In this document: in pieces, positions 1 to 64,000 of the stretch
How the letters are laid out: each line of letters starts with the position of its first letter
Position numbering within the stretch: position 1 is the stretch's first letter
IMG/VR virus record: IMGVR_UViG_3300038379_000741
Location: 12,941-76,940 of that record
Reading direction: 5' to 3' (one strand)
Length of the DNA stretch: 64,000 nt
From: a virus
Translations under genes and position numbers: made by a program
The notes under the pieces: generated by a model
Databases searched by the model: none
The model's input: the letters and a program-made list of their open reading frames with translations, nothing else
Told to the model about the DNA's origin: nothing

Positions 1-2
1 AC

Positions 3-392
3 GCGCGCGCCCGAGCCGGGCGTAAGGCCTGGGCCGCCGACGTCGGCTACTTCACGCTCGAGAGCGCCCTCTGCACCTACAAGTCCTGGCACCGCCCGAA
101 CCGCCGCTACCCGAACGTCTACGCCGACATGATGGTCGAGCGCATCCAGATCGCCGAGGAGCACTGGGCCGAGCCCCTCGACATCTTCTGGCGGATCCGC
201 CGGGAGTCGCTGCCCCCCGTCCTCCGCCTCGAGGACAACCCCAACGATCCCGGAGTCGCCCCGGAGAAGCAGAACCGCTATCGCGAGACCGGCGAGGTCG
301 TCTGCATGGACATCGACTGGCCCTGCTTCGCCAGCGAGTTCAACGACGCGCTCCACGGCTACACGACGCGGGCGCCATCTGGGTCCAAGTGA
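3..392 (+). CDS. Amino acid:DNA transferase (alpha-glutamyl/putrescinyl thymine pyrophosphorylase clade 2-like), 5'-truncated by window edge
   Basis: The frame is open from base 3 and reads DVGYFTLESALCTYKSWHRPNRRYPNVYADM...GEVVCMD, which I recognise from aGPT-PPase2 proteins of T-hypermodifying phages. It overlaps the P-loop kinase gene. Confidence 0.7.
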   Translation, partial: ARARAGRKAWAADVGYFTLESALCTYKSWHRPNRRYPNVYADMMVERIQIAEEHWAEPLDIFWRIRRESLPPVLRLEDNPNDPGVAPEKQNRYRETGEVVCMDIDWPCFASEFNDALHGYTTRAPSGSK

Positions 393-964
393 GACACCGC
401 CTCGAGTACCTCAACCACCGCGCCGTCTTCGTCGTCGGGGCACCTGGGGTCGGCAAGACTACGGTCGTGCGGGCCCTCCTCGAACCCCACGAGTCCATCA
501 CCCGCTTCCTGGTCGAGAAGCCGAAGTGGACGGTCTGCAAGGACATCGTGGCCGCCGGGCACTACACGGGCGGGACCTTCGACGGGGCCGACACGGTTCC
601 GTACGGCGGGGTCGAGGAGGCCCTCAAGTTCTGGGACCAGGAGTTCAAGACGACCAAGAGGGTCACGATCCTGGACGGCGACCGGTTCTCGCACGACAAG
701 GTCGTCCAGTGGTTCCAGAAGCGCGCGTGCCCGATCGTGGTCGTCTACTTCACCGCCGCCGACAAGGTCCTGGCGAAGCGTCGAGCGAAGCGCGGGAGCA
801 ACCAGAACGCGACGTGGCTGAAGGGTCGTGTGACGAAGTCCCGAAACTTCTACGACGCGGCGAGGGAGAAGGCCGACGGCCTCAAGATGACCGTCTTCGC
901 CGTCGACCTCTCCGGCCGCAGCGACGCCATCATCCGTGAGCTGAAGAAGTACCTCGACCTCTGA
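389..964 (+). CDS. P-loop kinase, 5-hydroxymethyluracil DNA kinase-like
   Basis: Walker A GAPGVGKT, plus GHYTGGTFDGAD, ILDGDRF and RGSNQNATWLKGRVTK motifs typical of phage 5-hmU DNA kinases. Adjacent to the aGPT-PPase-like gene. Confidence 0.72.
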   Translation: MRHRLEYLNHRAVFVVGAPGVGKTTVVRALLEPHESITRFLVEKPKWTVCKDIVAAGHYTGGTFDGADTVPYGGVEEALKFWDQEFKTTKRVTILDGDRFSHDKVVQWFQKRACPIVVVYFTAADKVLAKRRAKRGSNQNATWLKGRVTKSRNFYDAAREKADGLKMTVFAVDLSGRSDAIIRELKKYLDL

Positions 965-983
965 GGCGCGCCATCAACGAGGG

Positions 984-1382
984 ATGACGATGCCGCCGAC
1001 CGACCAAACCACCGAGGAGCTGCGCTTCCGACTCCTCGACCCCCGCTCCATCGTCCTCGACCTCGTCCTCGAGTGGGCGGAGAAGATCGGCGAGCAGGGC
1101 ACCGCGAAGATTACCCGGCACGAGCTTCGGCACGCCGAGGAGGCCCCGGTCGAGGTCGTCTGGAGCATGGTCATGTTCGTCCGCAACCACCGCGACGAGA
1201 AGCTCCAGCTCGGGGCGGTCATACACTTCGACGACGCGCCCAAGGACGGCGTCGAGCCCCGCTTCGTCCTCCGCAAGCTCGCCGCCACGGTCTGGAAGCT
1301 CTCGCCGTCGATCCTCCAACCCAACTTCCACGGCTACGTCACGCTCGTCGGCGTGCCCGACCCGGCACCATGGGAAGGTTGA
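984..1382 (+). CDS. Hypothetical protein (132 aa)
   Basis: GC3-rich ORF that fills the gap between neighbours. Confidence 0.6.
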   Translation: MTMPPTDQTTEELRFRLLDPRSIVLDLVLEWAEKIGEQGTAKITRHELRHAEEAPVEVVWSMVMFVRNHRDEKLQLGAVIHFDDAPKDGVEPRFVLRKLAATVWKLSPSILQPNFHGYVTLVGVPDPAPWEG

Positions 1383-1410
1383 CCTTCGACTCCATCTGCG
1401 TGTGTCGGTC

Positions 1411-2076
1411 ATGAGCCCTCGTGGTTGGTTTCTGGCCATCGAGGGGCCCGACGGCACCGGCAAGACCACCCAGGTCGAGCGCCTCCTCAAGCAGTTCCAG
1501 GGTTCCGTCCTGGTCCCGGGGTGCTCGAGGTCGCCGATCGGCAAGTTGGTGCGGCGCGGGTTGTCGGGCGAGGAGCCGCTCGATCCGTTCGAGATGCAGT
1601 GCGCCTACACGGCCGACCGCCTCGCGCGCGACGGGACGATCCGGAACCTGCTTGAGGACGGGACCCTGCTCGTCGCCGACCGCTGGACCATGAGCGCCCT
1701 CGTCTACGGCGCCCTCCACCTCGAGGACCGACACGACGTCCGCGAGCACCGCTCCTGGCTCTTCGAGATCAACGCCCCCGTCGCCGTCCCCGACCTCTAC
1801 GTCGTCCTGCTCGCCACGCCGGAATGCATCTTCGACCGACTCCAAAAGCGCTTCACTGCCGACGGTGGCAAGCGCGAGGTCTACGAGCGGGACGACCTCG
1901 TCCGGAAGGCCGTGGCCGGCTACAAGGACATCGTCGACGGCGGTCACTGGATCGAGTCGCCCATCCACGCGATCGACACGACGGACATGACCGAGGACGA
2001 CGTCGCGGACGCGGTAACGATGGCGTGGAAGGGGCTCGAGTCGGGCAGGTTCAAGAAAAAAGAAAAAAAGACTTGA
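1411..2076 (+). CDS. tmk: Thymidylate/dNMP kinase
   Basis: IEGPDGTGKTTQV P-loop, YTADR, DRWTMSALVYG and PDLYVVL motifs of dTMP kinases. Confidence 0.85.
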   Translation: MSPRGWFLAIEGPDGTGKTTQVERLLKQFQGSVLVPGCSRSPIGKLVRRGLSGEEPLDPFEMQCAYTADRLARDGTIRNLLEDGTLLVADRWTMSALVYGALHLEDRHDVREHRSWLFEINAPVAVPDLYVVLLATPECIFDRLQKRFTADGGKREVYERDDLVRKAVAGYKDIVDGGHWIESPIHAIDTTDMTEDDVADAVTMAWKGLESGRFKKKEKKT

Positions 2077-2145
2077 CGAACATTCATAGGAGCTTTATGG
2101 TCTGAGGGTCGGCGAGGAGTCGGCGCAAACCGGAGGACGGAGACC
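2055..2145 (+). promoter_or_regulatory. Early sigma70-like promoter P1 with conserved leader
   Basis: A-tract, TTGACG (2073-2078), 17-bp spacer, TATGGT (2096-2101), then GGTCGGCGAGGAGTCGG...ACCGGAGGACGG leading to the ATG at 2146. Confidence 0.8.
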
Positions 2146-3180
2146 ATGGATCGGAAGAAGGCGAACGTGATTTTGGCGGCAATTCTTGAGACGGTCGAGA
2201 GTGGCGGCGACAACGGAGTCCCGAGCGGTGTCGCGATGAACATCATCGCCACCAGCTGCGCGATCTGCGGACGCAAACTCACCGACCCACTCAGCATCGA
2301 GATCGGCATCGGTCCCGACTGCCGCAAGGGCAAGGGCTTCGAGAACCAGGACTCGGCGGCCGACTGGTCGCGCGCGTTCAAGATGCTCGGCAACGACTGC
2401 CCGCACGACCTCTACGAGGTGGTCGCGGACGCGCACGGTGTGCGCAAGGGCCGCGAGGATGGCGCGGTCGACACCACCCTCGCGGACGCGGCGAAGGCGA
2501 TCCGGGGCATCGGCGAGGGCGACCAGCGCCGCCCGGGTCTCTGCTGGTACCTCGCCACCGCGTTCGAGCGCGACGTCTCGCGCGAGGGCGTCCTCCGCAT
2601 CGTGCTCGCGATCGAGGCGCTCGGCTACACCACGCTCGCCCGCGCGCTCGCGAAGGGCCTCTACACCCGCAAGGACTACCTCCGCAAGTACGCGGTCTGC
2701 GTCGCCCACGTCGAGGAGGCGCCGGAAGGCGACGTCTACACCCGGTGCGACGGCACCAAGGTGGTCGCGGCCTGGCGGGTCGAGATGAGCTTCAACGCGG
2801 CCGCCAACGACGCCCTCCGCAAACTCGGCGCCGTCTGGTTCCAGGACAAGAAGCGCCACAAGAAGTTCTGGGCAGTCCCGGCCTGCCCGGCCAAGGTCCT
2901 CTTCGAGGCCCTCTACCGCGCCGAGGGCATGGACCTCATCGCCGGCAAGAAGGGCGTCGTCACCCCGCGCGAGCGCGCCCTCCTCGACCAGCGCCCGACC
3001 CGGCAGTGGTGGCCGGAGCCCTTCGGCGAGGACGACCCGACGGTCCAGTGCTGCTGGGTCGACGAGCACGGCCAGCACCAGCGCTACGCGATCACGGGCG
3101 AGGCCTACGGCCGCCCGGGCTGGGAGAAGGTCCCGTTCATCGGCTTCTTCTCGAAGTCCAACGTCCAGGGTGCGGCGTGA
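2146..3180 (+). CDS. DUF6011-like Zn-ribbon protein with possible HARP-like segment
   Basis: CAICGRKLTDPLSIEIGIGPDC is the DUF6011 signature. SFNAAANDALRKLGAVWFQD...FWAVP resembles HARP-like domains. Confidence 0.6.
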   Translation: MDRKKANVILAAILETVESGGDNGVPSGVAMNIIATSCAICGRKLTDPLSIEIGIGPDCRKGKGFENQDSAADWSRAFKMLGNDCPHDLYEVVADAHGVRKGREDGAVDTTLADAAKAIRGIGEGDQRRPGLCWYLATAFERDVSREGVLRIVLAIEALGYTTLARALAKGLYTRKDYLRKYAVCVAHVEEAPEGDVYTRCDGTKVVAAWRVEMSFNAAANDALRKLGAVWFQDKKRHKKFWAVPACPAKVLFEALYRAEGMDLIAGKKGVVTPRERALLDQRPTRQWWPEPFGEDDPTVQCCWVDEHGQHQRYAITGEAYGRPGWEKVPFIGFFSKSNVQGAA

Positions 3181-3479
3181 GCCTCGTCCGAGAGCAGGCG
3201 CGCGTCCGATCTGCCGTGAGCCGGCAGCTCGCCGACATCAGCCAGGTGGAGCGCACCGTTCGGGGGCGCTCCGACCGCTTCTTCTCCGTCGACCTCCTCC
3301 CCGCCCCCTACGAGGCCGAGCGCTGGGCCATCTTCCTCGCCGACGGCACCCTCATCGGCATGAAGGCCGCAGTCCGCATCGACCTCGGCGACGGCTTCAC
3401 GGCCACGCAGGCCCAGACCATCTTCCTCACCCCCGCGGCCGTCCAGGCCGCGTTCGTCAACTTCTTCGGGGGGTTGTGA
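3177..3479 (+). CDS. Hypothetical protein (100 aa)
   Basis: GTG start overlapping the previous stop. GC3-rich frame. Confidence 0.55.
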   Translation: MSLVREQARVRSAVSRQLADISQVERTVRGRSDRFFSVDLLPAPYEAERWAIFLADGTLIGMKAAVRIDLGDGFTATQAQTIFLTPAAVQAAFVNFFGGL

Positions 3480-3742
3480 TGAGGCTCTACTGGAACGCCG
3501 CCTGCGACCCCGGCGCCGAGGACTACTACGACCAGAGCACCACGCCCGACGAGATCTGCCATTCCGGGCGCATCACCGACGAGACCGGCGACGCCATCGT
3601 CCGGTCGGAGTCCGCCGCCTCCCGGCGCGCCGCCATCATCCTCGGGCTTTGCCCCGAGTGCTGGGAGGCCCTCACTCTGGACACACGCGAGTGCACCAAC
3701 CCGTACTGCTCGGAGGGGCCGGAAGGCGGCCTGGAACCGTAA
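3479..3742 (+). CDS. Hypothetical Cys-containing protein (87 aa)
   Basis: TGATG coupling. CPEC and CTNPYC motifs. Confidence 0.55.
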   Translation: MRLYWNAACDPGAEDYYDQSTTPDEICHSGRITDETGDAIVRSESAASRRAAIILGLCPECWEALTLDTRECTNPYCSEGPEGGLEP

Positions 3743-3829
3743 AAAAGAGTTGACAATCATTCGTAGTTGGTTTATAGTATCTGAACGGTCGGCGAGGAGT
3801 CGGCCCGGAAACCGGAGGACGGACTAGCC
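3741..3829 (+). promoter_or_regulatory. Early sigma70-like promoter P2 with conserved leader
   Basis: A6 tract, TTGACA (3750-3755), 17-bp spacer, TATAGT (3773-3778), same leader as P1. Confidence 0.85.
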
Positions 3830-4549
3830 GTGAACACCCATCCCGTAACCCTCGACGGTGTCGACCTCGACTTGCTCGCCACCCGCTTCTGGAGGCTGGA
3901 CGCCATGCGGGTCGACCCCAAGTGCACGTTCACGATCAAGTGGTACCGGCACCAACGCGAGGGTATCGAGGGCGGCGGTGCCTGGGGGCGCGCCCATATC
4001 GCGTTCCGCCACGTCAACATGCGCCTCGCCTGCAACGTGGAGCTGGAGGCCGCTGCCGAGGTCCTGCTCCACGAGCTGGTGCACTGCTCGCTCCCGCCGC
4101 GCGAGAATCACGGCGAGCTGTTCTGCCGGCGCCTGATCGCATGCGCCAAGGAGGCGTTCGGCATTCCCGTCGACGTCGACGCCCTTCTCGGCATCACGTC
4201 GGAGCAACACCCCTTCGGCAACCGCGCCTACGCGATCGACGAGATGCTCCGCCGCCAGATGGGCGCGTGCGGGGTCGCGGATGCGCTGCGCGCCGACCCA
4301 ACACTTCGGCATTCCCCCGCTCCTGTTGAGACGCCGGAAGAGCGCGAGGTCCGGATGGCGGAGGCCGCGCTCAAGCGCCGCAACAACCGCAAGGCCCACG
4401 TCGACGAGATGGTCCGGGTGTGGGACGCTGAGGTCGCTCTTCGCGAGCGGGCCCTCAAGCAGGGCCGGAAGCTCCGGGCGAAGTGGAGAGAGAAGCAAAC
4501 CGGATACGAGAAGCGAGAGCCCCAGGCGGTCAAGAAGAAGGAGGAGTGA
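3830..4549 (+). CDS. SprT-like zinc metallopeptidase domain protein
   Basis: EVLLHELVH...HGELF (HExxH plus downstream His), with a basic coiled-coil C-terminus. Confidence 0.7.
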   Translation: MNTHPVTLDGVDLDLLATRFWRLDAMRVDPKCTFTIKWYRHQREGIEGGGAWGRAHIAFRHVNMRLACNVELEAAAEVLLHELVHCSLPPRENHGELFCRRLIACAKEAFGIPVDVDALLGITSEQHPFGNRAYAIDEMLRRQMGACGVADALRADPTLRHSPAPVETPEEREVRMAEAALKRRNNRKAHVDEMVRVWDAEVALRERALKQGRKLRAKWREKQTGYEKREPQAVKKKEE

Positions 4550-4551
4550 CG

Positions 4552-4767
4552 ATGTCGACGATCACGATGCGAACCGGGCCCACCAACCAGGAGCGAGACT
4601 TCGTCCTCGAGACCGAGCCCCCGACCCCAGCCACCGACGGGCGGATCATCTTCACGCTCAAGACTCGGCGGGAGGAGCAGGTCCGAGCCGTCCTCACCGT
4701 CCACGAAGCCGACCAGCTCATGGGCGTCATCGACGCCGCCCTGCGCGCCGCGCGGAGGAAGCGATGA
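4552..4767 (+). CDS. Hypothetical protein (71 aa)
   Basis: GGAG RBS, coupled to neighbours. Confidence 0.55.
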   Translation: MSTITMRTGPTNQERDFVLETEPPTPATDGRIIFTLKTRREEQVRAVLTVHEADQLMGVIDAALRAARRKR

Positions 4768-4925
4768 AACTCGACGTCTACACCGAGGTCAGCATTCCGG
4801 ACGGGGTCAGGCGAGTCAAGATCGGACGGGGCGAACGCCGCGCCAACGGGACCATCGCGATTCGACTCGACGCTTTTCCAATCTCGGGGATCCTGCTCGT
4901 CTGCGAGGAAGGGAAGAAGCCGTGA
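4764..4925 (+). CDS. Hypothetical protein (53 aa)
   Basis: ATGA overlap with the upstream gene. Confidence 0.45.
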   Translation: MKLDVYTEVSIPDGVRRVKIGRGERRANGTIAIRLDAFPISGILLVCEEGKKP

Positions 4926-5224
4926 AGAAGCTCTTCGCCTTCTGGCGGTACGACTGCTTCCCCTACGTGCTCGGCGCCGAGGTGGAGGAGATCCGAGCCC
5001 TCGATCGCAGCCACCTCTTTCACGGTGACACATCGACCGCCGGCAGAATGCGAAGAGTATTTCTTCACAAGCTCGAAAACCGCGCGGACCTCGCGGCCGG
5101 CGGTGTCGAAGTAGTCGGTCACGACTTCACCTGGATGTCCTTCATCATCGGGCCCTGGTCGGATTCCCCGAGTGGCAACCTCTACCGGCGCGACTCCCAC
5201 AACGCCGATCCCGAGACCCGATGA
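4922..5224 (+). CDS. Hypothetical protein (100 aa)
   Basis: GTGA overlap. N-terminus FAFWRYDCFPYVLG. Confidence 0.45.
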   Translation: MKKLFAFWRYDCFPYVLGAEVEEIRALDRSHLFHGDTSTAGRMRRVFLHKLENRADLAAGGVEVVGHDFTWMSFIIGPWSDSPSGNLYRRDSHNADPETR

Positions 5225-5799
5225 AAGGAAGCGACATGGAACCCGTGAAAGAGATCAAGGATTTGGCCGAGGACGTGGCCGCCAACCACGTGCAGTCGAT
5301 TGCTGCGATCGAGCGCGAGCGCGAGTCGGCCGCCCTGCTGCTGGTCGCGGTCCTGGACGCCGTGCGACAGGCGGCGCCGGCGCTCGCGTCGCGGGTGCCC
5401 GAACACGTCAAGGGAGACGTGCGTGAGTCGAACTGGCAGGACGCCGCGGTCTCGCACTTCCCGTGGCGCGGGATCAAGCTCGTAGGTGGGCCGCTGTTTC
5501 GGGCCGACGGCATCGTCGAGGGTGCCGCTCTCCACTTCGACGAGGACGGCAACCTTCGGATCGTCAGCTACTCGGGGATGTGGACCAAGGACCATAAGGC
5601 CGAGTGGGTGTCGAAGGCGTCCGACCCGGTCACGTGCCGGCAGGTCGTCGACGGTAGGTGGTCGATCGAGGGAATCGTCGAAACATTCGCCCATCACCTC
5701 CGCCGGCACGCCGAGGGGGCACGGGGCAGGCGCGCCGATCAGGCCGCCAGGCTCGCCGATCGTTATGAGGCCATCGTGACGTTGCTGGGGGAGCCATGA
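5221..5799 (+). CDS. Hypothetical protein (192 aa)
   Basis: Coupled ORF that overlaps the start of the Cas12m-like gene. Confidence 0.6.
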   Translation: MKGSDMEPVKEIKDLAEDVAANHVQSIAAIERERESAALLLVAVLDAVRQAAPALASRVPEHVKGDVRESNWQDAAVSHFPWRGIKLVGGPLFRADGIVEGAALHFDEDGNLRIVSYSGMWTKDHKAEWVSKASDPVTCRQVVDGRWSIEGIVETFAHHLRRHAEGARGRRADQAARLADRYEAIVTLLGEP

Positions 5800-7355
5800 T
5801 CCGTGTCTACAAATTCGGTGCACGTCCACCAATGAATCGTGACCTCGTCGTGTCGCAGCTCCACGCGGCGCACGACTACCGCAACACGCTGACGGAGATC
5901 GAGCGCGGCCGGCGCGATGCTGTGCGCCTCGTCTACGAGACCGACGAGATCCGCGAGGCCGCAGACGCGCTCAAGCACGCGACGAAGAGCGACTTTCGCG
6001 CGCGAAAGAAAGCGCTCTATGCGCTGCGTCGCGAGGCGATGGAAGCCAATCAGGAAGAGATCCAACGCATCAACGGACTCGCCGCCGATCTGCAACGCGG
6101 CGCCCGCGAGCTGACGCACACATTCTGGGGAACGTACTTGGACATCGAATCGCAGGCGCAGCAGGCGCGTGCGGATCCGCTCTACGGCGACGATGGACTG
6201 ACACCTCACGCGCCGCGTTTCGTTCGCTGGCGCGATCCGATGCAGGGTCAGCTCGGGGTCCAGATTCAACGTCTGACGACGACAGTCGACGTCCTTGCCG
6301 GGAAGTGCTCGTATGTCCGGGTCGAGCGGCGCGACAAGGGCTACGCCACCCTATGGCTCCGCGTCGGGAGTGATGGACGCGATCCGATCTGGGCACGCTG
6401 GGACATCAAGATGCACCGCGAGGTGCCGAACGCGGCGCGCTGGAAATGGGTCCGTGTCTCGTGCGTGCCGCGATCCTTCCGGGACAAACCCGAGTACCGC
6501 GAGACGTGGACGGTCGAGATCACCGTCGACGATCCGGCTCCTGATGCTCGTTCGCTCGACCGCACGCTGTCGGGTGCGGTCGCCATCTCGTGGTCGTGGG
6601 ATGCTATGCCGGACGAGTCGATCCGCGTCGCATCGTGGCGCGACACGCGCGGACAGGTCGGGGAGATCGTAGTCCCCGTGTCAATCACAAAAGGCATCCG
6701 CAAACCAGACGGAATCCGTGCGGTGCGCGACCTCGTCTGGAACGATGCACAGCCGAAGATCGCTCGCGCCATCAAGGAGAGCCAAGACGCCACGCCTTGG
6801 CTCGTGGAGGCTGCGAACACCATGCCCTACTGGAAGTCGCTCGGCCGCGTACACGAACTCGCCCGCCGTTACCGTGTAGAGGGCTGTACATCTGCGGTCG
6901 CGGCCTACGAGATGATCCACGCGTTTTGTGACCGCGATCTGCACCTCGCCGACTACGAGCGCAATGCGCGCGACGAAGCGATCCGCGAGCGACGTGAGAT
7001 GTACCGCGTACTCGCTGCGCAATGGGCGCGTACGTACCGGCATGTGCTCTTGAGCGACCATGATCTGTCGCGCGAGGCTCGGCGGGGCGAGGACTCGGAT
7101 GTGCGGTTCACAGCTTCGCCGAATCAACTTCGTGGCGCCCTGAAAAACGCGTTCGGCGCGGACGCGATCATGGCCACTTGGGACAAAGAGGAGGGGTGGT
7201 GCGAGCGCGCATGTGCCGCGTATTTTACGGCTGGCGCTCGCAGCGAGATGTTCGCGCAACCAAAGGAAAAAACGACGAACGCATGGGCGTCACGCAAGAA
7301 AAAGAAACAAGAGAAGGAGGCCGCTCGCAAGCCAGACGGTAATGCGGCGGAATGA
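5796..7355 (+). CDS. cas12m: Cas12m (type V-M / V-U1)-like RNA-guided effector, predicted nuclease-dead, 519 aa
   Basis: Colinear motifs recalled from MmCas12m: FWGTY, GQLGVQIQR, LRVGSDGRDPIW...MHREVP, AISWSW...VASWR, GEIVVP, YWKSLGR, EMYRVLAA...VLLSD and ASPNQLR. The RuvC-I acidic position is Ser265, RuvC-II is Asp421, and there is no CxxC Zn finger. The gene directly abuts a CRISPR array. Confidence 0.8.
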   Translation: MIRVYKFGARPPMNRDLVVSQLHAAHDYRNTLTEIERGRRDAVRLVYETDEIREAADALKHATKSDFRARKKALYALRREAMEANQEEIQRINGLAADLQRGARELTHTFWGTYLDIESQAQQARADPLYGDDGLTPHAPRFVRWRDPMQGQLGVQIQRLTTTVDVLAGKCSYVRVERRDKGYATLWLRVGSDGRDPIWARWDIKMHREVPNAARWKWVRVSCVPRSFRDKPEYRETWTVEITVDDPAPDARSLDRTLSGAVAISWSWDAMPDESIRVASWRDTRGQVGEIVVPVSITKGIRKPDGIRAVRDLVWNDAQPKIARAIKESQDATPWLVEAANTMPYWKSLGRVHELARRYRVEGCTSAVAAYEMIHAFCDRDLHLADYERNARDEAIRERREMYRVLAAQWARTYRHVLLSDHDLSREARRGEDSDVRFTASPNQLRGALKNAFGADAIMATWDKEEGWCERACAAYFTAGARSEMFAQPKEKTTNAWASRKKKKQEKEAARKPDGNAAE

Positions 7356-7374
7356 TTGGCATCGTGGAGGAGAT

Positions 7375-7792
7375 ATTCAAAGGGCAGCGCAAGGCCTTCA
7401 ACGTTGCGACAGCATCGGTTGATTGAAGGGGCGCGTCGGGTCCAGCTCATTCAAAGGGCAGCGCAAGGCCTTCAACGTTGCGACCGGAGCGACCTCGGGG
7501 AGGTGCGCGCGATTCAAAGGGCAGCGCAAGGCCTTCAACGTTGCGACCAGATCAACGCGGTCGACCGGATCGAGAGCGCCACGTAGATTCAAAGGGCAGC
7601 GCAAGGCCTTCAACGTTGCGACTCGTGCTCGCGCTCTCGCCGACGCTCTCGAGGATCACGCCTCATTCAAAGGGCAGCGCAAGGCCTTCAACGTTGCGAC
7701 GAATCGATCCATCACTTCTCTCCCGGGATCAAAGAGCAGCGCGGGGCTCCAACGTTGCGACAGCGGCCATTCGCGAGGCTCCAACGTCGCGC
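7375..7792 (+). CRISPR. Mini CRISPR array: 5 identical 36-bp repeats, 5 spacers, degenerate trailer repeats
   Basis: ATTCAAAGGGCAGCGCAAGGCCTTCAACGTTGCGAC occurs at 7375, 7449, 7512, 7587 and 7665. Spacers are 38, 27, 39, 42 and 27 bp. A degenerate copy lies at 7728-7761 and a remnant at about 7773-7792. The 3' stem CGCAA/TTGCG is followed by AC. Confidence 0.97.
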
Positions 7793-7895
7793 CCGGATCG
7801 GCAACGTGACACACACCATCCCAGCAACATGAGCGCCAAGGGCCGCGGCCCCACACCGGCTCCTGGTTCGTGCCCGCGGCATCTCGAGAGTTCAG

Positions 7896-8276
7896 ATGAA
7901 ACGCACCGTCACGATTGTGTTCGAGGTCGACTTCGACGAGTTCGGAGACGAGAAGAACCCCAACTGGGACCCCAGGTTGGCGCCGCTCGACCGAACCGCC
8001 GAGGGAGCCATCGAGTATGCGGAAGCCTGCATGCTCGGTGAGGCCGATTGGCCGGCAGCCGGCAGCCGTCACGATCTCGTGCGACGACGCGAACAAGCGG
8101 TTCGAGCCATGAGCAAACCGCCTCTCTGCGAGGGTCTTCGGTGTAAGCCCAAAGGAACGCGGTTCTTGTCTGCGGGCCTGGATGTCTTGATCCTCGGCGG
8201 TCCGTACCCCTCGTCCGCCGAGGAGCTGCCGCCCATGTGGCATGTCCGCATTATCTCCGACGAGGCGCGCTACTAA
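7896..8276 (+). CDS. Hypothetical protein (126 aa)
   Basis: ORF lying between two copies of an MSAKGRGP start. Confidence 0.45.
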   Translation: MKRTVTIVFEVDFDEFGDEKNPNWDPRLAPLDRTAEGAIEYAEACMLGEADWPAAGSRHDLVRRREQAVRAMSKPPLCEGLRCKPKGTRFLSAGLDVLILGGPYPSSAEELPPMWHVRIISDEARY

Positions 8277-8323
8277 GGGCTCGCCGGCCTCTACTATGTC
8301 CGCGAGGATTGCTTGGTGTCGAC

Positions 8324-8677
8324 GTGAGCGCCAAGGGACGAGGCCCGCGCGCCGCAGCCGCCGGCCACTATGCTACCCCGGAGTTCGCGACGCGCGTGCT
8401 CCTCAACCGACTCCCGGACCTCAACAACCACGTCGTCCTCGACCTCGGGTGCGGGACCGGTGCCATCGCGCGGGTCATCCAGAAGCGCTATCCGCTCGCC
8501 AAGCTCCTCGGGCTCGAGCTGAACCCACGCGTCGCCCGCCAGGCCGCCAAGAACGTCGAGTGGTCGGAGCCGATCCTGATCGGCGACGTCCGGAACCTCC
8601 AGCCCGGTATGTTCTCGACATCTTCTTCCTCTGCTGAAGCGAACCTTCTAGATTGGGATGGCCATGCCCCTCATTGA
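8324..8677 (+). pseudogene. Truncated SAM-dependent (DNA) methyltransferase
   Basis: HYATPEF...VVLDLGCGTGAI...GLEL (SAM-binding motif I), but the ORF ends before any NPPY/DPPY-type catalytic motif. Confidence 0.6.
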
Positions 8678-8975
8678 CTCCCTCGTCCTCAAGGACGGGC
8701 AGATCATCGCCCGCGTCCGCCTCGACCGAACCGAGATCGTCCGCCATGGCGACGTCTTCCCACACTTCGAGGGCGTCCGGTACCGGGCCCTCGGTGCCAT
8801 GACGCTCGTTGACGGCCCCGACGGGGAGTGGCGGATGACCGAGCACGTCGGCGTCGAGACCCGGATCGTCGAGGTCGTGGTCCGGCGCTGGGACACGGTC
8901 GCGGCCCTGCCGTGGTCGTCGAGGAAGCGCCGAGGTGGTCGCGGACCCAACGGCGCGCCATCTTCGGGCCCATGA
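8664..8975 (+). CDS. Hypothetical protein (~103 aa)
   Basis: GC3-rich ORF coupled to the next gene. Confidence 0.5.
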   Translation: MPLIDSLVLKDGQIIARVRLDRTEIVRHGDVFPHFEGVRYRALGAMTLVDGPDGEWRMTEHVGVETRIVEVVVRRWDTVAALPWSSRKRRGGRGPNGAPSSGP

Positions 8976-9544
8976 CAACCCGAGAGACCATCTCGAAGGC
9001 CGTGACGGCCTGGATGACCGAGCACTTCGAGAAGCCCACCGTGGATCGCATCCACGAGTTCATGGACAAGACCCGCTCGCTCGAGGCCCTCGTCGAGAAG
9101 CTCGTCTTTGCCGAGCGCGTCTCCAGTGCCCCGCCCGAATTCATCCGCGGCCTCGACCTCGGCGAGCTGATCGACGTGCTCGAGAAGGCCCACCCCGACG
9201 CCGCCGTCGTCTTCGACTTCGGCACCATTCGACCACGAGGCCTCCACAGCTATCGCGGCTACTACGAGGACCTCGCGATCGGCTACGCCGACCACGAAGA
9301 CTTCTACGAGCACGGGTGGATCCAACCCAACGCCAAGCTCTTCCGGGAGAGCCTCATCGGCGCCGTGGGCGGCACCTACACCGGCTACAAGGGTGGCGAA
9401 TACAAGATGCACCGCGGCTCTCGGGTGTGGGTTGACAACGTCGGGAATTGCAGCGGGGTCGCGATCGTCGACGTCGAGGTCGACGAATACTCGGACGGCA
9501 AGGGCGGTCGCGTCTTCTTGAGGACCTGGGCCATCGACCGCTGA
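8972..9544 (+). CDS. Conserved phage hypothetical protein (SYRGYY family)
   Basis: LHSYRGYYEDLAI...YTGYKGGEY...VWV motif that I recall from many phage hypothetical proteins. Confidence 0.6.
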   Translation: MTTRETISKAVTAWMTEHFEKPTVDRIHEFMDKTRSLEALVEKLVFAERVSSAPPEFIRGLDLGELIDVLEKAHPDAAVVFDFGTIRPRGLHSYRGYYEDLAIGYADHEDFYEHGWIQPNAKLFRESLIGAVGGTYTGYKGGEYKMHRGSRVWVDNVGNCSGVAIVDVEVDEYSDGKGGRVFLRTWAIDR

Positions 9545-9693
9545 TGCTCTACTGGCAAGCGTGGCTCGTGATGCACGACGACTGCGACAACCGCGGGGGA
9601 GCCTGCCCGACGTGCCGCTCCGGGGTCACGTTTTGGGAGTGGTTACCCAAGGTGACTGCGGCGGGCGGGTGGTGACCGCGCCATCTCGGATGC

Positions 9694-10209
9694 ATGGAAA
9701 CGAAGAACAACCCCGGCGCCTTTGACGGCTTGGAGCACGCCGCTCGGGTGGCCAAGCGCCCGACCTTCGAGGCCATCTCGATGGAGCTGGCTTTCGCGCT
9801 CTCCAGCCGTTCCACCTGCCGGCGGCTCGCGGTCGGGTGCGTGATCACCAGCACCGACCACCGCAAGGTCCTCTCGGTCGGGTACAACGGGAACGCCACG
9901 GGCCTCGACAACGACTGCGACGGTCACGAGCCCGGCAAGTGCGGCTGCCTGCACGCTGAGGAGAACGCCGTCATCAACGCCGACGTCCCCCGCTCTGTCG
10001 AGAAGTTCGTGTACTGCACCAACGAGCCCTGCGTGCTCTGCGCGAAACGGCTCATCAACCTCGGCGGAGTCCGTCGGGTCATGTTCGTCGAGCCCTACCG
10101 CTTGGGGGCGCGCGCCACACTCGCCCGAGCCGGCATCAAGGCCTTCCAGATGGACCCCATCACGCCAGAGAACCGGAGCGTCTGGGGGCACCGGGGAGTT
10201 TGGTGGTAA
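9694..10209 (+). CDS. dCMP deaminase
   Basis: STCRRLAVGCVI, GYNG, HAEENA and PCVLCAK Zn-deaminase motifs. Confidence 0.9.
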   Translation: METKNNPGAFDGLEHAARVAKRPTFEAISMELAFALSSRSTCRRLAVGCVITSTDHRKVLSVGYNGNATGLDNDCDGHEPGKCGCLHAEENAVINADVPRSVEKFVYCTNEPCVLCAKRLINLGGVRRVMFVEPYRLGARATLARAGIKAFQMDPITPENRSVWGHRGVWW

Positions 10210-10512
10210 ATGTTCGTCCACTGTCCCCTCTGCAACAAGGTGCTCGGCAACCTCCCCACCGAGCCCCGGGATCCTTGGGACGAGCTGGTCAAGAACCACT
10301 TCGCGGATTGCCCGGTCCGGACGGCCGGCGAGCGCATTGAGCGGCTGGAGTTGGACAACCTCGCCCTCCAGGAGAACCTCGGCCAAGCCCTCGGCCGCCT
10401 CGCCCGCCTCGAGAAGGCCTTCGCCGAGCACGGCATCGACGATCTGCTCGCCGGAAAGTTTCCGCCCGAGGGGGCATGTCCTGAGTGCGGGCACCACGAG
10501 GTACGAAAATGA
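10210..10512 (+). CDS. Zn-finger/coiled-coil hypothetical protein
   Basis: CPLC...HFADC and a C-terminal CPECGH. Confidence 0.6.
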   Translation: MFVHCPLCNKVLGNLPTEPRDPWDELVKNHFADCPVRTAGERIERLELDNLALQENLGQALGRLARLEKAFAEHGIDDLLAGKFPPEGACPECGHHEVRK

Positions 10513-12236
10513 AACGCATGGCCAAGAGAAAGTTGCTTGACGGGACCGCTGCGTCCATGTTCAGTAAACGCATGGAATTGGAGGCACGTCGGCAGGAGCT
10601 TCAAATGGCGCTCGACGCAGACCGTTCCCAAGAAGAGCGGAACAAACTCGGGCAGTTCGCCACTCCTCTCGAGCTGGCGCGCGAAGTGGCTCGTGCAGCC
10701 CTCAACTACCTCAGGGGGCCAATTCGGTTTTTCGACCCCTCAATTGGGTCGGGTTCGTTCTTCTCTGCACTCCTCAACGAGCGCGGTCATCGAAAGCTCG
10801 CGTCCGCCCGAGGCATCGAGTTGGACGAGCGTTTTGTCAAGGCCGCCCGCAACCTATGGTCCGACGCCGGCCTCGTGGTGAATAACGGGGACTTCACGAA
10901 GTTGAAGCCACATACCGAGAACGCGACGCGCGCTACTCTCGTCTTGGCAAACCCGCCGTACGTCCGACATCACCATCTTGACCGGGAACAGAAGATCGGG
11001 CTCCAACGACGCGCCGAATCAATGCTGCGCTGCAAGGTGAGCGGGCTTTCGGGGCTCTATGTTTATTTCGTGCTCCTAACGCACGAATGGATGTCTGACG
11101 ACGGCGTTGCCGCTTGGCTGATCCCGAGCGAGTGGATGGACGTGAATTATGGGGCAGCTCTCAAAGAGTACTTATGCTCTCGCGTTACGCTTCTTCGGGT
11201 ACACCGCTTCGATGCAGCCGACGTGCAGTTCAAGGATGCGCTCGTCTCATCGGCGGTCGTCTTGTTCCGCAAGCGGGAGGCACCCAAAGGAGGTGTATGC
11301 GACATGACTGTAGGCTCTCTTTCGGCGCCGGTTCGGAGCCAGCAAATCTCCCTTACCGAGCTTCGACACGCTCCGAAATGGAGCTTTTATTTCCGCCCAA
11401 ACGGACAAGAACACAAGATGGACGTTCCAACTGTGACGCTCGGCGACCTATTTGACGTCAAGCGAGGGATTGCTACCGGAGCAAATGACTTCTTCGTCCG
11501 ACCCCGCGCGGAGTTCCAGGCGATCGGGATTCCCGACAAGTTTCTCCGACCCGTACTTCCTTCCTCCCGCCACCTCACGGGAGCGGTCATTGAGCGCGGC
11601 CCAGATGGCTATCCCAAACTTGAAGTTCCTCTCGCACTCCTTGACTGCAACCTTCCGGAGGAGCAAGTCAGGAAGGCGTTCCCGAAGTTGTGGAGCTACC
11701 TCGAATCGCCCGAAGGGCAGCAGGTTCGTACCGGGTATCTCACAAGCGGGCGGCGACCCTGGTACTCACAGGAGCAACGTGCATCAGCTCCCATCGTCGC
11801 GACATACATGGGGCGTGGCGGCCGAATGACGAAGCCGTTCAAGTTCTTCTGGAATCGCTCAGATGCAACGGCCACGAACGTGTACTTGATGCTAATCCCG
11901 AAGGGCGAGATCGCCGACGTATTAGGCGCGGAACCGGAGAAGGCGAAGGCCATCCGCGCGTTCCTCGACGAGACCGACGTTTCGGAGCTTCTCGGCCACG
12001 GCCGCGTTTACGGCGGTGGCCTTCACAAGCTCGAACCGAAAGAACTGGGGCGGCTGGACGCCTCTCGGCTGGTTCGTGATCTGGGTCTCGCGGTCAGTTT
12101 GCACCCTTCGTGGCGATCCCGAGGAGCGCGCACTCGGCCGCGACCTCGGCGTGCGCCTGGGCGAGGGCTTCCGCCTCCTCGCTCTCGCGCGCAGCACGGT
12201 CCTCTGCGAGCGCGGCCTCCCGCTCACTCGCGGTGA
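10509..12236 (+). CDS. Orphan N6-adenine DNA methyltransferase (Eco57I/TaqI-class, XamI-associated-like)
   Basis: GQFATP, FFDPSIGSGSF, NPPYVRH, LYVYF, RGIATGANDFF and YGGGLHKLEPKEL motifs. Codon usage is more AT-rich than the flanks. Confidence 0.88.
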   Translation: MKRMAKRKLLDGTAASMFSKRMELEARRQELQMALDADRSQEERNKLGQFATPLELAREVARAALNYLRGPIRFFDPSIGSGSFFSALLNERGHRKLASARGIELDERFVKAARNLWSDAGLVVNNGDFTKLKPHTENATRATLVLANPPYVRHHHLDREQKIGLQRRAESMLRCKVSGLSGLYVYFVLLTHEWMSDDGVAAWLIPSEWMDVNYGAALKEYLCSRVTLLRVHRFDAADVQFKDALVSSAVVLFRKREAPKGGVCDMTVGSLSAPVRSQQISLTELRHAPKWSFYFRPNGQEHKMDVPTVTLGDLFDVKRGIATGANDFFVRPRAEFQAIGIPDKFLRPVLPSSRHLTGAVIERGPDGYPKLEVPLALLDCNLPEEQVRKAFPKLWSYLESPEGQQVRTGYLTSGRRPWYSQEQRASAPIVATYMGRGGRMTKPFKFFWNRSDATATNVYLMLIPKGEIADVLGAEPEKAKAIRAFLDETDVSELLGHGRVYGGGLHKLEPKELGRLDASRLVRDLGLAVSLHPSWRSRGARTRPRPRRAPGRGLPPPRSRAQHGPLRARPPAHSR

Positions 12237-12273
12237 GGCGCTCCCAGATCGACTGGAGGTGCTCTCGACTCAT
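12094..12273 (-). CDS. Small helical hypothetical protein (59 aa)
   Basis: MSREHLQSIWERLTASEREAALAED... is a protein-like frame, divergent from the gene at 12379 across the palindrome. Confidence 0.4.
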   Translation of the reverse strand: MSREHLQSIWERLTASEREAALAEDRAARESEEAEALAQAHAEVAAECALLGIATKGAN

Positions 12274-12315
12274 GCCCATCATCTTACGCCCTGCCCGACG
12301 TCCTCGCAAGGGAGC

Positions 12316-12337
12316 GACGTCCCCGCGCGGGGACGTC
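12316..12337. repeat. Perfect 22-bp palindrome, copy 1
   Basis: GACGTCCCCGCGCGGGGACGTC, identical at 22296 and 51592. Confidence 0.95.
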
Positions 12338-12378
12338 AGCTTCCGCTCATCACCACCCTCGGCGCCATCTCCCTCCCC

Positions 12379-13041
12379 ATGGATGAGTACCGCCTCGAGG
12401 TGATGCCGGAGGGTGCCGATGACTGGGTCCTGCTCCAGAAGTGCTCGGGACCGATCCCCAAGGTGGGTGACACCATCAACGTCTACAGCGATCGACTCCC
12501 CCACGAGCGCACCTACTTCAACGTCGTCGACGTCCTGCATCACATGAACGCGTTTGGGCTCGATTCGGGCGAGACAGCCGCGGTATCGGAGATCTACGTC
12601 CACCTCGAGCCCGTCGACAGCGAGCCCCTGCGCCTCCTCTGCGACTGCGACGAGACCTGCTGGCGAGCCCACGGCATCGACGCCGACGACGAGTGCGGCT
12701 TCTGCGGCCTGCTCCGTCCCACCCCCCGCCCGAAGTGGAACAAGACCTCCGACCAGTGCTGGATCGCCAACGTCGACGTCCCCAGGCTCCAGGTCGTCGA
12801 GTCCGAGGACCCCGCCGAGCCTCGCGCCCAGATCCCCTACGTCCGGAAGGGCGTGGCCCGGCTGGTGGTCGAGAAGACGCCCGGCACCCAGGGCCAGTTC
12901 CGCTGGTGCGTGATCCTCGAGTCCGAGATCGAGCGCTACAGCGACAACCTCGGGGGTCACGAGGACTTCGCGGCTCGGGGATGCTCTCGCACCGCCGAGG
13001 GCGCACGCCAAGCCGCTATGGCTGCCGAGAAGCACGTCTGA
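12379..13041 (+). CDS. Hypothetical protein (220 aa)
   Basis: GC3-rich portion of ORF 12016-13041, with CDC...C...CGFC Cys motifs. Confidence 0.6.
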   Translation: MDEYRLEVMPEGADDWVLLQKCSGPIPKVGDTINVYSDRLPHERTYFNVVDVLHHMNAFGLDSGETAAVSEIYVHLEPVDSEPLRLLCDCDETCWRAHGIDADDECGFCGLLRPTPRPKWNKTSDQCWIANVDVPRLQVVESEDPAEPRAQIPYVRKGVARLVVEKTPGTQGQFRWCVILESEIERYSDNLGGHEDFAARGCSRTAEGARQAAMAAEKHV

Positions 13042-13529
13042 TGGGCAAGGTCTGGCTCGTCGGCGAGGACAACCCGTACGGGTCCGATCCCAAGTACGCC
13101 CTCTACCCCTACCCGGAACGCGCGAGCGGCCACCGCCTCATGGAGATCCTCGGACTCTCGCTCCGCGAGTACCTGGGCCCCAACATCCAGCGCCGCAACC
13201 TCTGCCGGCGCAAGTGGAACGCCAAGGAGGCCGCCAAGGCCGCCGAGACCCTCCTCGAAGAGGCAGAGGGCCAGCCGATGGTGTTGCTCGGCCGCAAGGT
13301 CGCGGGCGCCTTCCTGGTCGCCAATCAACCCCCCTTCACGACCACGACGTCCGCGGACCTGAGCCGCCTGATGGGCCGCGCTCGTGGCCCCCTCTTCGCC
13401 CATGTCTGCCGGTCCGTCCTGCTCCTGCTCCCGCACCCGTCGGGACGCTGCCGGGACTGGAACGTCGCCGGTAGCCGCGACCGCGCGCGGATCGCAGTCC
13501 ACCGCCTCCGCTTCCCAGAGTCCTCCTGA
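13041..13529 (+). CDS. Uracil-DNA glycosylase superfamily protein
   Basis: N-terminal LVGEDNP, SGHRL, RRNLC, VLLGRKVA and C-terminal LPHPSG motifs of the UDG-like fold. Confidence 0.65.
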   Translation: MGKVWLVGEDNPYGSDPKYALYPYPERASGHRLMEILGLSLREYLGPNIQRRNLCRRKWNAKEAAKAAETLLEEAEGQPMVLLGRKVAGAFLVANQPPFTTTTSADLSRLMGRARGPLFAHVCRSVLLLLPHPSGRCRDWNVAGSRDRARIAVHRLRFPESS

Positions 13530-13619
13530 AAAGAGTAAAAAAGACTTGACGAACGTTCGTAGGAGCTTTATGGTCTGAGAGGTCGAGGCGAGGAACCGCG
13601 ACGAACCGGAGGACGGAAC
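13528..13619 (+). promoter_or_regulatory. Early sigma70-like promoter P3 with related leader
   Basis: TTGACG (13546-13551), 17-bp spacer, TATGGT (13569-13574). Nearly identical to P1 and ends in ACCGGAGGACGG before the ATG. Confidence 0.85.
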
Positions 13620-13808
13620 ATGGACGCATCGAAGTCGATCAGGGTCACGGACGAGCAGACGCAGAAGGCCGAGATCGTCACGGCGGTGGTCTTCTGCAAG
13701 ACCCTGTCGCGCTTCTTCTCGGACGACGAGATCGACGCCCTCGAGGCCGGCGACTGCGTCACGGTCGAGACCAACAGCGCCGTCGTCACCTGCGAGGTGG
13801 TCCGGTGA
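13620..13808 (+). CDS. Small early protein (62 aa)
   Basis: Directly follows P3 and its RBS. Confidence 0.6.
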   Translation: MDASKSIRVTDEQTQKAEIVTAVVFCKTLSRFFSDDEIDALEAGDCVTVETNSAVVTCEVVR

Positions 13809-14179
13809 GCCGCACCATCCAGCGCAATCCCTCCCTCCTCCGCGAGGCCGCGGCGCGCGCGGCCGGGGTCGGGGTCGACCGCCAAACCTACCCCTGCATC
13901 CACGCCCTCGAGCCCGGGACCGCGGCCCAGCACGCCGACGACCTCCTCCGACAGGCCGAGGAGTCGAAGCCGCTCACCAAGAAGAACCAGGTCAAACTCT
14001 CCATCATGGGCTTCTCGACCCGGGTGCGGAAGGACGGCACGCGGGTGCGGAAGGCGACGCCGCTGCCGCTCTACGTGGCCACGGAGCCCAAGGCCCGTCC
14101 TCCAATTCCCTGCAAGGTGTGCGGGGCGCCGGAGAAGGCCACGAAGGCCGCGGGCTGCGACTACCTCGAGGCGCCATGA
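13805..14179 (+). CDS. Hypothetical protein with C-terminal CxxC...C
   Basis: GTGA overlap with the upstream gene. Confidence 0.55.
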   Translation: MSRTIQRNPSLLREAAARAAGVGVDRQTYPCIHALEPGTAAQHADDLLRQAEESKPLTKKNQVKLSIMGFSTRVRKDGTRVRKATPLPLYVATEPKARPPIPCKVCGAPEKATKAAGCDYLEAP

Positions 14180-14559
14180 AGCCCTCGCTCCTCTACGACC
14201 TCCGAGCCCTCTGCGAACGAGAGGCCGAGGAGTTCCCGGACGGTCACCCCGAGCGCGAGCACCTGCTCGGCATCGCCGGAGACCTCCAGGGCCGCATCAA
14301 CGAGCACGCCCTCGCCGAGGTCGAGCGCGTCCTTCGAGCCGGCAAGCCGATCCTGCACACCTACGCGAGCGTCGGAGCCTCCGACGTCCCGGCCGAACGC
14401 GCCAACGGCGGCCTCGTCGTCGTCGTCTACGACGTCTTCGAGCCCGGCCCGGGCGTCGACGTCCTCCGCACCAACGACGTCACCGCGGCCGCCCAGGCCT
14501 TCATCCGCGAGGTCGGCGCCTGGAACGTCTTCACCCTCCTCGAAGAAAAAGGACTCTGA
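14176..14559 (+). CDS. Hypothetical protein (127 aa)
   Basis: ATGA overlap. GC3-rich frame. Confidence 0.55.
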   Translation: MKPSLLYDLRALCEREAEEFPDGHPEREHLLGIAGDLQGRINEHALAEVERVLRAGKPILHTYASVGASDVPAERANGGLVVVVYDVFEPGPGVDVLRTNDVTAAAQAFIREVGAWNVFTLLEEKGL

Positions 14560-14560
14560 G

Positions 14561-14611
14561 GAAAAGAAAAAGACTTGACGATCATTCGTAGAGGCGGTGA
14601 TGGGCATCACC
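14561..14611 (+). promoter_or_regulatory. Promoter-like copy P4 with a palindrome over the -10 position
   Basis: A-tract plus TTGACG (14575-14580) plus ATCATTCGTAG. The -10 position is occupied by GGTGATG-GG-CATCACC (14596-14611). Confidence 0.55.
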
Positions 14612-14684
14612 TTAAAGTCGATCGGGGTCAAGGAGGTCGAGGACGTCGACGACATCAAACGAGGAAAGCCGCAATGACCCGCGC

Positions 14685-15197
14685 ATGAGTACCGATCAGC
14701 CACGGGCGAAAGCGCGTCCAGATCGGCAACCCCGTCACCTGGCAGGTCCCGGACGCCTTCCGGGAGCTGATAGGCCGGCCGGCAACGCCATCCTCCGGAC
14801 GTTCGACCGCATGAGGGTCTCCGAGGACGAGATCGTCGACGCCAAGGGTCGGCACCCCGCCCAAGCCGACCGGGTCTGGAAGTCGTTCAAGCTCCTGCGT
14901 CCGACCTTCGACCTCAGCGACGCCGTCTACCGGCACCACTGCCGCGAGATCCTCGACCGCGTCGCCGCCGAGGAGGATACCCGTCCGGGAACGAAGGCCG
15001 AGGTCCTCGCCGCCATCTCGGCCATGACCCTCAAGTCCCGGCTCGACCGAGACGTCGAGCTGCTCGGCCTCCGACTCTGCGACGAGATCTGCGACAGCGA
15101 CCTCGCCGAGGAGCGCGCCGAGGAGATCCCCGAGCACTGCGAGACCCTCCTCGCCGAGTTCCGCAAGAAGCTCCGCCAGGCCGACCGCGTCATCTGA
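14685..15197 (+). CDS. Hypothetical protein (170 aa), N-terminus possibly frameshift-scrambled
   Basis: The C-terminal ~140 aa are GC3-rich, whereas the first ~30 codons are not. Confidence 0.55.
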   Translation: MSTDQPRAKARPDRQPRHLAGPGRLPGADRPAGNAILRTFDRMRVSEDEIVDAKGRHPAQADRVWKSFKLLRPTFDLSDAVYRHHCREILDRVAAEEDTRPGTKAEVLAAISAMTLKSRLDRDVELLGLRLCDEICDSDLAEERAEEIPEHCETLLAEFRKKLRQADRVI

Positions 15198-15204
15198 GTC
15201 CGTC

Positions 15205-15630
15205 ATGGCCGAGATGGAGACGACCGCGATGATGCGGCGCTGCAAGCAGTGCGGCGCCCGGCTCGAGCACAACCCGACCGGGATCTATTGTGGAGCGGCG
15301 TGCTGCGCGATGGCGGAGGCGCACGAGCCCGTCAACTATTCCAGGCTCCTCGGCCTCGCCGAGCATGACCTCGCCGACCTCCGCAAGAGGGTCGCCGCCC
15401 TCGAGGTCGAGCTGATCTCCGTCGTCATCGAGCGCAATACCTACCGCGAGACCTGCAAGAACGCCCAGGAGCGCGGGACCGTCAAGCACGAGCAGGTCGT
15501 GCGCGTACGCAACCTCCTGCGACGCGTTCGCACGGAGATTCTCCTCTACGTAGATCGGGGAATCGATCCGCGACTCATCGAGGAGTTGTCCCAATCCATC
15601 GACGCCGAGCTGGCCAGGAGCATCGATTGA
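15205..15630 (+). CDS. Zn-ribbon/coiled-coil hypothetical protein
   Basis: CKQCG...YCGAAC followed by heptad repeats. Confidence 0.6.
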   Translation: MAEMETTAMMRRCKQCGARLEHNPTGIYCGAACCAMAEAHEPVNYSRLLGLAEHDLADLRKRVAALEVELISVVIERNTYRETCKNAQERGTVKHEQVVRVRNLLRRVRTEILLYVDRGIDPRLIEELSQSIDAELARSID

Positions 15631-15797
15631 TGAGCGACTGCTTCAACTGCGGTTCTCTGTCGGCTACGTGCACGTGCAACCTCTCGCGCGAGCAGGCTGC
15701 CGAGCGGCTTCGTCTAAAGAACTGCAACCATAAGAAACCGCACTCCACATGGGAGGGCTGTGCATTGGCTACCGCTCGCGGGGAGCCGAAGCGATGA
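15630..15797 (+). CDS. Small Cys-rich protein (55 aa)
   Basis: Translated by hand as MSDCFNCGSLSATCTC...; overlaps both neighbours (TGATG, ATGA). Confidence 0.45.
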   Translation: MSDCFNCGSLSATCTCNLSREQAAERLRLKNCNHKKPHSTWEGCALATARGEPKR

Positions 15798-16252
15798 CTC
15801 TCACCACCGCCATCGTGATGGGCGTCACCCTCGCCGCCACGCCCCCGATCGCGATGCTGGCCGAGCACTACTTCGGCAAGCGCCGCCGAGCCCGCATCGT
15901 CGCCCACTTGGCCGTCCAGGGCGAGCGCACCACCTACCAGCTCCGCGAGGTCTTCGGCCACACCGTCTACGTCGACCTCCACGTCCTCGAGGATGACGGC
16001 GTGCTCGAGCGGCGCCTCCGGAAGTTCTGCGGCCTGCCCGGCTGCGAGATCGGCCCCGACCACGAGCACGGGCACTCGGTCTACACGGCGTCCGGGGATG
16101 TGCGGGGCGTCCGCGAGGTCGCCGTCTACCGCCTCGTTCAGTGGACGGCTCGCGATCGGATGGCCGAGGCTGCGCGACGAGCAGCGCCCACGCCCACGAG
16201 CCGGGCGGTCTCGGCATCGCGCGCCGCGTCCGAGCAAGATTGGGAGGAGTGA
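15794..16252 (+). CDS. Membrane-anchored hypothetical protein (possible wHTH)
   Basis: Hydrophobic N-terminus, then TTYQLREVF...YVDLHVLEDDGVL. Confidence 0.5.
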   Translation: MTLTTAIVMGVTLAATPPIAMLAEHYFGKRRRARIVAHLAVQGERTTYQLREVFGHTVYVDLHVLEDDGVLERRLRKFCGLPGCEIGPDHEHGHSVYTASGDVRGVREVAVYRLVQWTARDRMAEAARRAAPTPTSRAVSASRAASEQDWEE

Positions 16253-16442
16253 TGGGGTCACACATCGTCGAGGGGGAGTTCCCGAGAACTCGGCGTCGAC
16301 GTCCTCGCGCCGACGTCGCCGTCCTCCACGACTGCATCGCCGTTCTCGGTAAGAAGGTCTGCGAACTGCTGGACCGCGAGGCACTTGCCTCCAAAGTCAG
16401 ACCGTTGCAGACTCCCGGGTCAACCTGAGCCGGAGGAGCACC

Positions 16443-17057
16443 ATGGACCCGCTCGTCTCTTACCTCGTCACCGCCATGAAGACCTGGAGCCCCGAGCACC
16501 TCATGCCCCACAAGGACGTCTCTCACTACCAGTCGATCGCGGAGGACTTCAAGGCGGTCGCGACCGACCCGGCCGAGAAGTCATTGTTCGAGGGCGCGGA
16601 CGGCCGCGCCAAGACGGCGCTCCTGTTCGCCTCCATCGCGTTCATGGAGTCGAGCTACTGGCCCAGCATCGACGACGGCACCTGCAACGGCCTGCACCCT
16701 GAGAAGACCGAGGAGCTGGACCTCCTCAAGAAGGCCGGCATGGGGTGTGACGGCAAGAACGCCTGGAGCATCATGCAGATCCACGTCGGCAAGGGGATCT
16801 GGCTCACGGTCGACGGCTTCACGTCGATGGGAGGCACGGGTCCCGCCATCACGGGTCCTGACCTCATCAAGGACCGGCGGCTCGCCATCCGGGTTGCTCT
16901 CCACATCCTCCGGTCGTCGCTCCGGGCCAACATCGGCCTCTGCGGCTACAGCGGCGAGCACTACCGTGAGGTCGGCGACGACCACAACTGCCCCCTCGCC
17001 CACGCCCGCATGCAGCGCGCCAAGGACTACTTCAAGGAGCACCCGTATGCCCCGTGA
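16443..17057 (+). CDS. Lysozyme-like/lytic transglycosylase (SLT-like) cell-wall hydrolase candidate
   Basis: SIAFMESSY (candidate catalytic Glu) and AWSIMQI, resembling the GLMQI motif. Confidence 0.55.
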   Translation: MDPLVSYLVTAMKTWSPEHLMPHKDVSHYQSIAEDFKAVATDPAEKSLFEGADGRAKTALLFASIAFMESSYWPSIDDGTCNGLHPEKTEELDLLKKAGMGCDGKNAWSIMQIHVGKGIWLTVDGFTSMGGTGPAITGPDLIKDRRLAIRVALHILRSSLRANIGLCGYSGEHYREVGDDHNCPLAHARMQRAKDYFKEHPYAP

Positions 17058-17063
17058 GATGCG

Positions 17064-17237
17064 GTGCGCGTATTGCGGGTTCTCGCATCCCTTCACACCT
17101 GGCAGTGCGTGGAGGCGCGCGAGGAGCGCGAGCGCCGCTCGGTCCGAAACGCCAAGCTCACCCTCCTCGCCGCCGCGCTCGTCGCCTCCGCCGGCATTGC
17201 AGCCACGCTCCTCGGCGTGCTAGGAGATGGACGATGA
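17064..17237 (+). CDS. Small single-TM protein downstream of the hydrolase
   Basis: The frame gives HTWQC...KLTLLAAALVASAGIAATLLGVLG. The start is uncertain because ATG 17059 (MRCAYCG) is in another frame. Confidence 0.35.
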   Translation: MRVLRVLASLHTWQCVEAREERERRSVRNAKLTLLAAALVASAGIAATLLGVLGDGR

Positions 17238-17482
17238 GTAACTCCGTCACCCGCTTTGGTGTCGTGCGCCGCCGGCCCCGCGACCCCGTCGAGGTCGCAC
17301 CCCACATCACCCGCTCCCACAAGCCCGACCCGCAGCGCGCCATCCAGGCTCCACCCGGGACCTTCAACGGCTGGAAGCCCTCGCTCCACTTCGAGGTCAT
17401 CGGCGCCTTCCGACCCCTCGGGCTCGTCGACTGGGGGTCCTGATCGCGGCATCTACCAAGCTTCGTCTGTTCGCGTAAAACC

Positions 17483-18592
17483 TTGAGGGAGGAGATGGTC
17501 GACGCCCCGGCTACGAGTTCGCGCTACTTCGAGAAGGCCATGGCCATCGCCAAGGAGGACTTGGAGTGGTGGCACTGCGAGCGCGTCGCCCTCCTCGACG
17601 TCGGCTCCATCAACTTCGACATCGGCGACACCTCGGTCTGGAACGAGGAGCGCCTCACCGGCCTCCACGAGCGCACGATGAGCAAGGGCCACCACATCCG
17701 CTGGGCCCGCCCGATCGCACGGGTGTACTCCCACCTGGCCGGCGACGAGCGCGAGGTCGCCCGCCAGCGCTGGCTCACCTTCAACGGCGACCACGGGTTC
17801 GTGACGAGCCAGTTCACCGTCGACGGCGAGAACGGTTGCGTTGACCCAGAAACCGAAATTCTGACTATTCGAGGATGGCAAACCCATCATGAGGTTCAGG
17901 AGGGCGACCTCGTAGCAACGATGGGACTCTCCTCGGAGCAGTTGGAGTGGCAACCTATTCTTGGAAAGATCGTGGCCCCTTACAAGGGGAAGATGTTGCA
18001 CGTCCAGACGTCACGAGTCGACATGCTTCTCACGCCCAACCACCGCGTCGTTTTCCAGAGGCAGTTGCGCGGACGATGGGGACCATTCCAAGTTGCTCGT
18101 GTCGACCAGATGCCCCCTCAGAATACCAAGATCCGAATCCCCCAAGCTCTTCCTGGAGCGAGCCTCCGGCAGTTCGCCTGTTGGTATCACGAGAAACACG
18201 ACGGGCGTTGGCCGGGCGAGTGGATCGATTACGAAGGTCTAGTTTGGTGCGTGCAAACTCCGAACAGCACTTGGGTGGCACGTCGAAACGGGAGTATCTT
18301 TGTTACCGGAAACTCCTACACCGGCATCGTCCTGAACCTGCCCGAGTCTCTCGCCGCCCTCTCGGAGGAGCGGGCCAAGCGCGTCCCCCCACCTCGCACG
18401 GTCATGGAGATGCTCGAGGACTGGGCCCGGCGCTCGACCAAGAGGCGCGTCGAGGACCTCCGGCGCATGGCGATCCGCTCCTACGCCCGAACCCTCCACG
18501 CCTACGCCAACACGCTCGTCACGCACCCGGACTGGCTCCGGGAGGCCCTCAACCTGCGGGCCCGGCGCCGCCGCAACAGGAAGGACGCATGA
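17483..18592 (+). CDS. Hypothetical protein interrupted by a mini-intein
   Basis: Exteins total ~210 aa and have no motif I recognise. The internal Hint domain is clear. Confidence 0.7.
   Translation: MREEMVDAPATSSRYFEKAMAIAKEDLEWWHCERVALLDVGSINFDIGDTSVWNEERLTGLHERTMSKGHHIRWARPIARVYSHLAGDEREVARQRWLTFNGDHGFVTSQFTVDGENGCVDPETEILTIRGWQTHHEVQEGDLVATMGLSSEQLEWQPILGKIVAPYKGKMLHVQTSRVDMLLTPNHRVVFQRQLRGRWGPFQVARVDQMPPQNTKIRIPQALPGASLRQFACWYHEKHDGRWPGEWIDYEGLVWCVQTPNSTWVARRNGSIFVTGNSYTGIVLNLPESLAALSEERAKRVPPPRTVMEMLEDWARRSTKRRVEDLRRMAIRSYARTLHAYANTLVTHPDWLREALNLRARRRRNRKDA
17837..18313 (+). mobile_element. Mini-intein (159 aa, no homing endonuclease)
   Basis: Block A CVDPETEILTIRGW, block B LLTPNHRVV, block F/G VWCVQTPNSTWVARRNGSIFVTGN followed by Ser. 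The DNA is more AT-rich than the flanks. Confidence 0.9.
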
Positions 18593-18969
18593 GCGACATC
18601 ATCGCGTCCTGTGCGTGCGGGTGGAGCACCAAGGCCGTCATCCCCGACGACGCCGACGAGCCCGTCCGGACCAGCGCCCAGCGCGTCCTCGACGCGGCGC
18701 GGGACCGGCACGTCCTCGACTGCCCGAAGGCCGGGACCAAGAAGGTCGCCCTCTTCGCCCCGCCGCACTTCCCGTCGAGCTGGAAGTACCAGAGGGCCCT
18801 CGAGGAGCACGTCAAGCGGATCGGCGTCGAGGTCAAGTTCTCGAGCAAGCTGGGATCGCGCCGGGTCGTCGTTACCGGCAACCCCGAGAACGTCGACGCG
18901 CTCCTGGCGTCAACCGGGAACCAACCCGTCTCCGGGGACGACATCAAAAGCGGCGGAGGCGAGGGGTGA
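18589..18969 (+). CDS. Hypothetical protein (126 aa)
   Basis: CACG...HVLDC motif, ATGA overlap. Confidence 0.55.
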   Translation: MSDIIASCACGWSTKAVIPDDADEPVRTSAQRVLDAARDRHVLDCPKAGTKKVALFAPPHFPSSWKYQRALEEHVKRIGVEVKFSSKLGSRRVVVTGNPENVDALLASTGNQPVSGDDIKSGGGEG

Positions 18970-19325
18970 CGCGCGTCAAGGTCCCGGAGGAGAGCACGAC
19001 TCGCAAGCGCCCCAACCCGCGCTGCACCCACCTCGACATGGCCGGCGACAGCACCATCGTGGTCTTCAAGAACGTGGCCTGGTGCGAGCAGTGCGGCGAG
19101 GGCAGGCCCGAGGAGCCCGCCCCTTCCGACCTCAACGCCGCCGCGCTTCGGATCTTCAACGACAAGCACGTACCTACTCCGGAAGAGCAGGAGATGGCCA
19201 AGCAGCACGCCGACCTCTACTTCGAGAAGAGCACCAACCCGATCTGCCCGCTCGACCCCGGTCCAGGCGGCTTCCGCTGGTGCGGCCTCTGCAAGACCTA
19301 CCACGCCGGAGCGCGGAAGACATGA
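18966..19325 (+). CDS. Cys-rich hypothetical protein (119 aa)
   Basis: CTH, CEQC, CPL and CGLC motifs. Confidence 0.55.
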   Translation: MTRVKVPEESTTRKRPNPRCTHLDMAGDSTIVVFKNVAWCEQCGEGRPEEPAPSDLNAAALRIFNDKHVPTPEEQEMAKQHADLYFEKSTNPICPLDPGPGGFRWCGLCKTYHAGARKT

Positions 19326-19717
19326 CGAAAAAGACCATGCGAACGCTCCGTCTCGTCTACGGAATCCCCGAGGGCCAACTTCTCACCGCGGGCTCTCACC
19401 GTGAGCCGCACGGCTCCCTCCTCTACAACGGGGACGTTGCCGCCGATCCGTGCCCTGCGGAGTGGGAGGACTCCCCACTACCCGAAGACGACGAGATCGC
19501 GGCCTCGCACCCGGTCCGCACACACTTGCACGGCACCTACGCGGAGGCGATGCGGCTTGTCGGCGCCCGACGGCTCGCGCGCGCGACCGTCCTGGTCGAG
19601 GAGGGCCACCGCGAGCGATGCCTGCGGTGCATGTCGGCGATAGCGAAGCTCTCTAAAGATGAGAGCGGTCCGGACGATACCGTCGAGGTCTTCGAGGTCT
19701 TCGAGGTCTTTCGATGA
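19322..19717 (+). CDS. Hypothetical protein (131 aa)
   Basis: Coupled ORF. Confidence 0.45.
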   Translation: MTKKTMRTLRLVYGIPEGQLLTAGSHREPHGSLLYNGDVAADPCPAEWEDSPLPEDDEIAASHPVRTHLHGTYAEAMRLVGARRLARATVLVEEGHRERCLRCMSAIAKLSKDESGPDDTVEVFEVFEVFR

Positions 19718-20139
19718 GCCGCTCCCGCCCCCGCTACCTCCCACCCATCGGCCAGATCGTCGACGTCCAGTACTTCGCGAGGCGGTGGAAGATCGGCAAG
19801 TACCAGTACCACAACGCCCTGAACCTCCTCGTGCGCACGATGAAGCGGGACAAGGAGCAGGGCATCCCGGCCGACGAGGTCTGGTGGATCGGGCTCGACG
19901 AGCGGGGGGCCGCGAAGCTCATCAACCTCCTCAAGCTCCGGGCCCGCCACCCCGCCATGTTCGCCCGCCATTACGTCTCACGAGAGGAGTACGAGGACCT
20001 CTCGACCCGCATGCTCCGGCTCGAGGAGGTCCTGGCCGAGGAGCGCAAGCGGAACCACGGGCTCGCCGCTCGCGTCCGCAAGCTCGAGAACGACGCCAAG
20101 GCCGTCTTCCCCGGCACCGTTACCCGACGCACGGGGTGA
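19714..20139 (+). CDS. Putative DNA-binding/coiled-coil protein (141 aa)
   Basis: Basic helical N-terminus and a C-terminal heptad repeat. Confidence 0.55.
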   Translation: MSRSRPRYLPPIGQIVDVQYFARRWKIGKYQYHNALNLLVRTMKRDKEQGIPADEVWWIGLDERGAAKLINLLKLRARHPAMFARHYVSREEYEDLSTRMLRLEEVLAEERKRNHGLAARVRKLENDAKAVFPGTVTRRTG

Positions 20140-20801
20140 CGCGCGCCATCTTCGACTCTATGCGCACCACCGTCGACGAGAAGGGGAACACGTCCTGGCA
20201 CCTCACCAAGGCCGAGATCACCGTCCTCCTCGCCCACATGGCGAGAGACGCTATCCGCCCCGCCCTCTCCAGCCTCGTCCTCAACACCGAGAAGGGCCGG
20301 GCCTGGTCGACGGACGGCCACCGCGCTGCGCTCGCCGTCACCAAGGACCGCGTCGACCACGACCGCGCCGCCAAGACGAAGGACGCCATCCTGGTCCCGA
20401 GAAAGACGCTCGAAAGCGTCACCCATCTCCGAGAGATCGTCATCACCCCCCGGCTCGGGAGTCCGATCGAGATCGCGATTCAAGGTGACAAGGACATCTG
20501 CGTCCTCACCAAGGAGCCCGAGGAGGCCCACCCCCGGCAGATCGACCAGGTCGCCCCACAGATCGGGGCCAAGCACGTGGGAGTTCCGGCGTCCTTCAAC
20601 GGCTCCTACCTCGCCGACACCTACCTCATCGTCAAAGCCCTCCCGATGCGGGAAACGCGAGAGGGTCGACGGGTCGAGAAGATGCCCGAGGCCCTCACCT
20701 TCTACCCCCCGACCGACAAGCACCAGCCGGTCACCATCACGGCTTCGTCGAACCTGAACTCGACGGAGTGGACGGTGCTCCTCATGCCGATAAGAAAATG
20801 A
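20136..20801 (+). CDS. Short beta sliding clamp (DnaN)-like protein (221 aa)
   Basis: RPALSSL, STDGHRA, ILVPRK, SFNGSYLAD, QPVTIT and a terminal LLMPIRK, all matching DnaN domain II-III motifs. Confidence 0.7.
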   Translation: MTRAIFDSMRTTVDEKGNTSWHLTKAEITVLLAHMARDAIRPALSSLVLNTEKGRAWSTDGHRAALAVTKDRVDHDRAAKTKDAILVPRKTLESVTHLREIVITPRLGSPIEIAIQGDKDICVLTKEPEEAHPRQIDQVAPQIGAKHVGVPASFNGSYLADTYLIVKALPMRETREGRRVEKMPEALTFYPPTDKHQPVTITASSNLNSTEWTVLLMPIRK

Positions 20802-20899
20802 GACCCGTCGGCACCCAGGCCCTCGACGGCGGCCGCCGCTACCCGGGAACGTCCGCGACCTCCGCGCTCTTCGCCCTCTGCGACGACGGCCCGTGACCG

Positions 20900-21151
20900 A
20901 TGGTGAACCAGTTCAACGCCAAGATCATGTTCGAGGCCGTCCTCTGGCGCTGCCACGCCGAGGACTCCAATCTCTCCGGCTGCGTCGAGGGCTACTGGTT
21001 CCAGGGCGACCCCCCGGCGTGGCTGGTCCGAGACGCCGCAACCGGCCAGGTCCTCGCCAAGGGTACGACTACGACGGCGAAGGGAGGCCGGGCCTGCGTC
21101 CAGCGCGCCATCGCGCACATCAAGAAGGAGCGGAAAGCGCAAAAAGGATGA
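20900..21151 (+). CDS. Hypothetical protein (83 aa)
   Basis: GC3-rich ORF. Confidence 0.5.
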   Translation: MVNQFNAKIMFEAVLWRCHAEDSNLSGCVEGYWFQGDPPAWLVRDAATGQVLAKGTTTTAKGGRACVQRAIAHIKKERKAQKG

Positions 21152-21694
21152 CGAGTGCGCGTGCTGCGCCTACCGCTTCATCCCCCGAGACGTTCTGGAC
21201 TGGCTCGACCGACTCATCAACGCCCCCGACCCACCCACGCTCTCGGTCCCTGGACCTGGCCGCCGACGCGTTGCATGAAGACGACCCCCACCCTCTCTTG
21301 TCGTTGCCTACATCTCCAAACTTGCGCCTCGCGCAGAATTCGCGCGCGCGACGCCCACTATCGACCCGACACCCCCGACACTCGCCTCTCTACACGGCAA
21401 TCAAGCCTCGACCCGCCCGCAAATAGATCCCCAGAGTCCCCGTTCCCATGACGTAATGGAGCGGGCTGTACCGTCCTACACATAAGGGTATGGGAATATG
21501 TTTTCCGGGACCCCCCGCCCCCGAGGACCCCGTGGCTCTCAATCGAGTCAGACCGACCTCGGCGACCCGAGAGTTCGGAGCCCGAGAGGCGACCGCGATG
21601 CTGCTCTCGGCCGGGCACATCACCGACGTCGACGCGCGGTCGATCGTCGAGAACCGCTCCCTGACTCCAGAGGTTCTGGACTCGGAGAATCGGC

Positions 21695-22294
21695 GTGGCT
21701 AGCTCGGGCACCAAGGCGGTCAAGGTCCGGGTCGACGCCCACAACGCCATGGACCGGCTCGTGGTCGACAACCCCAAGCTGCCGCAGGCGGTCGCGCTCG
21801 CGGCGCAGGGGTACAGCTACCGTCAGATCGCGCAGGCGCTCGGGTGGAAGAACCAGTCGACTCCGCACCGGCTCCTCGAGCGCTACAACGAGCTGGCCGC
21901 CCTCCTCGAGGCCGCGGACGTCACCCACAAGGTCCTGAACGAGTGCCGCGGCATCGACGCCGCCGTCACGCGCCTCTGGCAAGTGGTGGACCGGTGCTGG
22001 AAGGACGCCGACGCCGCCAACCCGGACCGCGTCGGCTTCGACCCCAAGGCCGTCAACGAGGCCTTCCGGACCATGAACCAGCTCGTGCAGACCAAGGCCA
22101 AGCTCCTCGGCATGTTCGCGCCCGAGCGCGTCGACGTCAGCCACAACGTGTCCGGCCTCGCGGCCTGGCAGCAGGCGATGGCGAGCGGGGAGATCAAGAC
22201 CCCGTCTGACCTCACCGACGACGGCCCCCTCGGCCCCCAGAAGCCGAGCCCGGACGGGAACGGCGCCGAGCGGCCGCCGGGCACGCTCCAATAG
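21695..22294 (+). CDS. terS: Terminase small subunit candidate (HTH)
   Basis: HTH YSYRQIAQALGW and KAKLLGMFAPERVDV motif, upstream of the large terminase. Confidence 0.7.
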   Translation: MASSGTKAVKVRVDAHNAMDRLVVDNPKLPQAVALAAQGYSYRQIAQALGWKNQSTPHRLLERYNELAALLEAADVTHKVLNECRGIDAAVTRLWQVVDRCWKDADAANPDRVGFDPKAVNEAFRTMNQLVQTKAKLLGMFAPERVDVSHNVSGLAAWQQAMASGEIKTPSDLTDDGPLGPQKPSPDGNGAERPPGTLQ

Positions 22295-22295
22295 C

Positions 22296-22317
22296 GACGT
22301 CCCCGCGCGGGGACGTC
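22296..22317. repeat. Perfect 22-bp palindrome, copy 2
   Basis: Identical to 12316-12337 and lies 1 bp after the terS stop. Confidence 0.95.
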
Positions 22318-22487
22318 AGAAGGACCGCCAAGACCTTGACCGAGCACCAAGACCCCAACCTGTTCTTCCAAGTCCGTCACAAGCATGACTCGAGGACGTC
22401 CTACTTCGAGCCGGACGGCCGCGCCAAGAGCGCCGAGGACGTCCCTGTCAAGGCCGAGGCCGAGTACAACTGCTGCTACGTCCCCTC

Positions 22488-22736
22488 ATGACCACCCCCG
22501 ACTTCAAGTGGCGGAAGGACGTCCCACCCGTCCCCGCGATCGAGTGTCGAGCCCACCCCGCGGGCGGCTTTGTCCGTCTCGAGTCCCTCCCCGACAACCG
22601 CCCCGAGCGGTACAACGAGATGACCAAGAAGTGGGAGCCGACTCCCCCGGGCGCCGTCGTCCACGTCATCACCGGCTACGGCCGGAGCCGCTCCTCCCTC
22701 GGCTTCCCCGAGGTCGAGTCGACCTCGGCCGAATAG
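22488..22736 (+). CDS. Hypothetical protein (82 aa)
   Basis: GC3-rich ORF between terS and terL. Confidence 0.5.
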   Translation: MTTPDFKWRKDVPPVPAIECRAHPAGGFVRLESLPDNRPERYNEMTKKWEPTPPGAVVHVITGYGRSRSSLGFPEVESTSAE

Positions 22737-22825
22737 AACTGCGGCGGTACGGTCGCGGAGTGCTCCCTCCCCTCCCCCGGGCTCCAGCACCCCGCACTCG
22801 GCCGCCGCACCTACTCCCGCAACGC

Positions 22826-24631
22826 ATGGCACGAGTAGCACGCCCCGACATCCTCCTTACTCCAAAGAAGCGCCGAGCCCTCGAGCGCAAGGCCCAGCGA
22901 GCATCCCTCGCCCTGGCTCCCCCACCTCACCCGGAGCCCGAACCCCTTCCCGAGATCGTCCTCAGCGACGGCCTCGAGGCCGTCAACGACTCAGGCGCCC
23001 AGATGCTCGCCGAGGCGATGGAGCGGTGGCGCCGCGACCCCGTCACCTTTGCGTGGGAAGTGCTCGGGATCTGGTGCTGGCGCAAGCAGCGCCAGATGCT
23101 CCGGATGATGTGCTTCAACCGGCGCGTCGCGATCCGGTCCGCGCAGAAATGCTCGAAGACCAACACGGTCGTGATCTTTGCGCTCTGGTGGCTGAACACC
23201 AAGCCGGGCGCCAAGGTGCTGGTCACCTCCTCCACCTATGACAACATCAAGGGCGTCTTCTGGGCCGAGCTGAAGCAGGTCGTCCGCCAGGCCCGCTGCC
23301 CGCTCGGCCTCCACGTCCCCGACGACCCCGCGACCGGCATCCATCTCTGGGACGGTCGCTTCCTCAAGGGCTTCTCGCCCGCCTCCCAGGAGGGCTGGGG
23401 CGGCTTCTCAGGCCCCTCGATGTGCTTCATCATCGACGAGGCCTCCGGCATCGACCAGCCCATGTTCGAGGCCATGGCCGGCAACCTCGCGGGCGGCGGC
23501 TCCCTCGTCATGATCGGCAACCCGATCCAGAACGACGGGCCCTTCTTCGACGCTTTCCACGCCATGAGGGGCGCCTGGGTCAGCATGTACATGTCGGGCT
23601 GGGACACCCCGAACTGCACGAGGGAGCGCGTCCAGATCCGCGATCACCGCACGGGCGAGTTCGCCTGGGCCACCGCGATCCCCGGCCTCGCCCAACCGGA
23701 CGAGATGGCCAAGGACGCCGAGATCTTCGGCACCACGCACTCGTTCTACGTCACCCGCCGCCTCGGCGACTTCGCCTCCGAGTCCGACAACTCCATCGTC
23801 CCCCTCGGCCTCGTCGAGAAGGCGCGAGCCCGCTGGCTCATTCCGGAGGGGCAGCCCGGCTACGTGACCGGCGTCGGCCGCCTCGTCATCGGCATCGACC
23901 CCGCCCGCTTCGGCACCGACGCCATCGCGATGGCGACCCGGCGCGGTCGCCGCGTCTATCGCCTCCAAGCCATCCAGGGCGCCAAGATTCGCGGGCAGGC
24001 CGGCCAAGACGCCAACCCCACCTTCGCGCTCACCCAGCACGTGGTCGCCAGGGTCCGCGAGGAGATCGAGTTCTACAACGCCCGGCAACGCCCCGACGAG
24101 AGACGCGCCCTCGTCAACATCGACGCGGGCGGCGGCTACGGCGCCGGGATCGCCGACATGCTCCGCCAGCTCCGTTGGTCTAAGGGCAAGCTCCTCGAGG
24201 GTCAGCTCATGTGCGACGTCGTCGAGGTCAACTCGTCCGAGGTCGCCGACGACGAGGACAACCTCTACAACATGCGGACCCAGCTCCTCTTCGGCGTGAA
24301 GGAGTGGTTGGAGTCGGCCCCGGCCGCGCTCCCGTGCGCGGTCACGGGCCCCGCCCAGGTCGAGTACGACATGCTGATGGTCGACCTCATCGCGACCCGC
24401 TACGGCCACGACAATCGCGCGCGCAAGAAGGCCGAGTCCAAGGACGAGGTCCGCAAGCGCCTCGGCCGCTCGCCCGACCGCGGCGACGCCCTCGCCCTCT
24501 GCCTCTACATGGGCGGTACCGTCCAGACCGACGCGCGCTCCACCGTACTGGCCTATGGTCGCCACGACTCCCTTGAGTTGACGTCGCCCGGCGGACAGAG
24601 GTCGGTGGTGATCGCCTCCCCGAGGTCCTGA
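22826..24631 (+). CDS. terL: Terminase large subunit
   Basis: RVAIRSAQKCSKT (Walker A), FIIDEASG (Walker B), IGNP, and nuclease motifs GIDPARFGTD and SPDRGDAL. Start placed at ATG 22826. Confidence 0.92.
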   Translation: MARVARPDILLTPKKRRALERKAQRASLALAPPPHPEPEPLPEIVLSDGLEAVNDSGAQMLAEAMERWRRDPVTFAWEVLGIWCWRKQRQMLRMMCFNRRVAIRSAQKCSKTNTVVIFALWWLNTKPGAKVLVTSSTYDNIKGVFWAELKQVVRQARCPLGLHVPDDPATGIHLWDGRFLKGFSPASQEGWGGFSGPSMCFIIDEASGIDQPMFEAMAGNLAGGGSLVMIGNPIQNDGPFFDAFHAMRGAWVSMYMSGWDTPNCTRERVQIRDHRTGEFAWATAIPGLAQPDEMAKDAEIFGTTHSFYVTRRLGDFASESDNSIVPLGLVEKARARWLIPEGQPGYVTGVGRLVIGIDPARFGTDAIAMATRRGRRVYRLQAIQGAKIRGQAGQDANPTFALTQHVVARVREEIEFYNARQRPDERRALVNIDAGGGYGAGIADMLRQLRWSKGKLLEGQLMCDVVEVNSSEVADDEDNLYNMRTQLLFGVKEWLESAPAALPCAVTGPAQVEYDMLMVDLIATRYGHDNRARKKAESKDEVRKRLGRSPDRGDALALCLYMGGTVQTDARSTVLAYGRHDSLELTSPGGQRSVVIASPRS

Positions 24632-24688
24632 TGCTCCTCTCCCGCACCCTCAAGCCGGACACTACCGAGCCCCGACCAGGGGTGGGAG

Positions 24689-24835
24689 ATGTCGATGGCT
24701 CACCACAAGCGACGTAGGCCCAAGCACCAGCGCGCGGGCTGCCTCTATTGCAAACCCCACAAGGACGAGCGCCGCAAGAAGCGGCTCCGTCCGACTCAGG
24801 AGCGGAAGATCGGGGACCGGCCCTCGGACTACTAG
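24689..24835 (+). CDS. Small basic protein (48 aa)
   Basis: MSMAHHKRRRPKHQRAGCLYCKPHK, with a GGGAG RBS. Confidence 0.5.
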   Translation: MSMAHHKRRRPKHQRAGCLYCKPHKDERRKKRLRPTQERKIGDRPSDY

Positions 24836-25237
24836 ATGCGTCGACCCGTCCGATTCCCCGAGCCCGCGTCGCCCCTGCCGGCAGCCCCCGCACCGCCGAG
24901 TGAGCCGGAGGTCCTCACCTCGACCTACGGCGGCGACCTACCCGACATGGGCGTCGTCTGCCCGCCCGGCATGGTGCCGGCCCCGCCCCCGAAGAACATC
25001 ACGCACCAGAACATCGAGGAGTGGGTCAACCCCCCGGCCCACGCCCGGTTCGTGCCCGCGCCCCAGTCATCGGCACCCCCCGAGGAGGACCAGGAGCCAG
25101 CAGCCGCCTCGGCGATCCGGATCGCTCGCCGGGTCCTGCGCGACGAGTCCTCCTCACGTGACGCCAAGAAGGTCGCCCGCATGCTCATCTCCGTCCTCTC
25201 CATGAAGGTCCCGGACTCCCTCGCGAGGGAGGGGTGA
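24836..25237 (+). CDS. Pro-rich hypothetical protein (133 aa)
   Basis: Coupled to the portal gene. Confidence 0.5.
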   Translation: MRRPVRFPEPASPLPAAPAPPSEPEVLTSTYGGDLPDMGVVCPPGMVPAPPPKNITHQNIEEWVNPPAHARFVPAPQSSAPPEEDQEPAAASAIRIARRVLRDESSSRDAKKVARMLISVLSMKVPDSLAREG

Positions 25238-27195
25238 GCGAGTCGAGGTTCCACCCCGGCTTCCGGGTCCCCCTGAGCAACGGGGACAACGGCGTCGCCT
25301 GGCACCCGCTCTACGGGGCCATCAGCGACCCGTTCAACCAGCGGAGCGTCCCGAGCCCTCGGGCCCACGGGATCGCGTACCCGGAGCCCCTCGTTACCGA
25401 CCAGGGCGAGAGTCCCATGCGCCGCGAGCGCTCGCGGCCCGGCGGCGGGGCCCCTGACACGCGCCAGCTCGAGGGCCAGGTAGCGCCGCCGACCCAGATC
25501 GAGCGCTACCCCATCATCGTCGGCCGCAACCTTACGCTCGAGACCGTCTCGAGTCGGATGCGGCTCTGCCTCACCGGCTACCGCCAGCTCTACGTCGACC
25601 TACTCGACGAGCTGATCGAGCGCGACCCGCACTGCTACGCGGTCGTCGAGAAGCGCGCCACCACGATCGCGAACGCGGCCTTCAAAGTGGTCGCCCCGGC
25701 GCTTCCGGAGGAGGAGACCAAGTCGGGCAAGAAGCGGCCGCGCGTCTCCGCCTACCGGAAGGAAGCCTCCACTCGCCAGGACAAGGCTGACCGGATCGCC
25801 GACGAGTGCCAGCGCGACCTCGAGCGCGTTCCCCGCCTCAAGCAGCACCTCAAGTCGCTGGCTTGGGCCGACTACTGGGCCCTCTCGGGCACCGAGATGG
25901 TCTGGGGCCGCGACCAGCGCAGCAAACGTTGGAGGGTGACCGACATGGTCTTCCTCCACTCGCGTCGGCTCTCGTACCCGGACCCCTGGAATTGGGACCT
26001 CTACATCTGGGACCAGGGTGCCGTCATCGGCTCCCCCTACGGCGACGTCCGCCTCCCGCCCGGCATCTTTGGCTGGCGCGTCGCCGACTACCCCGGCAAG
26101 TTCGTCGTCCACTCCCCGCAGGTCCGCGGCAACTACCCGACCCGCGAGGGCCTCGGCCGCGAGCTGGCGTACTGGATGGTGCTCAAGCACATCGCCGCGC
26201 GCGCCGCCCCCAACTACCTCGAGCGCTTCTCGAACCCGCCGACCGACATCGCGTACGCGACCGCCAAGGAGGACGGTCTCCACCGGCCCGCCTCCGACGT
26301 CGACATCGCCGACGCCCGCGCCGCCATCCAGGCCGGCGTCATGCGCGCCTGGCTCCACCCCGACTCGCTGAAGTGGAACATCCTCAGCCCCGACGGCATC
26401 GGCGGCCGAGCGAAGGTGACGTTCACGGAGTGGATGAAGTACTGCGACGATCAGATGACCAAGGCGGTCCTGGGCTCCACGCTCGGCACCGACGCCGCCA
26501 CCTCGGGATCACGCGCCCTCGGCGACGTCCAGCGCAAGGACACCCTCGCCATCTTCCAGGCCTCCGCCGAGACCCTCGCCAACACCCTCGACGACTCCTA
26601 CGTCCGTACCTGGTGCGAGCTAAACTACCCGGGCGACGAGGACCTCTGGCCCCACATCCAGGTCAACCTCGAGGACGACCCCGACCCGATGCAGATCGTT
26701 TCGCGAGCCCTCAAGCTCGCCCAGGGTGGTGTCGCCGTCGACGGCGACAAGGTCGCCGAGGAGGTCGGGGTCCCGGTCGTCGCCGTCGACGACCCCGACG
26801 GTCGACCCATGCGGCCGATCAAGCCGGCCCTACCCACCGCGCCCCCGCAGGCTCCGCGCGTTCCCGGCAACACCCCCGAGGACACCGCCGCCGAGGCCGA
26901 GCAGGAGGCGAACGCGGCCACCCACTCCCACGTCCTCGAGGTCGCCCAGACCCGAACCCCCCAGCAGAAGGCCGCCGCCGAAGGACAGCCCGCCGCCCAG
27001 AAGGCCGCACCCAAGCCGGCCCCCAAGGTCGCGGCGTCCGAGGCCCCCGCCCTCACCTTCGCCCAGCGCCACTACCAGTTCTTGAGCGACCTGCGCACCA
27101 TGCGCGACCTCGGCTTCGAGATCACCGACGCCGAGGTCACCAGGCTCGCCGCCGAGCACGGGGTCCCCGCCCCCTCCAGGAGGAAGAGCACTTGA
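25234..27195 (+). CDS. Portal protein, Mu gp29/DUF935-like
   Basis: ERDPHCYAVVEKR, REGLGRELAY, YLERFSNP, YCDDQMTKAVLG and GSRALGDVQ motifs. Follows terL. Confidence 0.88.
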   Translation: MSESRFHPGFRVPLSNGDNGVAWHPLYGAISDPFNQRSVPSPRAHGIAYPEPLVTDQGESPMRRERSRPGGGAPDTRQLEGQVAPPTQIERYPIIVGRNLTLETVSSRMRLCLTGYRQLYVDLLDELIERDPHCYAVVEKRATTIANAAFKVVAPALPEEETKSGKKRPRVSAYRKEASTRQDKADRIADECQRDLERVPRLKQHLKSLAWADYWALSGTEMVWGRDQRSKRWRVTDMVFLHSRRLSYPDPWNWDLYIWDQGAVIGSPYGDVRLPPGIFGWRVADYPGKFVVHSPQVRGNYPTREGLGRELAYWMVLKHIAARAAPNYLERFSNPPTDIAYATAKEDGLHRPASDVDIADARAAIQAGVMRAWLHPDSLKWNILSPDGIGGRAKVTFTEWMKYCDDQMTKAVLGSTLGTDAATSGSRALGDVQRKDTLAIFQASAETLANTLDDSYVRTWCELNYPGDEDLWPHIQVNLEDDPDPMQIVSRALKLAQGGVAVDGDKVAEEVGVPVVAVDDPDGRPMRPIKPALPTAPPQAPRVPGNTPEDTAAEAEQEANAATHSHVLEVAQTRTPQQKAAAEGQPAAQKAAPKPAPKVAASEAPALTFAQRHYQFLSDLRTMRDLGFEITDAEVTRLAAEHGVPAPSRRKST

Positions 27196-27206
27196 CCGGC
27201 AACACC

Positions 27207-27659
27207 ATGACCTACGCGTCCGGCCTCGCCGCCTTCGGTACGGGGCGGGCCAACTGGGAGGCGGCGAGCGAGAGCTTCGTCGCCGTCCTGGTCGGCCCCG
27301 AGTACCGACCCACCCCCCGCCACGCCACCCTCGCCGACATCGTCGACGAGCTGCGCGGTGCCGGCTACAAGCGCCTCCCCCTCACCGGCCGCGCCGTCCA
27401 GCTCAGCGACGACGCCGCCCGCGTCCTCTTCACCGCCAACCCGGTCGTCTGGGACGACCTCGCCTCCCGCGAGCGCTACCGCTACGTCGTCGTCGCGCGC
27501 CAGGACGGGTCTGGCAAGGACTCCGAGAGCGTCCTGGTCTCCTGCATGGACCTCGGCGAGGAGTGCGTCAGCCTCGCCAACCTCAGCGAGCACGGCCTCC
27601 GCTGGGGCGGCTCGCGCGACCGCGGGGTCGTCTTCGCCCTCAGCGCGGCTCGGGTGTGA
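27207..27659 (+). CDS. Virion structural protein (150 aa)
   Basis: GYKRLPLTG...FTANPVVWDD, similar to the small beta-rich head/tail accessory proteins. Confidence 0.5.
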   Translation: MTYASGLAAFGTGRANWEAASESFVAVLVGPEYRPTPRHATLADIVDELRGAGYKRLPLTGRAVQLSDDAARVLFTANPVVWDDLASRERYRYVVVARQDGSGKDSESVLVSCMDLGEECVSLANLSEHGLRWGGSRDRGVVFALSAARV

Positions 27660-27916
27660 CGGTGCCCAAGAGTGACGACGGCGTGCGCTGGATCTCCGGC
27701 ACCGCGAGGCCCGGCATCGGGCTCCGCACCTTCCTGCGCCCCGGCATGACGGTCGAGCAGGCCGTCGACCACGAGGTCGCCGTCGACGCGCTGGCCCGGC
27801 TGCTCACCGAGAAGCTCGAGACCTGCAAGACCAAGGACGGCCGCGTCGACATGCGCGACGTCGCCCACGCCGTGCTGGCCGAGCTGGGCAAGAACCAGAA
27901 CCCGAGGGGACGATGA
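27656..27916 (+). CDS. Hypothetical protein (86 aa)
   Basis: Coupled ORF. Confidence 0.45.
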   Translation: MTVPKSDDGVRWISGTARPGIGLRTFLRPGMTVEQAVDHEVAVDALARLLTEKLETCKTKDGRVDMRDVAHAVLAELGKNQNPRGR

Positions 27917-28335
27917 AGAAGGCCGACGTCATCAAGCTCTACGAGGCCGAGATGGCCATGCTGGAGTCCAGCGAGGTCGCCGAGCTGGCCGCGGCCCGCA
28001 AGCTCCTCCGCGACTGCGAGGTCGCCGTCGTCGAGCACGAGCGCGGGGGGGCCCCACCGTCCGTCCTGGCCGCCCTCCAGAACCGCCGGGACGGCGCTCT
28101 CCGTCGGCTCCGTGCCGCTGAAAGCCCCCCGCCCCGCGCCCTCCAGGCGTTCCGCGGTCTGCGCACCCGCGTCCACGAGCAGCTCCAGGCCGAGGCCGGC
28201 GACCCGCCCGGGCTCGACGTCGAGGACCGCGACGAGGCCCACCACGTCCAGAAGAAGCACTTCAAGGCCATGTGGGTCCAGGCCGACGAGCTGGTCGCGA
28301 CCGCGGGCATCACCGCCAAGGGCCGTGCCACATGA
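27913..28335 (+). CDS. Hypothetical helical protein (140 aa)
   Basis: Coupled ORF. Confidence 0.55.
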   Translation: MKKADVIKLYEAEMAMLESSEVAELAAARKLLRDCEVAVVEHERGGAPPSVLAALQNRRDGALRRLRAAESPPPRALQAFRGLRTRVHEQLQAEAGDPPGLDVEDRDEAHHVQKKHFKAMWVQADELVATAGITAKGRAT

Positions 28336-28781
28336 GCATGTCGAACACGTCCGAGAGCAACATCCTCCAGCTGCTCTTCGAGAACACCAACTGGGCCAAC
28401 GTCGGGGACGCCACGGGCCTGCGCGGTTCCACGACCGCGGGCAGCTTCTACATCAGCCTCCACACCGCCGACCCCGGCGAGACCGGCACGCAGACGACGA
28501 GCGAGAGCGCGTACACCAACTACGCCCGCGTCTCTGTCGCGCGCTCCACCACCGGCTGGACGGTCTCGGGGACCGCCCCCACCCAGGCCGCCAACGACGC
28601 CGCCGTCACGTTCCCGACCTGCGGGGTCACGGGTTCGACGGTCACGCACTTCGAGATCGGCCGTGACAGCTCCGGGGCCGGAGAAAACATCCTCTACGGC
28701 CCGCTCGACGCGTCGCTGATCATCAACAGCGGCATCACGCCCAGCTTCGCCATCAGCGCCCTCAAGGGCACCTGCGACTGA
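28332..28781 (+). CDS. Virion structural protein (head/tail fibre-associated family, 149 aa)
   Basis: YISLHTADPGETG...YARVSVAR...VTFP...VTHF motif common in phage structural proteins. Confidence 0.65.
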   Translation: MSMSNTSESNILQLLFENTNWANVGDATGLRGSTTAGSFYISLHTADPGETGTQTTSESAYTNYARVSVARSTTGWTVSGTAPTQAANDAAVTFPTCGVTGSTVTHFEIGRDSSGAGENILYGPLDASLIINSGITPSFAISALKGTCD

Positions 28782-28784
28782 GAC

Positions 28785-29633
28785 GTGCTGCTACTCGCCA
28801 CCACCTCCGACAAGATCCAGCTCACGACGAGCAGCACCGCCAACACCGACGTCCACGCCTCCTTCGTCGACTTCGCCAGCGGGAGCACGACCCCAGGCCG
28901 CCAGAACACCCTCATCTCGTCGGCGGCGACCACGGACGTGGTCGCCTCCCCGGGTGCCAGCACGGTCCGGACCGTCAAGACCCTCACGGTCCGCAACCGC
29001 CACGCTAGCACGGCCCAGGACGTCACCGTCATCCACACGGACGGGACCACCGCCGTCGAGCTGATCAAGGCCACCCTCAACGCCGGTGACGCGCTCCACT
29101 ACGACGAGCACGGCGGGTTCACGGTCCGCGACCTCTTCGGGCGGATCAAGGAGCGGGACGACAACCTCCTTGCCACCGCCTCCCCGGACTTCACCACGGT
29201 CGTCCTGGGCTCCGACGTCGTCAACAACAACGGCACCGCGAACACGATCGCGGACGTGACCGGTCTGTCGTTCTCGGTCACGTCCGGGAACATCTACTGG
29301 TTCCAGTTCTACATCATGTACACCGCCAACGCGACGACCACGGGCTCGCGCTGGTCGGTCAACGGGCCCGCCTCCCCGACGTTCCTGCGCTTCAAGAGCG
29401 AGTACTCGCTGACGACGACGACGCGCACCATCAACGAGGGGTTGTCCGCCTACGATACCCCGGCGGGCGCCAGCGCCTCCAGCGCGGCCACCAACAGCAA
29501 CATCGCCTGGGTCGAGGGCTTCGTCCAACCGTCCGCCAACGGCACCCTCATCGCCCGCTTCGCCAGCGAGGTATCCTCGGCCGCCATCACGGCAAAGGCG
29601 GGGTCGGTCCTGTTCTGGCAGCAGGTTGCCTGA
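28785..29633 (+). CDS. Virion structural protein, paralog A (282 aa)
   Basis: Thr/Ser-rich and colinear with 29634-30494. Confidence 0.65.
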   Translation: MLLLATTSDKIQLTTSSTANTDVHASFVDFASGSTTPGRQNTLISSAATTDVVASPGASTVRTVKTLTVRNRHASTAQDVTVIHTDGTTAVELIKATLNAGDALHYDEHGGFTVRDLFGRIKERDDNLLATASPDFTTVVLGSDVVNNNGTANTIADVTGLSFSVTSGNIYWFQFYIMYTANATTTGSRWSVNGPASPTFLRFKSEYSLTTTTRTINEGLSAYDTPAGASASSAATNSNIAWVEGFVQPSANGTLIARFASEVSSAAITAKAGSVLFWQQVA

Positions 29634-30494
29634 GTGATCCTGCTCACGACCACCAGCGATGAGCTGCGGCTCGTCACCCGCGACGCGTCGTCCATTGACG
29701 TCCACGCCACCTACGCCGACCTAAGCTCGGGCGTGGTCACGCCGGGGCGGAAGAACACCGCGATCACGACGGCGACCACCACCGTCATCGCGGCTTCCCC
29801 GGCCGCCAGCACCCAGCGGACGATCAAGAAGGTCACGATCCGCAACAAGCACGTGACCCGGGCTTGCTGGGTCACGGTCGTGCACCGCCAGAGCGGCCCG
29901 ACCGACGCCGAGATCCAGACCGCCATGCTCGCGCCCGGGACCACGCTCTCTTACGAGGAGCACCAGCGCTGGCGTCGGCTCGCCGGGCCCTTCGGCTACC
30001 GCTCGCGCAAGAGCGACTTCGCCTCCACGTCGCCGGCGATAGGCCAGCTCTACACCCACTTTCTCGGCGAGGACGTCAGCAACGCGAACGCGACCGCTAA
30101 CCGCCTGCTCGACGTACCCGCCCTCGGCTTCTACGTCGTGGAGGGTCAGCGCTACTGGTTCCGCTTCGTCGTCATGTACTCCGCGGCGGCCACGACGACG
30201 GGGTCGCGGTGGTCGATCTACGGGCCTGGGTCGCCCACCGCCCTGCGATACGTCTCCGAGTATAGCCTCACGACGACGTCCAAGACCTCCATCGAGGGTT
30301 CCAGCGCCTACGACATCCCCGCCGCCGCGAACGCGACGAGCGCGGCCACCGGGCAGAACACCGCTTTCGTCGCGGGCTTCGTCGACACCCCCACCCAGAG
30401 CGGTAAGGTGTACCTCCGGTTCGCCAGCGAGGTCCTCTCGTCGGCCATCACGATCCTGCGCGGCTCGTGCGTGCAGTGGATGAGGACCACCTGA
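29634..30494 (+). CDS. Virion structural protein, paralog B (286 aa)
   Basis: Shares TTTGSRWS, SEYSLTTT and RFASEV with paralog A. Confidence 0.65.
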   Translation: MILLTTTSDELRLVTRDASSIDVHATYADLSSGVVTPGRKNTAITTATTTVIAASPAASTQRTIKKVTIRNKHVTRACWVTVVHRQSGPTDAEIQTAMLAPGTTLSYEEHQRWRRLAGPFGYRSRKSDFASTSPAIGQLYTHFLGEDVSNANATANRLLDVPALGFYVVEGQRYWFRFVVMYSAAATTTGSRWSIYGPGSPTALRYVSEYSLTTTSKTSIEGSSAYDIPAAANATSAATGQNTAFVAGFVDTPTQSGKVYLRFASEVLSSAITILRGSCVQWMRTT

Positions 30495-30495
30495 G

Positions 30496-31881
30496 ATGCC
30501 GAAGGGTGTATTCGACCCCGAGCTGATCCCGGGCGCGTGGGTCGACCCGGACCTCAACGAGCCGTCCCGCTTCGACTGGGACCTAGCCGACGAGGCCGCG
30601 GCCGGGGCGATCAGCGGCACTGCCTCGATCACGTTCGGGCAGTCGGGTAGTCTCGCCGGCTCCGGGGCCCTCGCGGGAACTGCCCCGGTCGTCTTCGACG
30701 AGTCCGGCAACCTCACGGGCTCCGGTGCCCTATCCGGCGGCGCTCCCGCCACGTTCGGGCAGCAGGGGACCGGCACGCTCGTCGCAGAGGCGTCCGGGGC
30801 CGCCGCCGCGACTTTCGGGCAGTCCGGCAGCCTCCAGGGCGACGGTGCCCTCGCCGGCACCGCCCCCACTCAGTTCGGTCAGCAGGGCTCGCTCCTCGGG
30901 GACGGGGCCCTCGCCGGCACCGCCCCCACTCAGTTCGGTCAGCAGGGCTCGCTCCTCGGGGACGGGGCCCTCGCCGGCACCGCCCCCGCGGTCTTCGGAC
31001 AGTCCGGCAGCCTCGCCGGCTCCGGGGCCCTCGCGGCCACCACCCAGGTCACCTTCGGCCAGTCCGGGGCGCTCGAGGGCGCGGGCGCACTGTCCGGCAC
31101 CGCCGCTGTCGTCTTCGACCAGAGCGGCGACCTCCAGGGCATCGCCGCGGGCGACATCTCCGGCACCGCCTCGATCGCGTTCGGGCAGTCCGGCGACCTC
31201 CAGGGCATCGCTCCCCCGACGCCGGCCGCGCGCGACACCTCCGGCGGGTCCGCCGGCTGGGCCTACAACCAGGCTGTCGCCAAGCCGATCCTCGACCTCT
31301 GGGACCTCCTCGAGGAGGAGCGGCGCCGGGCCAACCAATACGAGTACGAGCCCTGGTACCTCCCACCGTCCAGGCGCGCGACCCTACCGGCACTACCCCG
31401 CCGGCTCGCCACGTTCGTGGAGCCCCCGGTCGCGGCCGCGACCGCGCTCCCGACGCTCCCGACGACCGCGACCCGCACGCGCGACCTCCTCGCCGTCGCG
31501 CTGTCGGAGTGCCCCGGACCCTCAGCCACCTCCGTCGCCCAGGCCCCCGAGCCGCCCGTCATCCTGGCTGTTCTTCGGGAGCCGCGGGTGGTGTCGACGA
31601 TCACTCCATCTGCCGCCCAAGGCGCGAGCACCGGGCGACTCCCCTCCCTCGTCTCCCATCTGACGCCGGACCCGGGAGCGGCCCCCGCGCCCAGCTCCCT
31701 CTTCGTCGACGTCGAGCCCGCAGTCGCGCTTGCCATCCCGAGGAGTCCGACAACCGCGTCCCTCTCCGACCCACCCGCCGCAGTCCTGCTCCTCGAGCCC
31801 CCGCCGGGATACGGCGAGGCCGAGGACGAGCGCGAGACACGAGATCGGCGCGAGACGCGCCACGTCAAGCGGGCCGCGTAG
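30496..31881 (+). CDS. Repeat protein with ten ~20-aa Gly-rich units and a Pro/Ala-rich tail
   Basis: Units of the form GALAGTAPxxFGQxGSLxGx. Confidence 0.6.
   Translation: MPKGVFDPELIPGAWVDPDLNEPSRFDWDLADEAAAGAISGTASITFGQSGSLAGSGALAGTAPVVFDESGNLTGSGALSGGAPATFGQQGTGTLVAEASGAAAATFGQSGSLQGDGALAGTAPTQFGQQGSLLGDGALAGTAPTQFGQQGSLLGDGALAGTAPAVFGQSGSLAGSGALAATTQVTFGQSGALEGAGALSGTAAVVFDQSGDLQGIAAGDISGTASIAFGQSGDLQGIAPPTPAARDTSGGSAGWAYNQAVAKPILDLWDLLEEERRRANQYEYEPWYLPPSRRATLPALPRRLATFVEPPVAAATALPTLPTTATRTRDLLAVALSECPGPSATSVAQAPEPPVILAVLREPRVVSTITPSAAQGASTGRLPSLVSHLTPDPGAAPAPSSLFVDVEPAVALAIPRSPTTASLSDPPAAVLLLEPPPGYGEAEDERETRDRRETRHVKRAA
30841..30987 (+). repeat. 60-bp tandem repeat (~2.5 copies)
   Basis: Positions 30841-30900 and 30901-30960 differ at 1 nt, and a partial third copy follows. 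Confidence 0.95.
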
Positions 31882-31918
31882 GCCCTGTCACTCGACCCAC
31901 CAAGAGAAGGAACGACCC

Positions 31919-32428
31919 ATGCCCGCAACCGAACCGCAGTTCGCAGCCCTCAACGCCAACTACCCGCCGGCTGCCGGCGCGGCGCTGGCTGACCTCCTCC
32001 TGCGCACGCCCTTCTGGCTCCGACTCCCGATCGACTTCAACCTCGCGGACGCCGCCGTCCTCTACACCGTCCCGGCGTCCTTGCCGGGAGTCGCGGCCGC
32101 GGGCGTCAAGATGAACGTCGAGCGCGCCTGCTGGCACGTGGACACGTCGTTCACGGGCGGCATGGCGAGCGCGATCGGCATCAGCTCCGACGACGCCGAC
32201 TACAACACCAAGGGCGACATCCTCGGCGGCGCCGCCGGAGACGTCGCGGCCACGCTCGTCTCCACCGGCCGCTACCTCATCGGCGGCACCGTCGGCGCGA
32301 AGTTCGGCTCGAACGGCGCCGTCACCATCGCCTCCGGCAAGGTGATCCGCTTCGACCGCATCACCTCCGTCTTCACGACGGGAGTCGGGGCCGTCCACCT
32401 CCTCTGCTCGTTCGTCCCGATCCTCTGA
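31919..32428 (+). CDS. Virion structural protein (169 aa)
   Basis: AAGGAA RBS, beta-rich sequence. Confidence 0.6.
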   Translation: MPATEPQFAALNANYPPAAGAALADLLLRTPFWLRLPIDFNLADAAVLYTVPASLPGVAAAGVKMNVERACWHVDTSFTGGMASAIGISSDDADYNTKGDILGGAAGDVAATLVSTGRYLIGGTVGAKFGSNGAVTIASGKVIRFDRITSVFTTGVGAVHLLCSFVPIL

Positions 32429-32742
32429 TGAGCGGGCAAGCGCACTGGAAGCGCGACCGGCTCCGCCTCAACTGGGCGCTGACAGCCCTCGGGATCGACC
32501 TCGGGACCGAGAAGGATCCGGCGGTCCGCCTCTCTTGGGACGTCGGCGCCGCCGACGTCGCCAACGTCTCCGACAAGAGCTGGCTGCTCGAAGTGTGGAC
32601 CGACAACGGGGTCCTCTACGAGCAGCACGCGGCCTCGGGCGAGGACTGCCTCCGCGTCCTCGCCAATCGCCTCATCGCCGAGGTCGTCGCGGCTACTCAC
32701 ACCGATCCCCCACCCGAGATCGAGGTCAACGTCCCGACATGA
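32428..32742 (+). CDS. Hypothetical protein (104 aa)
   Basis: Coupled ORF. Confidence 0.55.
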   Translation: MSGQAHWKRDRLRLNWALTALGIDLGTEKDPAVRLSWDVGAADVANVSDKSWLLEVWTDNGVLYEQHAASGEDCLRVLANRLIAEVVAATHTDPPPEIEVNVPT

Positions 32743-33293
32743 GTGGAGAGCGCGGAAGCAAACAGCTCGACGGCCAGTACCCCGGACCTACCGGTCCGCT
32801 CCAGTCTTTCGTGGGCGCCATCACGCCGAGCGACACGGCCGTCTTCGACCCACCCCTCCGCGGCATCCGCGTCGGGGCGGCGGGTGCCGGTACCCTGGCG
32901 GTCCTGTACGCCGGGGACGGGGCCGCGACCGGTCCGATCCTCATGAGCGTGGACGCCGGCCTCGGCGAGTTTACGCGGCACGACTCCGGATCGTTCCTGG
33001 CGGACGGCTTCGCCGCCGGGCAGAGCGTCGTCACCACCGCCTTCCCGAGTGGCGGGAACAACACCACCAAGACCATCGCGGCGGTCTCCGCCGACGGCCG
33101 GAGATACACGGTCACCAACCTCGCCGGTCTCGTCACCGAGACGGGCACCGGGGACGAGACCGCCACCGTCAGCGCCAACAAGGACACCATCCCGGCCACC
33201 GAGGCCGCCAACGGCGCCCTCCTGCGCGACAAGCTGATCCGCATGGTCTTCGCGACCGGCACCACGGCCACGGGCCTCGTGGGGTACCGGTGA
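32739..33293 (+). CDS. Head spike-base-like protein (RcGTA Rcc01079-like) with internal insertion
   Basis: GAITPSD...RGIRVGAAGAGTL...RMVFATGTTATGLVGY. Confidence 0.6.
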   Translation: MSGERGSKQLDGQYPGPTGPLQSFVGAITPSDTAVFDPPLRGIRVGAAGAGTLAVLYAGDGAATGPILMSVDAGLGEFTRHDSGSFLADGFAAGQSVVTTAFPSGGNNTTKTIAAVSADGRRYTVTNLAGLVTETGTGDETATVSANKDTIPATEAANGALLRDKLIRMVFATGTTATGLVGYR

Positions 33294-33598
33294 GCGGCGA
33301 GCGCGGCTCCGTCCAGGTCGACGGCCGCAGGGTCGGCCCCAGCCAAGTCGGCGTCGACCAGCAGTACGTAGGCGCGATCACGCCCAGCGACGTCACCGTC
33401 TACGACCCGCCGCTCAAGAAGATCCGCGTGGGCGTCGCGGGGGCCGGCAACCTCGTCCTCGTCTACGCCGCCGACGACGAGTCCGTGGCCGCCAATCGCG
33501 ACACCGTCGCGGTCGCCAACAACCAAGTCGTCAGCGGCTTCCTGATCCGGCAAGTGCGGGCCGCCACCACCGCGACGACGCTGACCGGCTACCGATGA
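33290..33598 (+). CDS. Head spike-base-like protein, short paralog
   Basis: GAITPSD...KIRVGVAGAGNL...RQVRAATTATTLTGY. Confidence 0.6.
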   Translation: MSGERGSVQVDGRRVGPSQVGVDQQYVGAITPSDVTVYDPPLKKIRVGVAGAGNLVLVYAADDESVAANRDTVAVANNQVVSGFLIRQVRAATTATTLTGYR

Positions 33599-36549
33599 GG
33601 GCCCTCATCGGCGACGACGGTGGGAGCTACACTCCAACCTCCGCGCTTTCGATCAGCGCCGGCCCCGTCCGGCTCCTCGACATCGGCGTCGTCGACGTGC
33701 ACCGAGACGGAGCAGGCGGACACTACACCCCGATCGACGGGCCCACACTCGAGCAGCTTACACGCTCGCTCGACGACAGAGCGGTCACGATGCCGTTCGT
33801 CTCGCAGGCGCAGCGGCAGTGGATGCACATCAACCACCCCGAGATCGCCAAGCGGTGGGAGAAGCACACACCAAAGGGTGCCCACCTCCCCTGGCGCGTC
33901 CAGTCCAAGGACTCGGTCCCGAGCCCCGGCGACGTCGCCCTCATCGTCGTCGACGACGGCAACGGGCGCGTCCTCACGGTCTCGCGCGACGGCAACCCGG
34001 CCAACATCGCGATCCCGGGCGGTCACGTCGAGGCCGACGAGCACCCCGCCGTTGCGGCCTCCCGCGAGTTGTACGAGGAGACCGGCGTCTCGACGTGGGT
34101 ATCGGGCTCCAACATGGTCGAGGAGCTTTTCAGCGCCGGACGACCGGACGCCCACGGCGAAGACTACGTCTACCGCGCCGTCTCGCACGACGCTCTCAGC
34201 ATCCCGAGCTTCACGCCCGAACCCGGCGAGCACGTCCGTTGGGCCCTCCCGAGCGAGCTGCTCTGCGACACGTGCACGTTCCGGGACTGGACCCGCCAGC
34301 ACTTCGACGCCCTCTTCGGGCACCTCCAGAAGGTTCCAATGACTGACCCCAAGAAGCCCGTCACCGTGTCCGTCCACGTCCAGCCGATGCTGGACGGCAA
34401 GCCCATCACGATGGCGGAGCTGGAGACCCGCTTCGGTGACCTCGGGACCGGCGCGCGCAAGGGCCTCCCGGACACGGCTTTCGCCTCTCCGGGCGACCGC
34501 AAGTACCCGATCCACGACGCCGCCCACGTCCGCAACGCGGCCGCCCGACTCGAGCAGCAGAAGGGCTCCATGAGCCCCGCCAAGTACCGGCAAATCCGCT
34601 CGCGCATTGCGCGCGCCGCCAAGCGCTTCGGGATCAAGAGCGCCTACAACGCCCCCAAGAAGACCGCCGAGAAGCCGACGGTGCCGAGCAATCAGCGCAT
34701 CAGCGTCCACGCCGACATCGCCCCTGGCGGGCGCGTCCACGTCGTCCACCACATGAGCGACAAGGACGGACGTGAGTGGAACGCCTACCGAATCCGCGCC
34801 CTCGGCACCGAGGACGCCGCCGGGTTCCACCTCCAGCTCGCCGACGCGGACCGCCCGAAGAAGCTGGTCTGGATCCAGCTCGCCGAGTGCGGCGCGTTCC
34901 GCGGCCACCCCGCGGGGGCCTTCGCGCTCACCCCGACCGTCTTCTCCGAGATCGTCCGCAACTTCGACGCCGACGGCATCCCGGTCCCGATCGATTACGA
35001 GCACGCGAGCGAGCAGGAGCCCACCGCCGGCAACATCCCCCGCCACGGGGCCCCGGCCCAGGGCTGGATCCACAAGCTCGAGAACCGCGGCGACGACGGC
35101 CTCTGGGGCCTCGTCGAGTGGGGCCCGCAGGCCGCCGACCAGATCCGTACCGGTCAGTACCGGTACATCTCGCCCGCCATCCGGTTTGGGGCCAAGGACC
35201 GCCAGAGCGGTCACGAGATCGGCGCCAAGCTCACCTCCGCCGGCCTCACCAACCAGCCCTTCCTGAAGGGCATGCAGGTCCTCGCCGCCAAGGATCGCGG
35301 CGCGTCGCACACGATGCAGACGACCACCGAGTCCGACGCCGACAGCAGCGTCCCGATGCAGACCATGGCCGACTCCGACGCCCCCCTCGGCGCGTTCGGA
35401 GCATTCGGTGCCTTTGTCGACGAGGCCGACATGGCCGCCTTCGCGGCTTTCCGGGCCGCGCGCATGGCCGCCTTCGCCGCCAAGCCCCCGCCGCCCACCA
35501 AGCCCTCGGAGTACATGCCCCGGATCAAGGCGGCGCTCCGGCTCGCCGACCTCGCGACCTGCGCGGAGACGATGGCGCAGTTCTGCCGGCTCCGGGACCG
35601 CTTCATGGCCGTCTCGGCCGAGTACTCGACGACTGCCGAGTACAAGAGTGCCGATGGCGTCGACCTCGGCGGCTACGTCGGCGCCCTGGCCGACATCGCC
35701 GCGAAAGACCGACTCAGCGCCACCCTCCACGAGGTCCTCGAGATCGTCCACCACATGATCTGCGTGGCCATGGAGAAGCACGAGCTGGAGATGCACATCG
35801 ACCAGCTCGCCGAGGAGGACGCGATGGAGGCCGCAGAGGAGCGCCTCATGCAGGATCTTGCGAAGGACTCGACCCTTGCGGCGGCCTTCGGTGAGCAGAA
35901 ACCCCAAACCCCGGCGCAAGGCGAAACGAATCCACAAGGAGACACGACGATGGACATCAAGCTCGCAGACCACGAAAAGGCAATCGCGGCCAAGGACGGC
36001 GTGATCCAGTCCAAGGACACCGAGATTGAGGGCCTTAAGCTCCAGCTCTCGTCCAAGGACGGCAAGATCACCGAGCTGGCCGCCAAGCTCACCGAGGCCG
36101 AGCAGCGGGAGCAGGACCGGCTCGCCAAGGACCTCGACGCCGAGGCCGACGCCATGATCGCCAACCCCGACAACCATCTCAAGGCGGAGTCCAAGCCGAC
36201 GGTCCTGCGCCTCCTCAAGGCGGATCCGGAAGGCACCCGCTCCCTCTACAAGGCGGCCGCGGTCCCCGCGGCCGGCGGTGCCCTCCCCCCGAAGTTCCAC
36301 CACCTCTCACAGCGCCTCCCGGCGTCGCGCCCGGGCGGCTCTAAGGACGAGGCGGACGGCAAGCTCCCCGACATCCTCGTCATGGGCGACGGCTGCGAGA
36401 TCGAGAGCAAGCTCCTCGCCGAGACGCGCGAGCAGACCACGGATCGCCTCATGTCCGAGAAGAAGCTCTCGTTCGAGGACGCCAGCCAGGAGGCCTGGGA
36501 CGCCCACAACCGCCTCTCCCAATACACCCGGCAGTCGCACGCGCGCTGA
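33595..36549 (+). CDS. Polyprotein: Nudix hydrolase + small domains + Mu gpI-like prohead protease + scaffold
   Basis: Nudix box GGHVEADEHPAVAASRELYEETG. Protease motifs PIDYEH, AQGWI, LWGLVEW, YRYISP and LTNQPFL. C-terminal coiled coil. Confidence 0.85.
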   Translation: MRALIGDDGGSYTPTSALSISAGPVRLLDIGVVDVHRDGAGGHYTPIDGPTLEQLTRSLDDRAVTMPFVSQAQRQWMHINHPEIAKRWEKHTPKGAHLPWRVQSKDSVPSPGDVALIVVDDGNGRVLTVSRDGNPANIAIPGGHVEADEHPAVAASRELYEETGVSTWVSGSNMVEELFSAGRPDAHGEDYVYRAVSHDALSIPSFTPEPGEHVRWALPSELLCDTCTFRDWTRQHFDALFGHLQKVPMTDPKKPVTVSVHVQPMLDGKPITMAELETRFGDLGTGARKGLPDTAFASPGDRKYPIHDAAHVRNAAARLEQQKGSMSPAKYRQIRSRIARAAKRFGIKSAYNAPKKTAEKPTVPSNQRISVHADIAPGGRVHVVHHMSDKDGREWNAYRIRALGTEDAAGFHLQLADADRPKKLVWIQLAECGAFRGHPAGAFALTPTVFSEIVRNFDADGIPVPIDYEHASEQEPTAGNIPRHGAPAQGWIHKLENRGDDGLWGLVEWGPQAADQIRTGQYRYISPAIRFGAKDRQSGHEIGAKLTSAGLTNQPFLKGMQVLAAKDRGASHTMQTTTESDADSSVPMQTMADSDAPLGAFGAFGAFVDEADMAAFAAFRAARMAAFAAKPPPPTKPSEYMPRIKAALRLADLATCAETMAQFCRLRDRFMAVSAEYSTTAEYKSADGVDLGGYVGALADIAAKDRLSATLHEVLEIVHHMICVAMEKHELEMHIDQLAEEDAMEAAEERLMQDLAKDSTLAAAFGEQKPQTPAQGETNPQGDTTMDIKLADHEKAIAAKDGVIQSKDTEIEGLKLQLSSKDGKITELAAKLTEAEQREQDRLAKDLDAEADAMIANPDNHLKAESKPTVLRLLKADPEGTRSLYKAAAVPAAGGALPPKFHHLSQRLPASRPGGSKDEADGKLPDILVMGDGCEIESKLLAETREQTTDRLMSEKKLSFEDASQEAWDAHNRLSQYTRQSHAR

Positions 36550-36655
36550 CGGATCGCCCAGAAAAAAAAAGAACCAACCCCGCGCCGCCGCCCCCCCCCC
36601 CCTCTCTCGGGACGCGGGTCACAACTCCAACCCCTGATACTGTAGGAGACTCACC

Positions 36656-37078
36656 ATGGCTGTCACCGACTTCGTGTGGGCACGCACCCACCTTCCCTCC
36701 GACCTGACCGGCGTCAACAACCACGCGACCGACGACATCGGCCCCAACCTCTGCGTCAAGGTCGATACCACCGCGGCCAACACACTCCCGACGGCCGCGG
36801 CCGTCGGGGTCGCACTCGCCACGACCGACGACACGATCTACGGCGTCACCGTCGAGACCATGAAGGCGGTCGGCGGCTACGGGCGCGTCGCCCAGCACGG
36901 CATCGTGCAGTGCGTCGCCTCCGCCGCCATCGCGGTCGGAGCCTGGGTCCAGGCCTCCACCGTCGGCAAGGTCGTGACCAGCGCCGCCGCCAAGCCGTCG
37001 GTCGGCATCGCCCTCACCGCCGCGGGCGCGGACACCGACCCCGTCCTCGTCCTGCTCCACATCGGCAAGAACGCCTAA
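36656..37078 (+). CDS. Capsid cement/decoration protein (DUF2190-like)
   Basis: GIVQCVASAAIAVG...VGIALTAA, located between the scaffold and capsid genes. Confidence 0.75.
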   Translation: MAVTDFVWARTHLPSDLTGVNNHATDDIGPNLCVKVDTTAANTLPTAAAVGVALATTDDTIYGVTVETMKAVGGYGRVAQHGIVQCVASAAIAVGAWVQASTVGKVVTSAAAKPSVGIALTAAGADTDPVLVLLHIGKNA

Positions 37079-37121
37079 CCCGAGCGTTCGTCTCGGTTTG
37101 CTCAAGAAAGGAAGAAGAGAA

Positions 37122-38444
37122 ATGAACGCTCCCAACGCCCCCACCAAGCTCGAAGTCCCGGCAGGTCACGTCCTGTCGACGGAGCGAGACGAGTCCGGCT
37201 CCCTCCGGCTCCGATTCATCGAGCTGGAGACCGGCGCGGTCCGCTTCACCGACGGCTCCATGGCCCCCGCCGACGAGCAGCTCCGCCCGTCCGACAAGGT
37301 CGTCGACCGCCAGCGCGACAAGATGCTCGCCCACTACGCCTTCCACGAGCAGCTCCAGGCGTACGGGACGATGCACAAGGTCAAGAAGATGAGCGCGCCG
37401 ACCGGCTTCCGCGTCCTCTCCATGAAGGAGGGCTTCACGGACGACCGCATCGGCTGCCGACCCACGGGCAAGCGCCTGCTCGACATCGGCGTCGCTGACG
37501 TCCACCGCGACGCGAACCTGCCGAACTACGCGGCCGGCTACTCGCTCGCGGAGGGTATCGCCGACGTGCTCTCCTCGCCGATCGTGACCGCCAAAGCCAC
37601 GAACTTCTACATGACCTGGGACGACATCAACTCGTTCCGCCGCGTCAAGCCGAACGCCTCCGCCCCCGGCGCGGGCGTGCCCGAGGTCAGCATCTCGAAG
37701 ACGGACGCCCGGTACGTCACCGTGCCGTACGCGCTCGCCGGATTCATGCCGACCGAGGTGGAGACGAACGCGGACACCCCGCTCCGTCCCTTCCAAAAGC
37801 TCGTGCGCCGCATCATGGAGGCCCTCTACCTCGAGCGCGAGATTCGCGTCTCCGCCCTCCTGACCACGTCGGCGAACTGGGACGCCGGTCACGTCACCAC
37901 GGTCGCGGCCGGCGCGAAGTGGAACGGCGGAGCCAGCTCGGACCCGGTCCGCAACATCAAGAACCTGATGGAGCTTTCGGCCCAGAAGGTCACCGGCATC
38001 GGCATGAGCCGCCAGCTCTACGACATCTTCACCGAGAACCAGGCGGTGCAGAAGTACATCGCCTACAAGACGCAGGTGGCGCCGATTCCGAACCCGGCCA
38101 ACATCGCGGCGCTGCTCGACCTCCCGCCCATCTACGTGCAGGAGATGAAGTACTACGCGAGCGGCACCACGTTCTCGTGGCCCCTCGGCGGGCACGTGGT
38201 CCTCTTCCGGCAGCCGCCCGAGATGCCCCCGACCTCCCAGGACGACGTGTCCACCTCGGCCACGTTCCGGTTCCTCGGCGGCGACTCCCCGGACGGGACC
38301 CAGCAGGGCGGCTGGATCGTCCGCACGTTCTTCATGCCGGATCGCGGCGAGCGCGGCGGCCGCAAGGTCGTGGTCGCCCACAACGACGCCGAGGTCATGG
38401 CTTCCAAGATCACGGGCGGCCTCATCCTGAACGCCTACCAGTGA
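37122..38444 (+). CDS. Major capsid protein
   Basis: Position and size, plus HK97-like capsid motifs (YALAGFMPTEV, LEREIRVSALL, WNGGASSDPVRNI). Confidence 0.82.
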   Translation: MNAPNAPTKLEVPAGHVLSTERDESGSLRLRFIELETGAVRFTDGSMAPADEQLRPSDKVVDRQRDKMLAHYAFHEQLQAYGTMHKVKKMSAPTGFRVLSMKEGFTDDRIGCRPTGKRLLDIGVADVHRDANLPNYAAGYSLAEGIADVLSSPIVTAKATNFYMTWDDINSFRRVKPNASAPGAGVPEVSISKTDARYVTVPYALAGFMPTEVETNADTPLRPFQKLVRRIMEALYLEREIRVSALLTTSANWDAGHVTTVAAGAKWNGGASSDPVRNIKNLMELSAQKVTGIGMSRQLYDIFTENQAVQKYIAYKTQVAPIPNPANIAALLDLPPIYVQEMKYYASGTTFSWPLGGHVVLFRQPPEMPPTSQDDVSTSATFRFLGGDSPDGTQQGGWIVRTFFMPDRGERGGRKVVVAHNDAEVMASKITGGLILNAYQ

Positions 38445-38463
38445 GGCCGACGGGTTGCGGCAT

Positions 38464-38490
38464 CCCGGGGTAGGATCAACCTACCCCGGG
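38464..38490 (+). terminator. Perfect 11-bp stem-loop after the capsid gene
   Basis: CCCGGGGTAGG-ATCAA-CCTACCCCGGG, without a U-tract. Confidence 0.5.
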
Positions 38491-38521
38491 GCCGCGTCCC
38501 CGACTCCCCAGGAGGAAGACC

Positions 38522-38791
38522 ATGGCACGAACGCGAACCGCTACCACGACCGAATCCGCAGACTCCCCCGAGCCCGTCTCGCCGGAGGCCGCGGCCGAGG
38601 TCCTCACCGAGACCCTCAAGCCCGCCGAGGTCGCCCCGCCGCCCTCGTCGAGCCGCGTCAAGTGCCGGATCAAGCACGGCCAGTACTTCGTCGGCAACGG
38701 CGTCTACCTCAAGAAGGGCGACCTCGTCGACGTCTCCCCGGAGGAGGCCGCCCGGCTCGCCGAGGTCGGCACCGCCGAGATCGTCAAGTAG
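38522..38791 (+). CDS. Small head-associated protein (89 aa)
   Basis: GGAGG RBS, directly after the capsid gene. Confidence 0.6.
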   Translation: MARTRTATTTESADSPEPVSPEAAAEVLTETLKPAEVAPPPSSSRVKCRIKHGQYFVGNGVYLKKGDLVDVSPEEAARLAEVGTAEIVK

Positions 38792-38887
38792 GCTACCGGG
38801 AGCCGCCACCCTCGAGGGTTCCCGGATAGGAGCCCTCGCTCCGGGCGAGGGTGGCACGCACCGGGGCACCTTACAAAGGAGTAACCC

Positions 38888-39382
38888 TTGGCCGACCCCG
38901 TCGCGTACTTCACCCTCCAGGAACACGTCGACGACCTCGGCGAGGACATGTTCCTCGGCGTCTACGACGACCAGTCCACCGGTTCCGTCGAGTCCGTGAA
39001 GAAGAGCAGCCCGGTCGCGCTCGTGATCCGGAACGCCCACGCCTTCGCGAGGAGCTGGTTCCCGAACCTCGGCGGCGTCCCGGCCGACAACACCGACCCC
39101 GACGCCATGGACGACCTCGTCCGGTGCGCGGCCCTCATGGTCGCCAAGTGCTTCGCCTACCAGCGCCGCCACGAGGTCGGCCGCACCTACGGGTGCTTCC
39201 CCGGCGGCGCCATGTACGAGCAGATGATCGCGATGTTCGAGCGCATCCAGTCCGGCATTCAGCGCCTCGAGAAGCCCGTCCAGTCCCCAGAGCCGAACCA
39301 GGGAGGCCTGCTCGGCCAGGACGGTCCCAAGGCGTTCGTGATCGCCGACCCCATCGACAACGAAAGTCAGGGGGACTTTTAG
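38888..39382 (+). CDS. Head-tail adaptor (Mu gp36/DUF1320-like)
   Basis: Position and size, with YEQMIAMFERIQSG resembling the gp36 family. Confidence 0.65.
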   Translation: MADPVAYFTLQEHVDDLGEDMFLGVYDDQSTGSVESVKKSSPVALVIRNAHAFARSWFPNLGGVPADNTDPDAMDDLVRCAALMVAKCFAYQRRHEVGRTYGCFPGGAMYEQMIAMFERIQSGIQRLEKPVQSPEPNQGGLLGQDGPKAFVIADPIDNESQGDF

Positions 39383-39388
39383 CGCCCG

Positions 39389-39757
39389 ATGGCGGTCAAG
39401 ACCAACGCCGACGAGTGGCTCGCCCAGGTCGAGGCGGGCCCCATGCGCGACCTCCTCCGGGACATCGACCAGGCCACCATGGACGCGGCGCGCTCGGGCG
39501 TCTGGGAGGCCCAGCAGGACCACCCCTACACGGACCGGACCCAGCAGCTCACCAACACCGCCCACCCCGAGAAGGGCAAGGTCGGGGAGTCCCACATGGT
39601 CTGGCCGATGTTCTATGCCGGCTTCGTCAACGACGGAACCAGCCGCTCGCGCCCCTACCCCTTCGTACCGATCGCGCTGGCCAAGGCTCGAGAGGTCCTG
39701 GAGGAGAAGATCAAGAAGGCCGTCGAGCGCATGGCGACCGCGGTCTCGAGGAAGTAG
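39389..39757 (+). CDS. Neck/tail completion protein (HK97 gp10-like)
   Basis: YTDRTQQLTN...YAGFVNDGTSRSRPYPF motif. Confidence 0.65.
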   Translation: MAVKTNADEWLAQVEAGPMRDLLRDIDQATMDAARSGVWEAQQDHPYTDRTQQLTNTAHPEKGKVGESHMVWPMFYAGFVNDGTSRSRPYPFVPIALAKAREVLEEKIKKAVERMATAVSRK

Positions 39758-39761
39758 GCAC

Positions 39762-41228
39762 GTGCCCGACCACTACGGCAACCTGCTCATCCCGGTCCAG
39801 CCCGCCTCCGACAAGGAGGCCCCGGGGGACCCGCTCCTCGACGTGCTGCTATCCTTCTTCGAGGCCGTCCTCAACGCGGACGCCGGGGGAGCCTGGAAGA
39901 GCGTCGGCGTGGGCCCCGAGACCAGCGGCCCGGTGGTGCACAAGTTCGCCTGGGATCCGGTCAAGCAGGCCTTCGACAAGTCGAAGACGCCCGCCCTCTA
40001 TCTTTTCCGGGAGTTCAACAACCCCAGCGAGTGGATCGCCCACGACTACTACATCCGCCACTCCCAACTCGTCCTCTACTGGGTCCCGCCCGTCGTGGCC
40101 CAGCAAGAGAAGCGAGGGCGGATGACCGCCTTTGCCAACGCGATCCAGAGCGTGCTCGACAACACGCTTGAGCCCGCGGCCCGCCACCCGGCCTGGCAGG
40201 TTGCGAGCGACACCGACCCGCTCACCTCCCTGTACGGGTCTCTGCTCTGGCGGTACGCGAACCTCTGGAAGCTGGACATCGGTCGCTCGGAGTGGACCGA
40301 GATCGTGATCCCGACCGACATGACCGGGATGCCGCCGGGGACCACCCCGCCGAAGTTCCCGGCCGTCCGGACCACCATCCTGGTCGGCGAGCGCAACGAG
40401 GGCACCGTCCCCGAGGACTTCGACACTTTCACGCTCGACGGGACCATCCAGACGGCCGTCACCTCCGACGAAGGGGTCCTCGACTACCTCGACTTCGACT
40501 TCACGCTCGGAATCGCGTCGGTCAGTCCGGCGACCGGATCCTCCGCCGGAGGAACCACCCTGGTCGTCCTGGGCACCGGCTTCGACGCCGACGCCGCCGT
40601 GACCGTGAGCGGCGTCGCCTGCACCGACGTCTCCGTCTCGGCCCCCGGCGCCCTCACCTGTCGCACTCCCCCCGGCAGTCCTCTCCTCGGCGCCCTCGAC
40701 GTTGTCGTGACCAACCCGGACGGCGACGCCGCCACCGCGGTCGACGCCTTCACGTACGTCACCCCGCCGTCGATCGACCTCGGGACCTGGACCCTCAACA
40801 ACACGACGAGGACCGGGACCTACCCGACCTACACGTTCCTCGAGACCGCGGTTAGCAACTTCCACGGGGCGTTCTCACCGAGCACTCCGATCTCGGGCGC
40901 CACCAGCGTCCGAGTCACCGCCCGAGTCCAGATGGTCGGGCGGCAGTGGTTCTGGCTCAACATCACCCCCCTCGGCAACCCCGACGAGTACGCCTACTTC
41001 GACCTCACCAACGGGGTCTTCGGCTACATCAGCCCGGGCGTCAGCGCCGTGGGGATCACCAACCTCGGCGCCGGCCTCTGGGAGGTCACCGCCACGTTCG
41101 ACCTACTCTCCAGCCCATTCTCCTGGGTCGCATCGTTCGGCCTCGACACGGCCAACAACCAGGGGACCTACCTCGGCGACATCACGAAGGGTTGCGTGAT
41201 CAGCTACCTCCTTGCCGAGCAACCCTGA
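39762..41228 (+). CDS. Tail terminator-like protein fused to an IPT/TIG domain and a beta-sandwich domain
   Basis: IASVSPATGSSAGGTTLVVLGTGF...DVVVTNPDG...DAFTY is an IPT/TIG domain. The C-terminal domain reads YFDLTNG...GLWEVTATF. Confidence 0.65.
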   Translation: MPDHYGNLLIPVQPASDKEAPGDPLLDVLLSFFEAVLNADAGGAWKSVGVGPETSGPVVHKFAWDPVKQAFDKSKTPALYLFREFNNPSEWIAHDYYIRHSQLVLYWVPPVVAQQEKRGRMTAFANAIQSVLDNTLEPAARHPAWQVASDTDPLTSLYGSLLWRYANLWKLDIGRSEWTEIVIPTDMTGMPPGTTPPKFPAVRTTILVGERNEGTVPEDFDTFTLDGTIQTAVTSDEGVLDYLDFDFTLGIASVSPATGSSAGGTTLVVLGTGFDADAAVTVSGVACTDVSVSAPGALTCRTPPGSPLLGALDVVVTNPDGDAATAVDAFTYVTPPSIDLGTWTLNNTTRTGTYPTYTFLETAVSNFHGAFSPSTPISGATSVRVTARVQMVGRQWFWLNITPLGNPDEYAYFDLTNGVFGYISPGVSAVGITNLGAGLWEVTATFDLLSSPFSWVASFGLDTANNQGTYLGDITKGCVISYLLAEQP

Positions 41229-41238
41229 CGGAGACACC

Positions 41239-41598
41239 ATGGCTCTCAAGAAGCTCCGAGTCCTCCCCAACCCCTCCCACGCGCTCGACCACGAGGGGCG
41301 CCCGCAGTGTGCGGTCCAATTCGAGAACGCCCGCGGCGACTACTGGGTGGGGGCCAGCGTCGACCAAGAGCGGACCCTCGCCGCGCGCAAGACCTTCTTC
41401 GTGTTCGACGAGGAGACTCCGGTCGAGGTGCCGCCCACCGGCTACTACGTGCGCAAGCTCCTTGACGGGGAGCTGCTCCCGGCCGACGCCGAGACGGCGA
41501 AGCTCGCGGGCGTGCCCTTCCCGGTCAAGTCGGTGGACCAGCCCCGGGCCCCGGCGCCCGAGCAGCCCTCGCGCTCGCGTCGCTCTCCGACCGAGTGA
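41239..41598 (+). CDS. Hypothetical protein (119 aa)
   Basis: GGAG RBS, directly upstream of the sheath gene. Confidence 0.55.
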   Translation: MALKKLRVLPNPSHALDHEGRPQCAVQFENARGDYWVGASVDQERTLAARKTFFVFDEETPVEVPPTGYYVRKLLDGELLPADAETAKLAGVPFPVKSVDQPRAPAPEQPSRSRRSPTE

Positions 41599-41708
41599 CG
41601 ACAAAACGAGCGAACGTGGTTACCTGGGCGCTGCTCATCGCGCTGCTCCCGGTGACCGTCTGGACAGCGTTGATCGCCTTCGACGCATGCAAATGAAAGG
41701 ACCATTCG

Positions 41709-43250
41709 ATGACTTGGGACATCGCAGGATTCGACTCTACGTACCTCCGCCCCATCTTTGCGGCCAAGATCGTGTACGCAGCCGGGCCGGCCGTCGGCCA
41801 GGGCCCGATGAACGTGCTCTGCATGGGCCTCAAGACGTCGGCGGGCAACCTCGTCGTCGACTCCGAGATCCGGCAGTGCTTCTCGCGCGAGGACGTGGTG
41901 ACGGCAGCCGGTGACGGCTCCCAGCTCGCCCTCATGGGCATCGCGGCCCTCAAGGCCAACCCAAACTGCAACCTCTTCCTCATCGCCGTGACCGAGGCCG
42001 GCGGCGGCACCGCCGCGACCGTCACGATGCTGCTCGCTACCATCCCGACCTCGGACGGCACCATCACGGTGCGCGTCGCCGGGGCTTCGATGAACGTGAG
42101 CTACGCGGCCGGCACCGCGATCGACACCATCGGCGCCAACCTCGCCTCGCGCATCAACGCGCAGGTCGACTGTCCGGTCACGGCCTCCTACAGCGCCGGC
42201 TCCGACACCCTCACGCTCACGTCCAAGAACGTCGGCATCGGTACCAAGGACATCATCGTCTACCAGGACCTCTCGCTCTCGGGCGGAGTGACCTCGACGA
42301 TGACGGGCTCCGCCGACGTCAACGTCTTCGGCCAGATCAAGGGCGTCCGGATGGGCGCGGCCGGCGGTACCGGCACCGAGGACTACACGACCGCCCTCAC
42401 CAAGATCCAGACCAAGCGCTACGCGCGCATCGCGGTCGGCACCAACGACGCCACGAACGCCGCCCTGGTCGAGACCACGGTCAACAACCTCGCCGCCGTA
42501 ACGGTCCAAATCTACGACCAGTTCATGTTCGGCCACAACGGCACACAGGGTCAGGCTACCACGCTCGCGCAGACCACCCTCAACGCTCCCCGCGCGCAGG
42601 TCTACGCCTACCGCAACTCCGAGACCCCGCCGTGGGTCATCGCGGGTGGTTGGGCGGCGGTCCGCGCCGCGACCGAGGGCGACGACCCCGTCCCCGACTA
42701 CGACAACTACGACTGCTCGGCGTGGATCTTCCCCACGCAGTTCGACTCGGACACGTGGCTGCCGACGGAGGAGAACGCCCTGCTCAACGCGGGTGTGACT
42801 CCGATCAAGACCGAGAACGCAGCCCCCAAGGTCGTGCGCAGCATCACGACCTACTGCCTCAACGGAGCCGTCCAGGACACGCGCACGCTCGACATCGGCG
42901 ACGCAGTCTTCCCCGACTACGCCTACTTCGACCTCCAAAACCTCTACGGCACCTTCCGCGAGGCCAACAAGTACGCCGAGCCCGACCCCGACATCGCGGC
43001 CGGCGATACCTTCCCGGTCGCCGGGGTCGCGTACCCGCAGCTCTGGGTCAAGACCGTCATCGGCCTCATGTACGACTGGAGGGCCAACGGTTGGATCGAG
43101 GACACGTTCTCGGGCGACAACCCCGCCTACCCGGTGCAGGCGTCCTGGAACAAGGCCGCCCGCCGAATCCAGTCCAACGTCCCCTTCGTGGTCAACCGCG
43201 TCATTCACCAGCTCTCGGTGATCGCGCGCCAGACGGCGCCGGCTGCCTGA
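41709..43250 (+). CDS. Contractile tail sheath protein (Mu gpL-like)
   Basis: GDGSQLALM, EENALLNAGVTP and VVRSITTY motifs, 513 aa. Confidence 0.88.
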   Translation: MTWDIAGFDSTYLRPIFAAKIVYAAGPAVGQGPMNVLCMGLKTSAGNLVVDSEIRQCFSREDVVTAAGDGSQLALMGIAALKANPNCNLFLIAVTEAGGGTAATVTMLLATIPTSDGTITVRVAGASMNVSYAAGTAIDTIGANLASRINAQVDCPVTASYSAGSDTLTLTSKNVGIGTKDIIVYQDLSLSGGVTSTMTGSADVNVFGQIKGVRMGAAGGTGTEDYTTALTKIQTKRYARIAVGTNDATNAALVETTVNNLAAVTVQIYDQFMFGHNGTQGQATTLAQTTLNAPRAQVYAYRNSETPPWVIAGGWAAVRAATEGDDPVPDYDNYDCSAWIFPTQFDSDTWLPTEENALLNAGVTPIKTENAAPKVVRSITTYCLNGAVQDTRTLDIGDAVFPDYAYFDLQNLYGTFREANKYAEPDPDIAAGDTFPVAGVAYPQLWVKTVIGLMYDWRANGWIEDTFSGDNPAYPVQASWNKAARRIQSNVPFVVNRVIHQLSVIARQTAPAA

Positions 43251-43296
43251 GAGAGCGTCGCCAACCCCCCTCACCGAGAGATAGGAGACAAGTCTC

Positions 43297-43668
43297 ATGG
43301 CGATGCCGCAAGTACGAGCGTTCCCGCTCTTCATCAATGCCAAGAAGGTCGGCCAGGTCAACGGCACGAACTTCTCGGTCATGCCCAACCGCCAGAAGCT
43401 CTACGGCGCCGAGGGCTTCCTCACGCTGTCCCGAGGTGCCGTCACGTGCGGCGTCGAGGTCGACTTCATCGAGCCGGTCACGGGCGACGACGTCGACTTC
43501 ATCGCGAACTGGATCCTCCAGAAGGACGTCGGCGTCCAGATGCCGATCGGCGGCAAGCAGTACGTGATCGACATGGGGTTCACGGGCGGCAACGTCACGT
43601 CGAACACCGAGACCGGCGTCGTCAACGGCAAGTGCACGCTCGAGGGCGGCGTGCCGAAGATCACCTGA
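43297..43668 (+). CDS. Tail tube protein
   Basis: 123 aa, immediately after the sheath gene. Confidence 0.75.
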   Translation: MAMPQVRAFPLFINAKKVGQVNGTNFSVMPNRQKLYGAEGFLTLSRGAVTCGVEVDFIEPVTGDDVDFIANWILQKDVGVQMPIGGKQYVIDMGFTGGNVTSNTETGVVNGKCTLEGGVPKIT

Positions 43669-43753
43669 CATGTCGACCTCCAGCACCTTCATCCTCTACC
43701 TGCGGGCTCACGCCTTCCACTGGAAGCTGCGGTCGGTCTTGGGAGGCTAGGAG

Positions 43754-44110
43754 ATGGCATTCAAGACCGTCACTCGGGTCGTGATGACGACAACGGGGAG
43801 CGGTATCCAGGGCTCCGACGTCTACATGTCGCCCCCGATCGTGAACGAGAACGCGCCCGGGCCGGGACCCCAGCCCGTCGTCCTCGCCTCCGGCACCGAC
43901 ACGACCGTCCCGGTGCCAGCCGGCTGCACCGAGGCCCTCATCGTCTCCTCGGACTCCTCGACCCTCGCCAAGATCCTCAAGAAGGTGACCGGCGACCAGG
44001 TCCCCATGCACTCCTCCAAGCCGTTCCTGTACTCGTTCCCGAACGGGACGGCTTCCTTCATCATCAACTGCGCGGCCCCGGGCGAGACCGTCCTGATCCA
44101 CTGGGGCTGA
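43754..44110 (+). CDS. Hypothetical structural protein (118 aa)
   Basis: GGAG RBS, beta-rich. Confidence 0.55.
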   Translation: MAFKTVTRVVMTTTGSGIQGSDVYMSPPIVNENAPGPGPQPVVLASGTDTTVPVPAGCTEALIVSSDSSTLAKILKKVTGDQVPMHSSKPFLYSFPNGTASFIINCAAPGETVLIHWG

Positions 44111-44139
44111 CCCTGCAACACGAGGTGCGAGCGTAAGAC

Positions 44140-44748
44140 ATGTCCACGTTCTCCAAGGTCCTCGGAGGCGCGAGGGAGCGCAAGCGCGCCCACCTCACCC
44201 TCGCCGACGGCACTCAGGTCCCGGTCGACGTCCGGATGCTCACTCCCATGGAGAGCGCCGCCGTCGTCTCTAGGGCTACCGAGTTCGCCCGGGAGAGGGG
44301 AGCCGCCGAGCTGACCGACGGCAACCCGATCTACGACCTCGGCATCTACGTCCACACGCTCGCCATCGCCTGCCTCGACACGGAGCGCCCGAACGAGGAC
44401 GCCAAGTTCTTCGACGGCGGCCACGAGCAGATCCTCAACTCCGAGATACTCGCCCCGGACTCGATCGCGCACCTCTTCGCGCTGTACGAGCACCACATGG
44501 ACGAGGTCTCCCTTTCGCCCTCCGAGATGGACGAGGCGGGATTGCGTCGGCTCATCGAGAGCAGCGCAAAGGGCGACATGCTCCCTTTTTGCAAGCTGCG
44601 GCCGGGAATGCAGTGGAGCTTCGTGCATTCTATGGCTGTCCTGCTTCACAAATTACTCAGTCCCAGTACGTCGTCTGGGTCTGGCTCCGCACCTGGTACG
44701 ATCGAGCCGTCGCCGAAGCCCGAAAGCAACGGGTCGGCGGAGACGTAG
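44140..44748 (+). CDS. Tail assembly chaperone candidate 1
   Basis: Located between tube and tape measure. Colinear with the next ORF (VRMLTP / LRPLSE). Confidence 0.55.
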   Translation: MSTFSKVLGGARERKRAHLTLADGTQVPVDVRMLTPMESAAVVSRATEFARERGAAELTDGNPIYDLGIYVHTLAIACLDTERPNEDAKFFDGGHEQILNSEILAPDSIAHLFALYEHHMDEVSLSPSEMDEAGLRRLIESSAKGDMLPFCKLRPGMQWSFVHSMAVLLHKLLSPSTSSGSGSAPGTIEPSPKPESNGSAET

Positions 44749-44756
44749 GGTAGAGG

Positions 44757-45338
44757 ATGCCGGCGTTCTCAAAGATCGAGAAGGAGACGCGCAAGCCGCC
44801 GGCCATGGTCCAGGTCCCGGCGTCCGCGTGGGCGCCGAGCTGGAAGGACGCCCCGCTCGACCCCGTCCTGGTAGGCCTCCGACCCCTCAGCGAGCAGGAC
44901 CTCGTCTTCTGCAACGGGGAGGCCGTCAAGCACGCCTTCCGGTTCTACCCCACCTCGCTCGACGAGGGCGTGGCGACCGCGCGCGACGCCGCCTACCACG
45001 ACCTCCAGATGCGCCTCGCCGTCAGCAGGGCCACCTGCGACCCCAACGACGTCACTCAACCCTGGGAGGTCTGGGGCAGGCACGGCGGCGACGAGCTGGT
45101 GCGCGAGGTCCTCACGACCGAGGGTGTCAAGTTCCTCTGGGACCACCTCGAGCGCGTCACGATCGAGACGTCCCCGGTGGAACCCCAGGCAACAGACGAA
45201 GACATCCAAGAACTGCTCAAGAAGGCGCCGGGCGCCCTCGCCGCGATGCCGCACTGGCGCGCTGCGAGGGTCCGGCGCCTTCTGCACTTCTGCCTCAACC
45301 AGACCCTCGCCGCCCTCGGCGAGGTGACGGACGGCTGA
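44757..45338 (+). CDS. Tail assembly chaperone candidate 2
   Basis: Paralog-like to the upstream ORF. Confidence 0.55.
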   Translation: MPAFSKIEKETRKPPAMVQVPASAWAPSWKDAPLDPVLVGLRPLSEQDLVFCNGEAVKHAFRFYPTSLDEGVATARDAAYHDLQMRLAVSRATCDPNDVTQPWEVWGRHGGDELVREVLTTEGVKFLWDHLERVTIETSPVEPQATDEDIQELLKKAPGALAAMPHWRAARVRRLLHFCLNQTLAALGEVTDG

Positions 45339-45339
45339 C

Positions 45340-45705
45340 GTGTCCAAGCTCGCTCCCTTCACCATGTACGGAGATCCGGCTGACACCGTGGTCGGCTATC
45401 ACACCTGGTGTCCAGGCTGCCGGAGCATCCACCCCGTATACGTCACCACGCACGTCGGCGACAAGCAGGTACACCACTGCGCCTGGTCCTTCAACGGCGA
45501 CCTCGAGCGGCCCACCTTCTCGCCGTCGCTGCTCGTCTACGGTCACAAGCGCGAGGACGGGAGCGTCATCAACCCGCGCTGCCACTCGTTCATCACGGAC
45601 GGCCGCTGGCACTTCTGCGGCGATTGCGAGCACGCGCTCGCCGGGCAGGTGGTCGACATGGAGGAGTGGGCCGACGAGATGTGGGATCGCCGGGCCGACG
45701 TCTGA
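45340..45705 (+). CDS. DUF6527-like metal-binding protein
   Basis: WCPGC...H...WSFNGDLERPTFSPSLL...CHSFITDG...FCGDCEH. Confidence 0.7.
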   Translation: MSKLAPFTMYGDPADTVVGYHTWCPGCRSIHPVYVTTHVGDKQVHHCAWSFNGDLERPTFSPSLLVYGHKREDGSVINPRCHSFITDGRWHFCGDCEHALAGQVVDMEEWADEMWDRRADV

Positions 45706-45708
45706 CCC

Positions 45709-47874
45709 ATGCTGAAGATCACCGTCGGCGCCAGCCTCGACCGCTCCACCCTCGCCGTCTTCTCCCAGATGGCCGACGCCGCCAAGCGCGCGGCCGCCCA
45801 GATGGCGACCGCAGAGAAGAAGGCGGCCGACGACGGCGACAAGGCCTACAGGGCAGCCGCCAAGGCCGTAGAGGGCTACGAGCGCGAGAAGACCCGCGAG
45901 GTGCAGCGCGCCGCTAAGGCCCGAGCCGCGGCCGAAAAAGCGGCCATCAAGGAGATCGAGCTTGACGCCCGCCGGGCCGCCCGAGAGCGCGAGAAGGCCG
46001 AGAAGGAGGCCTCCCACCGCGTCGTCCAGGCCCTCCGCGAGGAGGCGCGGGAGGCCAAGCGCCTGAACGAGGAGCGCATCCGCGACTCGAAGAGGCGCGA
46101 GCGTGAGGAGGCCCGCCAGGCGGGCGAGCATCGCCGTGGCGTAGTTGGGGGGCTGCGGACCGGATTCGGCCTCGCCGCGCGCGGCATGCGGTTCGCGGCC
46201 GGCGTCGGCCGGGACGTCCTCGGTGGGATGGGGGTCGACACCAGCTTCCAGTCCCTCGTCTCCCGAAACGTCGCGCTCGAGGACGCGGCGACGTCGCTCG
46301 CCAACGCCGCCTACATGCCCGGCAAGGCTGGGGCGGCCGGCATCCGCCAAGACCCGAGGCTCCTCATGCAGGAGTCGTTCGGGATCGGGACCAGGACCGG
46401 GTTCAGAGCCGGAGAGGTCATGGGCGGTATGGAGCAGTTCGTCCGGTTGACCGGCGACCTCGAGACCGCGCGCAGTGTCATGGAGAGGCTCGCCATGCTC
46501 TCCAAGGCGACGGGCTCCAACCTCGACGACATGGCGGCCGCGGCCGGCAACGTCTCCAACGCACTTGGCGACGTCCCCAACAAGGCCATGATGGTCGACG
46601 AGGTGATGCGCCAGATCGCCGGCCAGGGCAAGCTCGGCGCCGTCGAGATCAAGGACCTCGCGGTCCAGATGGCGAAGGTGGCCGCCTACGCTCCCATGAT
46701 GGAGGGCGGCACCGCCCGCAACATCCAGACCTTCGGCATCATCGCCCAAGAGGCCCGCGCGCACGGTGGCGCGTCCTCGGCGACCCAGGCCGCCCAGAGC
46801 GTCATGGCCCTCATGGCCCAGCTCACCAAGGGGGCCCGCATCAAGGGCTTCAAGGACATGGGGGTGTCCACGCAGGACGAGACGACCGGGAAGTTCCGAG
46901 ACATCGCGAAGATCCTCCCAGAGGCCTTCGCGGCCGCCGCTCGCAGGACTGGCGGCGTCGGCTCCAACTTCCAGCAGGCGATGAACACCATGATCGCCGA
47001 CCAGCAGGCGCAGCGGGCGTCTCGCGGGTTCCAAACGGCCTTCCAATCCGCCTACGCAGCGACGTCGGGGACGAAGGAAGAGAAGATCGCGGCCGGCATC
47101 GCCGCCGTCAACCAAGAGTTCGAGAACCTTCGCAAGGCCGCCATCCGTGAGGCCGAGCTGCGCGAGTCCTTCTCGCGCGCGATGGAGACCAGCAAGTCGA
47201 AGTCCGAGCAGTGGAACAACGCCCTCCAGGAGGCGACCCTCGAGCTGCAAGACAAGCTCATCCCCCTCATGCCCGCCCTCGTCGACGCCTTCACGGGGCT
47301 CCTCGGCGGCGTGAAGGCCGTCGTCGACTTCCTCCAGGAGGCGGGCATCATCAAGAAGGAGAACCGCGCCGCCGGCTCCGCCGCGCAAGGGTCCAAGGCG
47401 GTCGCGCTTACCCTCTCCCAGTTCGACGAGGGGATCCAGAAGGGGGAGTTGTCCCAGGCTCAGATCGACCAGGCCAAGGCGCTCGCCGCCAAGCAGGGCC
47501 AGGACCTCGCCTCCGCCGAGGAGGCCGCCAAGGGGGCCGGCCAACACGGGACCATCAGCCGGTTCGTGCGCGGCGAGCTGTCCGTCATGCGCGAGGCACT
47601 CCCCACCGCCCTCGGCGGGTCCGAGGAGCGCGCCGGCCTCCAGGCCTTCCCGCTCTTCGCCGCCTTCAGCGCCTACCAGCAGGGCGAGAAGCTCGACAAG
47701 CTCGAGCAGGGCCAGGTCCTCCCCGGCGAGGCCGCGCACGAGCGACTCAACAAGCTCAACCAAACCCTCGAGAGCATCAAGAACGGGACCCTGAAGGTCC
47801 ACATCACCAACCCCACCCCCGGCAGCGGAGGCCCCCAGGCCGACCCTGGGGAGAGTAACATGCCGACGGAGTAG
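45709..47874 (+). CDS. Tape measure protein
   Basis: 721 aa, Ala-rich and helical, with QGKLGAVEIKDLA motif. Canonical position. Confidence 0.85.
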   Translation: MLKITVGASLDRSTLAVFSQMADAAKRAAAQMATAEKKAADDGDKAYRAAAKAVEGYEREKTREVQRAAKARAAAEKAAIKEIELDARRAAREREKAEKEASHRVVQALREEAREAKRLNEERIRDSKRREREEARQAGEHRRGVVGGLRTGFGLAARGMRFAAGVGRDVLGGMGVDTSFQSLVSRNVALEDAATSLANAAYMPGKAGAAGIRQDPRLLMQESFGIGTRTGFRAGEVMGGMEQFVRLTGDLETARSVMERLAMLSKATGSNLDDMAAAAGNVSNALGDVPNKAMMVDEVMRQIAGQGKLGAVEIKDLAVQMAKVAAYAPMMEGGTARNIQTFGIIAQEARAHGGASSATQAAQSVMALMAQLTKGARIKGFKDMGVSTQDETTGKFRDIAKILPEAFAAAARRTGGVGSNFQQAMNTMIADQQAQRASRGFQTAFQSAYAATSGTKEEKIAAGIAAVNQEFENLRKAAIREAELRESFSRAMETSKSKSEQWNNALQEATLELQDKLIPLMPALVDAFTGLLGGVKAVVDFLQEAGIIKKENRAAGSAAQGSKAVALTLSQFDEGIQKGELSQAQIDQAKALAAKQGQDLASAEEAAKGAGQHGTISRFVRGELSVMREALPTALGGSEERAGLQAFPLFAAFSAYQQGEKLDKLEQGQVLPGEAAHERLNKLNQTLESIKNGTLKVHITNPTPGSGGPQADPGESNMPTE

Positions 47875-47877
47875 CGC

Positions 47878-48792
47878 GTGGCCAAGCTCTTCCTCGACTC
47901 AGCCCAGGTCGCCTCTTGGAACGAGGTGCCGTTCGTCATCGACTCGATGGAGATCATCGGCAGCAGCCGCCACCACGTCCACAAGTACCCGCACCAGAAC
48001 GGCGGCGACCTCGAGAAGCTCGGGCGCGAGCTGTACCTCGTCCGGATGCACGCCCTCTTTGACGAGGGATTCACGAAGGCGCCGTACCGGAACAATTACC
48101 CGAAGAACATCGAGGCCATCATGAGCTACGCCGAGCAGGGGCTCACAGCCAACCTCGTGACCCCCCAGGCCGGCACCATCAAGGCCTACTGCACGGACTG
48201 GCCCCGGAAATGGAGCGCGGACCGACGCTCCGGCGAGTCCATGGACCTCACCTTCATCGAGGACCAGGACATCGTCGATCTCGACGTCTTCTCCTCGCAG
48301 CCGACCTTCGCGACGATCGAGGAGTTGCACAACGTGGTCGTGAACTTCCAGTACCTCGACCCCAGCGTCGACCAGAACCTCTTCGCCAAGCTCCGGACCG
48401 CCGTCAACTCCGTCCTGGCCGTCCGCGACCAGATCGAGCTTCAGCTCTCCCTCCTCGAGGCCAAGATCCTCACGGTCGAGCAGCTCATCACCCAGATCGA
48501 CAACGCGATCACGACCCCGATCGCGTACCCGCTCGTCAACGCCTGCATCGCGCTCTACAACGCGCACGTCAAGCTCGCCAACGACGTCACCCAGAACCAA
48601 CTCGCCGTGCGCACCTACGTGGTGCCCCGACTCATGACCATCATGGACGTCGCGAGGGCGATCTTCGGCCGCACCGACAAGGCCTTCGACATCCTACAGC
48701 TCAACGCCGTCAACGACGCGCTCGCGATCCCGCTCGGGACCGAGCTGAAATACCTGGTCGACATCGGCCTCATCCGGGGGACCGCGGCGTGA
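47878..48792 (+). CDS. Mu gpN-like DNA circularisation / tail-tube initiator protein
   Basis: ASWNEVPF...RHHVHKYP...EKLGRE, with a C-terminal LysM/tail X-like segment. Confidence 0.75.
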   Translation: MAKLFLDSAQVASWNEVPFVIDSMEIIGSSRHHVHKYPHQNGGDLEKLGRELYLVRMHALFDEGFTKAPYRNNYPKNIEAIMSYAEQGLTANLVTPQAGTIKAYCTDWPRKWSADRRSGESMDLTFIEDQDIVDLDVFSSQPTFATIEELHNVVVNFQYLDPSVDQNLFAKLRTAVNSVLAVRDQIELQLSLLEAKILTVEQLITQIDNAITTPIAYPLVNACIALYNAHVKLANDVTQNQLAVRTYVVPRLMTIMDVARAIFGRTDKAFDILQLNAVNDALAIPLGTELKYLVDIGLIRGTAA

Positions 48793-48946
48793 CGCTCGCC
48801 GTTTGGACCGACAGGAACGGACTGTCCTTCGAGGACGTCGCCGTCGACGCGGGGGGTGACGTCGGGCTTGTGGAGCCGGATGGACTTGACGGCGACGGGC
48901 GCGAGGTGCGCGACCTCGCGCCCCAGATGGCCAGGGCGGCGAAGCG

Positions 48947-50515
48947 GTGAGCATCGCCAACCAGGGCGTCACCCTCCAGGTTGGCGGTACCGTGGTGCTG
49001 ATCGCGACCCAGTACGACCTACGCGTCGGGGTCTTCGACCAGCCCGGAGCCTTCTCGCTCCAGCTCGGGAGCGGCGAGAGCGCCGCCAGCATCCTCCACA
49101 AGTACCCGAAGAACAGCCCCTTCGGCGTGCTCGTTGCCGACAAGCCCATCTTCGCCGGCTTCACGGACGGCAACAGCGCCTCGGGCGACGCGAGCGGGAC
49201 CGAGATCACGATCGACGGCCGCGGGACCCTCAAGTTCTTCTACGACTCCTTCCACGAGCGCGAGCAGAGCTACATCACGTCCACCTTCGCCGAGCTGATC
49301 GAGAAGGCCATGGACGCGGTGGGGATGACGAAGCCGTTCACGAACGGCGAGCGCCCCAGGATCCGCACCTCCAACGCCGAGGTCCGCCAGCTCCGCGCGG
49401 GCACGACCGTCAGCGCCTCGGGCGACGAGTTCTCGACGGAGCTGACCGAGCAGGTCGGCACCGTCGGCAACGCCAAAATCGTCCTGCGCGCCAAGCTGGG
49501 GGAGCGCTGGAGCGACCTCCTTCAGAGGGTCCTGAACCAGCAGGGCCTCTTCATGTGGGACGCCGAGAACGGCGACATCGTGGTCGGTCGCCCCAACACG
49601 CAGCAGCCGCCCCTCTACCAGATCGTGCGCGAGGTCGGGTCGGGGGCGGTCAACAACGTCGTCAGCTTCCAGTTCAAGGATGACATCCAGCCCCGCTACA
49701 GCGAGGTCGTCATCTACGGCCGCGCCTCGGGCCGCAAGTACGCTCGGACGCAGGCGCGCGGCGCCTACACCGACGACGAGATGGTCAACGCCGGGGTGCA
49801 CAAGACCCTCGTCCTGCACGACGTCGATGTCACCAGCACCGCCCACGCCGAGCTGATCGCGAAGCGCCACCTCGCCGAGGGCCGCCGCCGCGCCTTCTTC
49901 CTCGAGTACGTGGTTGCCGGCCACATGACCCAGCTCCTCGGAGCGAGCACGAACGACCTCATCCTCTGGACGCCGGACACGATGGTCCAGGTCCGGGACG
50001 AGCAGCTCGGACTCGACGGCTTGTACTGGATCGAGAGCTGCCGCTACCGCCGCAACGCCGGGGGCACCACCACTGCCCTCCGGCTCCTCGACCCGAACAG
50101 CCTCCTCTTCGGGACGGACGCGCCAATCTCGGTGCCGGATCCCAACGCGGCGGCCACCGGCTCGCGCGTCAAGGTGGGGGTCGGCGCCAAGCTCGCCTCG
50201 GTCAACCAGCACGGGCTCTTCACCGCGTACGCGCAGGGACCCGGCCGCTCCGTCGTCTACGGCACTGCGTCGGAACCCGGCGTCCCAGCCGACGTGCTCG
50301 ACTACTTCAAGCAGTTCCCGCAGGCCCGCATCTTCGAGGTCGTCGCCTTCATCCGCACCTCGCACCCCCAGCTCATGTTCCCGCCGGGCAAGCCCATCCC
50401 GCTCACGCGGCCGACCTTCGAGCGCGGCTTCCTGGTCCAGGACGAGTTCGCGAAGACGCGCAAGGCCACGACCCACATCACGTTCGAGCCCACGATCGTG
50501 ACCAGAAAGCTCTGA
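48947..50515 (+). CDS. Baseplate hub (Mu gpP/gp44-like) with C-terminal extension
   Basis: AFSLQLG, ITIDGRG, RYSEVVIYG and LWTPDTMVQVRDE...YWIES motifs. Confidence 0.8.
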   Translation: MSIANQGVTLQVGGTVVLIATQYDLRVGVFDQPGAFSLQLGSGESAASILHKYPKNSPFGVLVADKPIFAGFTDGNSASGDASGTEITIDGRGTLKFFYDSFHEREQSYITSTFAELIEKAMDAVGMTKPFTNGERPRIRTSNAEVRQLRAGTTVSASGDEFSTELTEQVGTVGNAKIVLRAKLGERWSDLLQRVLNQQGLFMWDAENGDIVVGRPNTQQPPLYQIVREVGSGAVNNVVSFQFKDDIQPRYSEVVIYGRASGRKYARTQARGAYTDDEMVNAGVHKTLVLHDVDVTSTAHAELIAKRHLAEGRRRAFFLEYVVAGHMTQLLGASTNDLILWTPDTMVQVRDEQLGLDGLYWIESCRYRRNAGGTTTALRLLDPNSLLFGTDAPISVPDPNAAATGSRVKVGVGAKLASVNQHGLFTAYAQGPGRSVVYGTASEPGVPADVLDYFKQFPQARIFEVVAFIRTSHPQLMFPPGKPIPLTRPTFERGFLVQDEFAKTRKATTHITFEPTIVTRKL

Positions 50516-51135
50516 TGGAGATCGGGATCGTTGCCGCCACAACGTACGAGGACAACACCCTCACCGCGCAGCCGGTCCTCTTCGGCGACGACGCCACCGC
50601 CGCGCCGGGGGAGGCTTACCACCCCCTCGGCCTCGTCGCCCGGCCCAACGACCCCGAGGTCGACCAGCAGAGCGGCGCGGTCACGAACGGGGCGCGCGTC
50701 CTCTACGTCTACGAGGGCTCGACCCTCCACACCCTCGTCCTCGACGACCCCCGGGCGACCCAGAAGCTCCCCCAGCTCGCCAAGGGCGAGGCCGCCTTCT
50801 ACTCTCCGGGGGCCCCCGACACCGCCCACGCGCGGTACTACGCCGATGGGAACCTCCTCGTCAATGTCCCGATGGGGAAGACTATCAAGGGGGGTGGGAA
50901 CGACGCACGCGCCCTGGCTCACTCGGCCGAAACGGTCGCGCTCTTCACGATCCTCAACACCCTCATCCTCGGGTTCCAGACGGTTTGTAACGACTCCACA
51001 GTCACGACGGTCGCGCAGCTCAAGGCCGCCCTCCTCCCCTACATCACCGCCGCCGTCACCGGCTTCACGACTCCGGTGAGCGGACCGGCACCGCCCCTCG
51101 TCAGCCTTCCCACCGTCAAGCAGCTCGGCACCTAG
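50515..51135 (+). CDS. Baseplate spike (Mu gp45-like)
   Basis: YHPLGLVARP and LAKGEAAFY motifs. Follows the hub gene. Confidence 0.72.
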   Translation: MEIGIVAATTYEDNTLTAQPVLFGDDATAAPGEAYHPLGLVARPNDPEVDQQSGAVTNGARVLYVYEGSTLHTLVLDDPRATQKLPQLAKGEAAFYSPGAPDTAHARYYADGNLLVNVPMGKTIKGGGNDARALAHSAETVALFTILNTLILGFQTVCNDSTVTTVAQLKAALLPYITAAVTGFTTPVSGPAPPLVSLPTVKQLGT

Positions 51136-51136
51136 G

Positions 51137-51547
51137 TCAGATGTTGCAGCACTTGCGGTAGAAGCCGTTGACGATCCCCATCGAGACGCACGAGCACCAG
51201 CCCCCGTCGGGTCCGCAGTTCTTGGGGAGGTCGGTAGCGGAGGTCGGGCACTCCCAGGCATTGTAGTGGTTGGTCTGGTTCAGGCAGACCCCGTCCAAGT
51301 TCGGGTTCCTCCAGCAGAGGGTCGACCCGGCATCCCCTCCGGAGTCGGCCGGACTAGTGTCGGCCGAGGAGGCCTCCGAGTCGCCCACCGCGTCAGGGCT
51401 GGAATCAGCCGCAGGAGCGTCGAGTGGACCAGCGTCGGTCGCGGAAGCCTCCGGATAGTCCACCACTGTGGTCCCATCGGGTGCGGTGTTGATGACGACG
51501 GTCGTGCAGGAGCACAAGAGCAAGAGAGCGAGCGAGATGAACCTCAT
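51137..51547 (-). CDS. Cys-rich lipoprotein (moron), opposite strand
   Basis: Signal peptide with lipobox MRFISLALLLLCSC, an Asp/Ala/Ser linker (DAG/DSG) and an 8-Cys C-terminal domain. Confidence 0.75.
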   Translation of the reverse strand: MRFISLALLLLCSCTTVVINTAPDGTTVVDYPEASATDAGPLDAPAADSSPDAVGDSEASSADTSPADSGGDAGSTLCWRNPNLDGVCLNQTNHYNAWECPTSATDLPKNCGPDGGWCSCVSMGIVNGFYRKCCNI

Positions 51548-51553
51548 GAGTCT

Positions 51554-51584
51554 GAGGAATAACCCCCTTTGAACCATTGTCAAA
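51554..51584 (-). promoter_or_regulatory. Possible promoter for the lipoprotein gene
   Basis: The minus strand reads TTGACA-16 nt-TATTCC just upstream of the ATG, in an AT-rich patch. Confidence 0.4.
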
Positions 51585-51591
51585 CGTTTGC

Positions 51592-51613
51592 GACGTCCCC
51601 GCGCGGGGACGTC
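51592..51613. repeat. Perfect 22-bp palindrome, copy 3 (24 bp with flanks)
   Basis: Identical to copies 1 and 2, lying between divergent genes. Confidence 0.95.
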
Positions 51614-51625
51614 GGGGATCCCTAG

Positions 51626-52096
51626 GTGGGAGCCGGCCTGAAGAAGGCGGGCGACCTCTGGGCCGGCCACGAGCTGCCCGCGGACGCCGAAGTCTTCGTC
51701 CCGATCGAGCAGGCTCCGGCCTACGATCCCACCATCCGGGGGATCCCGTTCGACGAGGACGGGCGCGCCCAGACCGTGCACTGGGTTGATCAGGAGGTCG
51801 CGTTCGTCCTCACCGTCCCGCTGGGGTCGGTGGCTTGCATCCCGGACGTCGGGACGGACGTGGCCAAGCTCAAGACCGCCACCTCCGACAACGTCCAGAC
51901 CGTGGTCGAGGACGTGGTCCAACGCGCCCTCTCCAGGCTCCTCAACCTCAAGGCGATCTCCATCGACGCCGTCGACGTCCTGCGACGCCCCGGCACGCTC
52001 GCCTACCAAGTCCATTACAAGAACCTCCTCATCCCGTCCCCCCAGAAGCAGGCCCGGACCGTCACGATCCCGCCCTGGGCCCGGAAGGCAGCATAG
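51626..52096 (+). CDS. Baseplate wedge protein (gp46/gp25-like)
   Basis: PLGSVACIPDVG...VQRALSRL. Canonical position before the J-like gene. Confidence 0.65.
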   Translation: MGAGLKKAGDLWAGHELPADAEVFVPIEQAPAYDPTIRGIPFDEDGRAQTVHWVDQEVAFVLTVPLGSVACIPDVGTDVAKLKTATSDNVQTVVEDVVQRALSRLLNLKAISIDAVDVLRRPGTLAYQVHYKNLLIPSPQKQARTVTIPPWARKAA

Positions 52097-52099
52097 AGC

Positions 52100-53614
52100 A
52101 TGCCCGTCGAAGTCCTCCCCGACGCCCTGACCGTCCCCTCGAGGGACGATCTCGTCGCGCAGTACCTCGCGGACATGAACTTCCGCGCGCCCAACGTCGC
52201 GGTCGCGCAGGGCCAGCTCGCCAACCTCGACGCCAACCTCGACGCCGACATGGTGCTCCCGCTCTACGGCGAGAGTGTTCGCCAGGGCGAGGGAGTCGGG
52301 CTCGAGCAGCAGACGTTCGAGCAGCTCCAGGATACCGCCGAGAGCAAGGGTCTTCCCCGGCTCCTCAAGGCGGTGGGGGCGATCGGGTTCGTCATCGCGG
52401 ATGCGTCAGCCGGCGGCGCCTTCATCACGCAGGGCGACATCTGCAAGCACCCTCAGACGAACGCCCAGTACCAGTGCACCCTCTCCGGCCTCTACCTCCC
52501 GGGAGCCCCCGTCCCTGTCAGCGGCATCACGACGGGTCCGAGCACCGACCAGGACGCTGGCACCATCCTGGTCTGGGTCAACCCACCGTCGGGCCTGAAC
52601 CCCAACGCCGTCGTCTTCGAGAACAGCGACGGCACCGGGCTCAGTGGCGGCAAGGAGGACGAGACTCGCGAGGAGCTGATCGAGCGCATTCGGAACGCGA
52701 ACGCGTTCCCGGCCGCGAGCGGCAACGACGCCTCTTACCAGCAGGTCACGATGCAGACGCCGGGCTTGGGCGTCGAGGCCGTCTTCACGTACCCTTGCGC
52801 GCAAGGACCTGGCACCAGCTCGGTCGCCTTCCTCATTCGACCATCGGGGCCGGGAGGAACCCGGATCCCCAACGCCGCCCAGATCTCCCTCGCCCGCGCG
52901 TGGGTGACGGGTCAGATGCCCAAGGACGACTCGATTGCCTGGTGCACGATCGTGGTCTCCAACGTCGTGGTCGCGGTCAAGATCCGCTGGGCCCAGGGCG
53001 TAGCCCGCTGGCTCGACGGGGTCCCCTGGCCGCCCCTCCCCAGCGACCTCCTCGCCTACTACGTCGACTATGCCAGCAGCCCGGGTGGGACCGCCACCCC
53101 CACCGTCTTCGCCGTCAAGACGACGACTTCAGATGCCACGGTGGCCCCGCAGGTCGGCCAGACCATCGGCTTCTACGACCGGACGAACAACAAGTGGTTT
53201 CGCAAGCGCGTCGGGGCGGTCTCGGGCGCGAACCCCTGGACCATCACGGTCGACCAGACCAACGGGTCCAGCGACACGTCCTACACGCCGACCGACGGAG
53301 CGCTCCCGGCCCCCTGGAGCGACAGCCTCGGGCTCGTGAGCGACACCGTCCTCGACTACTTCGACAGCCTCGGGCCCGGCGAGCAGCTCGCCACCTTCTT
53401 CGATGAGGGTTACCGGCAGAAGCGCAGTCCGCCGTCGCCTCAGAGCTGGCCGTACACGGCGAGCAGCAAGATGACCCTCGGCGCCGAAGAGCTGAGCGCC
53501 GTCGAGAGTCTCCTCGTCGCCGCGCCAACCCTCCCGCTCGTCACCGCCATCGGCACGGTCGGGGTGAGCAGCAACCTCCTCGTCCTCGTCACCTTCGTGG
53601 CTTACGCGCTCTAA
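52100..53614 (+). CDS. Baseplate J-like protein (Mu gp47)
   Basis: SGGKEDETREELIER, ASGNDASY and AQGPGT motifs. Confidence 0.85.
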   Translation: MPVEVLPDALTVPSRDDLVAQYLADMNFRAPNVAVAQGQLANLDANLDADMVLPLYGESVRQGEGVGLEQQTFEQLQDTAESKGLPRLLKAVGAIGFVIADASAGGAFITQGDICKHPQTNAQYQCTLSGLYLPGAPVPVSGITTGPSTDQDAGTILVWVNPPSGLNPNAVVFENSDGTGLSGGKEDETREELIERIRNANAFPAASGNDASYQQVTMQTPGLGVEAVFTYPCAQGPGTSSVAFLIRPSGPGGTRIPNAAQISLARAWVTGQMPKDDSIAWCTIVVSNVVVAVKIRWAQGVARWLDGVPWPPLPSDLLAYYVDYASSPGGTATPTVFAVKTTTSDATVAPQVGQTIGFYDRTNNKWFRKRVGAVSGANPWTITVDQTNGSSDTSYTPTDGALPAPWSDSLGLVSDTVLDYFDSLGPGEQLATFFDEGYRQKRSPPSPQSWPYTASSKMTLGAEELSAVESLLVAAPTLPLVTAIGTVGVSSNLLVLVTFVAYAL

Positions 53615-54168
53615 TGCCGGCCGAGCCCTCCACCCGCGGGAACACACTGCGCGGCGACGTCCCCGTCACCTACGACGAGGTGCCGCCGTTCCGCCCCACC
53701 GTCGACGACATGGGTGGGGCCAAGAAGAAGAACGTCGAGCCGCCTCGAACGCCTCCCAACCCGGTCCGCTCTGTCACGGCCGAGGACTGGAACCAGGCGG
53801 TCCAGCAGGTCGAAGCCCTCGCCCGCGTCGCCCCGATCGCGATCCTGACCGTCCGGTGGACCGGCTTCACCCCAGTCATCGAGCAGGCGGCCGGCATGGG
53901 AGCCGCCGCCAAGAATCCCGCCACCTACACGGTGACCTCCACTGCGCCCTTCAGTGCCGACGTCAATGTCTCGTGGCCGGCCCGAACCTTCCCAGGCCGT
54001 GTCTGCCGACATGTCGCCCGCCTCGCCAGCTTGGTCTCTGGGACCATGACGGGCAGCATCACGACCGAGGCCTTCAACAACGGCGTGACGGTCCGACAAC
54101 TCGACGACACCGGCGGCTCCCCCACCTCGCCGTACGGTGACTTCGTCCTCTTCATCTACGGACAATAG
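53614..54168 (+). CDS. Baseplate/tail protein, paralog A (184 aa)
   Basis: Colinear with the next ORF. Confidence 0.6.
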   Translation: MPAEPSTRGNTLRGDVPVTYDEVPPFRPTVDDMGGAKKKNVEPPRTPPNPVRSVTAEDWNQAVQQVEALARVAPIAILTVRWTGFTPVIEQAAGMGAAAKNPATYTVTSTAPFSADVNVSWPARTFPGRVCRHVARLASLVSGTMTGSITTEAFNNGVTVRQLDDTGGSPTSPYGDFVLFIYGQ

Positions 54169-54648
54169 ATGCCCTCCTCGAACACGATCACGTACGACCA
54201 AAACCCCCCACACCGCCCCGGGACCGACGACGTCGGCGGAGCCGCGAAGGTGAACGCGCGCCGACCCCCGGACCCCCAACGGGCCCTTACCGCCGAGGAC
54301 ATCAACCAGCTCTCGAAGCAGATCGTCGAGATCGCCGGGGTATCGCCGGTCGCCATCTTGGTGGTCGTCAACACCGGGACGCCGACCATCGAGTCCGTGA
54401 CCGGCATGGGAAGCGCGGCCAAGAACCCGTCGACCTACACGCTCACGGACCTCGGCGTCGGTCACACTCGGATCTCTTGGCCGGCCAATACGTTCCCGGC
54501 CCGTATCGCTCGTCACACCGCCGACATCTCGGACACAACGGGCCAGATCGCGACCACGACGGGGGTCAACCAGGCCGAGGTCTACACCGAGGACGCGGGC
54601 GGCGGTGCGTCTGACAAGAGTTTCGTGCTCTTCATCATGGGTCAGTAG
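54169..54648 (+). CDS. Baseplate/tail protein, paralog B (159 aa)
   Basis: Shares TAED, AKNPxTY, SWPAxTFP and FVLFIxGQ with paralog A. Confidence 0.6.
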   Translation: MPSSNTITYDQNPPHRPGTDDVGGAAKVNARRPPDPQRALTAEDINQLSKQIVEIAGVSPVAILVVVNTGTPTIESVTGMGSAAKNPSTYTLTDLGVGHTRISWPANTFPARIARHTADISDTTGQIATTTGVNQAEVYTEDAGGGASDKSFVLFIMGQ

Positions 54649-55607
54649 TGGGGCAGTTCTCCGCCTTCACACCGTTCGGACTCTTCGACTTCTCGGACGA
54701 CCCCTCGCCCGCCGAGCTGTACTACGACTCCATGGTGGCCCAGCTCTCGCCGGCCTTCGACATGTCCGAGGGCACCTACATCGAGGCCAAGACGTTCGCG
54801 CGCGCGATCCTCCTCGGGTGCGCGCGAGCCCAGAACCAAGCGGCCAACAACCAGCGCATCCCGAGCCGCGTCCATGACAAGCTCCCCACCTGGGAGAAGG
54901 ACTACGGCATCGTCGTCGACCCTTCTTGGACCCCGGACACGCGCCGCGAGGTCCTCTCGGCCCGGGTCCTGCTCATGCACGGCTCGCGCGAGGAGGCCCT
55001 CTTCACCGAGCTGAGCGCCATACTCGGCACCGACCTCTACAAGATCCGGGCAACGCAGCCATCCGAGCGCGTCCTCTGGCCGTCGCCGGATCCGACCGGG
55101 ATCGGGACCTTTCCGGCCATGGACGCCCAGCTCGTCTTCGGCCGCATCCTCGACCCCGTCGCGGCCCCCGGCTCGGTCCAGGTCCGGTTCGAGGCGGTCG
55201 GCGACCTCTACCCGACCGTGGGGCAGAAGCTCTGTTTCGAGCCCGAGGTCAACGTCCTCACCGAGGCCGCCACCGTCACCGCCCTCGCGCGGTCGGTCGC
55301 CGGGCTCGAGAATCCCGACCTCCTCACCGCCACCTTCACGAAGGCCAAGGACGCCAACTCTTGGTTCGCGAGCGCGATGCCGCTCTGGCAGTCCTCGCAG
55401 CGCGTCCTCCAGATCATCGTCAAGCCCGCGGCCGCCGCGAACGTGGAGACCCGGCGCAAGGTCCACGAGGCCATGGCCAGGCATTGTAAGACCACTACCG
55501 AGTGGGAGATCATCGAGAGCGCCGACGGGGTCAACACCGGTCCCTGGATCGTCAACATCGCCTACGTGGGCTCCACTGCCATCGGGACCGTCCCGTTCGT
55601 GTTCTGA
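54648..55607 (+). CDS. Baseplate wedge protein (Mu gp48/YmfQ-like)
   Basis: LPTWEKDYGI...RREVLSAR motif. Confidence 0.7.
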   Translation: MGQFSAFTPFGLFDFSDDPSPAELYYDSMVAQLSPAFDMSEGTYIEAKTFARAILLGCARAQNQAANNQRIPSRVHDKLPTWEKDYGIVVDPSWTPDTRREVLSARVLLMHGSREEALFTELSAILGTDLYKIRATQPSERVLWPSPDPTGIGTFPAMDAQLVFGRILDPVAAPGSVQVRFEAVGDLYPTVGQKLCFEPEVNVLTEAATVTALARSVAGLENPDLLTATFTKAKDANSWFASAMPLWQSSQRVLQIIVKPAAAANVETRRKVHEAMARHCKTTTEWEIIESADGVNTGPWIVNIAYVGSTAIGTVPFVF

Positions 55608-55608
55608 C

Positions 55609-56871
55609 ATGCCCCACTTCCCCAAGGTCTGGCCGAACGGATTCAAGGACGGGATCACCACCGCCCAGGCCCACCAGCTCAAGAAGATCGACGACGCCCT
55701 CGCGAAGGCCGTCAACGGGGACGACGGCGGCCTCTGGGTCCCGGCCAAGCTCGAGGCTGACACTACCGCGTGGCGCCTCTACAAGGTCTCGGTCGTCTCC
55801 CAGGTCACGCCCTACACCGACGCCGACGGCGGCCAGAACGCCGTCTACCTCGTCGACTCGACCTCCAACGACCACCACAAGTTCTACCGGGACCTCCCCA
55901 CCTTCGTCTCCGGGCACAGGTACACGATCTCGACCTTCGCGAAGAAGAACACCGCCGTCCGGTACCTCTGGATGGCCAACGACCCGGGGACGACCCAGTA
56001 CGTCTTCTTCGACCTCCAGACGGGGACCGTCGGTGCCACGGGCGGCGGAGCGACCGGGACCATCACGTCCGCGGGGGGCGGTTGGTACTACTGCTCGGCG
56101 ACCATCCCGAACTGGACCGCGGCCCGGACCCACGTCGGAATGAGCACCGGCAACGGGACCTTCGCCTACGCCGGGACCGGCTTCCAGGGGATCCTGCTCT
56201 ACAAGGCGCTCGCCGACTTCGACTCCGGCACCGTCAAGGCGCGCCCGATCGTCGTCGGCGGGCTCGGCCTCCAACCCACCGTCGCCCCCACCAAGTGGCC
56301 GACCTTCGGCGAGGCGGGCGGCCAGCGCGTCTTCGTCCGCCGACTCGGCGCCCTCCCGGCTTCGCTCCTCCCCGGCCAGGCTCTCCCGACCTCCGGCGAC
56401 TTCATCGAGGGCCAGGGCCTCGGGCTCATGGGCGACCGACCCCTCCTGCTCCTCGACCTGCCCGAGGGCTCCTACCTGGCGAGCGTTACCGCCTACGTCA
56501 AGATCGCCACCATCCTGCGATCCCCTCTTCCGACCAACCTCCCAAAGATGAGCGTCCTTCGGACCGCGATCACGACTGGGTCCGAGTTGGAGCTGAGGGC
56601 GGCAGGGGCCTCCACATTCGTGGTCGGCGGGACCGGGATCCCGGACGCCTACGTCTCCCCACCAGCCAGCCCCAACGTTTACCCGACGACCGGGGGCCCC
56701 GGGGCCGTCCAAAAGTGGACGTACACGGCCGACCAGATCAACGCGGTCGACCGGACGACCTACTTCTACACGATCCGGATCCACGACGAGTCGGGAGGCA
56801 CCGCCATCGCGGGCAACACCTACCTCGGCTTCGAGCTGACCTTCCTGGCTCCCGAACTCCGAATTGCCTGA
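55609..56871 (+). CDS. Tail/fibre-associated protein, paralog A with inserted domain; contains the protospacer of spacer 3
   Basis: Colinear with 56884-57609 apart from a ~160-aa insertion. Confidence 0.7.
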   Translation: MPHFPKVWPNGFKDGITTAQAHQLKKIDDALAKAVNGDDGGLWVPAKLEADTTAWRLYKVSVVSQVTPYTDADGGQNAVYLVDSTSNDHHKFYRDLPTFVSGHRYTISTFAKKNTAVRYLWMANDPGTTQYVFFDLQTGTVGATGGGATGTITSAGGGWYYCSATIPNWTAARTHVGMSTGNGTFAYAGTGFQGILLYKALADFDSGTVKARPIVVGGLGLQPTVAPTKWPTFGEAGGQRVFVRRLGALPASLLPGQALPTSGDFIEGQGLGLMGDRPLLLLDLPEGSYLASVTAYVKIATILRSPLPTNLPKMSVLRTAITTGSELELRAAGASTFVVGGTGIPDAYVSPPASPNVYPTTGGPGAVQKWTYTADQINAVDRTTYFYTIRIHDESGGTAIAGNTYLGFELTFLAPELRIA

Positions 56872-56883
56872 GAGAGGACCCAC

Positions 56884-57609
56884 TTGGCGCACAACACGAA
56901 GGTATGGCCGGCCGGACTCACCGACGGGGTCAGCAAGATCCCGCACGGCGAGCTGGAGGCCATCGACACCAACCAGAGCAAGGCCATCAACGGCGACGAC
57001 GGCGGCGCGTGGTCGCCCTCCGCAGCCATCGTCATCACCGGGCAGGGGATTCAGCCGACCCTGACGGCGAGTCAATGGCCGAACTTCTTAGCCGACGTGG
57101 GCGCGAAGAGGACCGAGGTGCGCACGTCCGCCCTCACACCGGTCGCCCGCCTCTTCGTCGGGGGGCTCCTCACCTCCGGCAGCATCGTGCAAGGGCAGGC
57201 CGCTGGAACGGTCTGCACGACCTTGCTCCAGCTCCCCCACAACGCGACTCTCACGCAGGTCAAGGCCTACATCAAGGTCGGCTCCGGTCATAACCCCGGG
57301 CCCGGAGTCCCTGTCAACCTCCCCAACATGTCGATCCAGAGGCTCAACGCCGCGACCGGGGTCCTGACCGACTTCCTGAACGCCGCGGACCCGATCGCGT
57401 TCCCGACCCCGGGCTCCGAGGCGGCCTGGTACGCGGCGGGGGCGATCCAGTCCTGGACGTACACGTGCAACCAGAACAACGTCGTCGACCGGACCCTCTA
57501 CCACTTCCTCCTGGCCATCACGGACGAGACCGGCTCCAACAGCGTCGCCGGCAACCTCTACTACGGCTACGAGGCAACCTTCACCGTCCCGGACCTGCGA
57601 GTAGCCTGA
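56884..57609 (+). CDS. Tail/fibre-associated protein, paralog B
   Basis: KAINGDDGG, LPNMS and WTYT...VDRT shared with paralog A. Confidence 0.7.
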   Translation: MAHNTKVWPAGLTDGVSKIPHGELEAIDTNQSKAINGDDGGAWSPSAAIVITGQGIQPTLTASQWPNFLADVGAKRTEVRTSALTPVARLFVGGLLTSGSIVQGQAAGTVCTTLLQLPHNATLTQVKAYIKVGSGHNPGPGVPVNLPNMSIQRLNAATGVLTDFLNAADPIAFPTPGSEAAWYAAGAIQSWTYTCNQNNVVDRTLYHFLLAITDETGSNSVAGNLYYGYEATFTVPDLRVA

Positions 57610-57612
57610 CCC

Positions 57613-58011
57613 ATGGCGACCATCAGCTACAGTGAGACCCCGCAGATCAGCCAGGTCCGAACCACCGACGCGGTCGCGACCGACGTCCCCACCCTCTCCT
57701 GGGTGCCGGCCGACAAGACCAACGAGACCTACGTCATCGAGGCCAAGGCGATCCAGGAGAACGCCGCGAACCCCCTGGTCTGGTACCAGCTCCGGGTCAC
57801 GGTCGTCCGCTTCTCCGGCGGGTCGGCGGTCTTCCTCGACGGCTCCGACGGCGCCGCCGGCATCGTCATCCAGCACGGCGACACCGCCTGGTCGTGCACG
57901 ATGGTGACCGCGAGCGGCGGCGTCGTGAAGGTACAGGTCACGGGAGCGGCCGGTACCAACCTGAACTGGATCGTGAAGATCACGCGCCAGCTCTTCTCCT
58001 CGTTACCTTGA
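57613..58011 (+). CDS. Tail structural protein (132 aa)
   Basis: Beta-rich and located in the fibre operon. Confidence 0.6.
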   Translation: MATISYSETPQISQVRTTDAVATDVPTLSWVPADKTNETYVIEAKAIQENAANPLVWYQLRVTVVRFSGGSAVFLDGSDGAAGIVIQHGDTAWSCTMVTASGGVVKVQVTGAAGTNLNWIVKITRQLFSSLP

Positions 58012-58022
58012 GGTAGCCAAGC

Positions 58023-58559
58023 ATGCCGACAGCCCCCTACGCCAAGGTCCTGATGAGCTTCAACGGCGGAGGCCCGGTCACGGGCTTTCAGACGCCCCGC
58101 GCGTTCGCCGACACCGTCCAGCTCACGGGCGAGAGTCTCTCCGGGTGGCAGCAGGCCTACTGGGAGATCTTCGGCTACCCACCGGGTTGGGCGACCCCGT
58201 CCGGCTGGACCCTCCAGGCATCGGGGAGCATCACCTCCACCGACTTCACTCCGTCCCTCATCACACTCCCGACCAGCTCGGTCGGGGTCTTCGGGGCTTG
58301 GGGCGGGCGCCTCATCGTCAACAACGGACAGAAGAACGGCCAGGCCGGGCACATCGACATGCGGGATGAGACCTGGGGGTGGGAGATCCCGAGCCCGGCC
58401 CTGGGCCTGACCGAGTACTTCTCCCAGGAGGGCACGCAGCGCGACGCCTTCCGCGCCTGGACCAAGCCCTGGCAGGACTCCATGCGCCGGCTCGAGTCCG
58501 CCCTCGGCGGCGCCACCTCGAACGCAATCGCCCTCAAGATGGGCCTCTACATCCCGTAA
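58023..58559 (+). CDS. Tail structural protein (178 aa)
   Basis: Located in the fibre operon. Confidence 0.6.
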   Translation: MPTAPYAKVLMSFNGGGPVTGFQTPRAFADTVQLTGESLSGWQQAYWEIFGYPPGWATPSGWTLQASGSITSTDFTPSLITLPTSSVGVFGAWGGRLIVNNGQKNGQAGHIDMRDETWGWEIPSPALGLTEYFSQEGTQRDAFRAWTKPWQDSMRRLESALGGATSNAIALKMGLYIP

Positions 58560-58568
58560 GGAAAGATC

Positions 58569-59018
58569 ATGGCCGCCAACGCCCAGCCCCGATTCACCAA
58601 GCAAGCCAACGTCAGCGCCGTCAAGGTCACGGCCGCCAACACCTCGAGCGCCGGAGGCGGCACCGTCGGCACCGACATCTTCAAGGCCTTCACGGCGGAT
58701 GCCACCAACGGCTCCTTCGTCGAGAAGATCATGTGGATGCCGTGTTCGACCGCGGCCGCCACGGCCACGACGGCGACGACGGCGCGCGTCTTCCTCTCGT
58801 CAGTCGGTACGGGCGCGACCACGGACGCCAACACCCACCTCGTCGCCGAGATCTCGCTCCCGGCCCAGACCGCCGACCACTCCACCCAGGCCGTCAATCC
58901 TTTTCCACTCCCGCTCGGCATCAACGTCCCGGCCGGGTGGTTCATCCACGTCACCAACCACGTCGCTCCCGCGGCCAACACGTTCTGGAAGGCGACCGTC
59001 ATTGGCGGAGACTTCTGA
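58569..59018 (+). CDS. Tail structural protein (149 aa)
   Basis: Located in the fibre operon. Confidence 0.6.
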   Translation: MAANAQPRFTKQANVSAVKVTAANTSSAGGGTVGTDIFKAFTADATNGSFVEKIMWMPCSTAAATATTATTARVFLSSVGTGATTDANTHLVAEISLPAQTADHSTQAVNPFPLPLGINVPAGWFIHVTNHVAPAANTFWKATVIGGDF

Positions 59019-60010
59019 TGAGCGGGCAGGGCGACTCCATCAACATCCCCCGCCTCGGCAACGTCGAGGACGCCGTCGTCTTCACAGCGCGCGGCCTCAC
59101 ATCGGACACCGGGGACTGGCAGCATTGGCAGAAGCCCCGCAACGCCAAGATGGTATTCATCTTCTGCGTCAGCGGGGGAGGAGGTGGAGGGGGAGGCTTC
59201 TCAGCCGCCGCTGGCAACACGCGCGGAGGAGGCGGTGGAGGAGCGAGCGGCTCGGTCTCCCGCCTCATCATCCCCGCGTTCATGCTCCCCGACATCATCT
59301 GGGCACACCCCGGCCGAGGAGGCGCGGGTGGGGCTGCCGGAGTGGGTGGGTCCAACGCGAGCGAGAGCTACGTGGCCATCCAGCCCGACGGGGCGGGCTC
59401 GTCCGTCAACCTCATCGCCCGCGCCGGCCTCGGGTCGCCCGCGGGTGGCGGTGCCGGGACTGGTGGCGCGGCGGGGGCGGGCGGGACGGGAGGTGGGGCC
59501 GCCACCGCGACGACGGCCACCTACTTCGGTGCCGGGATCTTCCAGTCCAACAACGGCGCCGCCGGCTCGAGCGGCGGGTCCCAGAACGGGACCCCGGGCC
59601 AGACGGTCGGGCTCGGCTCCATCGGCATCAACTTCACGGGAGGTAGTGGAGGTGGGGGTACGGGTGCCGGCAACGGCGACAATGAGGGGGGAGCCATCCA
59701 GCTCGCCGGGCTGTCGAACGCCGACGTCCCGGGCGGAGTCGCCGCGGCCGGAGCCGGGAACCACGGCATTATGGTCGGGCTCGGTCCGGCCATCGCGCTC
59801 GCCGACCTGTCCGTCCTCGCCATGCTCAACAACTTCGGGCACGTCTTCTTCACGGGAGGCACGGGCGGCGGCACCGCCGGCACCGCCGGCACGGCTGGGC
59901 GCGGCGGAGACGGCTCCTACGGGTGCGGGGGTGGGGGTGGTGGCGGAGGCGTGACCGGCGGCGCAGGCGGCAACGGGGGCGACGGCCTCGTCATCATCGT
60001 GGCGTGGTGA
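59018..60010 (+). CDS. Glycine-rich tail fibre protein
   Basis: WQKPRNAKMVFIFCVSGGGGGGGG...GGNGGDGLVIIVAW glycine-rich domain. Confidence 0.75.
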   Translation: MSGQGDSINIPRLGNVEDAVVFTARGLTSDTGDWQHWQKPRNAKMVFIFCVSGGGGGGGGFSAAAGNTRGGGGGGASGSVSRLIIPAFMLPDIIWAHPGRGGAGGAAGVGGSNASESYVAIQPDGAGSSVNLIARAGLGSPAGGGAGTGGAAGAGGTGGGAATATTATYFGAGIFQSNNGAAGSSGGSQNGTPGQTVGLGSIGINFTGGSGGGGTGAGNGDNEGGAIQLAGLSNADVPGGVAAAGAGNHGIMVGLGPAIALADLSVLAMLNNFGHVFFTGGTGGGTAGTAGTAGRGGDGSYGCGGGGGGGGVTGGAGGNGGDGLVIIVAW

Positions 60011-60020
60011 GGAGGAGACC

Positions 60021-60401
60021 TTGAGAGAGCCGCTCTGGGACAACCTACTCCTCCGCGAGGGTGAGGACTACAACAAGGTCTGGATCATCAACGACGACGA
60101 CGGCGAGCCCATCGACTTCTCGGTGGGAGGTTACAGCTTCGCCCTCATGATCCGGAACGACTCCGGCTCTGACGAGCCACCGGCCGTCAGCCTTACCTCG
60201 ACCCCCCCGAACGGAATCGCGCTCGGGGCTGACGGCAGCGTGACGGTCACGATTTCGAGAGCCACGATCGCCACCGCCATCGCGTCCGGATGGGACCAGC
60301 GGCCGCGGGGAGTCTTCAGCGCCGTCATGACCGACCCGGGAAACAAGACCGCCACCGAGGTCGAGGGCCCGGTCCGGATCAGGAGGATGCCGACCCGATG
60401 A
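60021..60401 (+). CDS. BppU-like/LtfC-like baseplate or fibre adaptor
   Basis: REGEDY...PIDFS...FALMIR...VEGPVRI pattern. Confidence 0.55.
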   Translation: MREPLWDNLLLREGEDYNKVWIINDDDGEPIDFSVGGYSFALMIRNDSGSDEPPAVSLTSTPPNGIALGADGSVTVTISRATIATAIASGWDQRPRGVFSAVMTDPGNKTATEVEGPVRIRRMPTR

Positions 60402-61909
60402 CGCAAGGATTCTCACCGCCTCCGGACAGCCCGTCCTCGATCCGCGGATACTCGGGCCTCAACGCCGACTACCTGGCGTGGCTGGCCAAGCGCGCACCGC
60501 CCGCCGCGACGCAGTCGTCGACCGCGCTCGTCATCGACCCCGTCAACGGGAAGGACAACCAGTCTGGGTTCACGGCGGCGTCGGCGATCAAGACGAACGC
60601 GGAGGCCAACAAGCGCCTCGCCGGCTACTCGATCGACCACAACGTCACGGTCACGTGGACCAGCTACCCGGCGATCTCGACCGACCCCCTCCGCCTCGAC
60701 CTCAACGTCGTCAAGGGTTCGTCGTCGTCCCCGCTCGTCACCTTCCAGGGACCGGCCCTCACCCAGCTCCTCTCCGGCACTGTGGCGGCGACGACGCCCC
60801 GCAATCGGGCCACCAACACCCCGAACCAGATCACCCAGGCCAGCCTCGCGGCCGCGCACGTCAGCCTCCGGGGTCGCGTTACAGGCGGATCACGCGTGAA
60901 CTCCCGCTTCTGGTTCGCCAAGGACCTCGGTGGCGGTGCGCTCCGGATCTCGGAGCCCGCCATCGCCGATCTCACACCGTCGACCGGGCAGTTCCTCACC
61001 CCGACAGTCCTCCAGAACGGCGACCCGTTCGAGGTCCTTCAGTCGACTGGGACCATGATGGTCGATTACGTGAACGTCATCTCTTCGGGAGGGTTCTACG
61101 GAGGCTCGCAACCGCTCGTCTACTTCCTGGACCTCGACCTCGCACCCTGGACCGCGGCCTCCGCGGTCCCGTTCTTCAACCGTGCCTGCGCGATCGACAT
61201 GCACAATTGCCGGTTCACGAATGTCTTCCCAGGCCTCGTCGGCGGCGGGACGGGCGGCTTCGACTTCCGCTCGGAATCGTCGGCCGCGAACGCTCAGACC
61301 TGGACGTCGCTGCTCAATTGCTGCGCGCTCAACAAGGCCGTGGTGTTCTCGGGGTACCGCGCCATCGCCGACAGCGTTGACGCCGGCCTGTACACTCAGG
61401 TGTTCGCTGGCGGGTCCAACTATCTCTCGATCCTCAACGATGTTCTATTCCAGGACCCAATCTCTGGCGGGACCCTCGCCGCTGCCATCGGAGCGATCGA
61501 CGGAGGCACCCTCCTCGTCGACGCCGTGGGCATCATGGACCACCGCGTTACCTCCTTCTCCGGAATGATCGTCCGAGACGGGGGCCGCCTCATCTTCACG
61601 CCTAGCTTCTACGGCCTCGGCGGGTACGGGTGGGGGACGTCGGCGTCGGCCGTCTATGGCATGGAGGTCTCCGACGACGGGACCATGCGCTACCGCAATG
61701 CCGCGCTGCTATCGGTCACGGGTGCGTCCGGCGACTTCCGTGTGGGCGCCCGCACCAGCGTCGAGCCGTTCGACCTCGCGACCCGCACCTACCTGGCCGC
61801 CGTCGCGTGCACGTGGGCGAACCTCGCCGCCAGCGCCACCAGCAAGGACAACCTCCACGACGTCACCCACAACGCTCGCGTCTACAAGTCGACGGCGCAG
61901 CACTTCTGA
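60398..61909 (+). CDS. Tail spike / receptor-binding protein candidate 1 (503 aa)
   Basis: IDPVNGKDNQSG...AIKT N-terminal motif and a beta-helix-like C-terminus. Confidence 0.6.
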   Translation: MTQGFSPPPDSPSSIRGYSGLNADYLAWLAKRAPPAATQSSTALVIDPVNGKDNQSGFTAASAIKTNAEANKRLAGYSIDHNVTVTWTSYPAISTDPLRLDLNVVKGSSSSPLVTFQGPALTQLLSGTVAATTPRNRATNTPNQITQASLAAAHVSLRGRVTGGSRVNSRFWFAKDLGGGALRISEPAIADLTPSTGQFLTPTVLQNGDPFEVLQSTGTMMVDYVNVISSGGFYGGSQPLVYFLDLDLAPWTAASAVPFFNRACAIDMHNCRFTNVFPGLVGGGTGGFDFRSESSAANAQTWTSLLNCCALNKAVVFSGYRAIADSVDAGLYTQVFAGGSNYLSILNDVLFQDPISGGTLAAAIGAIDGGTLLVDAVGIMDHRVTSFSGMIVRDGGRLIFTPSFYGLGGYGWGTSASAVYGMEVSDDGTMRYRNAALLSVTGASGDFRVGARTSVEPFDLATRTYLAAVACTWANLAASATSKDNLHDVTHNARVYKSTAQHF

Positions 61910-61918
61910 GAGGACCAC

Positions 61919-62131
61919 ATGGGATTCGTCAAGTACGCGGATCAGTGGCACGAGGTCGACGAGTCGGCTCCCGCGCCGCCCGACCCCGCCCCAACTCCTC
62001 TCACCAGAGGCATTCGCCGGCCGCAGGTCACGACCTTGTGCTGCAAGAAGCAGGTCCTCAAGACTGTAGACCCGAGTACGGGGATGCCCTGGGCTGCGCC
62101 GATTGACGACTCGCCCCTCTGCTCGGGCTAG
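61919..62131 (+). CDS. Small hypothetical protein (70 aa)
   Basis: GAGG RBS, located between the spike genes. Confidence 0.4.
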   Translation: MGFVKYADQWHEVDESAPAPPDPAPTPLTRGIRRPQVTTLCCKKQVLKTVDPSTGMPWAAPIDDSPLCSG

Positions 62132-62136
62132 GTGGG

Positions 62137-63822
62137 ATGACGCACCGGAAGGTACCACCAGCCGCCATTCGAGGATTCGGCGGCCTCACCGCCGCCCAGC
62201 AGCAGTACTTGGCGGACCACTGCATCAAGAGGCCCGTGTGGCTCGCCCAGTCTGCCTGGCACATCCGGTTCGACGACGGCGACGACCTTGCCGACGGCAA
62301 GACGTACACGACGGCGCTCAAGACGCTCGGCGAGCTGTTCCGGCGCGTCGGGCGAGACTTCCGCCCACCCCAAGACGTCGACGTCTTTCTCTACGGCGAC
62401 AACACCCCGGAGGACCCCTGGGACGCCGAGTGGAACTGCAACGTCGTTCGCTCGCCGGTTCTGTTCATCCCACCCGCACTGCCCGTCTACCCGCTCCGAC
62501 AGGCCCGCATCCACGCGATGACGTCGCGGATCTACTACTCCGGAACCCTCACGGCCGTGCAGGCCATGGATTGGACGACCAACACCCCGTACGTCGTCAC
62601 CGACCCGAACAACAAGGGCGCGAACGAGACGCCGCCGGTCGCGCCGCCCGACGACCAAACCTTCTGGTACAACGCGCAAACGGACTGGTTCGATCGGGTC
62701 CGCGGCGGCAACCATGACCAGCAGCGCATCCGCGTCATCGGCGGCCCGCGGGCCGGCGCGGTCTCTTGGACGGCCGCCGCCAACCTCGCCGGCTACGGGA
62801 TCTTCGGCGGAGGGCAGAACGGATCCATTCGGACGAGCAACTGGAGCATCTCGGTGCCGTTCGGGTACACGGCCGGGTTCGCGGCCGTCGGGATCACCCC
62901 GGTCGTCCCGCAGGTCGGCGACCCCTACGTGCTCGAGGACCTCCAGCTCCTCTACATCGACCGACTCGTCGCCAAGGGAAACGGTGACTTCACGGGCTCG
63001 GGCCTCGCCTTCAACGGGTTCAACTTCCGCCTCGCCAACGGCGGCGACTCTCAGAACCCCAGTAACCAGCCCCCGATCGTCGTCGACGGCGGCTCGCTCG
63101 TTTTCGTGAACTGCAACTTCGACTTCAGCGTCAACGTCTACAACGGCTCGGCCACGTTCGCGGCCTTCTCGTACTTCGTGAACTGCTCCGGTATCGACGG
63201 CATCTTCGTCGCGGGAGGCGGCGTCTGCTACGTCGACGCCGGCCAGTACCACCTCGCGCTCGGGGCCTCCAACGCCGCCACGATGATCATCGACGGCGAC
63301 GCGATGATCACGACCGGGGCCATCTACGCGCAGCGCCAGGGTCAGGTGTGGGTCTCGTCCTGCCAGATCTGGGACATACCCGGGCACGCCCGCAAGGCCG
63401 GTGTGCTCTGCTTCGACTACGGTACCGTCTACTTCTTCGGGAACGTGTCCTTCTACGGCACGAACCGACTCTGGGGCGTCGACCAGACCGGTCAGGGACC
63501 GCCGTTCGTGTCAGGACGCGCGTACGCGGTCGCCGCCTTCGACGGCGGGCGGTTCTTCTACAACGAGGCTGTCGCCAACATCCAGAACATGATGACGATC
63601 GACGGGCGCTCGAAGTGGTTCGGGATCGGGAAGTCGTGGACGCGCGGCGAGACCGCCCAGTCCGTCGATCCGACAACCGGCGCGCTCACGACCTTCCGTG
63701 ACACCACCAAGGCCAACCTCTTCGCCTCCGTGGCGAGTGGCGGCTTCGGCGGGCGCGCCGTCGACGTCGAGACTCAGGGCCTCATCGCTCCGTACACGTC
63801 ACCAACCGCACCGACGGCGTAG
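62137..63822 (+). CDS. Tail spike / receptor-binding protein candidate 2 (561 aa)
   Basis: GDDLADGKT...ALKTLGE and VGDPYVLED echo candidate 1, with a beta-helix-like C-terminus. Confidence 0.6.
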   Translation: MTHRKVPPAAIRGFGGLTAAQQQYLADHCIKRPVWLAQSAWHIRFDDGDDLADGKTYTTALKTLGELFRRVGRDFRPPQDVDVFLYGDNTPEDPWDAEWNCNVVRSPVLFIPPALPVYPLRQARIHAMTSRIYYSGTLTAVQAMDWTTNTPYVVTDPNNKGANETPPVAPPDDQTFWYNAQTDWFDRVRGGNHDQQRIRVIGGPRAGAVSWTAAANLAGYGIFGGGQNGSIRTSNWSISVPFGYTAGFAAVGITPVVPQVGDPYVLEDLQLLYIDRLVAKGNGDFTGSGLAFNGFNFRLANGGDSQNPSNQPPIVVDGGSLVFVNCNFDFSVNVYNGSATFAAFSYFVNCSGIDGIFVAGGGVCYVDAGQYHLALGASNAATMIIDGDAMITTGAIYAQRQGQVWVSSCQIWDIPGHARKAGVLCFDYGTVYFFGNVSFYGTNRLWGVDQTGQGPPFVSGRAYAVAAFDGGRFFYNEAVANIQNMMTIDGRSKWFGIGKSWTRGETAQSVDPTTGALTTFRDTTKANLFASVASGGFGGRAVDVETQGLIAPYTSPTAPTA

Positions 63823-63829
63823 GTGCCCC

Positions 63830-64000
63830 ATGTCCGCATCGTCGACCCAGAAACCGCGCGTCCTCATCGTCGACGACGAGCACGCCATCAACGTCGCCTT
63901 CGACCGGCTGTACGGCAACGGCTGGGACGTGGAGACGGCGACCGACCCCGTCATCGCGCGCGAGCGGCTCCTGTCGCCCGAGCTGTTCGACGCCGTCCTC
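63830..64000 (+). CDS. Response regulator receiver domain protein (3'-truncated)
   Basis: Translated by hand as MSASSTQKPRVLIVDDEHAIN...WDVETATD...FDAVL. Confidence 0.8.
   Translation, partial: MSASSTQKPRVLIVDDEHAINVAFDRLYGNGWDVETATDPVIARERLLSPELFDAVL

Follow-up and report, generated by a model that had tools for sequence, protein, structure and literature searches.

Fusions in which a Nudix domain is joined to a portal protein, to MuF or to a capsid-processing serine peptidase are described in section 3.5.2 of Iyer, Burroughs, Anantharaman and Aravind (2022, Viruses 14:1977, PMC9503650), where packaging of such proteins into the phage head and their injection are predicted. A related prediction concerns the polyvalent proteins, whose C-terminal assemblin-like peptidase is expected to process them while the virion is being assembled (Iyer et al. 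2017, J Bacteriol 199:e00245-17, PMC5512222), the delivery of their domains into the host being a prediction in the literature too (PMC5512222). The fusion type and the packaging and injection idea considered here have thus already been published as predictions (Iyer et al. 2017, 2022), and the locus reported below is not a new class of system. In Mu-type phages a PF10123 protease is followed by an in-frame scaffold, and in the Mu-like phage KS10 a nested in-frame scaffold gene is annotated (PMC2628397).

The window (the whole stretch of DNA analysed in the current work, 64,000 nucleotides) derives from a 94,388-bp IMG/VR record of an uncultured, myovirus-like phage. According to PHROG matches, the gene under study is located between the portal and major capsid protein (MCP) genes of a myovirus head module, the relevant members of which are the following:

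22385..24631, + strand: large terminase (phrog_2, E 2e-24).
25234..27195, + strand: portal protein (phrog_113, E 1e-35).
33595..36549, + strand: gene of the 984-aa head polyprotein (P0001), recognised by its open frame, its Pfam and PHROG domains and an ATGA overlap with the upstream gene.
36656..37078, + strand: cement or decoration protein (PF09956 Phage_cement_2, E 1.8e-5, above cut-off).
37098..38444, + strand: MCP (phrog_1005 match from aa 134), for which the start codon context indicates ATG 37122 as the likely true start.

The MCP gave no tblastn match among cultured phages at E 1e-5 or better, and the family is therefore one without an experimentally mapped MCP N-terminus. When the polyprotein was used as tblastn query against cultured phages, matches were confined to aa about 400-583, the protease core, and did not exceed 38% identity; with the proteases of Mu-like phages, about 30-38% of residues are shared in a stretch of about 170 aa. 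The Nudix region gave no match at E 1e-5 or better.

An earlier note on this DNA had proposed an unbroken fusion of small domains and a Nudix hydrolase to a prohead protease and scaffold, and both the continuity and the domain order are borne out by the translation and by Pfam and PHROG. The gene comprises 984 codons and zero stops, its ATG overlapping the stop codon of the upstream gene, and the product consists of a disordered leader, a two-helix module, a Nudix domain, DUF6582, a Mu gpI-type protease (PF10123) and a coiled-coil scaffold. The Pfam matches (NUDIX, DUF6582 and Mu-like_Pro) all exceed the curated cut-offs, and in the AlphaFold2 model pLDDT is above 85 for the Nudix domain, DUF6582, the protease and the scaffold helices, with low-confidence linkers between them. 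An assembly artefact or a missed stop as the origin of the fusion was ruled out by the occurrence of the same architecture in more than 20 independent sequences. The domains are distributed as follows:

33790..33894, + strand: two-helix mini-domain (MPFVSQAQRQWMH...), aa 66-100, conserved in P0002, P0003, P0005 and P0007.
33922..34332, + strand: Nudix hydrolase domain, aa 110-246 (PF00293, E 1e-13; pLDDT above 90; Foldseek).
34021-34089, + strand: Nudix box, aa 143-165, complete GX5EX7REUXEEXGU.
34411..34644, + strand: DUF6582, a small helical domain, aa 273-350 (PF20223, E 1.5e-11; phrog_16160; pLDDT above 90).
34855..35289, + strand: Mu gpI-type prohead protease core, aa 421-565 (PF10123, PHROG 328; pLDDT 85-96).
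35002-35004, + strand: protease H470, invariant.
35170-35172, + strand: protease S526, invariant.
35422..36549, + strand: helical and coiled-coil scaffold region, aa 610-984, with long helices at 610-760 and 790-900, covered by the C-terminal portions of the matches to PF10123 and PHROG 328.
35950..36549, + strand: possible nested gpZ-like scaffold gene of 199 aa, from an in-frame ATG at aa 786 with AAGGAG 7 nt upstream.

The protease was identified by PF10123 Mu-like_Pro (aa 439-802, E 2e-31, 110.3 bits versus a cut-off of 25.2) and by PHROG 328 (head maturation protease, E 4e-34). H470 and S526 are invariant in all 69 aligned family members and, by analogy with the family, would form the catalytic pair of a serine protease; in Pfam, the Mu-like protease presumably belongs among the assemblin-like serine peptidases. 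A PDB sequence search with the protease core returned no meaningful match, and the Foldseek list for the model of the whole polyprotein was filled by Nudix matches. Met 786, the putative internal start, is kept in about 9 of the 15 Nudix-bearing homologues, in a linker that aligns poorly across distant loci.

The polyprotein shares with Mu gpI/gpZ, KS10 gp28/gp29 and BcepMu gp32/gp33 the succession of a PF10123 protease and an in-frame scaffold and the position between portal and MCP, and it may have a comparable internal start, whereas the Mu-type proteins begin at the protease and the polyprotein carries about 420 more N-terminal residues with a predicted enzyme. The earlier note restricts Mu gpI/gpZ to a protease and a scaffold, which is correct for Mu but does not extend to the wider family, which mostly carries DUF6582 and in some members other N-terminal domains. 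As in the fusions of Iyer et al. 2022, a Nudix domain and a capsid-processing serine peptidase are present in one chain within the head module of a contractile-tail phage, and the same prediction applies. The section of that paper cited above places its fusions in a T4 NudE-like clade, whereas the polyprotein Nudix is only 32% identical to T4 NudE over 92 aa (pairwise BLASTP E 3e-5), a weak match that is no better than those to DIPP, MutT and ADPRase; the same section is silent on DUF6582, on the mini-domain and on any polyprotein copy of an MCP-junction peptide.

Polyvalent proteins are recognised by at least two effector-type domains accompanying a peptidase in a virion-gene context, and here the Nudix domain, DUF6582 and the mini-domain precede the assemblin-like peptidase of a single polypeptide encoded in a head module. 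Moreover, the InPase and MuF domains of the polyvalent catalogue (PMC5512222) fill the Nudix slot in relatives of the polyprotein. In contrast to the polyvalent proteins of that paper, the polyprotein has few cargo domains and its peptidase is followed by a long scaffold rather than being placed at the very C-terminus, and the sole context in which PMC5512222 mentions Nudix is next to InPase or fused to it. The logic proposed here resembles that of the T4 internal proteins and Alt, non-structural proteins that enter the core of the prohead, are trimmed there by its protease (T4 gp21), remain in the head and are ejected with the DNA, steps which for the present phage we infer from its genes. 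T4 cargo proteins, however, are separate gene products whose N-terminal capsid-targeting peptide binds the scaffold core, while the cargo of the polyprotein is covalently joined to the protease-scaffold, and the two are not homologous. The herpesvirus assemblin precursor is likewise a protease-scaffold fusion, self-processed at R and M sites that share a consensus (as is proposed for the polyprotein), but it has no enzyme cargo, belongs to a eukaryotic host and shows no detectable sequence similarity.

The Nudix domain was matched by Pfam (PF00293) over aa 114-222 at E 1e-13 and is the sole Nudix domain of the 94,388-bp record. The box, claimed as intact by the earlier note, is indeed complete in the translation (G143-x5-E149-x7-R157-E158-L-x-E161-E162-x-G164-V), and G143, E149, R157, E158, E161, E162, G164 and E209 are invariant in all 15 aligned Nudix-bearing homologues, which are just 32-59% identical overall. 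The domain is thus a predicted hydrolase whose active-site residues are intact and conserved. Foldseek gave a probability of 1.0 for the matches to both MutT (3a6v; TM by target 0.74, rmsd 3.3) and ADPRase (1v8m; E 3.9e-6). Since matches by sequence (PDB) and by fold are to generic Nudix proteins (MutT, ADPRase, RppH, DIPP), no substrate can be assigned, and any specific substrate call was dropped for the same reason; rules that look for a proline or a tyrosine at a distance of 15-18 residues from the end of the box were also dropped, as the spacing fits poorly. The substrate and any anti-defence role of the enzyme are accordingly guesses.

The mini-domain is modelled by AlphaFold2 as two helices (71-80 and 82-91, pLDDT about 76) and has no match in Pfam or PHROG. 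In P0007 this MPFVSQAQRQW module is placed after the Nudix domain, and it is therefore regarded as a mobile module. Small viral proteins of 48-59 aa in the ESM Atlas resemble it, with scores at the level of a lead. DUF6582 (Pfam match aa 291-348, E 1.5e-11) is found ahead of the protease in most family members; it gave no PDB sequence match, no solved structure reached a Z of 5 in the fold comparison, and its BFVD matches are other phage proteins only, one of which is named prohead protease.

Nudix is likewise fused to Mu-like_Pro in 20 or more other proteins of uncultured phages or prophages. The same NUDIX and Mu-like_Pro architecture is seen in 14 further proteins and in seven more cluster representatives; six of these seven representatives also carry DUF6582. 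Among 1.8 billion representatives, the nearest relatives of the Nudix domain are the same fusions, followed lower in the list by P0116, a Portal_Mu protein that carries a Nudix at its C-terminus, and by P0131, in which Nudix and InPase are joined. Mapping of the Nudix label onto the protease tree takes 10 changes, and well-supported branches force at least eight of them. Precomputed domains and a direct Pfam scan of seven members show that close relatives have InPase or MuF where the polyprotein has Nudix, so that the N-terminal region acts like a slot in which cargo can be exchanged. ParB-type domains also belong to the polyvalent catalogue, and the precomputed domains place one in this slot in P0034, but the direct scan, at E 0.01 or better, did not recover it.

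What is new in the current work is a leader peptide, RLLDIGVVDVHRD, which copies the junction between the N-terminal extension and the core of the MCP. The following segments are relevant to this observation:

33670..33708, + strand: MCP-junction peptide copy RLLDIGVVDVHRD, aa 26-38 of the polyprotein, a candidate processing or targeting tag (MCP match, disordered segment aa 1-50, motif in homologues).
34333..34401, + strand: disordered linker with the degenerate motif VTVSVHVQP, aa 247-269, a possible second processing site (homologue alignment; pLDDT below 50).
34702..34755, + strand: conserved motif ISVHADIAPGGRVHVVHH, aa 370-387, between DUF6582 and the protease, a possible self-processing site (family consensus IHVRADLAxGGxLHVRH).
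37473-37511, + strand: MCP junction motif RLLDIGVADVHRD, at the extension/core boundary in 17 of 17 related MCPs.

The capsid-like peptide of the earlier note corresponds to aa 26-38, of which 12 of 13 residues are identical to the MCP junction. Four of these 12 residues are encoded by different codons in the two genes, and a recent DNA duplication as the source of the motif was ruled out by these synonymous differences. In all 17 aligned MCPs the motif marks the junction of a variable N-extension and the conserved core, and it starts anywhere from about aa 35 to 280 of the MCP ORFs, the extensions thus being of very different lengths. Across 23 related loci, DLGxxDVH-type motifs were found in polyprotein and MCP ORFs only and in no other ORF. 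Motif pairs from one phage are more alike than cross pairs, the observed sum being reached by 2 of 5040 permutations (1 of 720 when L002 is left out). The shared peptide is most likely a processing or targeting tag.

In the AlphaFold2 model the polyprotein motifs fall in low-pLDDT linkers that separate confident domains. In the alignment, the VTVSVHVQP linker lies opposite complete DLGxxDVH motifs in P0007, P0011, P0015, P0017, P0029 and P0030, and ISVHADIAPGGRVHVVHH resembles the DLGxxDVH motif, which suggests that it may serve in self-processing. While most homologues carry the motif in linkers between domains, P0085, P0094 and P0181 have it at residues 8-17, at the extreme N-terminus and ahead of the Nudix domain, and in P0094 the copied stretch runs on into the MCP core motif (..HYAGGY). 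A cut at this N-terminal position would not free the cargo, and a docking role therefore fits these three proteins as well as cleavage does.

We propose that the gene product is a head-maturation polyprotein, which its scaffold and Mu gpI-type serine protease would bring into the assembling prohead, the N-terminal modules (mini-domain, Nudix and DUF6582) entering as cargo; this incorporation we regard as probable. The activated protease would then cut the MCP at the junction RLLDIGVADVHRD and also the polyprotein at look-alike linker sites, that is at aa 26-38, probably at about 256-263 and at about 370-387, cleavage at the motifs being a step towards which the evidence tips slightly. The folded Nudix fragment of roughly 25 kDa would stay in the capsid and, being too big for the capsid pores, would exit together with the DNA in the following infection. 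Early in that infection it may hydrolyse a nucleoside-diphosphate-X compound, most plausibly one derived from NAD or ADP-ribose or another nucleotide signal. Ejection with an early role falls just short of an even chance in our judgement, and a substrate specifically derived from NAD or ADP-ribose we consider rather unlikely. The in-frame start at aa 786 would probably provide an additional, cargo-free scaffold, as in Mu I/Z. Taken as a whole, the explanation of a Nudix cargo that is packaged, cut at MCP-like sites, retained and ejected is one that we favour by a small degree. Cutting of the polyprotein at maturation, which the earlier note had also put forward, receives indirect support from the MCP-like motifs in predicted disordered linkers, from the invariant protease His and Ser and from the presence of the same Nudix clade on a Mu-type portal and on an InPase protein.

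Self-digestion is frequent among prohead proteases, which often break down the scaffold to small peptides as well, and the Nudix domain could thus be destroyed instead of being kept. This habit would suit an enzyme that acts late in the producing cell (by clearing nucleotides or alarmones, by RNA decapping or by pyrophosphate trimming), its fusion merely tying expression to the head genes and its prohead copies being degraded with the scaffold and left undelivered. The standalone late-cluster Nudix genes noted in the cited section of Iyer et al. 2022 (PMC9503650) are in keeping with such a role, which is nevertheless improbable, because co-expression hardly explains the occurrence of one clade on three partners from the head interior (a protease-scaffold, a Mu-type portal at its C-terminal end and an InPase protein). 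The replacement of Nudix by InPase or MuF, described as virion-packaged domains (PMC5512222 and PMC9503650), also argues against it, as does the compact, confidently modelled fold with disordered linkers on both sides. A purely structural or regulatory function in head assembly, for instance as a plug or spacer by which protease activation is held back, would leave the domain without a part to play in the next host and perhaps without catalysis. It agrees with the location of the N-terminal modules directly upstream of the protease and with the company that DUF6582 keeps with the protease in most of the family. We consider it very improbable, since invariance of the metal-binding and catalytic residues of the box and of E209 in 15 diverged homologues is unexpected for a pure spacer, and close relatives that lack Nudix or have InPase instead indicate that Nudix is dispensable for assembly.

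As regards the motif itself, DLGxxDVH might be a docking peptide that mimics the N-arm of the MCP and anchors the polyprotein, cargo included, to the inside of the capsid wall, to the scaffold or to the portal, with release, if any, at other sites. Its placement before Nudix in P0085, P0094 and P0181, together with the extension of the P0094 copy into the MCP core motif, favours docking, and covariation within each phage suits a binding partner as well as a protease. This possibility is rated as low as that of a late-acting enzyme, given that the MCP motif lies exactly where unconserved N-extensions of variable length end, the usual signature of a propeptide boundary, that most homologues carry the motif between domains, and that assemblin-type proteases generally cut their own precursor at consensus-sharing sites, as at the herpesvirus R and M sites.

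Extending the packaged-cargo explanation to the family, DLGxxDVH may be a portable tag read by the Mu-type prohead protease and defining an exchangeable slot, in which the enzyme encoded between the tags and DUF6582 (Nudix, InPase, MuF-linked or perhaps ferritin-like) would be loaded, freed and injected. We put this generalisation forward as speculative and rather doubtful. The specificity of such a tag, as opposed to the T4 capsid-targeting sequence, would co-evolve with the capsid protein of each phage. If true, tag and slot would constitute a natural, programmable system for loading cargo into capsids, and a defined tag and slot could serve to load chosen proteins into phage capsids.

The polyprotein offers several handles for tests, namely the candidate peptide shared with the MCP, the predicted fragment boundaries and the natural InPase and MuF variants. 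If confirmed, the explanation proposed here would give experimental footing to the published prediction that capsid-borne nucleotide-hydrolysing enzymes are injected ahead of gene expression, and the injected Nudix could, for instance, blunt immunity based on NAD or ADP-ribose or on other nucleotide signals.

The earlier note had described a single frame of 984 amino acids joining a Nudix domain to a prohead protease, and this was confirmed by translation: window positions 33595-36549 (+) form an uninterrupted ORF of 984 codons, whose start ATG overlaps the preceding gene's stop (ATGA) and whose third-position G+C content (92%) resembles that of the neighbouring genes. Comparison with Pfam returned three families, each over its curated cut-off, and comparison with PHROGs returned family 328, head maturation protease (E 4e-34). 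An AlphaFold2 model, based on an alignment of 69 homologues, comprises confident parts connected by low-confidence linkers (aa 1-50, 94-109, 247-269, 357-368, 384-420, 565-609 and 760-789).

Pfam families and confidently modelled parts of the polyprotein
aa 114-222, NUDIX (Pfam E 1e-13)
aa 291-348, DUF6582 (Pfam E 1.5e-11)
aa 439-802, Mu-like_Pro, PF10123 (Pfam E 2e-31)
aa 70-91, two-helix module (model)
aa 110-246, Nudix domain (model)
aa 273-350, DUF6582 domain (model)
aa 421-565, protease core (model)
aa 610-760 and 790-900, long scaffold helices (model)
aa 925-983, C-terminal helical part (model)

The Nudix box is indeed intact, all of its residues being present in the translation. Among 15 homologues that bear a Nudix, with an overall identity of only 32-59%, no substitution occurs at G143, E149, R157, E158, E161, E162, G164 or E209. 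The same is true of protease residues H470 and S526 throughout the 69 family members. A separate 199-aa scaffold may be translated from an internal ATG, in frame at aa 786, which has AAGGAG upstream and a Met kept in approximately nine of 15 close homologues; nested protease and scaffold genes have been annotated in the Mu-like phage KS10 (PMC2628397).

The gene is located in a head module that is encoded entirely on the + strand.

Head module
22385-24631, +, large terminase
25234-27195, +, portal
between portal and polyprotein, +, several unknown genes
36656-37078, +, cement protein (PF09956), downstream of the polyprotein
37098-38444, +, major capsid protein (MCP)
downstream of the MCP, +, neck genes and a tail sheath (41709-43250)

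The first ~150 residues of the terminase ORF (22385-24631, +) are Arg/Pro/Ser-rich and resemble out-of-gene read-through, the true start probably being internal, near aa 140-165. Positions 28272-28781 (+) match phrog_240 ‘head protein’ and PF23140 (podophage GP4 fiber I protein gp80; E 8e-19), and no MuF-type gene was recognised in the module. Two adjoining paralogues of 282 and 286 aa (28785-29633 and 29634-30494, +), lacking a Pfam match and having at most one weak PHROG match of unknown function, both carry DVH at aa 22-24 (..TANTDVHASF.., ..ASSIDVHATY..); they may be cut by the protease as well or belong to the head interior, or the tripeptide may be due to chance. They are followed by a 461-aa protein without family match (30496-31881, +), consisting mostly of tandem ~20-aa repeats (FGQSGSLxGxGALAGTAP...) and a Pro/Ala-rich tail. 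The IMG/VR record (94,388 bases, estimated completeness 88%) encodes one Nudix domain only, that of the polyprotein. At genome level the protease is closest (53-54% identity) to sequences from MAGs of Myxococcales and Polyangiaceae, which, together with a G+C content of 68%, suggests a myxobacterial host.

A search of 5.8 billion proteins, which took in proteins of 541-1722 aa, some possibly truncated at contig ends, yielded 69 relatives. NUDIX and Mu-like_Pro co-occur in 15 of these (the window's own included), most also with DUF6582; DUF6582 accompanies the protease in ~46, and InPase, Phage_Mu_F or intein-type domains are present in others. When the Nudix domain by itself served as query in a second, profile-free search of 1.8 billion cluster representatives, these fusions again took the top ranks, above standalone Nudix proteins of 120-140 aa with weaker scores. 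This search added seven NUDIX plus Mu-like_Pro proteins (six with DUF6582), together with P0116, in which a Nudix is joined to the C-terminal side of Portal_Mu, and P0131, a Nudix+InPase protein of 1026 aa. Fusions of this kind form a family, and the window's protein is no accident. Mapped on a maximum-likelihood tree of protease cores, the Nudix label requires 10 gains or losses, at least eight forced by well-supported branches, and direct domain scans located InPase (P0009, P0059) or MuF (P0033) in the N-terminal slot of close relatives; the N-terminus thus acts like a cargo position with exchangeable content. Some Nudix-bearing relatives (P0005, aa 326-380, and P0008) contain an extra insert after DUF6582 that weakly resembles ferritin/Dps-like PF00210 (E 0.002, below cut-off). 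The DUF6582 model has a BFVD match annotated as a Dps-like phage protein, and no mention of DUF6582 was found in the searched literature.

Sequence comparison of the Nudix with solved structures returned DIPP, NudJ, MutT and ADPRase, with coverage barely beyond the box, while T4 NudE matched at 32% over 92 aa and Foldseek matches were generic (MutT, TM by target 0.74; Thermus ADPRase, E 4e-6; RppH); a generic Nudix, and not a specific substrate, can be read from these matches. InPase is a pyrophosphate-bond hydrolase, and its presence in place of the Nudix in close relatives hints that hydrolysis of a nucleotide-type pyrophosphate linkage may be the activity selected in this slot. Such hydrolysis was argued for InPase by Iyer et al. 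2017 (PMC5512222).

The capsid-like peptide reported previously was recovered at aa 26-38 (RLLDIGVVDVHRD), 12 of 13 residues being identical to the MCP (RLLDIGVADVHRD); the codons differ at 4 of these 12 residues, which rules out a recent DNA copy as its origin. Across 23 related IMG/VR and GTDB loci, the DLGxxDVH-type pattern is confined to the ORFs of the polyprotein and the MCP. In 17/17 aligned MCPs it marks the junction of an unconserved, length-variable N-extension (the motif beginning anywhere from ~aa 35 to 280 of the ORF) with the core that is conserved (..LPNYAGGY..), as is typical of propeptide boundaries. Motifs of the same phage's polyprotein and MCP are more alike than cross-phage pairs (identity sum 66, reached by 2 of 5040 permutations, or 1 of 720 without the near-duplicate locus L002, for seven pairs uncorrected for shared ancestry).

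The motif precedes the Nudix in the window's polyprotein, P0085, P0094 and P0181, and lies between Nudix and DUF6582 in P0007, P0011, P0015, P0017, P0029, P0030, P0070, P0072, P0075 and P0076. In the window's polyprotein the Nudix-DUF6582 linker holds a degenerate version (VTVSVHVQP, aa ~255-263), and the DUF6582-protease interval contains ISVHADIAPGGRVHVVHH (aa 370-387), a conserved motif related to it. Assemblin-type precursors self-cleave at consensus sites, and by analogy the polyprotein motifs are read as sites that would be processed by the phage's own protease. That the peptide is instead a docking element is a live alternative, particularly where it occupies the extreme N-terminus.

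The listed MCP ORF begins at TTG 37098; ATG 37122, which follows a purine-rich stretch, is the more likely start and would shift residue numbers by 8. Three related viral contigs (L007:8477-11686, L001:12445-13578 and L010:12914-14182) carry an additional MCP-like domain, with 28-29% identity to the window's MCP, in the interval from the protease region to the main MCP. In L001 and L010 this domain has its own ORF; in L007 it makes up the C-terminal portion of a stop-to-stop frame of 1070 codons, and that frame overlaps the protease gene region.

Polyvalent proteins bearing an assemblin-like peptidase at their C-termini were described by Iyer et al. 2017 (PMC5512222), who deemed processing during virion assembly probable. 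The proposal of the earlier note, that the Nudix is packaged, released by maturation cleavage and delivered against host defences, is already published as a prediction in Iyer et al. 2022 (PMC9503650), where fusions of Nudix domains to MuF, portal and the capsid-processing serine peptidase are described; an experimental test of this prediction was not found in the searched literature. Incorporation and processing of the polyprotein have reasonable indirect support, delivery and an anti-defence role, matching the published hypothesis, are speculation, and the interpretation as a whole is partly supported. What the locus adds is a candidate tag common to polyprotein and MCP with within-phage covariation, predicted fragment boundaries, and evidence that the content of the cargo slot can be swapped in the DUF6582 plus PF10123 lineage, making it a good test case for a known prediction more than a discovery.
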